A stretch of 64,000 nucleotides of DNA from Parasitella parasitica NRRL 2501 (lineage: Eukaryota; Fungi; Mucoromycota): positions 1 through 64,000 of the forward strand of contig MU619321.1 in assembly GCA_025201805.1 (NCBI GenBank), written 5' to 3'. Shown piece by piece: positions 1 to 64,000 of this stretch. A model generated the notes under the pieces. The model ran no database searches, was not told the origin of the DNA, and worked only from the letters and a program-made list of their open reading frames with translations. The translations under genes were made by a program, and so were the position numbers. Numbering within the stretch: the stretch's first letter is position 1; the number at the start of each line of letters is the position of its first letter.

Positions 1-325
1 TTGAGTGTTTGTGTGTAAAATCTAATCACTGGTGCTTGTTTTGGACACCTAGTTGCTAAAGCATCTCCAGTAGTTAGGATTTTATCACTCAAGTTGGCCA
101 TGGTGTAAGAAGTCCAACTGTGAATCTATTCTTACTTTTTTTTGATCCACCCATTGGCTTCTGGCTAATCGTACGAGTTGGTTGTTGCTCGTAGTATAAC
201 CCAGTTTCATCGAAGTTCAAGATGTCCTTCGGATCATAAGGCTCTAAAAGTTTCTCAATCTTTTCGAGCTCCTGAATAATGTTGCTAGAGGTAAGATCGA
301 CAGAGCTTTCTTCGCCATTACAGGT

Positions 326-721
326 TGTTATAGATCAGTATAAACTGATCATCACATAAAAAGAATCTCCGTAAATTGTATCAATATGAACTTCAAATTA
401 CCCAGAATATTCCACAAAGATTACAATCGTCAAGACCAGGCTAGCATGGATTTAAGAAGACGTAATCCAATATCAAGAACAAATAGAAACAACTCCAACA
501 CTCGTCAAATCTGCCATTGGTTATCTCTTTATCAATCCTTGCTGCCAAAACGTCCTGGATGAATAATCCAATATAATTTAGCTTCAAATCCATAATCATT
601 TACCCTTGGAAAACTAGTATAAAAAGATAGTTTTTAATTGACATTTGATGAGCTTCATCTAAAAAATAAATAACAGTTTTAAAAAGTATTTTTTTACATA
701 TTTTTTACTAGTAATTTCACA
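326..721. mobile_element. Solo LTR, family A (internally deleted copy)
   Basis: TGTTATAG...TAATTTCACA termini; 5-bp TSD CAGGT at 321-325 and 722-726; homologous to both ends of 2851-3770. Confidence 0.88.
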
Positions 722-898
722 CAGGTGTCTTGACTTTACACCAATCCTTTTGAAAACTTTAGTCAACCACCCTTCAGAGAATGTGATTCTACGACTTGGA
801 GGCAGTTCATTCATCTTGTATTTTCTGTTTGCGATCACTTTTGCAAAAGTTGCAACAGTTGCGCGATTTACAGGAATGGATTTTTCATTCATACTTTG

Positions 899-1109
899 TG
901 TTATGTCAAAAGTCTGATAAAATAAATCTGCCAAAGAATTACACCTTTATTCATAATACATCTCTCGATGTATTATATACACATTCATTACACTAGGGTT
1001 CTACTGTCTAGCTGCATAATGTAAATCATGACTACCCATGATTTACTGTAAGACCCTGGGACTGATCTGAGATCCTGATGTGAGACCTTGCCATGTTATT
1101 GATATAACA
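899..1109. mobile_element. Solo LTR, family B (211 bp)
   Basis: TGTTAT...ATAACA termini; 5-bp TSD CTTTG at 894-898 and 1110-1114; removing it restores the transposase frame ILQYIQSMNEK. Confidence 0.88.
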
Positions 1110-2850
1110 CTTTGAATGTACTGCAGGATGTCGTTGTCTAGTGAGGGAATTGCTGTCTCTTTGCTGCTTTTTAACTTGGTATTGCCGTTTGCATACAACT
1201 TGAAAATCTTGTCCTTTGCATACAAAACGTTCGAGATGGTTTTTGGCTGACAGGCTTAGAAAGGTTGAATTTTTCTTGTGCCCACTCGCCGAGTGCTTTT
1301 TGCAATAGTTTAGGAAACTGAGCATTATGCATACAGATTTCGTACTTTTGCTTGATAGTGAGACGCTCTCTTGATTGTTGATTAATGCTCATAGTATAAT
1401 TGTTTGTCAAAATATGCTTTTTTAAGAATAAAGAAGTAAATGGATCAGATTGGACATGTGTCAAATTAATCTAATAGCTATAGTATCAACTATACGTGTG
1501 ACTGTTTTAAGAGTAATAGTCACATGCACTATATAAGGCTAAAAAAAGCTTGCAAAAAAAGTAGCCTTAAATCGAGCGGCTACTGTATGCAATGATATTT
1601 TGGATCATTACAATCAAGCCCAATGATACGAGGTGATTTGAAGAACAGCAATAACGTGTAAATCTAGTGCTACATTGACAGATCAGTGGATACTTAAGAC
1701 CCATCATTATGTTACTATTACTTCTTTTCCTCTTCCCCAAACTTTTTACCAATATCTAATTACCAACATTTTCCATTCTGCGACTTTGGTAATAATGAAT
1801 CATTCATCAAGCTTGCAATAATTATTAACTATCAATAAACAGTTGGTTTTTATTTTTGAATACCTAAATCACAAAAGCTCAAGAAACTAGTCCCACAAAT
1901 TAGAGGACATTTAGCTTTGATCTTATTTCATTAAGCGCAGAAAGTGTTATTTTGCACAAGTTGGCCCAATAAAATTATGATTATTGTTATGCGCAGAGGA
2001 TATATAAATATGATCTGCTCAAAAAAATGTATAATTTTATAAAAATAAAATCAGACACAAAAACTAATGACTTTATTGATAAGAAAATGCCATCTTTTTA
2101 TACTAGATTATATCTATTGTGACACTATTTGTCATCATGGTTAAACATTGAACTTAGTATGTAATACCAAGTTTATTACATGTTCTACTGTACATTAATA
2201 GCTTATTCCTTGTCATTGTATACAAAGAATTACCAATCTAATAATTGCTTAATCTCATGCCTTTCTGGCACAACAATTATAAGTTCTACAGCAACAAAAA
2301 TTTCTACTCGGCGCATTCTTTACATATAGTATCATAGTACATGCCATTTTTTAAAAAAAATTATAAAAGCTCTTTTTTTAGTGTTATTGATGTGAACTAG
2401 TAGTTCACAGAAAGACTGCCAGTAACTGGCAGTCTTTCACACATCTTATTTGGAATTAGTAAGACATTTCTTTATTAAGAACCGTGTTCTTGAGAACAAC
2501 ATTGAACATGACAAATATCACCATTAACATTCAACATATAAAGACAATTGTACACCTTTGTGCTCCTTATGAACCACAATCGTTACTGCTTTCCCATGAA
2601 GCCTAAATTGGAGACAATCCAGTTACTGCATTAGTAGCATGAAATATACAGATTATATTTTATACAAATACTTCCAAGATCTTTGAACTTGATAGATCTT
2701 GGCTTACATTTTTAAGTTTGAATAAATATCGAAGAGTTATAATTGTATATCCTTTCCGCTTTTTTTATTATATTTTTTTATCGCAGTTATGACAGAAAAC
2801 AAGATTACTTCAGATCATGCAAACTTTGAGCCTGAAATATCGTGTATACC

Positions 2851-3770
2851 TGTTATAGATCATATCAGTATAAACTGATTGTCACATAAAAAGAATATCC
2901 GTAAATAGCATAATATGAACTTCAAATTACCCCAGAATTGTTTAGGATACAGATCAAATCTTAGCGGTAATGTATTATACTCTGAATAATACATCATAAA
3001 GCGAGCATGAGTAGAAATGCGTAGTAGAATGGAATGACTTTATTTAGACATGGCAAAGAGACATAAGTGGTAACATTGAATGGCGAATCTTTATCCCAGT
3101 ACAAAGTGGTGATATCCTATGACATTTGGTTCCTGAGGTCGGTGTTTAATCCTGATGAATGTTCTTCCATCAAAGCTACCAGGAACAACATTCTATCCTT
3201 TATACGTATCTATGCTCTTGTCTTACTGGTAACTCGGAAACTCTTATCCACCAAGCTCCTAGGGATTGGTTCAAGGTGTACCCAATTATCCCTCATCCTA
3301 GATCATGGTCCTATTGCTGCGGCACTGTCAAATAACTATAAATACCTTCAAAACATACACTAGTTAAATCGGCATTCAATCTTGGAATAGCAAAATAAAT
3401 ATATTCAGTTCTAATTGTATTTTTCTGGCTATATTTTGTTATTCTAAACAAGAATATTCCACAAAAATCACAATCATCAAGACCAAGCTAGCATGGATTT
3501 AAGAAGACGTATTAGAATATCAAGAGCAAATAGAAGCAACTCCAACGCTCGCCAAACCCGCCATTGGTTATCTCTTTATCAATCATCTTGCTGCCAAGAC
3601 GTCCTGGATGAATAATCCAATATAATTTAGGTTCATATCCATAATCATTTACCCTTGGAAAACTAGTATAAAAAGATAGTTTTTAAATGACATTTTGATG
3701 ATCTTCATCTAAAAAATAAATAACAGTTTTAAAAAGTATTTTTTATATAGTTTTTACTAGTAATTTCACA
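2851..3770. mobile_element. Solo LTR, family A (920 bp)
   Basis: TGTTATAG...TAATTTCACA termini; 5-bp TSD ATACC at 2846-2850 and 3771-3775. Confidence 0.88.
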
Positions 3771-3906
3771 ATACCTTTTTATTTAAGAGTGTATAGCGCG
3801 TGTTGTCATTTTTTATCAAACCTTAATGTACTAATTAACCATATTCTTGTCATAGAACAGGTTTTGCACATTCGCTCATCCGCTTGATCGTCAATTTCGT
3901 GATATA

Positions 3907-4116
3907 TGTTAAATCAATAACATGGCAAGGTCTCACATCAGGATCTCAGATCAGTCCCAGGGCCTTACAGTAATCATGGGTAGTCATGATTTACATTATG
4001 CGGTTAGGCAGTAGAACCCTAGTGTAATGAATGTGTATATAATACATTGAGAGATGCATTATAAATAAAAGTGTAAGTCTTTGGCAAATTTATTTTATCA
4101 GACTTTTGACATAACA
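3907..4116. mobile_element. LTR family B copy, inverted relative to 899-1109
   Basis: Reverse-complement similarity to 899-1109 over its whole length, with TG...CA ends; flanks ATATA and GCCAT do not form a TSD. Confidence 0.8.
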
Positions 4117-4868
4117 GCCATGAGGATTCCCATCCAAACATAAAATAAAACAACATCATAAAAGTATTTTATTTAGTGTTTTCTCTGATTTTCAAAATTC
4201 TTCAATGTGCATTGCAACATTGATGAGATGCAAATTTTCGTACGCTAAAATGATTATGTGGAACTTACTTTGGCCCTGGAGCGCGTACATTATTATGCTC
4301 TCTAGTGCATCAATATTGCTAGACATAAACTTGTAACCTTAAAGTGAATTATCATTGCAACAATACAATGAGAGAGCGTAATCAACAAAGTGCATTCATT
4401 TAAAATCAATCTTCAAACACTATTTTGGATGCAACAAAAATTTAAAAAAATTATGAGACTAGTATAATTTTGCATTGTTTAGCTTGTGCTGTCTGGTTTA
4501 AACGACCCAGTTTGAATAAGCTGACCCGAGCTGGCCCAAAAGTCATTAACCTCGTCTTATGCCCGATTACAAACTTTACTTGAACCGTTACGACTAGCCT
4601 GCGTTAATAACTGTATGATCGGTACATATTTGAGTTGCTGCAGTAGATATTCGAAACAAATATTATGCATAAACTTGAACCCCATTTCTAGGAAGACTAA
4701 TAATTCTTTGTTCCATTGCAGATCTTTGGTGGGCGGCAGTATGGAATGATCGGGAACAAGAGTTACTTGATGCGGGTGACCGGTGTCAAATGTTACTTAC
4801 TTTCCTTTATTGCCTTTTCCTTTTTTTTCTTTTTTAGTGTGCTGTTGATTTATATACCAACAACTATC

Positions 4869-5925
4869 ATGTCTGGAGAGCAAGATTTTCAAGGTAAAAG
4901 TTTGCACACATTTGAGCAAACTGTTACTGATTAGCTGTTTACAGATAAGCTCAAGGCATGTTGCAAAATGTGCGTCGGTTATCTTGAAGATTTAAAAAAG
5001 GATAGAGATGTTGACACACCGGACTTCAACATTGTTTCATTTCAGGAAACTATGGGTAAACTAGCAAATGAATAGAGATCCATGCAAGCTACAATGTTAA
5101 TATGATTAGCAATTAGCCAAGTTGGGCCAAATCCTTTCACATAATGCCACAAAATTTACATTGTCTTGCAAGCCGCCTCGCAAACCTGAAGACTCGATCC
5201 GGATGATTAGTGAAATGAGCAACACGTTGTATCGTATTGTTGGATTTTACAACACCATCCCCAATCATTGTGGCAAAGTTTACAAGAAAGCTTATCAATC
5301 CAGTGTCCGGGATTTACTACACGGCATAATTAGTTTGTGCACTAGCTTCATGTCAGAAGACGCTAAAGAAGAGCATCAAACACCATTCATGGTACCCACT
5401 GCTGCTATTTGGGAAATCTGTAAGGAAATGGAAGACTTGCCAAAAAACAACAAGGATGCTGTTTTATCCAAGTGGACTAATTTGCGTGGTACATTAGAGG
5501 ATGCTAAATCCGAAGTGCATGAAATTGCATCTGGAAAAGACAGTTCAGAAGGATTCGATGATTACGAAGAGGAAGATGAGGAAACAAATCTTAGTGAAAA
5601 AGAACTAGAAATTGCCAAACAATGTGCTAAATTGGTCGACATGGCGGTGTTTGTCATGCAAAAGATTGAGCGTCGCTGTATACGTGAAATCCAGCAACTC
5701 TCCACAGAATGGCTTGACAATGTGTATGATTGCGCCCAAAAACTGATGGACCAGACTGACATGCTTATATCAATGATTTACGAAGAAGATGCAATGACTT
5801 TAGAAGAAGAAGTTGTCAAATACATCCACCAATCTAAAGCGCTTGTTCAGCTTGCCAAGCAGCAGGCATTGGAGGAGCACGCTGCTTGGTTTGCCATGTG
5901 TGAAAATAAATATGATTCCATGTAA
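4869..5925 (+). CDS. CCNDBP1: Cyclin-D1-binding protein 1 (GCIP family) homolog, 2 introns
   Basis: [32 protein letters not shown] and TLEDAKSEV followed by an acidic linker match the GCIP family; GT-AG introns near 4894-4943 and 5056-5116. Confidence 0.72.
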
Positions 5926-6020
5926 AATTTATTACATAAGGTTATAAAACATCCTTGCCTTTGTGTGTGTGGAGATGAAGAGGGTATATACGTAAAGATT
6001 ATCAAGAGAGAGAGAGCGCG

Positions 6021-8909
6021 TTATTTACTTGATGATGTTGATGGAGATGGTGGCAATAGCAGCGAATGTGTGTTTGATATTGCCACACCTTTTTTGACTT
6101 TTAGTAAGCCATCAAAAGACTTGACGAAATGTTTAGGACTTGTTAAATCAATCGAGTTTGTACATGTATAATCTATCATTTTAGGATCCTCCAGGAGCAT
6201 AGAGAAATGTTTAGGAACCTATAATATAGACGGTAATATAAGTACATTACGGTACTATGTCGGATTTAGCGTGCATACTTTGAAGAATCTTTCATAGTAC
6301 TGGATCATTGTAGAAATAACCCATATCTCACCATGACATGTCGAAATATCCATTAAATCGTATGTTTGCTGCTTTTTCTCCTGACTAGCATACAAGATGT
6401 TGGGTGTTATCACCCGAGCAAGGTTTTCGAAATCCATCTTGTTAACGGCAGAGTGCTGAGCCACCCAGTGTAAAAGAGCCAAGATGGTCAGCAGTATATC
6501 CCTATTAGGTTTAGGCAGTATGCAAACAGCATAATGGATTATATTCAATGCTCCTATTAGCGTTGTTGCTTTGCTAGACATGATGAATAGTTTGTATAAC
6601 TTGAAGCTGAGGAGTGGTTCCGGCAATTCCCTCAAAAATCGCTTTATGAATGCAGCCAGCTGTATACTGGGCAGGTTTCTGAAAAAGTCGGCCCAATTTT
6701 GACGGTTTGGCTGCGAATCAAGTGCTTCGCACATTTCTTTGAGGCCCCGGATGTTGCCATTTTTTCGAAAAATGCCTTCTGTGGTGATCCCCTGATCGAT
6801 GAGTGCAATTATACAGTCTTGCAAGAAACTAGGCACCAGCGAATTCGGTGAAAAGCATGAATCGACAACAGGACACTCGCTCTTCCATTTCTCAAATGAG
6901 CTTGAACAAGAGGATGCTTGAGATTTAAGCGATCCGCTGCTGAGATTGTACAGCGAAACTCCAATTTTTTTTTCAAAAGTGGCAAGTGATGGCAACGGTG
7001 GTGGCGGACACTCTGCAGTAGGAGTCAGTATATGTGTCTTGAGTTTGCCCCATAAAGATACCGCAGGCGATGATGGCTTCTTGCTCGATATGTTCAAAAG
7101 GTCTTCGAGTACAGGATCATCTACATGTGACTCGATGTGTAAAACAGCAATGTGACGAATGATGCAGTCTTGCTTAGGATCCAGTTCAGGCAACGCAATC
7201 GCAGTGCTGATTTGGTTGTTGGTAGTAGCTGTGCTCGCAGTAGGAGGTGAGAGTGGAGGCGTCGTATGGTATCGATTCAGCTGTTCTACATCAGGCAATG
7301 AGATGTACAGAGGCTGTGTAGTTGTGATGCTACTGTTAGCAGATGAATTCTTTCTGCGACTCGTTGTGAGTGCTCTTTTGAACGTCTCCATCCTGCTGAT
7401 GGTCCTTGTATTGCTTGCTGCACTGTTGGATTTTGATCTTGACAGAGTGTTTTCACTGATCATCTTTAGGTGGCTAGTGTTTTCAAGAGAAAGAGCAGGT
7501 TCTTGTTGATATTGATTTATCGTGGGTTTATATAATAGCGTTTCATCAGGACTTTTACCTAAATATAGGTTCATTATGTGTAACAAAAAGTGAACCATGA
7601 CATTTTTTTTTTCTTTACCTAGACCCAACGCAAGACAAAGTCGACTTGTAGTCATATCCAACAGTTGTATGCAATGATTCAAACAAGGTAGATTCAGTGA
7701 TTTCAAAATTTGTTTGTCAGAAAACAGAGCCAGCATATCATCGATAATATCAACTCGGATGCTCCGTTCCTATAAAGGGGGGTCAAGATGGTGGTGGTTG
7801 TTAATTAACTCTATATAATAATATTACCAGTATCATTGCCTGCTGCAGTCCAAGTCTCACAAGATGTCGAATATTTGTGGATATTTTATTGGCAATTTTA
7901 ACCCTGTTTTGTGTAGAATGTGGCAATTCGCATGTTGCGTCTATCAAAAGAACTAGCCAGTTGGTCAACGATTCGACATGCTTGACACACGATACTTGAG
8001 TGGCATATGCAAATAACAGATCCATCACACTAAACAGAACGTTGATCTGGATAAACAGTGATTGCCATGTACTTAAAAGTTGATCCGGATGATTGGATAT
8101 GGCAATATTTGATATTATACGAGATGATTCATCTTCAAACTCGCTTACTACATTCCATATTTTAAAGCGAAGATTTTCAACATTCTGCTGCATCAGCTCC
8201 AACTGTTGTCTATTTGTACAGTCATACGATAACTGCAGATCGGTCAATTGGACGAGATAATATTTTTTCATCATATAGCATTCCGTATGCCAATTTTCCA
8301 GCTCTTCACTCTGATCAAACACTGTCTGTCCGCACCCAAGACATGCTGTTCCTTTGATCAACGAGTAATGGTATCGGCAATAAGGTCGGCCGTTGTAGCT
8401 GTACAAAAATTGTTGCGATTGTTGCAGAAACGTCTTTTTGTCGCTAATAACACAACCAGGACATTTCAAGCATTGTGTGTGGTATTTCCGGTCGTCCATG
8501 ACTGAAAATTCATCGTTGTATATTGTGTCGTGACACGAATGGCATTTAAACTTTACATGTTGGTAGTAATCTTGTTGACACGAAATAAAATCCATCATGT
8601 CAATTGGGAGCAAATAGAACTTGTAAAGCACTGATAATTGGTAAAACCAGCAAGAAAAACAGGAAAAGAAAGGAGAGAGGCCGTCATTAATTTACTTGTA
8701 ATACATACGACGTCCTCGTGCTATTTTACTTTAGCCACAACAGAAATTGCTTCCGAGCGAAAAGCAAGATACCCAGGTTTCCAGGCATATGTGTAATCAC
8801 TTACACTGCATCTAAAACACTAGTGGTGATAAATGTTGCCAATTGGCCTTACTGTAGAAGGGTCTCCCCTTTGATATTTGATTTTGCAGCAATGACAACG
8901 ATAATACAT
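6021..8909 (-). CDS. LIM-domain Rho GTPase-activating protein (Lrg1/Rga1-like), spliced; 5' end uncertain
   Basis: RhoGAP motifs EGIFRKNGNIRGL, KRFLRELPEPLL and NKMDFENLARVITPNIL; LIM Cys/His patterns in 7801-8631; last exon ends with TAA at 6021; the putative first exon has an in-frame TAG. Confidence 0.85.
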
Positions 8910-9033
8910 ACGACAAGTAAAGATGGACAATATACGGTATACATTTATCCAAAAAGTTTTTATAAATCTTTTTTTAGGTTGTAAAGAAGCTGTATGTGAA
9001 TTTGAGTCTATATTTTATCAATATACGCTTTGA

Positions 9034-11559
9034 TTAGCAAAAGCAGAAATTCCGAATAACAAACAAACAAACCTCGTCCGTTGGTGGTTTAGGATTGCTT
9101 AATGTCATGAGAGCTTCCTCGTTCAACGGCAAATGGACCCGCTTGCGCTTTGATCTGGTTCTTGACTTGGACGGCTTATCGATAGGTACAATCATTTGCT
9201 GGATGTAGGGAACATACTCCATCATAATTATTTGCTCGTTTGGCTGAGACACTTGTCGGAAAGGCAATAATCGTTCAATTGCTTCCCTGCAAGCGCCATA
9301 GTGAATAGTGCTGGCATCACATAGTTCATCCCAATGGCTCTCTTCATCCATGATCCATTCAACACTACAATTGTTCAACACTGTAGTAATACATTGCATC
9401 TCCTTATTGATGTGCTTGTGCGGGTTATCTTCATCATCTTCGACACACAGTGTTGTATAACCATTCAGCTGGTCCTGGCCACTTTCCTGCACCATCGTGC
9501 CGCGCTCTTTCCACTGTAGCCATGTGTCCAGGAACGCATTGTTCTCTAAAATCCTCTCAATGTCGCTCAAGTCGGCCGTATCTTCTTTCTTGACATACCC
9601 ATCCAATTGCTGGTAAGATCGACCCAAGCGAAATGTATCAATGGCAATTCTGGAGGGAGTACATCTTGACTTGGTCTCGACCATGTCCATATTCCTGCTT
9701 ATTCCTAGATAATGTCCAAATATACCTTGTCCAGCATACAGTTCGAGTGTCTGTATTAGTTGTCGGATGTCCCTTCCTAAAAATGCGACCAGGCAAACCA
9801 GATCCGCTGGATCAACTGTATATCCTTCAGTAAAACACATCAACCACAGATACGCCAACAATTCATTTTCGGTCGGAGGTCTCATATCAATGATAGCCTG
9901 CAATGACATGTTCTCGACTGGCACTTGCTTTGCATCTATGACATTGCCTGTATTAGCATTTAAGAAGCATAAACATAACAATGCTGTTTTACCATTGCAT
10001 GTCATTATGATTGGCCGTTTACTATTCTGCGACAATTCAACCACTGATGCCCAAAATCCCTTGTCTTCTTCAAAAAGTATGTCAACTTCCTCTAATAGAA
10101 TCAAACTTTGTTTGGTTGGTGGTGACGATACGGGTAGTGCAGAGGGCGTCTTTTTTTTCACTAAAAAATCCTTCAACATTGGTTTTGTGGTGGTAGTTGT
10201 CGTTAAATATGGCGATCGAAGGCTAGGATTCAGTTTCTTTTTTTTTTTCGTCTTTGTAGCTGTGCTGCTGCTGGTGTATTGTTTTTCCAAAAACAAGGAT
10301 GATGTCGATGATGTTGATGCTGACGATGCATTGCCAAACGCAACTAAATGGCTCTTGGTCATTTCGCCTACTGCAGACATGATATCCCTGCCCGACCTTC
10401 TCGACCCCGCGTTGATTTCAAATACTTGGTAATCCATCTGTTCTGCTATAGTGTACACAGATGCAGTTTTACCAATCCCATGATCGCCCACCAAGAGTAT
10501 AATATTTGATCGCATCGATTCCTTTTTTAGTTCTTTTTTGCTGCTGGGGCCGATCATAAAGTCTTGGTCGTTGTCGTCCTCGAACAAAGTTAAGCTTCTC
10601 AAAAACGTCTCTTCATCGTCAAAATCCATGTCGTGTTGCATTACAAGCTTTTTGTGCTTCTTTTTATGGCGCTTCTTTGAATTGTCGGCTGAAAAAGTAG
10701 GTGCTGACAGCGGCTCAACTCTCATTTGATGCAGCCAGTCTTTGATGTATCGATAATTGTGTCTTTCGCCCAGTAGCCCATCTAGATGTTGTGGTCTGTA
10801 CTTTTCGTTCCATTGCTTATTGATGTTGTTGGCACGGCAATTTTTTTCAAAAATGGATTCCAGTAGCATCACACAAGAGGAGAAGTTTTGCCAGTTGGGG
10901 AAATAATTGTCAAGTAAGGCTTCCACCTCATCCTGCTTTGATACTTGTGACGGAACTTTGACGTATCCGTTGCAGCTGTTTCTGCTGTTGCGGTTCTTTC
11001 TAGTATGTTTGCACTGTCGGAAAAACTCAAGCTGATGATTCTTGACATATTGCTGTATGTCAAATGTTGTGGGTTTTCGACATTTGATTAAATTGCTAGA
11101 CCTAGCTTCAAATATCCTATCCGTAATATGGCCGTGGCCAAAGATTTGGCGATTCATTCTGGAGAATTCATGGTCGTTCCTTTGCTTCTTCTTTTGTGCT
11201 GAATGTCCATTGATTTTCTCGTAGTCTTCCTTTTCCTGGTACTCTAATGCATCCGAGTAAAACTTTGGTTTTGCGCTTGGAACATAATAAGGTGTAGAGC
11301 TTTCTCCTTTTTTTATGTAGCCATCAAAAGATGGTGCCATTTTGTTGCGGTCGTGCTTTTGCTCTTGTTCTTGTGCTCGTTGCTGCTGAAGTCTGGTTTT
11401 TCCAAGTGTTATTAGTGGAGGAGAGAGCGTGTGCACAGGCGTTGCAACTGTTGAAATTAGTCTATTTGGGTCATCAGGTATAGGTGTGGGTGGCGGGCTA
11501 CTTTTGTGTGGCTTTCTAGGTTGGAAGAATGGATGTACGGCTTGTTTTGGGTTACTCAT
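9034..11559 (-). CDS. ELG1: Elg1/ATAD5 RFC-like clamp unloader (AAA+)
   Basis: KYRP box, Walker A GDHGIGKT, VFEINAGSRRSG, LILLEEVDILFEEDKGFW, SKRPIIMTCN; probable 57-nt in-frame intron at 9936-9992. Confidence 0.85.
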   Translation of the reverse strand: MSNPKQAVHPFFQPRKPHKSSPPPTPIPDDPNRLISTVATPVHTLSPPLITLGKTRLQQQRAQEQEQKHDRNKMAPSFDGYIKKGESSTPYYVPSAKPKFYSDALEYQEKEDYEKINGHSAQKKKQRNDHEFSRMNRQIFGHGHITDRIFEARSSNLIKCRKPTTFDIQQYVKNHQLEFFRQCKHTRKNRNSRNSCNGYVKVPSQVSKQDEVEALLDNYFPNWQNFSSCVMLLESIFEKNCRANNINKQWNEKYRPQHLDGLLGERHNYRYIKDWLHQMRVEPLSAPTFSADNSKKRHKKKHKKLVMQHDMDFDDEETFLRSLTLFEDDNDQDFMIGPSSKKELKKESMRSNIILLVGDHGIGKTASVYTIAEQMDYQVFEINAGSRRSGRDIMSAVGEMTKSHLVAFGNASSASTSSTSSLFLEKQYTSSSTATKTKKKKKLNPSLRSPYLTTTTTTKPMLKDFLVKKKTPSALPVSSPPTKQSLILLEEVDILFEEDKGFWASVVELSQNSKRPIIMTCNGKTALLCLCFLNANTGNVIDAKQVPVENMSLQAIIDMRPPTENELLAYLWLMCFTEGYTVDPADLVCLVAFLGRDIRQLIQTLELYAGQGIFGHYLGISRNMDMVETKSRCTPSRIAIDTFRLGRSYQQLDGYVKKEDTADLSDIERILENNAFLDTWLQWKERGTMVQESGQDQLNGYTTLCVEDDEDNPHKHINKEMQCITTVLNNCSVEWIMDEESHWDELCDASTIHYGACREAIERLLPFRQVSQPNEQIIMMEYVPYIQQMIVPIDKPSKSRTRSKRKRVHLPLNEEALMTLSNPKPPTDEVCLFVIRNFCFC

Positions 11560-13997
11560 AGCAACAATAAAGCCGTAGAAGAAAAGAAAAGAAGACTAAA
11601 TCATGACGCGTTTTACATAGTCTATCTACACGTTGATAGTGCTCCTCTACAATAAAGCGGCGTCCAGAGGGCAATGCCTCTTCTTGACAGAAAACAGCCT
11701 TTAGATCATTTAAAATGTCTGGTAGTTGGTATTTTCAGGCGCTGTACTTTGTCAACGTCTTGCCAACTACGATTTATAGAAGAAACAACTAAATCTGTTT
11801 CTTGTAAAGTGATTGATCCCCAAAGCAAGCGACATAATATGCAGGTATCTATTTCCAATATATATTATAGATCACTGTTCACATACAAAATGCTGATTCC
11901 AAGCGTCAGAAACGGACCAACTGCATAATGTATTGTCTTTGAGAAACCAACAATCTTGATCAAATTTGAGCAATTAATCTTTAGCTGTAAAACATCATCT
12001 CAAGTACAATAGTTGTATCCAATAGGCGCATACAGGAAAATTTTAAAAAGCAACGCTTCTATAATATATTTCTGTTAGTGAGCTACTGGATCACTACATT
12101 CTTGGTATACATGCATGCTATTGAAGATCTACCAAAGCCGATCACCTTTTTATGTATAACTGTATACTATTCAAGCCATCATGACCCCTTTAAACAACAA
12201 TCTCGAACCAACTGAATCCTTTGTACTCCTCATTTTATCCAACAAATATAACCTTTTCTTTTAATTAAAATTGCTTTGAACAAATCGATTGTTGCACGAG
12301 ATGATTATTTGCATCATGAGCGATTGATAGCATAATTGTTAATTTTATATAAATTTATCCACTAGCCCGTATATTCAACATTCTAAAACATGTAGGTGCG
12401 ATTTCCCTCCAATTTTTTAGGTATTTTTTTTTTACTCAAACAGGATTGCTTACTTTACAATGTACCGATATTAACGACATATCTAATTTAATCAGTAAAT
12501 GTCATTTATATACATGCGTTAGTAAGCACGCAGCAGTGGTGCTATATAATAGTGTTGGATTCTCATTTTATAAAAGAAAAATAAAGGGGGTTAGGTAAAA
12601 AAAAAAAAAATACACCAAGCGACTATACAGCAGACGAAATCGGAAGGACATGTTAAAACATATTGTGAAATTTGGACAATAAAACCAAGTTCCTTACAAT
12701 TACAGTGGCAAAATCATGTAAGGCATCATGTTCCACTGATGTTGACTTCTGAGGGGGCAAAGCACAAATAAAAGCTAATGCTATACTTTCCCTTTCCTAT
12801 ATTTAGGAGGCCTATATATATATATATTTATATATATTATACAATGTTTTGATGTTGAATGTACCATCACCCTTATTTTTACTTATTAAATATGACTAAA
12901 GACACTGAACTTGGACTCCCTTGTTTAATGGCCATTTCTAGGCAATTTCGTTTCGAAAACCATATAATCGTCTATGCAACACATGGTCTGAATATGTTGT
13001 TTATCTTGCTTTGTTGTATACTGATAAATATGACCTAATCAAGAGACATTGAAGCCTGTTTAAAGTCTGTATACAATATACATCATACCGCTTTAATAAA
13101 ATAATGCTCAGGAAGCAGATATCGATGACTTATACATGGTATATTAGCTTAAAATGCGTGCACTCGTGCTTTTTGTACATTAGGTTGATTTATTGAATTA
13201 TCCCAGGAATGTATTGACAAAAGGGATATCGGTGCATATAATCCAACCCAATGAAGTTGTACTGATATCTCACAAAAGGAGGATTAAAGGAGAATATTTA
13301 CTCTACAACCCTGCTGTCAAATATGAGCGTGCGATTGATAAAACACCCAAAAGACATTGTTATAGCCGAGATGTTGTTGTTATACAATGACGATGCATGG
13401 ATCGACTATGAATTTATACTCTTGTTTGACTTGATCTAGAAGAACATAGTACTCGACCATCCTCCTAATAATACATAAACCTTACAAGTAATGGTCCCTA
13501 AACTGTATCGAATGTGTTTCTCCGACTTCAAGTATAATGTCATATCACACCAAACAGTACATATATTTTTGATGTCTCTCCTTTTTGTTCTGTAGGTACT
13601 TTATGTATCATCATAATGAACCATCAAGCTGTTCCCCTCGTTGTCATTGTGCCTTCCATATTTGTTTTTTTTTTCTTTTAACTTTACTGCAATTTTCGAT
13701 CGTGTTTTATTGTTGCCATGGAGACAGAGAAGAGATATTATAAAACAACTAACATGATCTTGTTACTGAGAATAAGCCAACAAAAAAGCCTGATTAATTG
13801 AAATCCTTTCGGCTCATTTTACGTATTTATACATATATATAAAACGTCAGGGTCTAATATACATGAGATTGCACTGCACCATGGCAAAGTAGTAAACCAT
13901 CATTCCTACATCTCGTGTAGATGTTTACCGCCGTCCATCAAACAAACACATACGTTTTTCCCTCCTCCTCGATTGCTCCCTAACTGTGGAATTTGTG

Positions 13998-14071
13998 CCC
14001 CCCCCCCCTCCCTCTCTCTCTTTCTCTCTCTCTCTATCTCTCTCTGTCTCTCTCTCTCTCAAACACACACA
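13998..14071. repeat. poly-C / (CT)n / (CA)n microsatellite upstream of the homeobox gene
   Basis: Seen directly in the sequence. Confidence 0.9.
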
Positions 14072-14268
14072 CTTTTTTTCTCCTCTAATCTAGTATTTTC
14101 CTTTTTACAGTTCAATTGAACAAATGCGCATGTATGTGTATGTTTATGTATATATATCCCCTTATATAATACATAAATCCTTCACTCCCTGATTTCTTTT
14201 TTCATATATAAATAAGCTGCTCCAAGTAAAAGCATTTCAATTATAATCATCTTTTTTAATACAACATC

Positions 14269-15479
14269 ATGTCACCCGAAATGTTAATGCAGCCCTTTGA
14301 GCAAACCTTTAATGTAGTGTCACCTGCAACACAACAAGGGTTTTATGGACATCATCTTGTCAACATGGAAACAATAAATGACAACAATTACTTGCTGAGC
14401 TATGTTCACCCTCATCACCCATATCAATATCAACAACAGCAACAGCAACAGCAACAGCATATGGATGCTAATGGTGATTTCAGACCTTCATTCTACAACC
14501 CATTTGAAATCAAGCATCGCAGACGTACATCTCGTGCTCAGCTAAAGGTCCTCGAGAAATCTTTTTCAGAGAATCCAAAACCTAATGCAACAGTACGTCG
14601 TATTCTCGCCCAAAAGCTAGATATGACGCCTCGCGGCGTGCAAATATGGTTCCAAAACCGTAGAGCCAAGGCCAAGCTATTAAGACGCAAATCAGGACAA
14701 GAAGGAGGAAACGAAGAAGATCATGACCAAGACCAATCATCAAAGCAGCAATTGAACCAGCAAGATGCTTCACCTGTCTTGTTCTCTCAATTTTTTAACA
14801 ACCTCAAGATGTGGGATAACAACAATGCTCGTTCTTTGGCTACTGCCGCCGCTGCTTCCTGCATATTTGATAATGACAGCAGTGACTTGATTAGTGGACA
14901 GCAGCATATGATGGCATTTCCTATTCATCCACTGGCTCCCGTCATTGATCAATCCCATGGGCCATCTTCTTCATTGACAACACCCGATGAATTTAACTTT
15001 ATTAATTTAGAAGATTGGAGAAGAAGATCATGCCCTGCTTTAGGCACAGTTGCCGAGCAACAACAGCCCTTCTTCCAGGTAAAGATTATTGTGCAACATC
15101 CACCTGGATGACATGAATGCTAACAGCTGTCAATATGTAGATGGATCCTACTACTCTTGCAAACACAAGCATCAATAGGCGTATGACAACATTTGAGGAT
15201 GCTGAAGCCAAGCATCACTTTGTTCAGCCGTTCCCCATTTTGAAGCCATCCAATAGTGAATGCAGTACGCCTAGATGGAACAGCACATCTTCGTCTTTTT
15301 CTTCTTCATCATCAAACAGTCCATCCAACATGGATCTCTACAGCATGAACTACTCTCCATTGTCACAACAATTAACACCTATGCTCTCAACCGGCTCACC
15401 TGTACCCTCTATCGACGGCGGCTACTACGATTCGTGCCTTGATTTACTAATGAACTGTAGCCCATCAAATGATAAATAG
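14269..15479 (+). CDS. Homeodomain transcription factor, intron 15079-15140
   Basis: HRRRTSRAQLKVLEKSF...PRGVQIWFQNRRAK homeodomain; the GT-AG intron joins ORF 14269 to ORF 15141 in frame. Confidence 0.92.
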
Positions 15480-15846
15480 TTGTCCTATGATTCAACCACT
15501 ATCTTCCCCTTCATTGCAAGCATATGAACTGTCGCGCTTTAACTTATGCCTTACATACTCTCAAATTACATCATACATAGCACTGCATTTTCTCTTTGAT
15601 TACATATACCTTTCTCCTCTTCTCCCTTTTTCCCACTAATTATGCTTTTCCAATACATACCTAAATACGTACATCTGTACGTACATACATTCATACATTC
15701 ATACATACAAACATACATACATACATATATATATGTATATATAAATTCATATATAGAGACATAAATGTGTATACGCTTTACAAGTCAAACTATATACATC
15801 CATTCATTCAGTTTTATACAAACCATCATTTTTAATGAATAATAAA

Positions 15847-18800
15847 CTATTTAACTTTTGATCGAACGTAAAATAGATTGTATGCTGCTTTCGTCTAGCA
15901 AAAAAAATAAATAAAAGATAAGCTGAGTCATTGAATAAATAGCCACATATCCCGAGCCTTACCACAGCTTTCGATTCCTCCATCAACTTCAATCTACTAT
16001 CATCAAAAAAGTGCCACTTGTCGCTGTATCCATCTCTTACGCTTGCGGTATCTATTCATAATTTTAGCATGACTGCAACTCGATGGTAGGTCTCATCCAT
16101 TACTTACAATGTCCGCCAGTAAGTGATCCATAGTGGTTCTGTAAACACGAGGTTATTACAAGACATGGGAAATTAATCGTCAATCCCTCATGCACAACTT
16201 ACCGATACAGCATAAAGATCATAAATAAAAGATGGCCGATCTTGCGGTGGTGAGGGGGTCATTGACATCGGAACGTATCCCGATAGATCCAAGCTCCTGT
16301 ATTTTTTTTTTTTTTTTTTTTTCATATACGCATTAATAACAGAAGGGGTAAGGAGGCTCCTCCAACTCTGTACATACCTAGTAGGACATTTCACCATAAT
16401 ATCCAGCTTATTTCTAAACAGTCCTTCCATCGAGAACCGCTTCAACTGTATTAATAGTACGTCAGGCAGTCTGCTCAACGTCAGCTGCTTGGAGGCTTTG
16501 CGTTTCTTTTGACATTTCGGACATCGCCATGCATCTTCTTTGTCCAAGACTTCTTCTTTCACAAAATAATCCAAGCACTGGTTCAAGGTCACACTAGAGA
16601 TCCGCATCTTTTTCGTTGGTATAGGCAGAGAAAGCGACATAAAGGAATTGTAAGTGGTCGATGTCTAATTGTTAAAAGTATGAGTATCTAGGTAGTTTGT
16701 TCACGCACCCTCGCTTACATGTTTGCACGTAAGGCAAGTTAGTCGACTACGGTATTGGCCCTGGAATAAACTGACAATAATGCTAGAGTTGGTTGCTAAA
16801 TATCTGTCCCATGATAATGCACTAGCTTGCCAGTCAGGTAATCTCTCAAATTCCGCGTCATCCTGCACTAATGTCATCCTTTTGTTACAGTTCTGGTTCA
16901 AATCCTCGTGTAGTGCATCCAGTATAAATATCAAAAACTCCTGTGAATCATGCTGATCCGTATTTCTAAACTGAGGTGCAAATGCCATGATGGCCTCTCT
17001 AAATGTCATGGGTGATATAAAGTTATAGTTCTCACTCCACATGGATCGCACCAGGCCGGCAAAACTTTCGACCAGCACGCCCCTTGTGCCTTTCTCGTTG
17101 GCTTTATTCACATGCTGCTTGAATACGCCCGCTAAACGATACGTACCCATGTATTAGTGGCCATTACTGCTCGCTATAAAAAAAATAAACTTACATGTGA
17201 AATACCTTGCCAAGGGAATGGTCCCACTCAGACACTGAACAATAGAGTTTATATAACACGTATTCCCCAAATTTGTCAAGCCAGTGGCTCCTACGGTTAC
17301 TACAGAGTTGAGCTGGGAAAACGAAGGACTGGCCGCTGGACTGTTGGACGCATGGATATTGTTAGCAGACACATGATGGAACTCTGCAAGCGCTGAGGGT
17401 CGGCTGATGGAGACAGTGGGCTCAGCAGACGAAGACCTTGTCTGCATCCGTACATTGGCAGTGGATGGTTTGTCTTCGTTATGATGGTATGTCATGGGGG
17501 GGACATCGTACAAGTTACTGGTCGTGGTCGTAAATCCATTAAAGGGGTTGTCTATAAATGTTCTTTGTCTATGCAGTTTGGGATACGAAGGCGGAATGGG
17601 CCGTAATTCCCTCGGTGGCTGCTGTTTCTGCTGTGAAGAGGGCAGCGGTAAGATTTCATTTGACGCTAGTGGTTCGAAATAGCGTGTTGTCTGTGATTCT
17701 TTTCTCGGTGCGGTTGGCAATGGCTGAGGTTTAGATATTTGCGGCTGCTTAGGGCTCCCTTTATCAAAGTAGTCGTACAACGAGTTTTGTGGTGTGCTCC
17801 CGCTGCCATTGGATTTGAGCCATTGCTTTTTGTCTTTTAGCACTGGAAATCTGTAGATGCCTCTTTCTCCCACTGCCAACATCCACGCATCAAATCCACC
17901 TGCCAGCATTTTTGGGGAGTGCTTCATTTTTTGCCCTGATTCCAACACCCGTCGGATATTGAATGCTGGCTTGTATGCAGTCTCTACTGTTTTGCTATTT
18001 TGATCGTAGTAGACAATCAGATCGAACTTTGTTCTTTCCGCGAATAACGTCTGCTCAGCCTCAGGGTTGCGTAATAAAGAGTCTTGAATTTTCATTGTCG
18101 TGGCACTGTATACCGATTGTGGTGAATAACACGAGTGTAAGCGTACAGGCATGAATAAACTTACTCGGGCTGGAGTACCACAGGTTCGATTTGAATAATC
18201 CATTGATGTTTGACACAGCCATTTTTGAATGCTTCTCTAGGTCGAACGTCAACTAGCAAAATGCTGGGAGGATTCGATTTCGTAGTGATTAGTTTTGCAA
18301 GCTCAATAGGCTGAATGGTTGGGGAATCAGGAAATTGATTGTTTGTCCATGATGGTAACTGGATCACGTTATTTTCGGACACCTTTAAAGCAGATGTGTT
18401 CTGTGCCAGCTGATTCATACTATTTTGCGGTATTTGGCTAGTGTTGCAAGTAGTAGTCGTGGTGTGGGCAGTGGCAGCGGGTAAATCGTTCAACGAGTAA
18501 TGAGGAAAGTTTCTAGGGTCATGGCTTGGAATGTAGGCGTAAGATGCGACTTGTGTCGTCGTTATTGAATTCGTAGGGTTGGCGTTAAAGTAGGTATTGA
18601 TATGGTACGGTTGCTGCAGTTGGCTTTGCTGTCTTGAGAGCATATACCAAGCTTCTATTCGCAGCGATAAATCCTGCAGTAAAGCAAATATTTCGTCGTT
18701 TGTCCTCTGGTCGGTCGTTGGGGGGTCAGTAACACACAGTAATAAAATGGCAGACATGCATAGTAGATACCTTTTTCAAGCCCAAGAAGACTGAATCCTG

Positions 18801-18973
18801 TCTCACTTGATTGTAGCACGAATGAAATTTGATAATTTCCACCATAATGCTGAGAACCATGTCAGAAACCGCACACATATCAAAGAATTCTAGTTTTTTG
18901 CTCTTACCTACAGCCTCTCATATACGAAATGTATGCGCTTTCCAGGTTGTTGTTTAGTATGGCCAGATCGCCC

Positions 18974-19033
<60 letters not shown>

Positions 19034-19257
19034 TTTATAATAAATCTGTGGTTACTCGCTGCACAATGATGGCGAAACAAGCAATTCCAAAGTACCTGTT
19101 CGTAGAGCTTGATAACCGAGTTGACCCATCTTTTTATGTCGTATGTCTCTGTATCTGCCTTGTCCACATAGGCTTTTTGTCGCAAATCGTCAATCAGACT
19201 GGGTGGTGCGCTTTGTTTATGGTGTATATTTACATGATTATTTAGAGATGTGGACAT
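15847..19257 (-). CDS. DOA4: Ubiquitin-specific protease with rhodanese domain (Doa4/USP8-like), multi-exon
   Basis: Rhodanese LLVDVRPREAF; Cys box GLTNLGNTCYINSIVQCL; QHDSQEFL; WRCPKC; His box NHYGSLTGGHYTA; KAAYNLFY. Confidence 0.9.
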
Positions 19258-19437
19258 GACGTTGGGAAAAGAAAAGAAAGGTAAAGAAAAGCAATTTTCA
19301 AAGTCCAGCTTTCTCAAGGAGAACCTGAAAACGACGAAACTAGCTTCTATGACAAAGGGTGCTATTGTTGTCGTTTGTATCAAAAATAGAAGCTTATTTA
19401 GTGTTAACAATGAAACCATCGTCTGGTTGGCTTTTAT

Positions 19438-19511
19438 ATTATTATTACTATTACTATTACTATTACTATTATTATTTTTATTATTGTTATTATTATTTTT
19501 ATTATTATTAT
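19438..19511. repeat. (TTA/TAC)n trinucleotide microsatellite
   Basis: Seen directly in the sequence. Confidence 0.9.
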
Positions 19512-19576
19512 CTCATGTCACTTTTTAGCAGATCAATGCATAGTGAGGTAGGGTTTGCTGCCTATAGATGTGTCGA

Positions 19577-21842
19577 TTATTGAAGGCGGAAAGAAAGCGC
19601 TCTGTGCTGGTTATCATCATTCTTTGAGACAAAAGTGTATTTGCCAATCCAATCAAGCACTACAATCAGCATATAGCATTGGTATACAAGAACAATAAAA
19701 ACGTTTGCCTTTTTTTTTTTTTTTTTTCTTACCTTCATTATGCCATTTTAAGGAATTGGCAGGCTTCAACACCCAATGATTTTCATCAGGAAAATACAGC
19801 AAACGAGATGCGACGCCTTGCCTTTGAAGTGCGGTGAAGGTTGACAAGGACTCACCAAATGTCAGCCTAAAGTCATTGCCACCGTGAATAACTAATGTAG
19901 GCGTCTTCCAGTTTTGAACAAAGTTAGATGGGGACCATTTCTCATACGTCTCTCGCTGATCCGCACGAACTGGCGAGCCGCCAAATTCCTTCTCGGCAAA
20001 GTAAAGTTCGTCTGTGGTGTAGTAGACTTGAGTTGTTGAAAAGACGCCGTCATGATTGACAAGAGCTTTGAATTTGTTGCTATGGCTGTTCAACCAGTTG
20101 GCCATATAACCACCATAGGACCCGCCAAGTCCAGCAACACGCTCAGCGTCGAGATAGTCAAACTTATCCAGCACATAGTCAAGGCCAGTTTCGAGGTCAT
20201 AGAATGGGTGCGATCCCCAGTTCCCGCCAATAGAGTCGGTGAATGCCTGGCCATAGCCGGTAGAGCCGTGGAAATTGATAGCCACTACACCGTAGCCTGC
20301 ACCGGCAAAGATTTGAGGGTTCCAGCGAGTTGACCAATTGTCATTCCAACTGCCCTGAGGTCCACCATGAATCAAAAATGCAACAGGATACTTTTTGCTT
20401 TGCTCAAAATTAGCAGGCTTAAGGTACCAGCCGTGCACCTCTTGATCCATTGCGCCAATAAATGAAATATCCTCTGGCTCGGAAAATTGAATAGACTTGA
20501 GCTTGCTGGCCAATCCACTCTCAACCGCCAAAGGCTTGACCTGCTTGCTTTGAACATTCAATACATGGGGAGCAACAGGATGCTTCATGGAGCTAGCGCC
20601 GTAAAAGATCTCGCCGGAAGCAAGCACGGTCAAACCAGTAGCATACTTGGTTTCAGTCAACGTATCTACAGCTTCGGTCTCGAGGTCAACGGCAAAGATT
20701 TTGTTGCGACCTTTTTGCTCAGCGGTGACGTACAGAGTCTTGGAGTCGAGCGACGAAGTAACTTCATGAGGGGAAGAGTCCCACGATTCAGCAACAACCT
20801 TTCTTTCCTCAGTGGTGGGATCGTAGACGACAATGCGATTGCGGTCGGCTTCATATTGGGGTGTGTACATCTGAAAGTAGACCAATTGACCAGAGCCGGT
20901 GAAATGAGGGCACGAAGAGGCAGCAGGGATGTCCTTATTGATAGCAACAGGCTCATGTTTTCCAGAGGTAGACACCGTGTACACATGGGCAGATGTTTGC
21001 CAGGCGTTGTCAGTTGAAGTGATCTTTGCTATAAACGCAATTTGAGACGCATCCGGAGAAATGTCGTAATCACTGGTGTCGCCTTGTGGGAAGCTGGGCG
21101 ATTCTAATCCACTGTGCTGCAATAGATTGATGGGCTTATCGGCCATCTGGTACTTGGCATCGTGGGTAATCTCCAAGCGCACTACAAAAATGTTGTTCTT
21201 TTTCTCCTTGACATAGGCATCCCAGTGTCTTACCATAAGCTGTTCATACACCATTGAGGTGTCCTTTTTGGTCTTTTCAATGTCCTTGTCCCTTTGCAGG
21301 GTACTATCAAGGTCTTGGAGATCGTTGTACACAGATGCAGAAAACGCCAACAACCTGTGCTTGCTGTTGTATTTTATGTTTTCAACAGGGATAGGGAAGT
21401 CTGAGAGGCGGTACGATTCTCTGTTGCCTAAATTGAGCACATGGAGTTGGTCTACTTTGTCATCAGAGTCGGCTTGGTGGTGAAAGTAGGCGACGTGCTC
21501 ATCATCCAAGAAAAAGGGCTCCGTATCAGCAGTGTCGAAGGAGGGCTTGGTCAGCTCTTGCACAGTATTGTCGTTTATATTCAAAAGATAAAGGCTACGA
21601 ACAGTCTAAGGGACATTGTATCATTTACTGCCCCGCTCTGCCCTTGTTTCTGTATTCGCACTTACCTTGGCTTGATCAATGTTATATGCCGATTGAGAAT
21701 AAACAGCCAAAGTGCCATTAGGGGATGGAACAGGAACGCCAGGCCTTGCTAATTGGATTAAATCCACAGGTGTAAATCGATCGGCCATGACAATACTGCT
21801 AGACACCAAACCAAAAAGAAGAAGCGTGCTTTTAACCAACAT
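19577..21842 (-). CDS. DPP5: Secreted dipeptidyl-peptidase 5 (S9 family), 2 introns
   Basis: Signal-peptide-like N terminus; IHGGPQGSW; catalytic GGSYGG; HGGNDFR; YFPDENHW. Confidence 0.9.
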
Positions 21843-22458
21843 GGACAATCTACGCGAATAATTTATTCAAAAAGCAAAAAAGAGAAAAAAAAAAGTTCGA
21901 TTTACATTAGAGAGGAGAATTTTGCTAGATTCCACTTTTGGCGAAAATCACCTAAAATGTCCCATCACAAACTTCACATGAGCAATCCCTTATAGTCGAC
22001 AAAATTAGGTTTGGCCAATGGATAAAAAGTTTTGATCATTTCAAAATTCAATTGGGACGAAAATGGGGCATTCTAGTCTTTTTTTAAACTGCTCAAAATC
22101 TATCTTCAGAATTAAAGGACAAGCTCGTCTATATCAAAGTAGAGATTGATTATATACAAGTAGTTGTAATATATTATCATTAGACGCAGAATTAAACTTG
22201 TTGCACTAGAGCAAGCTACTATACAGGTTTGGTACAAAAGCAAGCTCTTTTCCAAACGCCGAGATGTATCCAGAAACATTGGTAGGTTGGACAAATGCTT
22301 TAAATAGGTGGTGTATTTGGTTGCAATGCTTGCAATCAACTAATAATTATGTTTGTAATAAAAGATATATGAGTATTATTTTTAAAAATGTTTGTTTGAT
22401 TCTTTTCATGTATTTTTTGATCAAAAGGAATTGTGTCTGTAGCTTTTTATTTATTTAT

Positions 22459-24069
22459 TTAGGATTTGGATTTTTTAGGATTCAGATTTTCATCATCCGT
22501 ACTGTCAAAATTCCTTTTGCTATCACTAAAATGAATTCCAATTTAGCAAACTACAAGATGAACACTTTTAAGAGACACTTACGATATTTCCGGCTTCAAT
22601 GGCGAAGGTCTATAATCTCTCTGTGGGGCTGGTGGTGGCCAGTTAAATGCATTACTTATTGCACCGCCACCGGAATTATGATTGTTGGCAGTAATAGGCG
22701 TTGACGAGAAATTTAGCGGGCTCGGTAACTCGTTTTGTTGATAGAATTCTGGATAAAACGTCGAAGGAGAGGGCAGATTTTGAGCAAATTGAGATGGTAA
22801 CGCCGATGGCGGGCCAGGTTCAGGTTGCCGGTAATAGGGTTGCGAAGAAGGAGGAAAGCTATGATGAAGAGGTGCTGCATTTACTTCGTCTTTTCCTACT
22901 TCGTCTTTCACACTTGATGCAGTCGATGATACAGAAGATACACTTAATTGATGTCGATGCTTTGAAGGATCGGGCGATTCATTAGGGCCTGGTTCTGGAA
23001 TTTGAAGTCTTAGTTTAGGTGGTTTTTTACCGGTACTGACACTGCTATGCGTTGATAAGGCAGGACTAGCAGGAGGCCCCAAGTTGGGTGAAGATACTGT
23101 ACTTAGGTTAGATCCATGTTGTAAAGATGTCTGTCTACTATGCTGTGCAGATGGTTGAGGACTAACAGAATATTGCTGTTGGCGTTGCTGCTGCTGTTGG
23201 TATTGCTGAGGATGATGCTGTTGCTGGTGGTATTGCTGCTGTTGGTGCTGAGGAGGTACAATGCCATAAGAAGAGGAAGAGGGCATATGAGGATGCTGAT
23301 GGTGATGAAGAGGAGGCTGTTGCTGAGTCCCAGGGCCACCAAACATATACACTGGTTGCTGATGTTGAGGTGGCATATTATACATGTCATAACCTACTTG
23401 TTGCTGATGTTGCTGAGGATGACCATAGCGCATCTGCTGCGGCTGTTGAGGATAATGCATTTGCTGTGGGGGCTGCTGGGGATACATGACAGTAGATCTA
23501 TGGTTTGCTTGAGTTGGTACAGTTACATTCGACACGGATTTTTTGCTGGTATTTATCATCATCATTTGATCCGTATCATTCTCTCCACCTTGTACACTGG
23601 CGCTTCCACCCACAGAATTTACGTTGTGATTTGATCCGTCACCGCCGCCGTCATCGTCATCGTCTTCCTTTATTGACTCGTCTTGGTCAGTCGAATTGAT
23701 GAAATCTTGGTTCGACTTGCTCTCATGAGGCTCATTGTACTATTAGATGAAAAACACGTCAATTAGGCTCTTTTGTTAGCAGTGACTCGAGGTTATGTTT
23801 TACTTCGGTGTACTTCATTAGAATCTTGTCGATATCAGTGCTGGCGTACTGCACAAGTTTTCCATTGTTGTTAAATATGATCAACGCAATTTCACAATCA
23901 CATAGAACGCTCAATTCGTAAGCTTTCTTCATCAATCCATGTTTTCTTTTTAAAAATGTAACCTTGAAATTATGTGTATCAGATTTTATGATAAATTGGC
24001 CACTTTTTGGTTTACCTGTCGGTTACGATCATCCTTGATAGACTGGATCTTAATTTTCTTGCGGCCCAT
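22459..24069 (-). CDS. RLM1: MEF2-type MADS-box transcription factor (Rlm1/Smp1-like), 3 introns
   Basis: [18 protein letters not shown]|[30 protein letters not shown]; C-terminal [19 protein letters not shown]. Confidence 0.88.
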
Positions 24070-24385
24070 GGGTTTATAAATAAGTTATTATGTTTGATGG
24101 TTGCTATGATAACCAAACACAAGAAAATATTTAAAGAATTATTTTTAAAAGACTTATTTTGTTGCCAATTTTTGGAGATATAAATATACTTTTTTTTTTT
24201 ATAGAAACAAAAAACTTGCCCGAGTTTTATTTTCTATATTGAACAAAAAAAAAAAAAAAAGGGAGGGGGGGATTCTAGGTTGAAGGGGGTAAAATAGGCT
24301 GAAAGGCAAAGAGAGACAGAGAGAAAGGGGATTTGAAATCATCCGTGTGTAGCAATATATAGCAAGCTATTTATAGCTGATATTC

Positions 24386-27300
24386 TCAACCCAGAGTGGA
24401 GCGTTTGCCGACGCCTTTATCGCCTTCGCCAGATGGTAATTCTCCTGTTCTGCCAGTTACAAATTCATTGTAAATTAGACTTAATCTATAAGCTTCCTCA
24501 GCAGTGATTGAAGGCCTCGTTGATTTCAAGGATTTCTCTAAATAAGTACGAGTGATCTTGGCCTCATTCCCGTGTTCTGATGGCATGCCTTTATCTTTTA
24601 AATCTGTCGTATCATTTAATGGTAATGATGATGACTTCCCCTTTTTAATCAAGGCCAACTATAAAATATCATTTAGTGTCAGTGTAAATCAGCTTAATCT
24701 CACACTTATACCCGCTGAGAAATGTGCCCTTTCTCTGCCAGTGTTAAGGGTACTTGCTTTTTCGTCTGATTCATCACAAAGTCGCTTTTATCACCGTTCG
24801 CTTTCTTGGTCGACTTGGTGTTCTGGGCTTCCTTGAAGCTATCTATATCAATTGCCCCATGGATAGCCTCAAGATGTGCGTTATACAAAAAGCCCTGGAG
24901 ATCTGCTCCCGAGAATCCTTCGGTTTTCTCGGCATATACTTTTAAATCAACATCTGATGCTAATTGCATCTTGGAAGCAAGCGCCTCGAGAATCTAGCAT
25001 ATGTCAGCGATTGTTATACACGAATTTATTGGTAATACCTCGAGTCTTTCGTCAAACGTTGGCATGCCACATAGCAATGCTTTATCGAGTCGACCGGGTC
25101 GGAGCAAGGCTGGATCAATCAAATCAGGGCGACTATCGTAAATGTAAAGGGAGATTTAATATACTATGCATGTCTCAAACACCATTAAGAATACCTCGTA
25201 GCTGCCAATACGTAGACGCCATCTAAACCCTCTGCACCATCCATCTGTGTCAGCATTTGATTGACGACACGATCTGTTACACCAGTGCTATCGTGTCCTC
25301 TAAAAATCGGGTAAAAAACGAATGTAAGTGTGCTAAACGGGGGAATCATACAGTGAGCTTACCTGCGAGGTGCAATCGAATCAAACTCATCAAAAAACAA
25401 GACGCAGGGCTTGGCTGCTTGTGCTCTTTCAAATAGATCACGCACAGACTTTTCACTAGCACCAATATACTTGTTTAGGATTTCAGGGCCCTTGACACTG
25501 ATAAAATTTAAGCCACATTCTTTGGCTACGGCTGATGCTAGTAGAGTTTTACCGCACCCAGGATAGCCATACAAGAGTAGACTGTACGATACATAAGTCG
25601 AAAAGCAACGCGCCATTTACATGCACTTACCCTGATCGCAATCGAAGTGGACACTGCGCAAACACTGCTGCGTATTTGGTTGGCCATTCCAGTGTCTCTA
25701 ATAGTGCTTTTCTCGTTTCATTGAGGCCTATACAAATGTTGGACAATGACTAAACACGTATGACAAACAAAATTTACCTCCAATGTCTGACCAATTAACA
25801 CCCGAGCTTTGAAGCTTAACACCACGAAGCGAGGCGGGCACAAATCCTTCTCGTGCCTTGGTAAAATCAGCCTGAGTCAACCTTAATTCTTGTTTATCCA
25901 CTGCCTCTTGGTTCTCTCCTTGCTTGATACCATCCAGCTTCTTTTTGATGCTACGGACCGCACCCTCATGCACTGTTCTTTCGATAAAGGCTTTAATATC
26001 CGCAGCCAAAAATCCCTCCGTTTCTGACGCTACTGAAACCAAGTCGATATGGGGTAAGCTTTCAGTCAACACATTGGGTCCATGAGACATAATAGCCTGC
26101 ATAATCTATCGAGGTAGCTTAGCACGATATGCTCGACACGCAGAAAATAGTGCGCATATAATATTACCAGTTTTCGTTCATCACGGTTGGGTGGTTGCAA
26201 ATGCTTCAGCTCACTAAATATATGGTGTGTAATCAGAGCCGGATGCAGCGATTGTTGTTGCTGAGCAGTAGCCATCAACATAATGGGGTGTCTTTGGCAC
26301 GCTGTCTGCGCCATGCTTACAAAAAGTTCGGCTATATGGCGACTGCGGGTAGAATCTGCGTGCTCAACCTCGGCAGGGATCAATCGGTCCAAATCGTCAA
26401 AGAAAACCAGGGAAGGACCATGCCATGCTGCTTCATCAAACCATTTTTGAAGCATTTCCTTGAATACAGGGATTCTTTCGTCGGCAATTTCCGAGCAAGC
26501 AATTTCCATGGTGTAAATAAAAGACGCTCGCACATTACTGAGGACAGTTTTTACAACACTCGTTTTGCCAGATCCATGAGTGCCAGTGACAAGCACGCCA
26601 CCAGATTCAGGTACGCTGAGAGTATCCTTCAAATCACGCTCAGACAGATTCGCCAAAGTATATTCCTCAATCTTCTGTAATACTTTATCAACACCACCCA
26701 ACACAATGTCTGCACTTGTTGTATTCTTCTTGTCGGATACAGCAGGTTGCTTTTGGATATCTTCTCCAAACTCAATGGGAATTTTTTGCTCAATCGTGGC
26801 AATAATGTACTGTTCAGCGTTGTTTGAAGCGCTGCTATTGATACTGCTGAATAAGCCCTTTTTTGCTCCTAGTTGAACAAGGAATTGCTCTGGCTTTTCA
26901 TTTACTATGAGGTTTAGCAGAGTTCCCTGGCTTATTGTAAATTCGCGCCCTTGTTGAGAAAGCCATGCTTGCAAGGCTTTAATAGCTTCGGTTTCAAACG
27001 TCAGCTTTTGTTGAGCCTGTTGCTGAGCACCTTCGAGACCCAACTTGATCGTAGAGGAGGATGCAGCCGTAACAAATCTTCTCAGAATCAAAGAGCCCAC
27101 AGAGTTCTTTGTAATGCCAATGGCAGACACTCTAATGACCAAGTATCAGATACACCAAACCCCACCACCATGCTGTGTATATGTATACTTACTTGACTAT
27201 GTCAAAATCCTTTATATCCAACGTATCCTTCAGTGTAGATCCAACAATAATATGTCTCAACGGAGCATCCTTAGAGACAACTACATTTGCAAACACTGCT

Positions 27301-28305
27301 TTAGCTACTAAAGAATCTTCTGTTTCTTGAGATGGCTGATCTTCGTCCCTTTTTTTTTTGAAATTTGAGATGTATGCAGGCACAAGTTTAGTTAGTCGAA
27401 TTCTGTCACATTTTTCACCCAAGGGGCCCATAGAATCTGGATGTATTTTGACAGAGAGCATATCAACGTTGCCAACTGAGCAGGTACGGAGTCTCACAGA
27501 ATGCTGCACTTTCTTGGGCTGTTGAGGCTGCGATTCAGATGTCTCTTCGGCTGCTGCAGTAGCCTGTCTACGAACTTTAGGTGCGACGATAACTTCAGAC
27601 TGGTTGGTCAACTTGAGGAAGTCTTGCTTGGGATCCATGTCAGCAACAGCTAGCCTAACAAGCGTTTTGCCATGTATCCAGACACACATGATTTGGTTTA
27701 CGTAGACAACCCTGATTTGGCTCAGCAAATTTTCTTCTACATAACCAGCATGTAGTTCCTATAGCACGGTTAATGCCGCAACCAGATTTCTTGTATGATA
27801 CTCACTAAAATCTCCCAGTCGTCCTCTGTCAAAGGCTCGACATGAACAGCGGCGCATTGAAGCACGTTTCTGCAAAATTCCACGTTGACCTAATAAAAGC
27901 TACCTCAATAATTGCTAGATTGCATGAGATAAACCCCGAGTACCTTTTGCCCATCCTGTAATCCAACAGCCATGCCCCACTGTGGATCCATTTCTAAAAC
28001 ATCAAGCTTTCCGTTTGCGCCATGGATAAACACGGAATTGGGCAATAAAGGCTTCGATGCTTCGCCAGACCAACCGCAGTATATCTTTTTGGCTGGTGAT
28101 TTATCCGTTGGATTAGCAGTGGCATCCACTACCTCTAAAATAACATTTTGAGGCAACTGTGGATAATATGCATAAGTCTCTAGCTGCCACTAAACGTGTT
28201 CAAACTTGCCTTTTTTTGATCTACTAAAGCATTCACCCATTTTCCAGGCAAATTAACCAGGCAGGACCTTATGGGTGTGAATTGTACGATAAGTGGTTTG
28301 GGCAT
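24386..28305 (-). CDS. PEX1: Peroxisomal AAA ATPase Pex1, multi-exon
   Basis: N-domain SCLVNLP / YCGWSG / [11 protein letters not shown]; D1 GTHGSGKT; D2 [39 protein letters not shown]. Confidence 0.95.
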
Positions 28306-28639
28306 ATCTTTTGTATTGTATTTGGAGAGAAAAAAAAGTTTGTTTCTTCTATTCGGGGTCCTTTTTGATGTTCGGTTGTTTAAAGCAAGAGAATCTGTTT
28401 AGTCATTTGTAACACATTATGTATATATTTCCAAAGTTTTAAACAAAGAAGGATCATTTTGAAAGCGTCGTGAGAGGGAAATAGATGGCTGAGCCTTTTA
28501 GCAAAACTCTTCAAATTCAATCACCCTTGTAAATCAAAAGAAAGCAATGTGAAGTCTACAACAAATAGAACACTAGAAACTTTTCTAAAAATTCCATAAT
28601 CACAGCCATTAAACGAGCCAAGCATTCCAGAATCGAACA

Positions 28640-30229
28640 TCATGAATTTTTGTAAATGTTGACAATGTTTATAACCCTTCCACAGATTAGGGAACAAGGA
28701 CTTGGCAGTAGTGGTGTCCTAAACAATTATAGACAAGCACACGGCCGTTATCAGAATTAAAACACCCCTCTAAATGTATTGCTGTCTCCCCCAATAACAA
28801 AAAATACCATTCTGCCGCGCTTCTGTTTGAAAGACCACTGATAGCGTAAACCATGATGGACGTAAGCTATATGCACTTTCAATTTCTTTTTTGTCTGAAA
28901 ACTGACCTCTTTCTGTCTGAAGTAAGTATTGTAACTTCACATAAAAATAAAGGCATATCTTTCACACGCAGTGATATTTATAAGCCAAAAACTTTATTTG
29001 TTAAAAGAAAAGATTTGCTGTACTATCAAAGAATAAAACGACTTCCAATGCATAAATGCATCAATCTATAATTCACCCATGTCTGCAATGTAGGCATTTC
29101 ATATCTCATCTAATACAAGTCCTTCAGCTTTTGAGTATGCTTGAATCTCGAAACAAAGAGATTGGTATCGAGGATTTTCTTGTTGAGCTGTCTAATGAAC
29201 AAATATAGGATTGCGTTTAACTAGAAGCTAGACCAAGAATACCATCATTCAATTCACATTTGAACAATTTAGTCGACCAAATAGCTTGTATACTATAATT
29301 TTTTTTATTGTTGTTGATAATATACCGACCATATTCAATCAGAAGGTCGATTTAATCCCTGCTGATTTATGAGTTATCCGTATTGATATAGACCTATATA
29401 TCCATTGCACATCATGGGTCTTTCAGGGTGTGGGAGATGGTTAGTGCTACATGTTTGTTGTTGTCTGCTTGATACGAGCTCGTTTATTCTTAATGTCTCT
29501 AGGGAATACGAGTTTCCCAGTCGAAGACAGGGCATCTGCAATGTCGCGATTCGAGGCGTTGGTTTCGTACATGACATTGAAAATGTTTGTCTGCACTTCA
29601 TCAAACTGCCGATTTTCTGGAAGGCTGTAAATATCAATGCCCTTTTTCGGTTCACATGAATGTTCATACTTTGATGGCTTCACCATCCACTGTGCATCTT
29701 TCTCTGTAATGCGGATTGCGTATTTGCAATTCACCTTGGCTGATTTTGCGTCTCTGGGGTTATTAAGGCTCTTCTTCTTACTAGGTCGAAAGACGCCACC
29801 AAATTTGCATTCGAGTAAAAGAAACATTTTGCCTTTCTCTTGCTTAAGCTGCGAAGATCTCTTGACCAAGAAATGGCCTCTGTCCTTGTTTAACTGTCTA
29901 AAATGCGCCTCAGCTTCCTCCAGTGTCTCAAAGTAAAGTTTTTCTTGAGGAGATGGCCGTTGATGATGCTGTTCTTGTGGAAGTAATTGCAATTGATGTG
30001 GTAATTGCTGTGGTTGCTGTATTTGTTGTATGTGCTGTGGCTGCTGTGGCTGCTGTGCTTGTTGTGCTTGTTGTGCTTGTTGTGCTTGTTGTGCCTGCTG
30101 TTGCTCGTGCAGTTGCTGCTGGAATTGCTGTTGATGTAAAATAGGTGCAACAAAGCAGAGATTACTCTCTTGAATTTTAACTTCATCCATTTTGATCATT
30201 TTCTGTTGCTTACATGTTAAGAAATGCAC
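28640..30229 (-). mobile_element. Degraded Mutator-like (MULE) transposase with intact FAR1/WRKY-GCM1-type DNA-binding ORF (29447-30229)
   Basis: ECKFGG...SAKVNCKYAIRI...W......EHSC motif followed by an HTH-like segment; downstream broken remnants VLFFDST, DMPLF and AKSLFP...HCQHL resemble the MULE DDE core. Confidence 0.65.
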
Positions 30230-30720
30230 TCGTTCTTCATCTATCTATGCGTTTACCTTTTGTAACCAAGAAAGTGTATGAGCGAATGTTAAAACAAAGA
30301 AAGAATCGGGGTTGTGGCTCGGTGCACATTTTTTTATTGCTTTTTATGTTTATTTCCACATTATTTGGGTCACAGTTACAACGGAGTGCATAAACAGAGA
30401 CGGCTGCTTACTTGTCAGAAACATGAGAAAACGCAATATAGTTCCATTTGAGTTATGCTTGATATAAAGATATTCATTTTTCCATAACTCTACAGAATTA
30501 TTTGATGTACAACAATACCTTATTCTCACATCCGTGTCTTACATCGGCTGCTTCACGGTTCTTTTGAAAGTAGAGCAAGTTGAGGTCGATCTAATCTCAT
30601 TTAGCTTTTTCCTTTATTTCTCAAGCGGGGCTAAGCTTGCTAAACTACTTCTCTGTCGCTTTTTTGGTCCTTTGATTTCTAATACTAACACCCTACCTCC
30701 CTGAAGGTAGTGAACATTCG

Positions 30721-30873
30721 CATAGATGGTTTCCTGTACAAGACATCCCACTTTTACTTCTATTTAATATAGAAGAACGGTGACATTTAACCTTAGATCC
30801 GGTCAGGAACAGTTGCCATGACAACTGAGTTGAAATGATTGTAACCATTGTTCTTCTATGAATACAATAAATT
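30721..30873 (+). repeat. Dispersed repeat, copy A (X-box-containing unit)
   Basis: CGGTGACATTTAAC...ATCCG..CAGGAACAGTTGCCATGACAAC...GTAACCATT is shared with 34377-34500 (-) and 37191-37427 (two copies). Confidence 0.8.
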
Positions 30874-31793
30874 CAACGACATTTCGGAAATGGGATGAAT
30901 TTGCGGGTTGTACTTGATCTAAATTACGAAGCTAAACTTATCGATAAAACGACTACGACTGTGTTATAATCTTGGTTGACAACCAAATGTCAAACATGAT
31001 CTGACTGTATTCACAGATTAATCCATATAAATTTATTCTATATAAATAGACGACTTCTTGTCAAAAAATTATTAGTGTTTGTATCTGTACAGTCTTTATT
31101 ACTTTCAAGTTTATATTATCATATCCAACCGTCTGCTGTGCCCATGTTAAGACCTAACACAACGAAATTTTAGGATTTATATTCTTGAACAGTACTGTAT
31201 TGCTAGAATTTTTTTCGCTGTGTTATAATAAAATGATTGATGAAATTATAAGCTTAATATTAATGAGCTAGATGTATCGTTTTTATGGCTGTAAATCAGC
31301 TTGATAACTTTATTTCCTCAAGTTTTGTGCTGTCTAAAAAGGAATGTAAAAATCAAATCTACAAGTAGTTTGTAAATGTCTAAATCTCAAGGCTAATCTA
31401 TCTTTATAAAGGATCCGACTTAATTCAGCGCACAGCAACCGAACTTACGCCATTATAACCAAGTCAATCAATAGTTGGCTTGTACACTATCAAGTAATTG
31501 CTCGTGTGGGTGGCTTATATAGCTAAGTCTGTCATTGCATTTACGTTAAACATCTTGCAATATTTAGCTTTGAGTCGAGCAAATGTACGATGCCAAACAA
31601 AATATATTCGTCTCTTTGGTTAAGCAAACCATCATCATGGCTCTTAATGACCTTCTATTCATGTCAAGTTTACATTTACATTGCAACGTTCGGAGTGACG
31701 TAAACCAGATCTTTCCGCACGCGCAGCAGCAATTTTCTTTCTTTGAAATACAATTTTTTTCCAACTCTTTCTCTCTTTTCATACACATCTATT

Positions 31794-32976
31794 ATGTCGG
31801 ATAACGAGAAAGAACCTGTCAAGGATCAATTTGACGATGAAGAGGTAACTTGACAGTGCAATTTGCAATTATCAATTCAAGAAAATTAAGCATTTCAATA
31901 CAAAAAAGGTCGACTTTTCGAAATTGAAAAAAAAGAAGAAATCAAAGAAGAAGGTTGATTTTGAAGCAGATGTCGAAACTGCTGATGCGCCTGCTCAAGA
32001 AGAAGAGCAAGTAGCTGCTCATACTGAGCAAAACGGTAAACATTTTTTATGAGTGTACATACGCGTGGAGAAACCAACAATAGCTATTTTATTAGAACAA
32101 GCTGAAGAGGATCCTGAGGCCATGTTTGCTGACTTGAAAAAGAAAAAGAAAAAGAAGACCAAGCCTGTCGAGGAGGTAAATCATTAAATGCTATATGTAA
32201 TTCACTGCTAAATATGGCACTAGGATGCTCCTGAGGGCGACGCTTCTCCTGCTGCCAATGACGAGGATATGGACTTTGGAGGTTTGAAGAAAAAGAAGAA
32301 GAAGAAGAAATCCATGGCCCAATTCGAAGCGGATTTGGCAGACGAAAATGCTGATGACGATGACGCCACTGAAGAGAAGGCTATCGGGAAAGAAGCTGGT
32401 GAGGAGGCATGGCTAAAGAGTGACAGAGATTACTCTTACGATGAGGTAAACTAGGTTTTCCATGTGATGGCAGGTTTATATTGACTCTTTCCTTTTTTGT
32501 GTTGTTTTGTTTAATAGCTTCTCGATCGTGTATTCAACATTTTGAAGCAAAACAACCCTGAGTTGGCTGGAGAAAAGAAGAAATATACTATAGTTCCTCC
32601 TTCTATTCAACGTGAAGGTAACAAAAAGACTAGCTTCGCCAATGTTACCGATATTAGTAAGCGTCTTCATCGCCCCGCTGAACATGTCATTCAATTTTTA
32701 TTTGCTGAATTGGGTACAACTGGCTCTATTGATGGCGGCCAACGTTTGATCATTAAGGGTCGCTTCCAACAAAAACAAATTGAAAACGTTTTGCGACGTT
32801 ACATTACCGAATATGTTGCATGCAAGACTTGTAAATCACCCAACACTATCATGACCAAAGATAACAGATTGTATTTTGTTACTTGTGAACATTGTGGCTC
32901 TACTCGTTCTGTATCTGCCATCAAGACAGGTTTCAAGGCACAAACTAAAGAAGATAGACGTGCACTCAGAGCTTAA
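31794..32976 (+). CDS. SUI3: Translation initiation factor eIF2 beta
   Basis: Three poly-Lys boxes; [14 protein letters not shown]; [12 protein letters not shown]...CEHCGS zinc ribbon. Confidence 0.97.
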
Positions 32977-33040
32977 AAAAAAGATGATTTTGCTTTGTAT
33001 TTGTTAAATAATAAAATAATGAAAAAATAAGAAAAGCTTG

Positions 33041-33719
33041 TTATTTCTTCACAAGATCCTGTTGACTGAGAGATTTCTTTGGCTTCCATGATTCACCATC
33101 ACCGTCATTGTCAATTAAAGCTTGTCTTGCTTTTGTTTTCTTTTTCTTTTTCACTATTTTTGGTATTGTAGACGACGAAGAGGTTGTGCTTGGGATAACT
33201 GGATTTGCAGAAGCTGGCGATGGTATAAAAGTGGCGGTGGATATACTGGTCTTTGCAGCAATTGTTTGATCTTTCTCTCTTTCCAATCTACGAATTTCAT
33301 CGATTTCTGATAAATATGTCGTTTTTAGTTCTTGGAGCTTGGTTGCTCTGTCCTTGAGTTGTTTCGATCTTCCTGTAAGCATCGACATTGTTGCTTTTAG
33401 TGATAATAACTTGGTGTTGTATAATGTTACTTTATCCATCTAGTAGAATATATACATAAACAGCTTTGTTATTTTTGGTGAATACTCGCATACTAACATT
33501 AGATCTAATTTCATTCAATTCCTCCTCTGACATGGCACTTGCTTGCGCCTTTGATATAACCTCTAGAAGGTTATTCTGAGCTTGACTATTGTCGTTATAA
33601 ACGCTTAATAACTATATGCATACATACAATGTTCTCAAGTAAGCATACTTTATTTCCTGTAAGTCATTTTCCAACGTTGAGATGGTCGATATAATGTGTC
33701 TGGTAGTTTGACTCGTCAT
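33041..33719 (-). CDS. Snapin/Pallidin (BLOC-1 subunit 6-like) coiled-coil protein, 2 introns
   Basis: YNTKLLSLKATMSMLTGRSKQLKDRATKLQ resembles the pallidin C-terminal helix; GT-AG exons join in frame. Confidence 0.6.
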
Positions 33720-34376
33720 GATGGAAAAAGGAAAACGAGTTTTAAAAAATTAATAGAGTTCTTCAGAGACCTTGATTGAAGATCCGTTCCTCCCAAACAG
33801 ATTTTTTAGATAGTACCTGATGAGCAATGTACTAGCTAAATTCCTGGGAGGATAAGCATTGTCATAATATAATTTATTGTTCATTAGGTATGGCATTTCG
33901 TTATTGAGCAAATTCTTCTCGTGATATTGCACATTTAAGCATGTATGATAGGTAGGTAATTTATTTTTCGAAAGCAAGGCATTTAATTTTCAATGATGAT
34001 GAGACTTCCGATAAATTCGATGATTCGTCGAAAGTTATTTAATTGTTGACAACAAGCTGCACCTCAAAAGTTGGCATAGTTTGAGGAAAGTCTTTTGATC
34101 AGGAGTAGTTTCCTTCATCACACGATATTGGTAAGGTATTTTTTTTTAAATGTTTATGAATGACATTTGATATAACTTAAGTGAGATAGGAATTGAATAA
34201 ACCAGATAATACTAGTTGTTTCATTATTAATCACATAATTAAAAAACTGTGAATTTACAAGTCAATTTTTCTTATCTGTATCAAAAAATTTAAAATGGAT
34301 TACATGAGTTTAAACAAAACAAGTTGTGAACAATAATGAGTATTGACAGCGTAGGCAAAAGCAATTAACTTGGGGT

Positions 34377-34500
34377 AGGAGAAGGTTGCAATGGTTGCCA
34401 TCATTTCAAATCAGTTGTCATGAGAACTGTTCCTGATCGGATCTAAGGTATAATGTCGCCGGTTATTCTATATGTCTGTCTTGTATAAGAAATCATTTAT
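34377..34500 (-). repeat. Dispersed repeat, copy B (inverted)
   Basis: Reverse-complement similarity to 30721-30860. Confidence 0.8.
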
Positions 34501-34784
34501 TTAAACTAAATAACAAAGCTATCAAATCATCAAACCGCATATACTAATAAGGCATTTAGTTGTATGTATCCGTCAAACTGTGCATTTACACAATGGCAGT
34601 TTATTCTTGAATGTAAGTTTAAACCAACCATTTCATTCTGTTTTCTCCTTTAATTATATGTCTTTTCGAAGATCATAGCATATTCAAGTAAATAACAACC
34701 TTTACTTTTAAAAACTTCGCGTTTTCGTTTTATGTTACATTTGTTGAGCCTAGTCAGCATATCCAATATCAAAGAAAGAATATA

Positions 34785-34880
34785 CAGTCGGAACTCGTTA
34801 TAACGGATGGGTTGGTGTACAAAAATGTGTTTGGTACAGCGAGTTATCCTCTATTCAGAATTTGATACTCTACAGTACAG
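34785..34880. mobile_element. Possible pogo/Tigger-type terminal inverted repeat remnant
   Basis: TA|CAGTCGGAACTCGTTATAACG resembles pogo-family ends; no partner end found. Confidence 0.35.
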
Positions 34881-37190
34881 TGTCTGGAACCTGAAATCTA
34901 CCAGAAGCTTATTATGAAGTTTAACTTTTGTAGTAAAATTACCCTCAACCTCAATCTTAGCCTCTACTTTACTTTCTATTTCACATGCTTGGGATTAGAA
35001 TCACAAAAAAAGGAACTCTTGAGCTGACATTAAGCATTGTAATAAGCATCAATGGTAAAAGGACTTCTCTGTCTCTAGTAATAAAGAACTTGCGAATTAT
35101 TCGCAAATAACAAGGGGTTATTGCAACGAAACATTGTAGTCATTAATTATCCTCTTCTGCTTCTCATTCGATGGGCCACACCTGTTTCATCATAGTAGTA
35201 TGAATAAAGGTATATTTGTGGTATCAAAATATTTACTTTATAGGGCTGTGTTATGTACTAGAGTTAATATTGACGTGATATCATCTCCAGATAGATATTT
35301 TTTACAGCTTAAAAGCAAGAATTTTAGCTTCATTAGCCATTTTTTGATTAATTTTCATAACCAAAAGTGCCCTGAAAACACGAAAAATAGTATCCATTGA
35401 TAAAAGACTATATTTTAGATGATTTTGGTGCAATTTGAGCAAGATTTTTTTTTCGATGAAAAATGACGGATTTTTTCAATTTTTTCCTTGTATCCACACA
35501 TCCAAAATCATCGAAAATGCATTATTCTTGATTTTGACTCCAAAAATGCAACTTTTTACTATAGCATATATTGGAGGAAAATGATCGTAAAAGACCATTC
35601 CTTGATCTGAAAGACTGGAAATGCGCTCTGATTAAGCAAAAAATTGACCTTTCCCTCTTAATCTGTTTTTGAGTTTTTCTGGCAGAATTTCTTTCATAAG
35701 CATACGGGGATTATGAAATGATATCAGTGTGTAGAGCGCCCAAAAATACAGCTATTTTCATAGACTGACAGCCGTGATATGCATAGTATCAGAGGATGAT
35801 GTCTTGCCTCAAAAGAGTAATTTTGTTTTCGGATTGTCCAAATGGAGTTTTTGAAAGAATATTTTCTTCCTGATTTTGGACGCATTTAATCTCCGCTATC
35901 AAAGAAAAAGTTTCGAAAAAAGCATTGGCTTTGAGAAGCCATAGCTTACCCAATTCAAGAGTAAAACTATTGAAACCTAATATATTTAAATTTTGTGTTT
36001 CTTGTCTTTCCAATGGTAATACTTTTATATCTGTAACTAACCTGACGATCTCACGCTCCGATTCTGAAAATACTTTCTTGAAAAAGTCAGAAAAGTCGCT
36101 ACCTTCATCTGATGTCAACTTAAAAAGTACAAAAACCTGCTCTAAACTATGCAAATGTGTAATCAAAAGGTGTCTTATAGTTTAATTTATTACTTTAAAT
36201 TACTTTATTTTATGCTTGAAATCGCTAAACATCGTTTTCTTGCAGTTTTTGTCCTTTTTCTGATAATAACACACTGAAGTTCTCGTAGACCTAAAAAAAA
36301 AAACAAGGTGCCTAAAATCTACACTGGCTTCGCAAAGTCATTCACTTTTGAACAATTCCAATTTTATAGAAAATATGGCACATGCTTGACTAGCTGTTGT
36401 ACCGTGTAACTGAATATGGGGAGCCCTTGCTTGGTACTTGTCTGACAAGACCTTCTACACTAGAAGATGTCAGATCAACTGAAGGTATAAGAAAATGCCA
36501 GAGAAAAAGAAACAATCTGCCATCAGCATAACACACCCATTTATAAAAGAAACTCATCTGTATAAAAATTTATGAAATCCCAAGGGCATAAATGTGTTTA
36601 TCTTCAACCTTGCTCTCCGTTTTTGAATTCAATCAAAGGTTTTTGATCCAAAGTCAACAGATACGCTTACACCCAGAATCACAGATGTCTGTCAATAGAC
36701 AACTGTAACCTTTCTTAAAAACTGCCTTGAACCTCAAGATATGATATGAATGGCTTACTTTACAGCACATTCTCTTTGTATTTTTACTATGAATAAAACA
36801 AAGCAATTACTCTTTTTCTCTAAATGGAAATTCCTATTTAAAATCTTTTTAGGGAGGCATTTCTCTTCTCTCAGAAACTAAGGTCTTATTAGAAATAAAA
36901 GGCTTGTCACCAGAAATCCTAATATTTATTATGACAATCACCATGATCTCTATCATTTACGTGAGAATTTTTTTTTAGAAACGATTAAGAGTCTGTAGTC
37001 GCATGTTATCAAGTATGTTCCCAGGACTCAACTGGTTAAATAAAAAGTTATTGAGCTACGAGTTAGCTTACGGAGGTCAATGTTGATACGGATCTCCATC
37101 ACGAAAAATTTGCTTAATAGATAATTTGAAGAATAGAAAAGCAAAAAATGTCCCAACCTGATTGTTGAAGAGGTTTCTTTTATATACCGT

Positions 37191-37427
37191 AATTATCGGT
37201 GACATTTAACAATAAATCCGACAAGGAACAATTGCCATGGCAACTGTGTCAAAGTGATAGTAGTCATTGTAAGCTTTGGGTACAACAATTTCATGTTTAA
37301 AGATATTATTGTTTACTAAATAGAATCACCGGCGATATTTAACAATAAATCCGATTCAGGAACAGTTGCTATGACAACAAAGTCAAAATAATGGTAACCA
37401 TTACATTCTATGAATATAACAAATATT
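37191..37427 (+). repeat. Dispersed repeat, copies C and D in tandem (period about 133 bp)
   Basis: Two diverged copies of the unit at 30770-30873. Confidence 0.8.
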
Positions 37428-37917
37428 GCTGAAGTTCAGTTATTTGCTAGAAATTCTGTTGTGTTTTTCCATGCAGAATGTAAAGTCAATCGAGAAGAAC
37501 TTACAAGGATGCGATATGAATCCACCGAATGTTGCCTATCCAAGCGAGTCATCCGACCCTTATTCAATCCAAGCATTGTATCACTGTACTAAGTATAATT
37601 CTTTGGCTTATTTAATTTTCATTTGATGTATATTTCAATACAATAAAAAGGAGCTTGCAGTCATTGTATTAAATTCACAACTTTTTCAAATGTATCTGTG
37701 CAATAGCAAAAGAAGCGTCTGGTTTATTATCGATATAGATACAAAGTAATATGTATCTTTTATGATTTACCCTTCTATTTAATTGACATCTTGGTTTAGA
37801 ATTGACACTACATTGAAAATTCATTGGTAGCATAAAGCTTCAAATTAAATTAAAAAAGAATTTGACAAGGTAGGTATTATCAAAAAAATGTAGTACTCAT
37901 TTTGAATGTTTTTACGA

Positions 37918-39715
37918 CTAATTTCCTTCAATACTATGCTGACCAATATACATAGTATTTAAATGGTCCTTTAGGTTTTGCACACCTACATCATCATATA
38001 CACAGAATGCATTTTTTTGTGGCTCAGTAAAATCTTTAGGAGGAGGTCTACAGAATTGCTGTAGATCATCTCTTAAGAAAGCTGGAACTTGTGTTAAGCT
38101 CAAATGATTTAGTTTGTGGCAACTATTTAGTAATTCGGCAATAGCTTGTACACTTAATCGAGTACAATAACTCAAATGTATGCATTCAATACTACAAGTG
38201 ACTCGAGCTTGATTTGCTTTTGATCGAATTGCTGCATCACTTATAAGAGCACATTTGACAAGGCCAACTCTTTTCCGCTTTGATAAATGTTTAAATGATT
38301 CAATAGCAGAAATATCTGTGACATTCACACAACATGCCACGTCTAAATAACGAAAAATAACGAATGCGAGGACAAACCGATGCAAGACGCTGGATTGATA
38401 GGTTAGTTATCTTGGAGCAATGGCCCAAATGTAAAGAGTGTAAATAGCGGCCTAGTTTACAAATAGATAATACACCATGATCAGTGATTTGAAAGCATTT
38501 GTTGAGGACTAGACTACGGACTTTCGGCGCTGACTGTACTAATATATCAATGGACACATCTGCAATGATGAAAATGCCAGTGAAATCCACTAATCGCAGT
38601 TGCTGATAAAACAACTGTTGTCGTTGTTGTAGCAATGAATTTATAAACGCTCCATCGTCAATCTGCACATTTGTATTGTCTGCATGACTAAGCCGAAGTT
38701 CTCGCAATTCTTGATTGTGATTGAATATGGATATCAATGCTTGGTTGTTTTTTTTTGCAATTCATGAAATCAACCTCCACAAGTCTAGGACAATGAGTCG
38801 ATAATGCAATAGCTGATTCGTCTGATACTTTTGAGTAGTTGTTTAGCTTTATCTAAATAATAGCAATATGAATACGCCCATGCGGTCCTCTTATTACATC
38901 CGCTTACTCTTCGTAAATGTATACATTGTGTTGCCAACATGCTGATCCCAGTATCTGTGATGCCATAGTGGTAACGACTCATACTCAAATTAAAGCCTTG
39001 CAAATGAGGGCATGATCTACAGCCTCAATTACTGGTGCATCCGTAATCTGATATACATCACTAAGGTCAACTGATACTAATTTAGGGCCAATATCATGTA
39101 TCAATGTGCATAATCCAACATCAGTTAGTTTAGAGTAACCGGCCAAAGTCAATCGTAAACGCTTGCAAGACCGTAATGTCGTGACGTGTAGGTCTTCGAC
39201 AGTGATGACAGATTAATACGGCGTATAAAAGTGGCGTATGAAAATGTGGTTTGTGAGTTGCTTGAATGATGGTGAAAAAAGTGATTCACGAGGGAGGCGG
39301 CTGCGAATTTTTGTGGCATTAGTTTGTGGGACTATGTTTAAGTCAAATATGTTTTAAGCTGTTATAAAATAAAAACCAACTGTTTATTGAAATTAATATA
39401 AGAATAGAAAAGTATGATTGTTTAAATATTACCAAAGTCTATTCTGAGCAATGTTGGTTATGAGTAAAAGTGGTTAGAGATTAGAGGAAAAGGGAAGGGT
39501 GGAAAAAATGATAGTTGCAGTATATAAATGTATGTCAATACTTGGTGGTACCAGCATAACCGAAAAGATGGTTCAAACCACATTATTTCTAAAGCCAGGT
39601 AGCTCCAACGTTTACACACACGAGAGCATGTTCTCAGGTCAATTGTGCCTTCAAATTTACGGAATACGCTTTGTATTATTTTCCATGATGAAAAGCAAGA
39701 AACCCCCCCCCCCAT
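37918..39715 (-). pseudogene. Grr1-like F-box/LRR protein pseudogene
   Basis: F-box DLRTCSRVCKRW; LRRs LVLNKCFQITD, LHLGHCSKIT, VGLVKC, IHLSYC, HLSLTQVPAFLRDDLQQFCRPPPKDFT; several frameshifts, including a 10-bp duplication at 38345-38364. Confidence 0.8.
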
Positions 39716-39790
39716 AATAGGTACCGTACAGCAATAATTTATTTTATTTCAAGTGTGATCATCAATGCGACCATTATCTAAGCATATTCT

Positions 39791-41048
39791 TTACAATGAC
39801 CATAGTTTAACAACATTATCACTACCACCACTCACAAGGACACCATCACGGAATCTTATAGAATTTACATGACTTTTATGGCCAACGAACGATCTATGCT
39901 GAAATGATGTTCGATTGTATACCTAGTGAGAACAGTTAAAATTCATGCAAGATACAAGTTGAACTCGAACTTACATCAATGGCATTGCTAGTCCCTGAAC
40001 TAATTATTTTGCTTGCACTAAACTGAAGGCTAGACACAGGTGTTGTGTATGTCAATGTGTCAAATACAGAGCCTGTACGCAAATCCCAAATTCTGATAGT
40101 TTTATCTAAACTGCCACTGACAAGATGGACTTGGTCGAACTGTAAACATGTAATAGGTGCACTGTGTCCAGGTAAAGTTCGGTGCGCTTGCCCAGTTCTC
40201 ACTATTCAAACATGAGTATAATTGCATGTGCACAGGTGTAACTACTTACAATCCCACATCCGAATTTTGCCATCAGAGGTGCCGCTTGCTAGAGCAAAAT
40301 CCCAAAACTGCAGCGCTCCAACAAAATCATGTGCAGCATAGCCGTAATTCATGGCTGTATCTAGCCAGGACTCTACAACACCTCCACCTCCACCTCCATT
40401 TTTGCTTGCCCACATTACATCCAACGTTAACAAACATTGCTGTGTTTCCAGATCCCATTGTCGAATGGTCTTGTCGTTAGATCCGGACACAGCGTTAGCT
40501 TGATTTGCATGTAACGCTGTCACCTCGCCTTGATGTCCTTCAAGTGTGAATGTTTCGTTAACAATACCACCGTCAATCGCCGTCAAACTAGGTGAACTAG
40601 GCGTAAATGAAAACAAGGAGCTTCCAGGAAAATTTTGCTGCGGTGGAGGAATAAGAGATAGGTCCCATTGTTTAATTGTATGGTCGTCCGAGCCTGTAAG
40701 AAGGGAGGCTTCATTTAAATGAAGACACCTCACAATGCCTTTATGACCCTCCACATTTCCAAGACAACGATTTCGATACAAATCCCATGCTTTCACAGTG
40801 CCGTCCATGGACGACGATACCAACATGCCTTTGCGATGATTGAAATCCAAGCATAATATATCGTCTGTATGTCCTTCTAATGTCCTGTAACATGTGCCTG
40901 ATTCGAAATCTTCATCGTCGGAATCTGATTCATTTCCTCTGTCTGATTTTGACGCTCTACCACCAATGCTTCCACCCTCTTCGATATCGATAATGGTGTC
41001 GTTTAAATCATCAACTATTTCAGACATTATTATCTGTGTTTTCGATTT

Positions 41049-41085
<37 letters not shown>

Positions 41086-41976
41086 AACTTACTTATGAGC
41101 TGCAGTTGAATGTCTTTTTCTTCCAATTTTTCCCATTTCTGTTCCAGAATTTCTCGTTTGTTCAGTAATTCATTAATTTGGAGGTTTATTTGTTCGATTT
41201 CATTTACAGTTGAAGACTGTGTGAACTAGATTAGCCTCCAAATCTTGTTTGTGTGTCGTTAACCTATTTCTCCCTCGTTATTTACCTTTTGCATGCCAAG
41301 TTTATCACAATCTCTAACTCTTTTCTCTCTTTCACTGATAATCTGGGTCAGTGATCTGGGCATGTCTAGCATGAAAAGCCATAAATATCGACTGCTACTC
41401 AACAAATTACAAAATATATATACCTTTGATCTGTCCCTCTGATTTGACATCTTGTCTCTTCTTCTTTGCACGGGGTTTTCTAGGAGACTTGCTTGTCTTG
41501 GCCAACGAAGGATAAGCAGATGCAAATCCTTGGAACAGCGTCACAGGGTTATTAGTTTCGGGTATATCAGCTTGCAAGAGAACGGTGCTTGACGGCCAAG
41601 CATACATTTTACCATGCAGCACAAGATCACGAGGTGCTGCCAATACTGTACTAGAATTAGATGTCTGTTGACGCTGTTGTTGCTGTTGCATGAGTTGTAA
41701 AGCTTTTACCATGGACTCGGATTTGTAGACTGGATGGGCAGCTAGAGGACTAAACATTACTGTAGAAAGCGACTCCAGTTGTGTCAACGAAGACGTCCAT
41801 TCAGTAGAGGGCGTTAGCCATACTCTCGCTGAATGCACCACACTGTTGGCCTTATGTTTAGCTGCAGCTACAACAGAAGTATAATTGAAAGAAGGGCTTG
41901 TATTGCTCGTATTTACAACAGTGGTGCGCTCTGATCTTTTGTGCACAATAGGTGGTGATTTTTTATCGGTGGACAT
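39791..41976 (-). CDS. MDV1: Mitochondrial fission adaptor Mdv1/Caf4 (coiled coil + WD40), multi-exon
   Basis: VTLFQGF N-terminal motif; coiled coil; FVGALQFWDFALASGTSDGKIRMWD|LRTGQAHRTLPGH. Confidence 0.85.
41053..41083. repeat. (CA)n microsatellite in an Mdv1 intron
   Basis: Seen directly in the sequence. Confidence 0.9.
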
Positions 41977-42466
41977 GGTCAGATTCTCTCCTTTTTAATG
42001 GAAAGAGGTATCAAGTAATATATTCAATGGGAAGAAACGAAAAGTTAATTGCAGTGCTTTTCAACCGTCCTTTTGTTGCCTTACTCAAGTGACGTCAGCT
42101 GAGCACCTTTCTGCATAATCTTTTGACATTGCTATTCCAAGAAACATTTAAAAGAGCAAATCAGTATAGATTATAAGTCAAGAGGGACAAATTGATGCTC
42201 GCTAGTGATGCTAAACATGACATGCTTATGTGCCAGGCAACCGATGTCTGATTCATATTCTGTCGCCGAACCCAGCAGTTCAGATGAGCAAGTGAGTTAC
42301 ATTTGATTCTGACGTGCCTTTGATTTAGGGTACAAGTTGCTGTGTAAACAGTGCTGCTTCTGCAAACATCACGGCACTTGCTTGTTGACCTGCTGAAAAA
42401 GGAATATCTACATGGCAACAAGATCATTGCCGTCGTATCATAGGTGCAACAGTTGTGCCGAATATT

Positions 42467-42476
42467 NNNNNNNNNN
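42467..42476. other. Assembly gap (10 N) next to a poly-A run
   Basis: N characters in the sequence. Confidence 1.
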
Positions 42477-42515
<39 letters not shown>

Positions 42516-42580
42516 GACTTTTTGCGACAAGTAGCAAGTATCCCTGCTGCATTCTTTTCTTTTGACAAACTCTGATTACA

Positions 42581-43311
42581 ATGGCATTGCGTTTACGAGT
42601 AAATGGAGCTAAAATGTTGGCAGCATGACAAGATATTTAACTGTATTTCATTAGCAAACCATAAAATTAACACATATCTACGGTCACAGGCGTGCAATGG
42701 TTACTACATTCAGCTCAAGTATGCAAACACATCTGCTAAATATCTCTAAATACTGATCTTATTTACTAGATAAATCTGCCAAGCGGCAAGATTGGACTGA
42801 AAATTTGGCCACGCCTGTTGCAGCAGACATGATCGGCATACCAGATCCTATTTCAAACCTTAGACCAGTCAAATACTATACGCCACCTAATGAAACAATG
42901 GAGGAGAAAGAATGGAGAGAATCATGTCAACGGGTAGATGCGTTTAACCAAGACTTTTGGCAAAAAAATAACACGCTATTCATGAAAGCAAAGGCAGAAT
43001 TTGAAGATCAATGTGAGTTGGGCATAGCACCTATATCCTCCATGATGCATTAACTATTATATATGTTAGTCAAGGCAAAGGGAGAAGTGGTGACAGCAGA
43101 GGCAATGTCTATGTTTTACAAAGATTTCTTGAACAAGGCATATGATCGTCAAATGGAGTACAATCGTACATGGTGGAAAATGAACATTGCTCAATTATAC
43201 CCCGGATTCAAAGCTGCAATCCGCTCGCTGCATAAATCAAAGAATGAACCTGGATCTGCAACATGTTTCAATAAAGGAAATGGCTTTTGGGAAAAGAGCT
43301 TTGAATCATAG
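42581..43311 (+). CDS. COA8: COA8/APOPT1 (DUF2315) mitochondrial protein, 3 introns
   Basis: IGIPDPISNLRPV, FNQDFWQKNN, MSMFYKDFLN...MEYNRTWWK; basic N terminus. Confidence 0.8.
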
Positions 43312-43335
43312 AACGAATAAATATTTTATTTCAAA

Positions 43336-44194
43336 TTACAAATTTGCAACAGACGCTCTTTGCAAAAGTTTGTTGACTTTACTAGCGTCCATATATTCTT
43401 TAACAATAGCACTAACTCCCTTGAATTTTTCGTGCTTTGCGTCTTGGCACAATTGGAAGAGGACAGACTCAGATGTAGTGACAACAGCCCCAGCAGATCT
43501 CATGCGCTGGAAAAGAAATTAGTGTAAGCAACAGATTTCATATATCTATATGTATATCCAACATACAGCAATTGCAATGTCAATCTCGGGATAGTTTTGA
43601 GATGAAATGCCATCGGCAATGACATGGACATCATAGCCGTTTTCGAGCAACTCAAGAGCAGTTTGAAGAACACACACGTGGCTCTACATCAATGGATGAA
43701 TAGCAAGAACAAACTGCACTGACATGTACGTACCTCAATACCTAGTAGAAGAATGGATTTGGTGTTGTTCTTTTTCAAGACGTCAACAACTTCAGGCAAG
43801 TACATGCTGAACTTTGTCTTTTCGACGCATACAGCTGCATCAGAAATATCCAGCTCGGTGACAGTTTTCTCAAACGCTATTATGAGTGAGAAAAATATAG
43901 TTTATCGGTACGTGCTTTATACATGTTACCCTTTGGATATTGTTCAGTGACAACTATAGGAACATCCAAAAGCTTACTGGCTTTGATCTAAAAAATCAAA
44001 ATTGATTGACACGGTAAGCTACAATAAAGAATTGTTCCGTCTTTCTTGGTTGTTATATATAAACTTGCCATTTTACCAGCAACAGAGATGACGGAAGGGT
44101 ATTGCCAGATAAGGCCCTTGAAGCGTTCTTGAATATCACAAATAAACAGGGCGGTAGTTTTGGGAACCAACTTGGCAACCTTCTTGATAGACAT
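43336..44194 (-). CDS. Isochorismatase-domain protein (ISOC1/2-like), multi-exon
   Basis: [12 protein letters not shown]; VTEQYPK; KTKFSM; [16 protein letters not shown]. Confidence 0.9.
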
Positions 44195-44433
44195 AGTGGA
44201 TAATAAAGAAAATTAAGATAAAGGGAAAAAAAGATAATAATGGGTTTCCTGGTGGGAAAGGAATTTGTAACAATGGTGTAAGCTGAAAATATACCTTGAT
44301 TTGAAAGTCAATTGCTATACTACTGATCTGGCAAGTTCTGCCTGATTATCCTCTCAAGTGAGAGGATTTAAGAAATAGGTGTACTTGCTTGCTTAATCGG
44401 TAACTGAAAGTTTGTGGAAGGACTAAAAAAGAG

Positions 44434-44507
44434 TGCTTCCAGCCGGGGTCGAACCGGCGATCTTCGCTATGTGAAAGCGATGAGTTAAACCACTTCTCCA
44501 TGGAAAC
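44434..44507 (-). tRNA. tRNA-Val (anticodon CAC)
   Basis: Acceptor stem GTTTCCA/TGGAAGC; anticodon arm TCGCT-TTCACAT-AGCGA; T arm GCCGG-TTCGACC-CCGGC; oligo-T terminator. Confidence 0.95.
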
Positions 44508-44965
44508 CTCCACGAGTTTTTGCTCAACGCAAAAAATTATATTTAATAAATTAATTTTTAATATCACGTGATAAAGCTTGATAACCATCAAGTTCATTGT
44601 AGTGTAACAAAAGTTGATAGTTGATTTGCTTTGCAGGTTAATCATGATGAAAATAAAAATAAAACCAACTTACCATAATTATATTCCTTCTTGATAATTA
44701 ACATTTACTTCATGTCATTGCGAAATATGGTCATCACAGTATTTTTTATGATGTTGACTTGATGAAGTATGAAAAAAATACTAAAACCTAGGCACCATTG
44801 GGATTAATTCCTTTGATTTATGTTAAAAAAATTGATCTGATTTAAGATAGTGAACAGTTATTTAGTATATTGAATTGATGAAATTCGAAAGAAATAATAC
44901 ACATTCATTCCAATTGACATGATATGTCTTGATGAATATTATAATTCATGACTCAAAAACCCCGC

Positions 44966-44989
44966 CTTATCTTATCCTTAAAAGATAAC
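44966..44989. promoter_or_regulatory. Cluster of GATAA sites upstream of the ammonium permease
   Basis: CTTATCTTATC...GATAAC about 80-100 bp before the ATG; GATA factors are known regulators of fungal MEP genes. Confidence 0.45.
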
Positions 44990-45069
44990 AAGATGCCCCA
45001 AGTCTTTTTCTCTTCTTGTGTTCTACTTTTTCACATTTTGTTGGTTGGTTTCCTTGCATTAAATCAATT

Positions 45070-47428
45070 ATGTCGGCCAATACAACATCACCAGACTTGG
45101 AAACAAACTATGTTACAAATAGCGGCGATACCGGATGGGTGATGATATGTACAATGCTTGTATTTTTGATGGTAATATTGTTATTTAATCAAAGTAAACA
45201 GCAGTATGTTTTGACATTTATCAAAAGTCACCTGCATTGGGATTTTTTTACGCAGGACTTGCCAGAGCTAAAAATGCATTATCACTTATGTATCTAACCG
45301 TTATGTCAGTTGCAGTTGTTTCTTTTCAAGTACATATGTAAACCATGGGATATGGGATTTTCACGTTTTTAATTCTTTTCTTCTGTTTCATAGTGGTACT
45401 TGATTGGTTATTCACTCACCTTTTCTGAAACCGGATCCTCTTTCATTGGCGATTCCAGTAAGAAAATGACGATTGATGATTGTTTCTTTTTACTAGAGCG
45501 TTTACGGTAGAAAATTTTCTGTTACGAGATGTTGGTAGACAACCACAAGCACCTGGTCAAACAATCCCAGCTTCAGCTTTTATGTTGTTTCAATGTATGT
45601 TTGCTGCCATCACGCCAGGTAAACAAAACCGTTGTGTCATCTCCAGATTTGGAAATCAAAATTAATGACACTATATATATGTTTAGCATTAGCTTTTGGA
45701 TCTGCCGCGGAACGAATGTCGGTAAGTTTTGGTAGCCTTTGTGTTGTTTATATATGACTTACAATTTGGAAATTTTAGTTGGGTCCAGCAATATTATTTA
45801 TTTTTATTTGGACAACCTTAGTCTATGGTTTGTACTCATGTGAATAAGACAAGTACGATCCAATAACAACCGTTTCAGATATCATCACCAATTGGGTTTG
45901 GAGCCCAAAAGGTTGGCTTGCTGTAATGGGCGTTATGGATTATGCAGGGTATTTTTAATTGTCTTGAGATTTGAAAAATTATATTAATTTGAATCTGTTC
46001 ACATAGTGGCACACCTGTTCATATTTCAAGTGGTTTAGCAGCAGGTAAATATTATCACCATTACATCCTTGTTTAATTGGTTAACCTTATCATCGTATAG
46101 TTGCCTATGCTATGGTCGTTGGCAAACGCAGAGATTACAATGAAAATGTCAATGTTCCTCATAATGTTTCGTTTGTGTTCTTGGGTTTAGCTTTGATGTG
46201 GTTTGGCTGGCTAGGCTTTAATGCTGGAAGTGCTTTAGGTGCTAATGCTCGTAGCGTTCATTCTCTTGTATGCACTCATTTATCAGCTTGCACGGCTGCT
46301 GTTGTCTGGGTTTTGATGGACTATCAACACACTCGTAAGTGGTCTATCATTGGTCTTTGTACAGGAGCTGTTGCCGGTTTGGCTACAATCACCCCAGGAT
46401 CAGGCTTTGTGAGCGAGGCAAGCTCTCTTGCATTTGGAGCACTAGGCTCTATTATATCTAATATTATTATTCGCTTCAAACATCGCCTTGGTTTTGACGA
46501 TGCTCTTGATGTGTTTGCTGTGCATTACATTGGTGGTTTAGTAGGCCTGGTGCTGACCGGCATCTTTGCAGAGCAGCGAGTGATTGCATTGGGCTTTCCT
46601 GAAGGTACGCCCTCTGATGCTATGCCCAAGGGAGGTTGGCTTGATGGAAATTGGGTTCAAGTGCCTGTTCAATTGGCTGCTATTGGTAGCGTTTCTGCTT
46701 GGTCGTTTGTTGTTACTTACATCATATTGGTTGTACTCAACAAAATACCCTCTCTTAAATTGAGGTTAGCCGACGAAGACGAAATTATTGGTACTGATTG
46801 GGCAGAAATGGGTGAGCGTGCTTATGGCTACTTGCCCATGGACGAAGAACAAGCTCGAATTCAACAACTAGAAGAAGAAAATAGACGCCGCTTAGAAGAA
46901 GCAGAAGAAGAAGCTATTAGTCAGGGCCGCGCAGTGCAACTGGATGAACATGTTAACGGTACACTTGGACATCAAAATAGAAATTCAAGTGGTATAGATT
47001 TGCATCTGAATACAGTCCCAACTGGAACTAGTACGGCTCACCGTAAAGGGTTCAAGCAAAACCTCTGCCATGTAATGACGGCTCAAAGTCCATTTAAAAA
47101 GAAAAAGAGGAATAATCCAGTAGATGGTGCATTTGTTATGGAAGAGCCTGTCATATTGAATTATGGACAAGATAAAGATGTTGGTGGTGATGGTAGTTTA
47201 TCTAAAGAAATGGATTCTTATACCTTGAAGAGTGCCCGCACACAGCAACCACAGAAAGATGTGGAATTGGCTGATTTAGCAGATCAAAAGAAATCTTTCT
47301 ATTACGATACAGATGAAGTTGGAACGAGCACAACTGTGAGTAGTGGGCATAACACACCGAGAATTGAATTCCATGATTCAGATATTGAGTGTGTCAATAG
47401 CAATAGCTCGCCTCAAGTAAAAAGATGA
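45070..47428 (+). CDS. Ammonium transporter (Amt/Mep), 8 introns, long C-terminal tail
   Basis: FQCMFAAITP; GSAAER; DYAGGTPVHISSG; WFGWLGFNAGS; DDALDVFAVH. Confidence 0.95.
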
Positions 47429-47483
47429 ACGATCGTTTTGTAATAACAAACAGTACGCATAATATATTTATATTTATCAACAA

Positions 47484-49004
47484 CTAATTTACAAAATCTT
47501 CGTAATCATCCATAACATTCATATTCTCCAAATCTAAGTTTTGGGGATAAAGTGTATTATCCAAGCGAGTTTCAGGTTCATAAAGACAAGAATATTCTGG
47601 TTTATGATCAGGCAGCATACCAGGCGTGTAATTGTAATTGTATGTTTGTTCATGAAGTTCCCATACACCCCGACGTACCAACGTTCTATCGCCAGAGGGC
47701 TCGGTAAACGTTGCATCCTTGTCAACAACTTCAGGTTCACTCAATATGACAGTATCTGCAGACGTAACTTCAACATAAATTGTATAACTGCGCATATCAT
47801 TTACGATGCAACGCATCCAACCACGAATTTTTTGATCAGCATTAACAGCAAGGGGCTCTTTGAATAAGAAGCGTACTTGTTGCCAATGAGTACGATCAGC
47901 GCTTGGTCCAGTTGACATTTCGACAGTGCTGCCTAAATCTTCTGAATTAGGTTTGTCATAAGGTGGAGGTGCAAACACGAGGTCGAACCATCCTGCAACG
48001 CCGTGCATTAGCCCTGTGTATTGGGCAGTCCAACTAAATGGAATTGTGATATCTTGCAACTCTTCAACAGTGACAGTAGAGAAATCAACACCATAGGTAT
48101 CAAATATGGAAGGAGTCGTGATCAAGCTGCGAGGATCAAAGTGGCCAACGACGGGCATACCAAACATTTCATCACGAGCGTCCTTGTAAAGTGGAGTCAA
48201 ATCGATACCATAGAATGATTGCTGCTCCCTAATGTGAAAGATTTCAGTGAGCTCTTTTTTTTCTTCTTTAATGCAATAGACTTACCAGAAACGAGCTTTA
48301 CCCATCGTTTCACTCCATAAAGTTGCATCAGTGAATGGCGCAAGGTAAATGTTGCCTTTGGAGGGGAATAAAGCTCCTCCAGGCTTCAAATAGTGGTCCC
48401 TAGCATAAACATAGCTTTCCAACTATAGCCTAGTTAGTACACATTATCTATTTCGACCAGCTTAACTCATCTTGCCATTCTTTCATGGAACAAAAGCACA
48501 CCAATAGGCTCGGATATGATTGTATCAACTTTGGGCACTGGTAAATTAGGCTCTTCAATCTTAGCTATACCCCAACTTTTTAATATCAAATTAGCTGTTT
48601 ACGTTTAAAAATGCACGCACCATTCACTACTTTGATTTTATCCCTCAAGAAAGCATTCTTTCCTTCATCAGCAGCTTTGACAAGCTTCTCCATTTTTTTA
48701 GCCATCCCGGATGCTTCAACAGCGTAAACTTTCTGGGCACCAGCTTGAACCGCAAAATAGGAAAGAATACCAGAGCCAGAACCAACATCCATAACAAGCT
48801 TATCTTTAAAAGACTTGGGTCCGTTCAACAAGATGGAAGAGCGGTAAGTAGAGGTACGTACGGTATCTTGCAGCATATTTTGCTAAACAAACATGTCAGT
48901 CTTGACCGCGTATACTACACAGATGAGCGTACCTGATGCTGAAGTTGAGCATAATAACCGAAGTATTGTGGATCTCTGTGTTCTACACCAGGGACTTCAG
49001 ACAT
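47484..49004 (-). CDS. CARM1: Protein arginine methyltransferase CARM1/PRMT4-like, multi-exon
   Basis: [24 protein letters not shown]; [10 protein letters not shown]; [17 protein letters not shown]; THWQQ. Confidence 0.82.
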
Positions 49005-49888
49005 ATTTCTCGTGTTCGTGAAAAGGATAAAAAAGGTGAGTTTGTAAAAAGTGCCAGGTGTCGAAGTTCTTCGGAATTGGTAACCAAAGGAATTGGCTTC
49101 CTGCCAATGTTATACCCTTCATCGACGAAGGAAACTGGTCACAAATACAGAATATGCTCAATATTTATGGAGAAGGTAGTTGGTATTAATCCTTCTTTTT
49201 TGTGATGGCTAATTTTGTACAATAATATCTTGATTCATCAAAACCCAAAATTTGGTTCTCTTTATGCTTAGCAGCTTTAAAGTTAGATTTTAAAAGCTCC
49301 AAATCTCTGCAAAAAATCAAACTACTGCATCGATGAAAGTCGATCTTTCTAGTTACACTTTACCTTTAGTATTTTTATCGCAAAATGACAATTTAAAGTC
49401 TAGTCCTCACTGAAGTATATCTATAGAGCTTTCATGAGCGATCCCTCATCACTCAATTTTTAAATCTCCTTAATCGCATTATAGCAATGGAAAATGCATT
49501 TACAATGATAAACAGTGCCTTGAAGCATAGTAGATGGCGGGTTTAATTGCTATCTACTATTTTTAAATCTTAAAATAGATTGAATACGAGGCTGTTATCA
49601 ACTAAGAATTGCCAGAACTTCATATAGAACTTCAGAAAGTTTTATCAATAGATATTCTTAAAAAAAAAAAAGTACATTCAATGCAGAATTTAATCTGATA
49701 CCTATAAAGTTCAACACGCTATGGCGACTTGCCTTACGATTTGATGCGAAATAAGCATTTTGCACACACCTGCGTTTAAATAATTATTGGCATCTACCTT
49801 GAAAAAAAAAGAGATGCCGATTCGGTTATCAATACGAAAGCTCAGTGTTTTAAAAGAACAAAACTTTCTTTTTTCGTCCCTTTGTAAA

Positions 49889-51027
49889 ATGAATGCAGCA
49901 CGCAGCTCTTTTCAAGGTCCCGAATATAACAGCAATCCACCATGGCAAAAATTACTATGGGTGAAACAAAACTATCCAGATAATTATGTAGACAATACAT
50001 TTTTAGAAGAACTTCAGCGAAACGGTAGAGCATAGTAGAGTCTTCCAAGTTTGTTGTGTAATCTAACAGCAGCATACATACAGTAAACGTCCGCTCTTAT
50101 GATTATTGGACTATGGTATACGAATCTGGAGTGATTACACAACAAGTTAGCAGTGTTGTTATATTTATTGCGATCTTTATCTATCTACAAATTCATTCCT
50201 TGTCTGGAAATCATTTGATATGGTCAGGATCTTTACTTACCGGTCTTGGATATATATTTTGGGATCTGATTATACGAAGCAATTATGAGTTCAAACGTAC
50301 GTACACGAATATATGCATTACCTCAATGTATTGAATAAAACATAGGTCAACGCGTGGCAAAAAGTGCTTTTTTTTTTAATATCACACTATTAGGATTATC
50401 GCCTATTTTGAAAACATTGACCAGTCAAACAAGCGATGATACTATCTGGGCATTAACAGTATGTTGTTTTCTGGCTAATGTACTATTTCATGACTACAAA
50501 ACACAGGCCAAAATTATAAAGCAAGTATCAGGTCATCTTTGCTTAGGAGTGGGCCTAATTTTTTTGTAGGATCCCCGGCTCACTATCTACAAATGCAGCC
50601 ATTTTTGCATCAGTACTATTAGCATCTCGATTAGATACTAATGTTGATGTATTCGGATTACTGTCGTTTGCCGTAGAGTGGTTTTCACTGTTTCCTATTT
50701 TCAGAAGACATCTTAAGGACTTGAATCCGTTGATACAGATTGGTGTTACAATGGCAATGTTGCTTGCTTGTGTAGCATTATTTATTCAAATATCAAAAGC
50801 AGTGGTATTTTTGTATATATTGGGCTTTTGTTTTTTAACCTTTATCTGTCCTTATTGGCTTATTTTTATTCAAAAGTATAAAAAGTAAGCTTCAAGTAGA
50901 ATGGACATACCATACAGTATATTAAGCCTAAAGTATTAGTGAAATTCATGGACCATGGGATGAAGCAAGACCAAGATTACAAAGAGCTAATAGACGCAAC
51001 ATGTATAGAAAAAGGGCCAACAACTAG
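49889..51027 (+). CDS. GPI2: GPI-GlcNAc transferase subunit PIG-C/Gpi2, multi-exon
   Basis: WQKLLWVKQNYPDNYVD; LSPILKTLTSQTSDDTIW; SLSTNAAIFASVLLASRL; KNEIHGPWDEA. Confidence 0.95.
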
Positions 51028-51156
51028 TATTCAAGGAATGGCTTTTTCTCTCTGGGGATTATTTTATGCGATGAAGAAATAGTTGCAGATAAATATATGA
51101 ATATAAAGAAAAATAGATGGAATAGTATTTATATTTACAGGTTGGTGATAAACACT

Positions 51157-52809
51157 TCAACTCATATGATAATGCTCCTCTTGATGATGATAAAGCGTCG
51201 AAGAAGGTGAAGCAGAAGATGGCGATGATTTCGTAGCTATTGTTGCATCGGTTGCTACAGTGGGCGTACTAGAATCATTCGATAGCTTTCGAATATTCTT
51301 TACAGTAGCTTTTGGCTTATCGTATAAATGACATTTGTGCGCATGGCGATACCAGAGCATATAATTGTTCTTTTTCTTACCATTACAGGCAGACACAAAA
51401 CGATGGCATTGATGACAGAGCCCCTCAATCATGTCCCCTTTTCCCATACGTTGTTCTAAGGGTTTCATGAACGATTTTCCTGAAACAGAAGAAATACCAT
51501 GATAAAACTGTTTATGGTACCTTGAGGAGGATGAAGTTAGAGTTACAAGGTTATTGCAGCTATAGACAAACAACTTACCAGTAGGCGCTGTTTTTAAGCT
51601 GCAGCCATTTACCAGGCTGACAACTATCACAATAGCCTTCTTTCAAATGACCAGTAAATCGAACCCATTTGGGAGTGTAGTTATCACCGTCGTAGCGCAA
51701 TTTCTGTCTACGTGGCATAGCAGCAAGTAACTGGCAGTTATCGTTGATTGTAGACCCGGTAACAGAGGCATTCACATCTTCATATTGCAACATTGGGTCA
51801 GACGAAATCACATAATCTTGGTGTTGCTGCTGCTGATAGTGAGGTTGTGGCGGTGGCAAAATTTCATTATCTATTGGTGTTGAAGAAGGTACAATGTACT
51901 CGGCTGCATTCAGTACTCCTCTTACTGGACTGGCAATAGCAGTATCATTATTTTTGTTTGAATCAACAAGCCGGATGGATTTGTTTCGTTTTCTTATCAT
52001 CCATTGCTGCGATGTTGGTGTAGGTTCGCTTAAACTTGACACTACAAAAGGCATGTATTCTTCACCCAAAACTTGGTCAACCAAAGATCTTTTCTTGGAA
52101 TGTTTCTTTAGTGGTGATGAAGTGGACGAAGCGACATTCTGGGGCTGATAATCTGGGTTTTTTTGTAGCAACGTACTCTGTTGCCACGATGATTGACCTT
52201 GCTGCTGAGCAGATGCAGCTGGGAAGTGCTCAAATACATTAGGCATAGAAGCTCTTTCTTTGTTGTTACAAAGGGAAGCTTGAAAGGATGGCATCAAGTT
52301 GCCTAGCGTATCTGTCTCTTCTAGCGAAAAACGGCGATACTGTTCGGCTCCCTTGAATGAATGTGGATGACAGTCCTCTGCTGCCGTTGCTGCTGCTGCT
52401 GTTGCTGAAGAAGACGAGGACGACTCAGATGCAGTTACACCGAGCTCGTTGCAAGTGAATAAAACTACAGCATGTGTGAATACAATGCGCATTTACCTAA
52501 TTATACAAACGACTTACAGCTCATGTCAGACTGATATTCTCCTCCTAATCCCATTGGCCAATCGTTAGACATGTGGTGATTGAGAGATAGGCTCTCTAGT
52601 GGAATGGAAGTTACAGCTTGAGGGAAACAATCAAACTCTGATTGCGCCATGTTGAGCTTTTCAGTGTTACGTATGTCTTGATGTTGTTGTGATTGATGCT
52701 GCTGTGGCTGTTGTGTATATGCTGAATAATACAGTTCCATTGCGTATGACGGTTCTAAATCACAATTTGTGTTAGGTGGGAATCTTGCTGCTGCAGCGTA
52801 AGAAGACAT
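51157..52809 (-). CDS. Rua1/DUF4451-type zinc-binding regulator, 2 introns
   Basis: DNYTPKWVR...KEGYCDSC...WLQLKNSAYW|YHKQFYHGISS...EGLCHQC...WYRHAHKCH. Confidence 0.8.
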
Positions 52810-54125
52810 GTGTATCTGATAAAAGGGCAAAGAAGCGGCAAAATGTAAAGTTGAAGATATAAATGTGGATGTCTTGAATTGATGACTGCAATTAGAATAT
52901 GCGACTAATTTGGTATTATGTCGTACACAGAGACGTAGAAAAGAGAGGAAAAATGGAAGAAGAGGAGAGAAGGCAGCGCCAAATGTTAAGAACCCAAAAA
53001 ACCATTAAAAAAGTTTAATTGATAAAGTAAAATGGTTATTAAACCCGGCTAGTGTGACTCTAGCGTGCTGTTTAGGAGACACGAGAAAAGCAGACAGATC
53101 CAAATCGTGCGTTATCCTCATTATATCCTGAATGACATTGCACTAGACAATTGTATTTCTAATTGAATTAGTAGACATGTTTAAGAGAGTGCGCTAGCTT
53201 TCATCGTTTAGAGGTTCCTCCTTGTTTTCTTTTTATTTGTAGTAGCAGTAGCAAGAAATATGCAGCCGAACGGCTGCCAAAATACCGAAATGTTGGCTCA
53301 AAGGACCTTTAGAGTGCACTATCGAGTGCTGGCTCTCTATCCCGTTATTAGACAATCTCTATCTAAATTTTTTATTTCAGTTTTAACTTGGTACAAGTGG
53401 GATCAAATGTCCATCGATTTCAAGGTATAACAAAGTTACGGTATTTCAATCGGTCCTGGGTGCATATTCAAGTATATAGAACCTACAAATGTAAGTATAT
53501 CGTTATATAAAAGCCAACGTAATTTTCAAATGCGTGCAGTTTGCGTTTGGTTTAATAGCATGAAACTACTAATATATTAGAAAGAGTAAAGCTTATTGTT
53601 TTTCAGTCATAACCAACGGGTTCCTTAGCGGATCAAATAAATCAAGGAACGCTAAACGGAGAAAACAAACGTGCAGACCGTATTTATGGTATTTCTCAAA
53701 TAGGAGGCAAGAGCAAGGAGCGTATGGAAAGCTTTATAAAATTGTATGAGTGCACAACACATATGAACACTATCATCTAAACAGTTTATTTTTACAAAAC
53801 GCGTCAATCTTTCCGTTTTAAAGCAGTGAGCGCCAAGATTATTGATTGTTATATTAAATAACAGCGTTACACAAAAGCACAGACAAAAAGGACTTCCTTT
53901 TCTCCATGTAGAATGTCAACATGCGTCTTACTGTGCTTCCACTCTCAATTTACCGGATGTTTGAAAACACTACCCGCTTTTTTAGATAATTTTGGACACT
54001 TGTGTGAAGTTAAATTGCCCAAAAGAATAAAACTAATTTGGCCAAGCGTTTGAAGCTAATATGTCCAACATTTTGAAAATAAATTGTCCACTTTTAAGAA
54101 AATAATTTGACCAAATATTAAAATG

Positions 54126-54410
54126 ATTACAAAGGTTCTTTATTCAAGAATTTAGGGCACACATCAATCGAGTGCTGGATGAAATTTTGTATGTGTACAA
54201 CAGGAACATCCTCGCTGTTTTCAATTACTCTTGAAGAAAGTATTTCTGTATCTATCAATTCACTTCTTCTGATCCGGTCCTTCGGCGCTTTCCAAAACAT
54301 CTCGATAGGATTGATTTCAAGCGAATAAGGAGGAACGTATAATGGTAGACAACCCCTCTCTCAGATGATGGGGTCAACAGCGTCAGGAGAATGAATCATC
54401 ATGTTATTAT
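54126..54410 (-). pseudogene. Tc1/IS630-type transposase C-terminal fragment (left arm)
   Basis: IHSPDAVDPII*ERGCLPLYVPPYSLEINPIEMFWK...NKEPL*. Confidence 0.85.
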
Positions 54411-55057
54411 GTAGTGCCCATATGAAAGATAATGTCGTAATGTGCCTTTTCGAGTCAATAGTTGCAATGATGGCAATGTTTTCGATTTAATTTCAATGGT
54501 TGATCTTTATCACATACAGCAATTATATTTGTCTATGATTCGAATGAGATGAAATGCTGGATAACGCAGTTTTCGTTGATTATACATAGCATGATTCTTT
54601 CCAATATAATATTGTTTGAACTATCATTGAATGCACACACATCTACTTGCCTGCCAAACCTCACTCAAGGACGTACCAACTGTGAGTGAGGTACTACAAC
54701 TTTGCTAGCAAATCAGCGATTCTAATAGATTTATCAATTTACGCATAGCAATCTCAATAAGGTCTACAGTTCAATATAATGACATTAATAGTGAAATATT
54801 GCATTACTAAAGGCAGTGTACAGCTCATTCTGCCACAGGCTTGGTTTGCTATTAAAACAATTTAGCATCTGGCTAATACTTATATAAAGACCATGTGTAT
54901 CAGCTTGATCAATACTTCATCATCATCTGATCTTGTCAGTAATTTTATTCAAAGTGCACTATGTTAATTATTTTTTGAATGATAACAAAGATGACTATTC
55001 TATAATTGATAATAATGATTTCTGTATAATTTGTATAATAAAATGCGACAGATTCAT

Positions 55058-58000
55058 TCAATTTTCACTTTTAGCTTTGTATCTCCAAGTTGGAGCCTGT
55101 CTTGCTTTGAGGGAAGGCAGTGGTTCATCCTGGTCTTCATCTCCTTGCATTTTTCTTTTCATGCTTTTCTTTATTTTCTTCTTATCATTAAGTGTTTGTT
55201 TGATTATATCTGCTGCGTTTAATGTGTAGTGCTAAAATTCAAAATATATTAGTATTAGGTTTATCATTTTCGTTTCTTCTCATTTAACCTTTAAATCAAA
55301 GATATCTTCAATGATAGCTTTACAGTGTTTCTTGAGTTCGGGAACCGTCGATGGTAGAATGTATAATTTGATAGAGTTGGCAGCGTACAAATTATTATCA
55401 ACAAGGTTTACAGATATGGTGTTTGTTTCTAGGCCTAAACATATTAAATATTTAGTCTTGTAATAAAATGTCAAAGAATAAAGCCAAAGCTTACCCATCA
55501 TGATATGAACATTGACCACATTTAAGAGGCTGCATTTTCTTCATTTACATTCAAACTCATTACTTTGTCACAAATAATCTTTGCTTCTACTAGTAATTTG
55601 CTTCGATCGGTTATAATTCTCTCAAGGCCAGCATAAGGTGCGAACTCAACAGCACATACAGGGTATTCAGCATTATCGCACAACAGCACAAGCTTTGCAT
55701 CTAATTTAAAGATGGTATTTCCATCATCACCAGTAGCCAGTCTCTTTTCTCCCCTATGTATATGTAAGCTAATTTTGTTCGTAGACATAAACTACACACG
55801 AAATTTACCAGCGAATGTATATTCCAGTGCTGTAAAAGAGAACTTCAAATATATCAGCCCAGATTTTGATCATGACATCTGCTTCTGATGGCGTTGGCTT
55901 TGAGAGGGTGAATATTGAGTTATGCGTAATCATCTTATCAATGCTAAAAAAAAATAGGTTGTCAATCATTCAAGAAATGGTTTTTATAATAACTAGCTGA
56001 CCTGCTCGCTTCGCTCACGACGGCCATCGTCGCCCTACCGGGAGCTCAATCTTTTGATAAGTGCTAATCAGATATTCAATGCTCTTTTATTGTTGTTTAT
56101 CTATAACTTAAAATATATTGTTAGACAGAAATAAAAATATAGATGTAGTAACGCACAATAGGAAAAAAACGTAAAAATCAGTAGAGTTATTTAAATACTT
56201 CATGGAATACAATATTATCGGTGTATGATCCAGTATAGTTTTTGGTAGTTGAGGTATTTCTATGCAGGAGAATTTTGATTGAAGATAGCTGCTTAATGCG
56301 CGAGAAAGCAACATATAACTGGCCATGTGAGAAAAAGACCAAGAAAGTCGAGTGTTGAGCCTTGATGGTCATGGTGAATACCGGTCTAACAGACAATTAG
56401 CAATCAACTCAGGACAGTACAAAGAGAAATCGGGGTTTGCACTGGTGCCTCCATTTTTCTCTATGCCCACATGCGTGCTTGACAATGGCGACAGATGCTG
56501 TTCCTTCCACCAAGATCATGGCGTTTGGTGAAAGAGGGTGTACTTCTTCTAGCCATGTTATGAGTATTGTTGTGTATTAATTTGGCACCCAATCTACTGG
56601 TAGATCGCAAATGACTTTCTTGTCCACAGCTTGAACAAATACGTCTGCTGGTTGTTGCATCATTAACGCTGATTGTTTCTGTTTGCTGATCTACTTTCAT
56701 AGTTTCAGATTGAGATCCCAGTTTATACAAAGAGTTCGATTATGATTGTAAAGTGAAAACAAATTTGAGTCATACGATTAGCAATGTTGTTAGCACAATG
56801 ACGATAAGAAGATCGATGATGGCCTATAACACCACAGCTCCCGCAAGTGTTAGTATTAGCACGGGTGTTATTGAGGCAAAGCCTGCTTGCAGAACGCGAA
56901 TGGCCTTCTTGACCACAGCTTGAGCAGATTCTAATAGCAAGCACTCTGTGTTTGTAGTAATAAAAAGTGTCAACATATTTGTATTAAACAAAACAGAGTG
57001 TGCAGCTTAAAAAGTCGCCTTTGCTGGTTAGACCATGTCCAATTTCGAAAGATTCAAGCTTTTTCGCCCGAATTTCGACATTATTCACTTTGTTTAGAAA
57101 GTTTTGTTTCATAATTAATGTACACGACCATGTTTAGAAAGTTTTGTTTCATACGCACATATTTTACTTAAAATTTTCTGACGCGTTAAAGTATTTTTAA
57201 TTAGTTTCTGAAATTGAGGATGTACTTGGCTCAACGCCGACTTCTCGAAATTTAACAAACTGGAATGGAACTGAAAAAGCCAACTAAAGCATTTGTTAAC
57301 TCCATTTCTTCTTGGTTTAGGTTTGTTTTGCTTTATTCTTGAGCTTCAAGCGACTTTAATGCGACTGTTTTTTTTACGAAGCGTGTAAAAAATTTGCAGA
57401 CTCCATTTTTTTAATAATATAGAATATAAACTTTCATAACGCTTACTACTTCATACCCTATTTTTTCATTAAATCTGGATGCCTTTCGCTGATATTCTTT
57501 CGCTTTCCAATAGCATTCTTCCATATTTTGAGGGTTCTATCATAGCGTTTGTTATACATTTAACACAACTAAATGTTTGTGCTTGATACATACATTGAAC
57601 ATTCTATTGATTTTCTGCAATACCGGTCTGCATTTAACTAAGCCATCATTGTTTGGAGCTGTTGCAAATAAGGATTTCATCTGTGACCAATCATCTTTTG
57701 AGAATAGCATATGTTGTCTGGTCAAAGATCCATGCGTTAAATCAATACTACAATTCAAGCCACAGCTTTGTCAAAAAAGAAATCAGTATTATTTTTGGTT
57801 GTTAAAGTCAACTGTCCAAACTTACTCTACAAGTGCGATGTCAGAAGGAGGTAATGACCTGTAGTTCGTTTGTTTCTTCATCGCTTCACGCTTAATAATT
57901 GTTCCCACCGACAACTCGTTGTTTATTTTTATGTTGTCCTCATTAATATACTATAAAAATATCAAAATTTTAATTTGCATTGAAAATAATATTTATAAAA

Positions 58001-58600
58001 TGTGTTTACTCGTTCGATTTCCTCTATCCTTTTATTGATTTCCTCAGCAGACTCCTCTATAGAATTGGAAGCTAATGCTTTTTTTTTGTTAACCTCCTCA
58101 AGGAAATTTGTTGCTGTGAGGTTACTAAATATCGCTCCTTGGAAAGTTCTGTTTTCTAAGCTTTGTAAATATTTTTTTTCGTTCTAAGCAAAGCATACAT
58201 AAAGAAGACTAATGAGTAATAGTGGAGACATGTTAGTAAATTGAAGAGTACCTCTTTATTCATTTTGGTTTTAAACGATTACTACACTGCTTTTGCAGTT
58301 TTAGTGATGTATAATCTAATTTTATTTTTCTAAGTATTTTTGTCCGTGTGAATTCGTCTGATGTTCGTCCATTCACAATTTGTTGAATCAAATCTTTTCA
58401 GGCATAGCTATCTCTGATGTTGGTGTTTTCTTAGTGATAACCTGCCATCTCCATGACAGTAAACTGGATGTCAAGAATGAAATTGTGATGGATAGACTCG
58501 GATCTTTTGTTTCTTGGGAGAACATTGATAGGAGACAGCTATACCTACCTAGGTTTTACTTTTTCTATAATGAAGGAGCTTAATCTTTTGATGGTTGGAA
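55058..58600 (-). pseudogene. Spliced cargo gene, putative PD-(D/E)XK restriction-endonuclease-fold protein, decayed
   Basis: Exons read GLNCSIDL, SEADVMIKIWADIFEVLF...IRW|GEK, FKLDAKLVL...VCAVEFA...ITDRSKLLVEAK; frameshift near 55522 and stops in the 5' exons; fold assignment is by motif pattern only. Confidence 0.55.
55993..57423 (-). mobile_element. Internally deleted Helitron (1.43 kb)
   Basis: 5' TCTATATTA, 3' GC-rich hairpin region then CTAG|T; PIF1 motifs VRPVFTMTIKAQ and FSHGQLYVAFSR; RHDLG...CRHCQARMW zinc finger; three CxxCG..(G/S)H knuckles. Confidence 0.85.
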
Positions 58601-58701
58601 AGATGGCTTGAGCTGACTGTCCGCAATATCTGGGGAGTGCCTCCAGCCTTCATTGTAACTAAAAGCAGGCAGCTGTTTGATAGGAGATAGTTATACATAT
58701 A

Positions 58702-58983
58702 GATAGTGCCCCGATCTATTATCCTGATGCTGTTGACCCCATCATCTAAGAGAGGGGTTGTCTACCATTATACGTTCCTCCTTATTCGCTTGAAATCAAT
58801 CCTATCGAGATGTTTTGGAAAGCGCCGAAGGACCGGATCAGAAGAAGTGAATTGATAGATACAGAAATACTTTCTTCAAGAGTAATTGAAAACAGCGAGG
58901 ATGTTCCTGTTGTACACATACAAAATTTCATCCAGCACTCGATTGATGTGTGCCCTAAATTCTTGAATAAAGAACCTTTGTAA
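58702..58983 (+). pseudogene. Tc1/IS630-type DD34E transposase C-terminal fragment (right arm)
   Basis: DSAPIY...NPIE with 34 residues between D and E; in-frame TAA. Confidence 0.85.
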
Positions 58984-59626
58984 TCATTTTAATATTTGGT
59001 CAAATTATTTTCTTAAAAGTGGACAATTTATTTTCAAAATGTTGGACATATTAGCTTCAAACGCTTGGCCAAATTAGTTTTATTCTTTTGGGCAATTTAA
59101 CTTCACACAAGTGTCCAAAATTATCTAAAAAAGCGGGCAGTGTTTTCAAACATCCGGTAAATTGAGAGTGGAAGCACAGTACAAGCATTTAGTGGTCATT
59201 TCAACCTGTATCAAAGTTGAAAGATAAAATAATAGACCAATTTTATACTATAAATGCGAATCTAGATTCTTTGGTATTTACAGACAAAAATTATTAGATA
59301 TGCATGTAAAGGATGATCAGCTTTGATTGAATTAAAGTCAACTTCGACTGATTTTATTCAAGTGAGCCTAGTATTTGTTCAAAAAGGATAATTTGATGGT
59401 ATGAAAGTATGTTTTATTCAGCTATTAGCTCATTTCCTCAAAACATGCGATTACGTGTATCCCAGGTAAAACTGTATGAAGTAAAGGATTCTGGTATTTT
59501 TTTTTTTTTTTTTTTTTTTTGGAATTAATATTAATAGTAAATAGTGTTAATATATAAATAGTGTCTTTACATTTGTACAATAAGAAAAAGAAAGGTGGGA
59601 GGGAATATATATATATATTTTCTTCA

Positions 59627-61282
59627 TTACAGATCAAGGCATTTTGTATTTAATTCATGTGCAAAATCCATGACAAGGATCTTTCTATCTTGACTTGAAC
59701 TAGTAAAAGCTTTTAGGACCGTGAATATTTCACGTTGTCATAGGCTTTACCTGATGATGCGCTTATTGTCGAAATGAACATCAAAAATCCAGCTGGTATG
59801 TCCACTTTGAAAGTTGAGTAAACATGCTCCAGAGCTAAAATAGGCGCGAAAAATTAGAATGAATAATTCAATCAGTACTGTAAGTTGAATAATAATTTTA
59901 CTCGATGTCCCATACGCGGATGCTTTGATCGTAGCTGGCGCTAACAATCTTGCTGCCATTTAAGCGAAGGTTTCTCACAAGTCCAGTGTGGCCTTGAAAC
60001 ACACGGGTGCATACACCAGTCTATACAATAGGGTGAGCAAACATATAATTGAGCTTCATAGCGTACTTCCTGTTACCTCAGCATCCCATACGCGAATAGT
60101 GTGATCATTCGAGCCACTGACGATTGTCTTGCCATCATATTGTACACAAGCTAAACCATGCTTATGACCAGCATATTCACGAATCAGATCACCAGTAGAT
60201 ACTCTCCATAGCTTGATCAATGCATCACTGGAGGCTGACACAAGATATTCACCTTTCAACTGGATGGCATTCACAGGGCCTTGATGACCCATTATCATAC
60301 GAATTGGTTGAAACGTGCTGCTGCTCCATATACGAATAGAAGCGTCTTTTGAAGAGCTGACAATATAGCGCTCATCAAATGAAATGTCAGACACACCAGA
60401 AGAGTGGCCCTGAAATGGAACGGTCAATAACTCAACATTAATACACGATTAATGGTGCTCACATGAAGACGGCCTCGGATGCGTTTGGTTCTCATATCCC
60501 ATATAATAACAGTATGATCTGATGATCCAGAAATAATGACTTGATCGTTGTACTGCAGACACAGTACGCTACCTTGGTGTCCTTCTAGTGTATGGGTGCA
60601 TTGATATAGATTTAGATTCCAAATTTTAATTGTGCGATCTCTACTGCCAGTGATTATCTTTTCGTCATCAAATTGAAGGCAATAAACGCTGTCTTGATGG
60701 CCTAATAAGTAATGGGAAGCTACTTTCCCAATACTCCATCGATATTGCAGCTGATATCTTTGCTTGAACCAATAATACCAGGTTTGCTCTTCTTCAGACA
60801 GGTAAATGTTCGGTAGTATCTTCAGTTTCCAATTGTTTTCTGTCGTTTTCAGTTTCCAGATTTCGTCGATATAAAATAAGCGAGCCCACACTCGCGATAC
60901 TTTAGGAACAGCTAGTAATGTGTCAAAATCGAGCAGTGATATGATAAAAGTACATAGCTCGGTTGGCAATTTTTGCGTAAAATCTAGGTTGATCTGATAG
61001 TTTAGTGCGTAGTGTTCGTTTGCATGTATGATTTATATGTTATATACCTATTCTTTTTAATGGCTTTTTATTATGGTTAATTTCGGGTTCTAAACTATGA
61101 TAATAGACAACTCTTTTTCCTGTTGGTGATCTCGGTTTCATCAACTTTCCAGCATTGTTATATTTGACCTGATGCCGACTTTCCCGTTGATCGTCTGTCA
61201 TTTCAACATCTTGATGTATGTAGTAGGGAATTGCAACTGGTATTCCGCCGTAGTTGTCATTGTTGTCGTTGTTGTTATTCAT
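59627..61282 (-). CDS. F-box/WD40 protein (beta-TrCP/FWD1-like), multi-exon
   Basis: F-box LPTELCTFIISLLD...VSRVW; WD repeats GHQDSVYCLQFDDEKIITGSRDRTIKIW and GHKHGLACVQY. Confidence 0.9.
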
Positions 61283-62149
61283 AAGAAAGTAAAATGTATA
61301 AATTCAAGAGAGAAAAGCTATTTTACTCTTTTTGGTCACTGTCTAATGTATGTTTTTCAAAGAGTCCAAAATGGGTAATTTAACAAACGTCACGTGTATA
61401 TACATGTAAAGACTTAAAAAACCCACTGTTGGATGATAAAATGATGCCCTTGGACCATATTATAGCAATATAGTTTTAACAGAAGTCTAGGATTATCCAT
61501 CAACCCATATTACAAATGAAATTGTCTCAATTTGGTCATGCTAAAACCTTTACGTTCAAAACACTTTAACAATACATTAAGGCAGGTGCTCATCTGCCAT
61601 AAAATACAGAGGAGTAAAAAGTAAAAATGTGATTTGCATTGATCATTATATCACTTGATTTGAGACTCTTAAGGTTTATTAATTTTTTCTACAGCTGAAG
61701 AAAGTACTTCATATTTTGCTATGTGCAGCCTGAAAACAAATCATACTACGAGTAAATGAAGCTTAGTAACAAAATTATTCACCATACAGTACAAATCGAT
61801 AAAATATGGATAATATGTATTCAAATCTGAGAATGACAAAGCACAAGAAATAGAAAAATTAATTTTGCAGACAATCTGGAAAACTAAAATAACAAAACAT
61901 TGTTCATACCATTTTTTTATTGAGTGCCATTTGATATATTCATGTTACTTGCACACTACAAAGAATTGACGCTTGATCCGCTTCCTTCCTACTTGGTCAT
62001 TGTCCTGCCCTAAAATTGAACATTCGTAATTACTGAGTTAGGTAAAAAAACAAATTATATACCAATTAACAAACGAGGGTTATTTATTTTGACATTGAGT
62101 ATTCAAAATTAAAATTAGAAGCCACATACACCACACAAAAATATAAAAA

Positions 62150-62220
62150 TGCGCGATCGGGGAATCGAACCCCGGCCCTTCGCGTGGCAGGCGAAGATTA
62201 TACCACTTAACCAACCGCGC
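62150..62220 (-). tRNA. tRNA-Gly (anticodon GCC)
   Basis: Acceptor stem GCGCGGT/ATCGCGC; anticodon arm TTCGC-CTGCCAC-GCGAA; GGTTCGATTCC; oligo-T terminator. Confidence 0.95.
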
Positions 62221-63172
62221 ATTTACAATAATGTCAGATGTAGATATTAATACAACACAATTAATAATTATAATTTGGAGGAAAAGCACGTGATATACAC
62301 TATGCAATGTTAAGGCAAATGTTAGATAAGAGAGTATATAGTAAACTTTGATTAACAGAATAAAGATGATGCTTATTTAATAAATTTCATGTTATAACTG
62401 TAACTTTTTCCAGAAGTTTCCATGGTTTTGTATATGTCTATCTTGGTTTCTAGAAATTGCTATCTATTTATAATATAAATAATAAGCTTTATGTTTCTTT
62501 AACTTTCTGTGATCTGCCATAATGTAGGTTAGGAGATCATGATAGTGTACTTCAATTAAAGATTGGAGATCGTCCAATGACGTGTTGTTATACTTAAAGA
62601 AAGTCTCTGTTTCAAATCGAGAGGGTTACCTGTAACACAGATCTGTATGATTGACAAACAATAAGGTACTGTCAGATCAAAGATCAATAACCTTGTAGTA
62701 TAATAATACATCGTACCCTGTTAAGGATATAATGTTGCTTGCAAATTATTCTTATCGATTAGTATCGACTAGTATTTTAAATAAGTCACCAAAAATTTAT
62801 GTTGTTGTAAAAAGTATAAATAGCAAATGCAAAGTTGAATCTTTAATAAAGTAATCTCAAGTTTTCGTATCTCGTTAATTCAACGTTTTATATTATACTT
62901 TTCTTATTTCGATCTTGCAGATCTCAACATTCTGGAAGGAGGTACTCTTGGCTTGAACTTGCGTTTACCCGGCTTGGCCACTGATACCTCCGGAATACCT
63001 GCCGAACCAGTACTGACAAATTTGATACACATACGTATTTTTTTTAGTTGTCAACTTGACACTATACTTATTAACTCTCAAAAGAAAATACTCGCGTGAT
63101 AATTGTAGGAGTATTAATCATTTAATTATACATTTAAAATGTTGAAGTTTATTGTTACATTATGATCTGGGG

Positions 63173-63354
63173 CGTTGTGTCAAAACAAGTCATTAAAATG
63201 AATCTGCCAAAGAGTTACACTTTTATTAGAAATACATCCTCCAAATGCAACTAAGATTTATATATAGAGCATGCGGTTCCCTGATTTACCCACGCACATT
63301 GGATTTAGCCTCTTGATCTGGCTACAAACTCTATAGCATGTTATTGATATAACA
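63173..63354. mobile_element. Diverged relative of LTR family B
   Basis: Shares AATCTGCCAAAGA.TTACAC.TTTATT and the terminal CATGTTATTGATATAACA with 899-1109; the middle differs. Confidence 0.65.
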
Positions 63355-63685
63355 AAGTCCAAATTTATATAGTACACAAGAATAAAACAAAACAAACATA
63401 AACCAAGAAGGCATGGAGTTAACAAATGCTTTGGTTGGTTTTTTCAATTCCATTCCAGTTTATTGATTTTCGAGAAGTCGACGTTGCGTCTAGCACATCT
63501 CATTTTCAGAAACTAGTTAAAAATATGTCAACACTTCAGAAAATTAAAAGTAAAATATGTGGGTATGAAACAAAGCATGAAATAAATGATCATATATCTT
63601 CATTTAAAATAAAAGCTCTCTAAAAAAAAAGTAAATAATGCTGAAAGTCGGGCGAAATACGCGCAGTTAGACAATTGAACTCTGG

Positions 63686-63745
63686 TGTAATAAATGTGTA
63701 TGTAATTCTTTGATGGATTTATTTTATCAGACTTTTGACATAACA
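63686..63745. mobile_element. Truncated LTR family B end (inverted)
   Basis: GATTTATTTTATCAGACTTTTGACATAACA is the reverse complement of 899-928. Confidence 0.7.
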
Positions 63746-63789
63746 CCAGCCTTTAAGAAGACCTCTACTAACGCTACCAAGAATACCAG

Positions 63790-64000
63790 AGCCTCATATC
63801 TAATTTAGAAGCAAAGAATAGAGAGATTGATGAGCAACTAAAAGAAATCATCATTCAAAAATTCTTCAATAATAATTTGAGCAAAGCGCAAGTAGCAAAG
63901 TTGTTCAAGCTTAATTAGAGCACTGTAGATGGTATAATTAAGCGAAAAACATTAGAAAATTAGCCGAAGAGGAAGAAAGAAAGAGCTTGTTAAACTTAGG
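63790..64000 (+). pseudogene. HTH fragment, probably a Tc1-type transposase N terminus
   Basis: KEIIIQKFFNNNLSKAQVAKLFKLN*STVDGIIKR; contains stops. Confidence 0.45.

What the first reader, a model, noticed from the sequence alone, without database searches (positions are those of the whole stretch)
53931..59179. Cargo-carrying DNA transposon whose long TIRs are two inverted copies of a dead Tc1 transposase 3' end
Seen: TA on both flanks; 458-bp arms with only 3 mismatches. Each arm holds the C-terminal DD34E coding region plus the element end. Both arms share the same defects (a stop at the same codon, SLEINPIE instead of the usual SPxLNPIE). Between them lies about 4.3 kb of non-Tc1 sequence containing a multi-exon gene. 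Established: Tc1/mariner elements duplicate TA and can be mobilised in trans through their ends. Inference: this is a Pack-type or composite vector built from a single element end, which could carry an intron-containing gene around the genome.
Basis: partly seen in the sequence, partly recalled or inferred. Interest (0 to 1): 0.85.

Follow-up and report, generated by a model that had tools for sequence, protein, structure and literature searches.

The report
Gene-carrying Tc1 transposon with duplicated end
This is a real 5.25-kb transposase-less Tc1-type transposon: both long arms are copies of the same dead transposase end, it carries a now-broken nuclease-like gene, and it has moved as one unit; this is an unusual variant of a known kind of element.

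Summary
Arms 53931-54397 and 58713-59179 match at 461 of 467 bases, with TA outside both, and share the same in-frame stop.

Each arm is a normal family inverted repeat plus about 270 bp of DD34E transposase 3' coding sequence. Ordinary family copies are about 1.7 kb with 100-156-bp repeats.

The interior is not one intact multi-exon gene. It holds:
- a 370-bp spacer;
- a decayed gene of a ~600-aa Mucorales family with a restriction-endonuclease-like domain;
- a nested 1.45-kb Helitron-like repeat that splits that gene;
- about 310 bp more Tc1 sequence continuous with the right arm.

The composite reading is largely supported:
- The orthologous intergenic region in three relatives lacks both arms and cargo.
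- A metagenome contig has the same arm-cargo junction beside a different host gene.
- An old half-copy lies on contig 103.

On that metagenome contig the element is 90-94% identical to the window, while the adjacent host gene matches at only 65% of third codon positions. This hints at horizontal transfer. Thirteen derived changes shared by both arms show arm-to-arm gene conversion.

Limits: no clean single-TA empty site was found (about 0.3 kb is missing there), there is one complete copy in this genome, and the cargo is dead.

It is a new variant of a known kind and moderately interesting. Another first-stage note (s1-787538) had already flagged the same cargo stretch.

The parts
53929..53930 (.). 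TA dinucleotide outside the left terminus (Tc1-type target duplication)
   Evidence: Read directly. All family copies examined are TA-flanked.
53931..54100 (+). Left arm, outer part. It equals the family's normal terminal inverted repeat: a conserved terminus (CTGTGCTTCCACTCTCAATTTACC) plus an array of ~23-bp subrepeats.
   Evidence: the terminal ~45 bp is nearly identical to the termini of other copies; normal repeats are 100-156 bp; same-strand ~23-bp subrepeats at 54012-54114.
54127..54397 (-). Left arm, inner part. It is the dead C-terminal coding remnant of a DD34E (Pfam DDE_3) transposase, read towards the left terminus, and it ends abruptly at the second-D codon.
   Evidence: tblastn to residues 347-439 of the L017 transposase gives 55% identity, with an internal stop; homology to other copies stops at 54397/54398.
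54398..54767 (.). Spacer of unknown origin between the left arm and the cargo. It is conserved in relatives' copies of the element.
   Evidence: no paralogue in the genome except an 87-bp match on C98; collinear in L077 and L080.
54768..55980 (-). 3' part of the cargo pseudogene: the C-terminal restriction-endonuclease-like domain of a ~600-aa Mucorales protein family.
   Evidence: P0002 residues 332-435 map to 55815-55504 and residues 444-499 to 55414-55187, with stops; paralogues on C133, C46 and C103; family search and fold search.
55981..57430 (-). Nested Helitron-like non-autonomous repeat. It has a 3' CTAG preceded by a GC-rich hairpin at the 55981 side, carries a PIF1-helicase C-terminal remnant and zinc-knuckle ORFs, and was inserted at A|T without a target duplication.
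   Evidence: at least 40 copies at 81-98% identity; the insertion is precisely absent in C103, X8, X19 and L080. The filled and empty junctions were read.
57431..58440 (-). 5' part of the cargo pseudogene.
   Evidence: P0002 residues 166-237 map to 57938-57663 with three stops. The start near 58440 is extrapolated from protein length.: ~69% identical paralogue on C103.
58400..58712 (+). Extra Tc1 remnant continuous with the right arm (about transposase residues 300-346, including the second catalytic D in IDSAPIY). It is interrupted by a 152-bp segment at 58540-58677 bounded by 23-bp direct repeats.
   Evidence: homology to L006 and L014 at the DNA and tblastx level; tblastn from 58693; direct repeat D5.
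58713..59179 (+). Right arm: the transposase C-terminal remnant (plus strand) followed by the terminal inverted repeat. It is 98.7% identical to the left arm.
59180..59181 (.). TA dinucleotide outside the right terminus. It aligns with a TA in front of CAAG in relative L085.

Best explanation
The stretch 53931-59179 is a non-autonomous derivative of a resident Tc1-like (DD34E, DDE_3) family. Its two 467-bp arms are both the 3' end of a dead copy: the normal ~150-170-bp inverted repeat plus about 270 bp of C-terminal coding sequence. Between the arms lies a captured gene of a ~600-aa Mucorales family with a restriction-endonuclease-like C-terminal domain.

Shown:
- The right arm is the original, because Tc1 homology continues inward from it.
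- The left arm is the inverted copy.
- The whole block is absent from the orthologous site in three relatives, and the same block occurs beside different host DNA in another organism.
- The two arms have been homogenised by gene conversion.
- A Helitron-like element later split the cargo gene, which also carries stops.

Inferred:
- The block was mobilised in trans by the family's transposase, which would bind the conserved terminal sites in both arms and integrate at TA.
- The doubled 3' end arose in one of two ways. One is gap repair that copied the wrong end of a sister copy through the shared inverted repeat. The other is two sibling copies in inverted orientation that lost their inner halves.
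- The element has probably also passed between Mucorales lineages horizontally.

Today this copy is a decaying relic rather than a working gene vector.
For: Structure:
- Arms and TA.
- Arm identity as a DDE_3/DD34E C-terminus.
- Normal copies are 1.4-1.7 kb with 100-156-bp repeats.
- No other copy in the genome is more than 83% identical to the arms.
- Independent contigs of run X4 reproduce all four junctions with no mismatch, and the arm contig has double depth.

Polarity of the arms:
- Tc1 homology continues inward only on the right, through IDSAPIY and the L006/L014 matches.

Mobility:
- The gene order GPI2, Rua1-like gene, site, F-box/WD40 gene is conserved in L084, L085 and L086/L087.
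- In those relatives 460-850 bp lies where the window has the 5.25-kb element, with anchors up to 53929 and from 59182.
- ENA contig L077 is collinear with 53930-55978 across the arm/interior junction and then continues into a MAPEG gene. The counterpart of that gene in this genome is on contig C83, with no element there.
- C103 holds a ~70-80% identical right half that ends at a TA-flanked terminus.

Trans-mobilisation:
- Termini are conserved across the family.
- C16:35237-36376 is an uninterrupted 380-aa transposase inside a TA-flanked 1.64-kb copy.

Concerted evolution:
- At 13 sites both arms share a derived state against L077 and nine outgroup copies. At 11 sites L077 is derived, and at 6 sites the arms differ.

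Cargo:
-.
Against: - No base-exact empty site was found. Relatives L085 and L086 carry a conserved ~300-340-bp block between the two flanks that the window lacks. The event here was therefore not a simple TA insertion, or a flank deletion came before or after it.
- Only one complete copy exists in this genome.
- No relative's contig shows both arms around the cargo, because short-read contigs break in the arms.
- The L077 flank reads GA rather than TA at the terminus.
- The relatives with an empty locus are distant (about 77% identical in genes), so loss in their lineage is not formally excluded.
- Transposase activity on these arms is untested.
Confidence: 0.7

Rival explanations
1. Two independent, unrelated Tc1 insertions happen to bracket a resident host gene. 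The block never moved as a unit.
For: Every Tc1 end abuts TA, so TA on both sides does not by itself link the two arms. Tc1-like copies are abundant, with at least 117 matches.
Against: The arms are 98.7% identical to each other but at most 83% identical to any other copy, and they share the same stop codon. The orthologous site in three relatives lacks the cargo as well as the arms. The same arm/cargo junction occurs beside a different host gene in L077.
Confidence: 0.04
2. The block arrived by a route that did not involve the transposase, such as double-strand-break repair or ectopic recombination copying a donor locus. In this view the TA-flanked termini are inherited from the donor or are coincidental.
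For: About 0.3 kb of conserved intergenic sequence is replaced or missing at the site, which a plain cut-and-paste insertion does not produce.
Against: Homology with relatives' flanks ends exactly at the two element termini. The right-hand TA plus CAAG aligns with TA plus CAAG in L085. In L077 homology with the window also ends exactly at the terminus. A transposon-end-adjacent deletion explains the missing block equally well.
Confidence: 0.1
3. This is not a capture. The ~600-aa nuclease-like gene is a regular second gene of a Tc1 lineage, or is itself a mobile unit that nests in Tc1 copies, and the window copy is a rearranged member.
For: A distinct subfamily member lies inside another 5.3-kb Tc1-like shell together with a transposase C-terminal ORF on C146. 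A cargo paralogue abuts a C16-type terminus on C46. About 5 of roughly 24 family loci lie within 6 kb of Tc1 sequence. Mariner elements carrying endonuclease genes are described (PMC3627910).
Against: Intact family members in four other Mucorales assemblies are mostly outside any Tc1 shell. In metagenome contig L075 the cargo unit (54648-58275) has no arms. Most loci in this genome, including the intact one on C20, are not near Tc1. No copy has both a full transposase and this gene.
Confidence: 0.12
4. The inverted repeat is an assembly artefact.
For: Long, near-perfect inverted repeats can be assembly artefacts. Short-read contigs cannot phase the interior between identical arms.
Against: In run X4 the four junction contigs have no mismatch and the arm contig has double depth. 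An independent metagenome contig (L077) spans flank, the whole left arm and the interior. Relatives X8, X19 and L080 share the inner junction.
Confidence: 0.02

Closest known systems
Transposase-less Tc1/mariner elements that carry a passenger gene (Fanzor1-only Mariner elements such as PUl-4; virus-borne Mariner elements with endonuclease and methyltransferase genes; Bao & Jurka 2013, PMC3627910)
   Same: Both have family-type inverted repeats and TA duplications, a non-transposase gene inside and no transposase of their own (for the paper; here). An earlier scan note reports a dead Fanzor in a Tc1/mariner shell in this same genome.
   Different: The passenger here belongs to an undescribed ~600-aa family with a restriction-endonuclease-like domain, not Fanzor. 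Both arms derive from the same 3' end and include dead transposase coding sequence. The arms are about three times the family's normal repeat length.
Pack-type transposons (Pack-MULE, Pack-CACTA): non-autonomous inverted-repeat elements that capture host gene DNA (my own knowledge)
   Same: It is a non-autonomous element with family termini, carries captured host-type gene sequence, and would be mobilised in trans.
   Different: Pack elements usually carry gene fragments, often several, and occur in many copies. Here one nearly whole gene was carried, there is one complete copy per genome, and the superfamily is Tc1/mariner, where such capture is rarely reported.
Bacterial composite transposons (Tn5/Tn10 type: two insertion-sequence copies in inverted orientation around cargo; my own knowledge)
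   Same: Two inverted copies of the same mobile-element sequence bracket the cargo, and only the outer ends are used.
   Different: The arms are truncated 3' ends with no inner termini and no working transposase, so neither arm can move alone.
Mos1 mariner constructs with two 3' ends, reported as better substrates than the natural 5'/3' pair (Auge-Gouillou et al. 2001; recalled from memory, not checked here)
   Same: Both ends are the 3' end of the parent element.
   Different: That is an engineered construct tested in vitro. This one is natural and its activity is untested.
Palindrome or inverted-repeat arms kept alike by gene conversion (Y-chromosome palindromes, plastid inverted repeats; my own knowledge)
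   Same: Derived substitutions are shared by both arms: 13 shared against 6 private.
   Different: The scale is 467 bp inside a transposon.

Membership tests
Tc1/mariner (IS630-Tc1-mariner) superfamily, non-autonomous member | TA target-site duplication flanking the termini | tested here: met
   TA lies at 53929-53930 and 59180-59181. The 20-odd family termini examined are TA-flanked. Caveat: no single-TA empty site was recovered.
Tc1/mariner (IS630-Tc1-mariner) superfamily, non-autonomous member | Terminal inverted repeats shared with copies that encode the transposase | tested here: met
   The first 28-45 bp are nearly identical to the termini of L007, L011, L004, L015 and others. The first 14 bp are identical to the intact C16 copy.
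Tc1/mariner (IS630-Tc1-mariner) superfamily, non-autonomous member | DDE/D transposase of the DD34E type in the family | tested here: met
   Family ORFs hit Pfam DDE_3 with E-values from 3e-13 to 6e-25. There are 34 residues between the second D and the E in L017 and in the window's right copy (my count). The window copy itself has only dead C-terminal remnants.
Tc1/mariner (IS630-Tc1-mariner) superfamily, non-autonomous member | Evidence of movement (presence/absence, different flanks) | tested here: met
   The element is absent at the syntenic site in L084, L085 and L086/L087. In L077 it has a different flank. Excision or integration activity was not testable with these tools.
Pack-type transposon | Non-autonomous inverted-repeat element whose interior is captured host gene DNA unrelated to the transposase | tested here: met
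   The interior carries a gene of a family that mostly lies outside Tc1 shells.
Pack-type transposon | Multiple copies, or several captures, within a genome | tested here: not met
   There is one complete copy plus one old half-copy on C103.
Composite transposon (two complete mobile elements around cargo) | Each arm is a complete element with both of its own ends | tested here: not met
   The arms are 467-bp 3' ends. Only two family termini occur in the whole window.
Helitron (for the nested 55981-57430 repeat) | 3' CTRR end preceded by a hairpin; insertion between A and T without a target duplication | tested here: met
   CTAG and a GC-rich palindrome lie at the 55981 side. The filled and empty junctions show A|T with no duplication.
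Helitron (for the nested 55981-57430 repeat) | 5' TC start and a Rep/helicase protein | tested here: inconclusive
   The 5' end reads TTC. Only a PIF1-like helicase C-terminal remnant and zinc-knuckle ORFs are present, so at best it is a non-autonomous derivative.
PD-(D/E)XK (restriction-endonuclease-like) nuclease superfamily, for the cargo protein's C-terminal domain | Restriction-endonuclease-like alpha-beta core fold | tested here: inconclusive
   The AlphaFold model of the domain has pLDDT 88. Most of the top 25 VIA matches are restriction-endonuclease-fold proteins (BpuSI Z 6.7, DrdV, EcoRI, TT1808, HsdR, NucC, Cas4), but every Z is below 8. Foldseek E-values are above 0.1. There is no Pfam hit.
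PD-(D/E)XK (restriction-endonuclease-like) nuclease superfamily, for the cargo protein's C-terminal domain | Catalytic D ... (D/E)xK motif | tested here: inconclusive
   The family consensus is GFKIDxR ... ExA ... K. E57, K66, D70 and K73 are nearly invariant. I did not map them onto an active site.

The most novel reading that the evidence does not exclude
The composite is a natural gene shuttle that has crossed between Mucorales genera. The window's genome appears to be Parasitella parasitica, which my own knowledge says is a mycoparasite that fuses with other Mucorales, and that could supply the route. Copies 90-96% identical sit in organisms whose adjacent or orthologous host genes are far more diverged. 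The doubled 3' end, kept uniform by gene conversion, may be what makes it a good substrate for the family's transposase.
Probability: 0.3. Interest if true: 0.7.

Novelty: new variant of a known kind. Interest (0 to 1): 0.5.

Why it matters
Tc1/mariner elements are usually minimal and rarely shown to carry host-type genes. Here a natural derivative bounded by two copies of the same end carried a nearly whole 2-kb gene. There is evidence that the block moved as a unit, that its arms evolve in concert, and that it may have crossed between fungal lineages. If the horizontal spread is confirmed, it would be a eukaryotic counterpart of a bacterial composite transposon and a concrete route for gene exchange among Mucorales. 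It would also offer a simple test of whether two 3' ends make a better substrate. The copy in this window is dead, so its effect on the host today is probably nil.

Tried and rejected
- I looked for the missing 5' two-thirds of the transposase in the interior with tblastn and tblastx, using two family transposases. Nothing was found beyond 58693 on the right or 54408 on the left.
- I looked for a second complete copy, or other paired arms with the same or different cargo, in this genome. None was found.
- I first read C46 as a copy of the same composite. Its terminus is of the C16 subtype and its junction differs, so it may be an independent association.
- I asked whether the cargo family is generally carried in Tc1 shells. 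Loci around four intact homologues in other assemblies say mostly not. In L072 the gene does lie between two Tc1 copies in direct orientation, which is not conclusive.
- Pfam found nothing for the cargo proteins. Foldseek against the PDB gave no significant match for the full-length model.
- Rfam found nothing in 53500-59600.
- I looked for a base-exact empty site. The left flank aligns up to 53929 and the right flank from 59182 (L085) or 59221 (L086). The relatives hold an extra conserved ~0.3-kb block that is absent from the whole window.
- Laid contigs of X8 and X19 gave no depth on the window's flanks. This is compatible with a different location or a distant genome, but the tool warns that a hole proves nothing.
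- X7 is only guessed to be RNA, so I make no expression claim.
- Stretches returned as N (withheld) inside several Tc1 copies were left alone.
- I built no joined, spliced model of the cargo gene. It was searched as single open pieces and through homologues.

Full report
**Observation.** The inverted repeat is real and far beyond chance. The repeat finder reports arms 53929-54397 and 58713-59181: 469 nt including the flanking TA, 99% complementary, with 4315 nt between them. Reading both ends shows TA followed by CTGTGCTTCCAC on each side. I count 461 of 467 identical positions. Both arms translate to the C-terminus of a Tc1-type transposase with the same in-frame stop and the same SLEINPIE variant. 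They align to residues 347-439 of an intact family protein at 55% identity.

**The family.** The genome is 32.8 Mb in 450 contigs. It holds at least 46 DNA matches to the arm, none above 83% identity apart from the two arms themselves. It holds at least 117 protein-level matches to the family transposase.
- Ordinary copies are 1.4-1.7 kb with inverted repeats of 100-156 bp.
- They encode a Pfam DDE_3 protein.
- In L017 and in the window's right copy, 34 residues separate the second D from the E, so the family is DD34E.
- All termini examined are TA-flanked and share the first 28-45 bases with the window's arms.
- One copy, C16:35237-36376, has an uninterrupted 380-residue frame inside a TA-flanked 1.64-kb element.

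Each 467-bp arm is therefore the normal repeat of about 170 bp, which includes ~23-bp subrepeats, plus about 270 bp of 3' coding sequence. That extension is not a family trait.

**Which arm is the copy.** Homology to other family members stops at 54397/54398 on the left. On the right it continues inward through the second catalytic D (IDSAPIY at 58699) and, at the DNA level, to about 58400. It is interrupted there by a 152-bp segment bounded by 23-bp direct repeats. The right arm is therefore part of a longer Tc1 remnant, and the left arm is an inverted copy of its last 467 bp.

**The interior.**
- *Nested repeat.* Bases 55981-57430 are a high-copy repeat, with at least 40 copies at 81-98% identity. 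It carries a PIF1-helicase C-terminal remnant and zinc-knuckle ORFs on the minus strand. It has a 3' CTAG preceded by a GC-rich hairpin and was inserted at A|T without a duplication. It is precisely absent from the paralogue on C103 and from the copies in X8, X19 and L080. It is a late Helitron-like insertion.
- *Cargo gene.* The rest of the interior is low-copy. A 221-residue open frame in a distant paralogue on C146 found 277 relatives in the representative library. Many are ~600-residue proteins with this domain at residues 350-550, and none has a Pfam hit. Mapping those proteins back on the window shows the cargo gene on the minus strand. Residues 166-237 map to 57938-57663, and residues 332-499 map to 55815-55187. 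The gene has several stops and is split by the Helitron-like insertion near residue 300. It is a pseudogene, not an intact multi-exon gene.
- *Fold of the domain.* The domain folds with high confidence, pLDDT 88. Its best structural matches are nearly all restriction-endonuclease-fold proteins, but only at Z 3.5-6.7. I call it restriction-endonuclease-like with moderate support. This agrees with another first-stage note on the same stretch.
- *Method note.* I did not build a joined, spliced model. The gene was searched as single open pieces and through homologues.

**Is the assembly right?** Contigs of an independent run (X4) reproduce the junctions flank-to-left-arm, left-arm-to-interior, interior-to-right-arm and right-arm-to-flank without a mismatch. 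The collapsed arm contig has twice the single-copy depth. A metagenome contig from another organism (L077) runs from its flank through the whole left arm into the interior. Short contigs cannot phase the interior's orientation between identical arms. That does not affect the conclusions.

**Did it move as a unit?** Three lines of evidence say yes.
1. *Empty orthologous locus.* The gene order around the element (GPI2, a Rua1-like gene, the site, an F-box/WD40 gene) is kept in three relatives: L084, L085 and L086/L087. Their intergenic region has 460-850 bp where the window has 5.25 kb, and it contains neither arms nor cargo. Their homology to the window's left flank runs up to 53929. In L085, homology to the right flank starts at 59182, where TA plus CAAG aligns with TA plus CAAG.
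2. *Different flank elsewhere.* L077 is collinear with 53930-55978 across the arm/interior junction. Substitution identity is 92-94% in the arm and 90-93% in the interior. The contig then continues into a MAPEG gene whose only counterpart in this genome lies on contig C83, where there is no element.
3. *An old half-copy.* Contig C103 carries a ~70-80% identical right half: the cargo 5' part, the Tc1 remnant and the arm. It ends at a TA-flanked terminus and is truncated on the other side by a LINE-like ORF.

The caveats are real. Relatives L085 and L086 share a conserved ~300-340-bp block between the two flanks that is absent from the whole window. The site is therefore not a clean single-TA empty site. 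A flank deletion before, during or after insertion is needed. The relatives with an empty locus are also distant, at about 77% identity in genes.

**Concerted evolution of the arms.** The left-arm breakpoint is shared with L077, so the duplication predates the split of the two copies. Yet the arms differ from each other at 6 sites and from L077 at 31-33 sites. I polarised the differences with nine other family copies as outgroups. At 13 sites both arms share a derived state, at 11 sites L077 is derived, and 5 sites are unresolved. Shared derived changes in both arms are not expected if they evolved independently. Arm-to-arm gene conversion is the simplest reading.

**A hint of horizontal transfer.** On the same L077 contig the host MAPEG gene is 77% identical in protein to its counterpart here and only 65% identical at third codon positions. 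The non-coding element next to it is 90-94% identical. Names given by sources indicate that the window's genome is a JGI assembly labelled Parasitella parasitica: P0184 and P0152 lie on the same 148-kb contig. Another assembly with the same species label has only a 68% identical orthologue. Run X19, which carries that species label, still holds the cargo at about 93% identity but shows nothing on the flanks. These discordances fit transfer between lineages. They rest on one host gene and on laid contigs, so I rate this at about 0.3-0.4.

**Mechanism.**
- *Shown:* the structure, the polarity of the arms, absence at the syntenic site, a different flank elsewhere, homogenised arms, and the late Helitron-like insertion.
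- *Inferred:* mobilisation in trans by the family transposase acting on the conserved terminal sites of both arms, with integration at TA.
- *Origin of the doubled 3' end:* one possibility is repair synthesis that used the wrong end of a sister copy through the shared inverted repeat and ran on into coding sequence. The other is two sibling copies in inverted orientation that lost their inner halves. I cannot separate these two.

**Rivals.** Independent insertions, a route without the transposase, the gene being a regular Tc1 passenger, and an assembly artefact are weighed in the rival section. Only the second and third keep appreciable weight.

**Comparison with what is known.** Transposase-less Mariner elements carrying Fanzor1, and Mariner elements carrying endonuclease and methyltransferase genes, all with TA duplications, are described (PMC3627910). 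A dead Fanzor in a Tc1/mariner shell was already noted in this genome. The present element differs in three ways:
- its passenger is an undescribed nuclease-like family;
- both arms come from the same 3' end and contain dead coding sequence;
- there is evidence for concerted evolution and possible cross-lineage spread.

It works like a Pack-type or composite transposon but fails the copy-number feature of the former and the complete-arms feature of the latter. I class it as a new variant of a known kind, of moderate interest.

**Limits.**
- Withheld (N) stretches were not probed.
- No step needed referral.

Noticed in passing
G000: C46:211275-212366(+)/215668-216759(-); C128:46702/51178; C25:91328/96070; C29:16407/23826; C46:167120/175780; C66:63215/69852; C30:245320/249778; C87:122138/126689; C38:61740(-)/67025(+): At least nine pairs of Tc1-like transposase genes with equal scores lie in inverted orientation 3-8 kb apart. 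Most read inward. Long inverted duplications that include whole transposase genes therefore seem common in this genome. The C38 pair has at least 500 nt of perfect inverted repeat, but its centre is withheld (N).
   Followed up: partly
G000:C146:67088-72396 (L070:4089-9397): A 5.3-kb element is bounded by family-type TA-flanked termini (65-nt inverted repeat, 92%). It holds a 203-aa transposase C-terminal ORF, a 221-aa open frame of a different subfamily of the same cargo family, and a truncated copy of the same Helitron-like repeat inserted at a different point of that gene.
   Followed up: partly
window 53929/59182 compared with L085 (reverse strand 360-700) and L086 (reverse strand 9167-9470): Two relatives share a conserved ~300-340-bp intergenic block exactly where the window has the element. 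The block is absent from the whole window. This could be a deletion adjacent to a transposon end or an older deletion.
   Followed up: partly
window 55981-57430 and at least 40 other loci (L032-L050): This is a 1.45-kb Helitron-like repeat family at 81-98% identity. It has tandem CCHC-like zinc-knuckle ORFs and a PIF1-helicase C-terminal remnant. Two of the few cargo-family pseudogenes each carry one.
   Followed up: partly
(P0184, P0185): Two public assemblies labelled Parasitella parasitica have orthologues of the window's AAA+ gene at 97% and 68% identity. The 97% figure probably reflects the same genome with a gene-model gap. The 68% figure is as distant as Mucor species, so one label may cover two very different organisms.
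   Followed up: no
L072:2407-2531 and 7201-7325 (GCA_025331445.1): In another Mucorales assembly an intact 601-aa family member and a methyltransferase gene lie between two Tc1-like copies in direct orientation. The facing ends of those copies form a 125-bp inverted repeat at 97.6%.
   Followed up: partly
window 54960-55754: Run X7, only guessed to be RNA, has an error-free 678-nt contig over part of the cargo pseudogene and patchy cover elsewhere. The annotated 130-aa hypothetical protein (P0152) lies on this pseudogene.
   Followed up: no
L004, L011, L015, L020, L021, L024, L083: The central parts of several Tc1-like copies are returned as N (withheld by the operators). Their coding status could not be judged and was not probed.
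   Followed up: no
G000:C20:185542-186921: This is the best-preserved member of the cargo family in this genome: a 658-aa open frame without stops. It is not near any listed Tc1 match and is a candidate for functional study.
   Followed up: no
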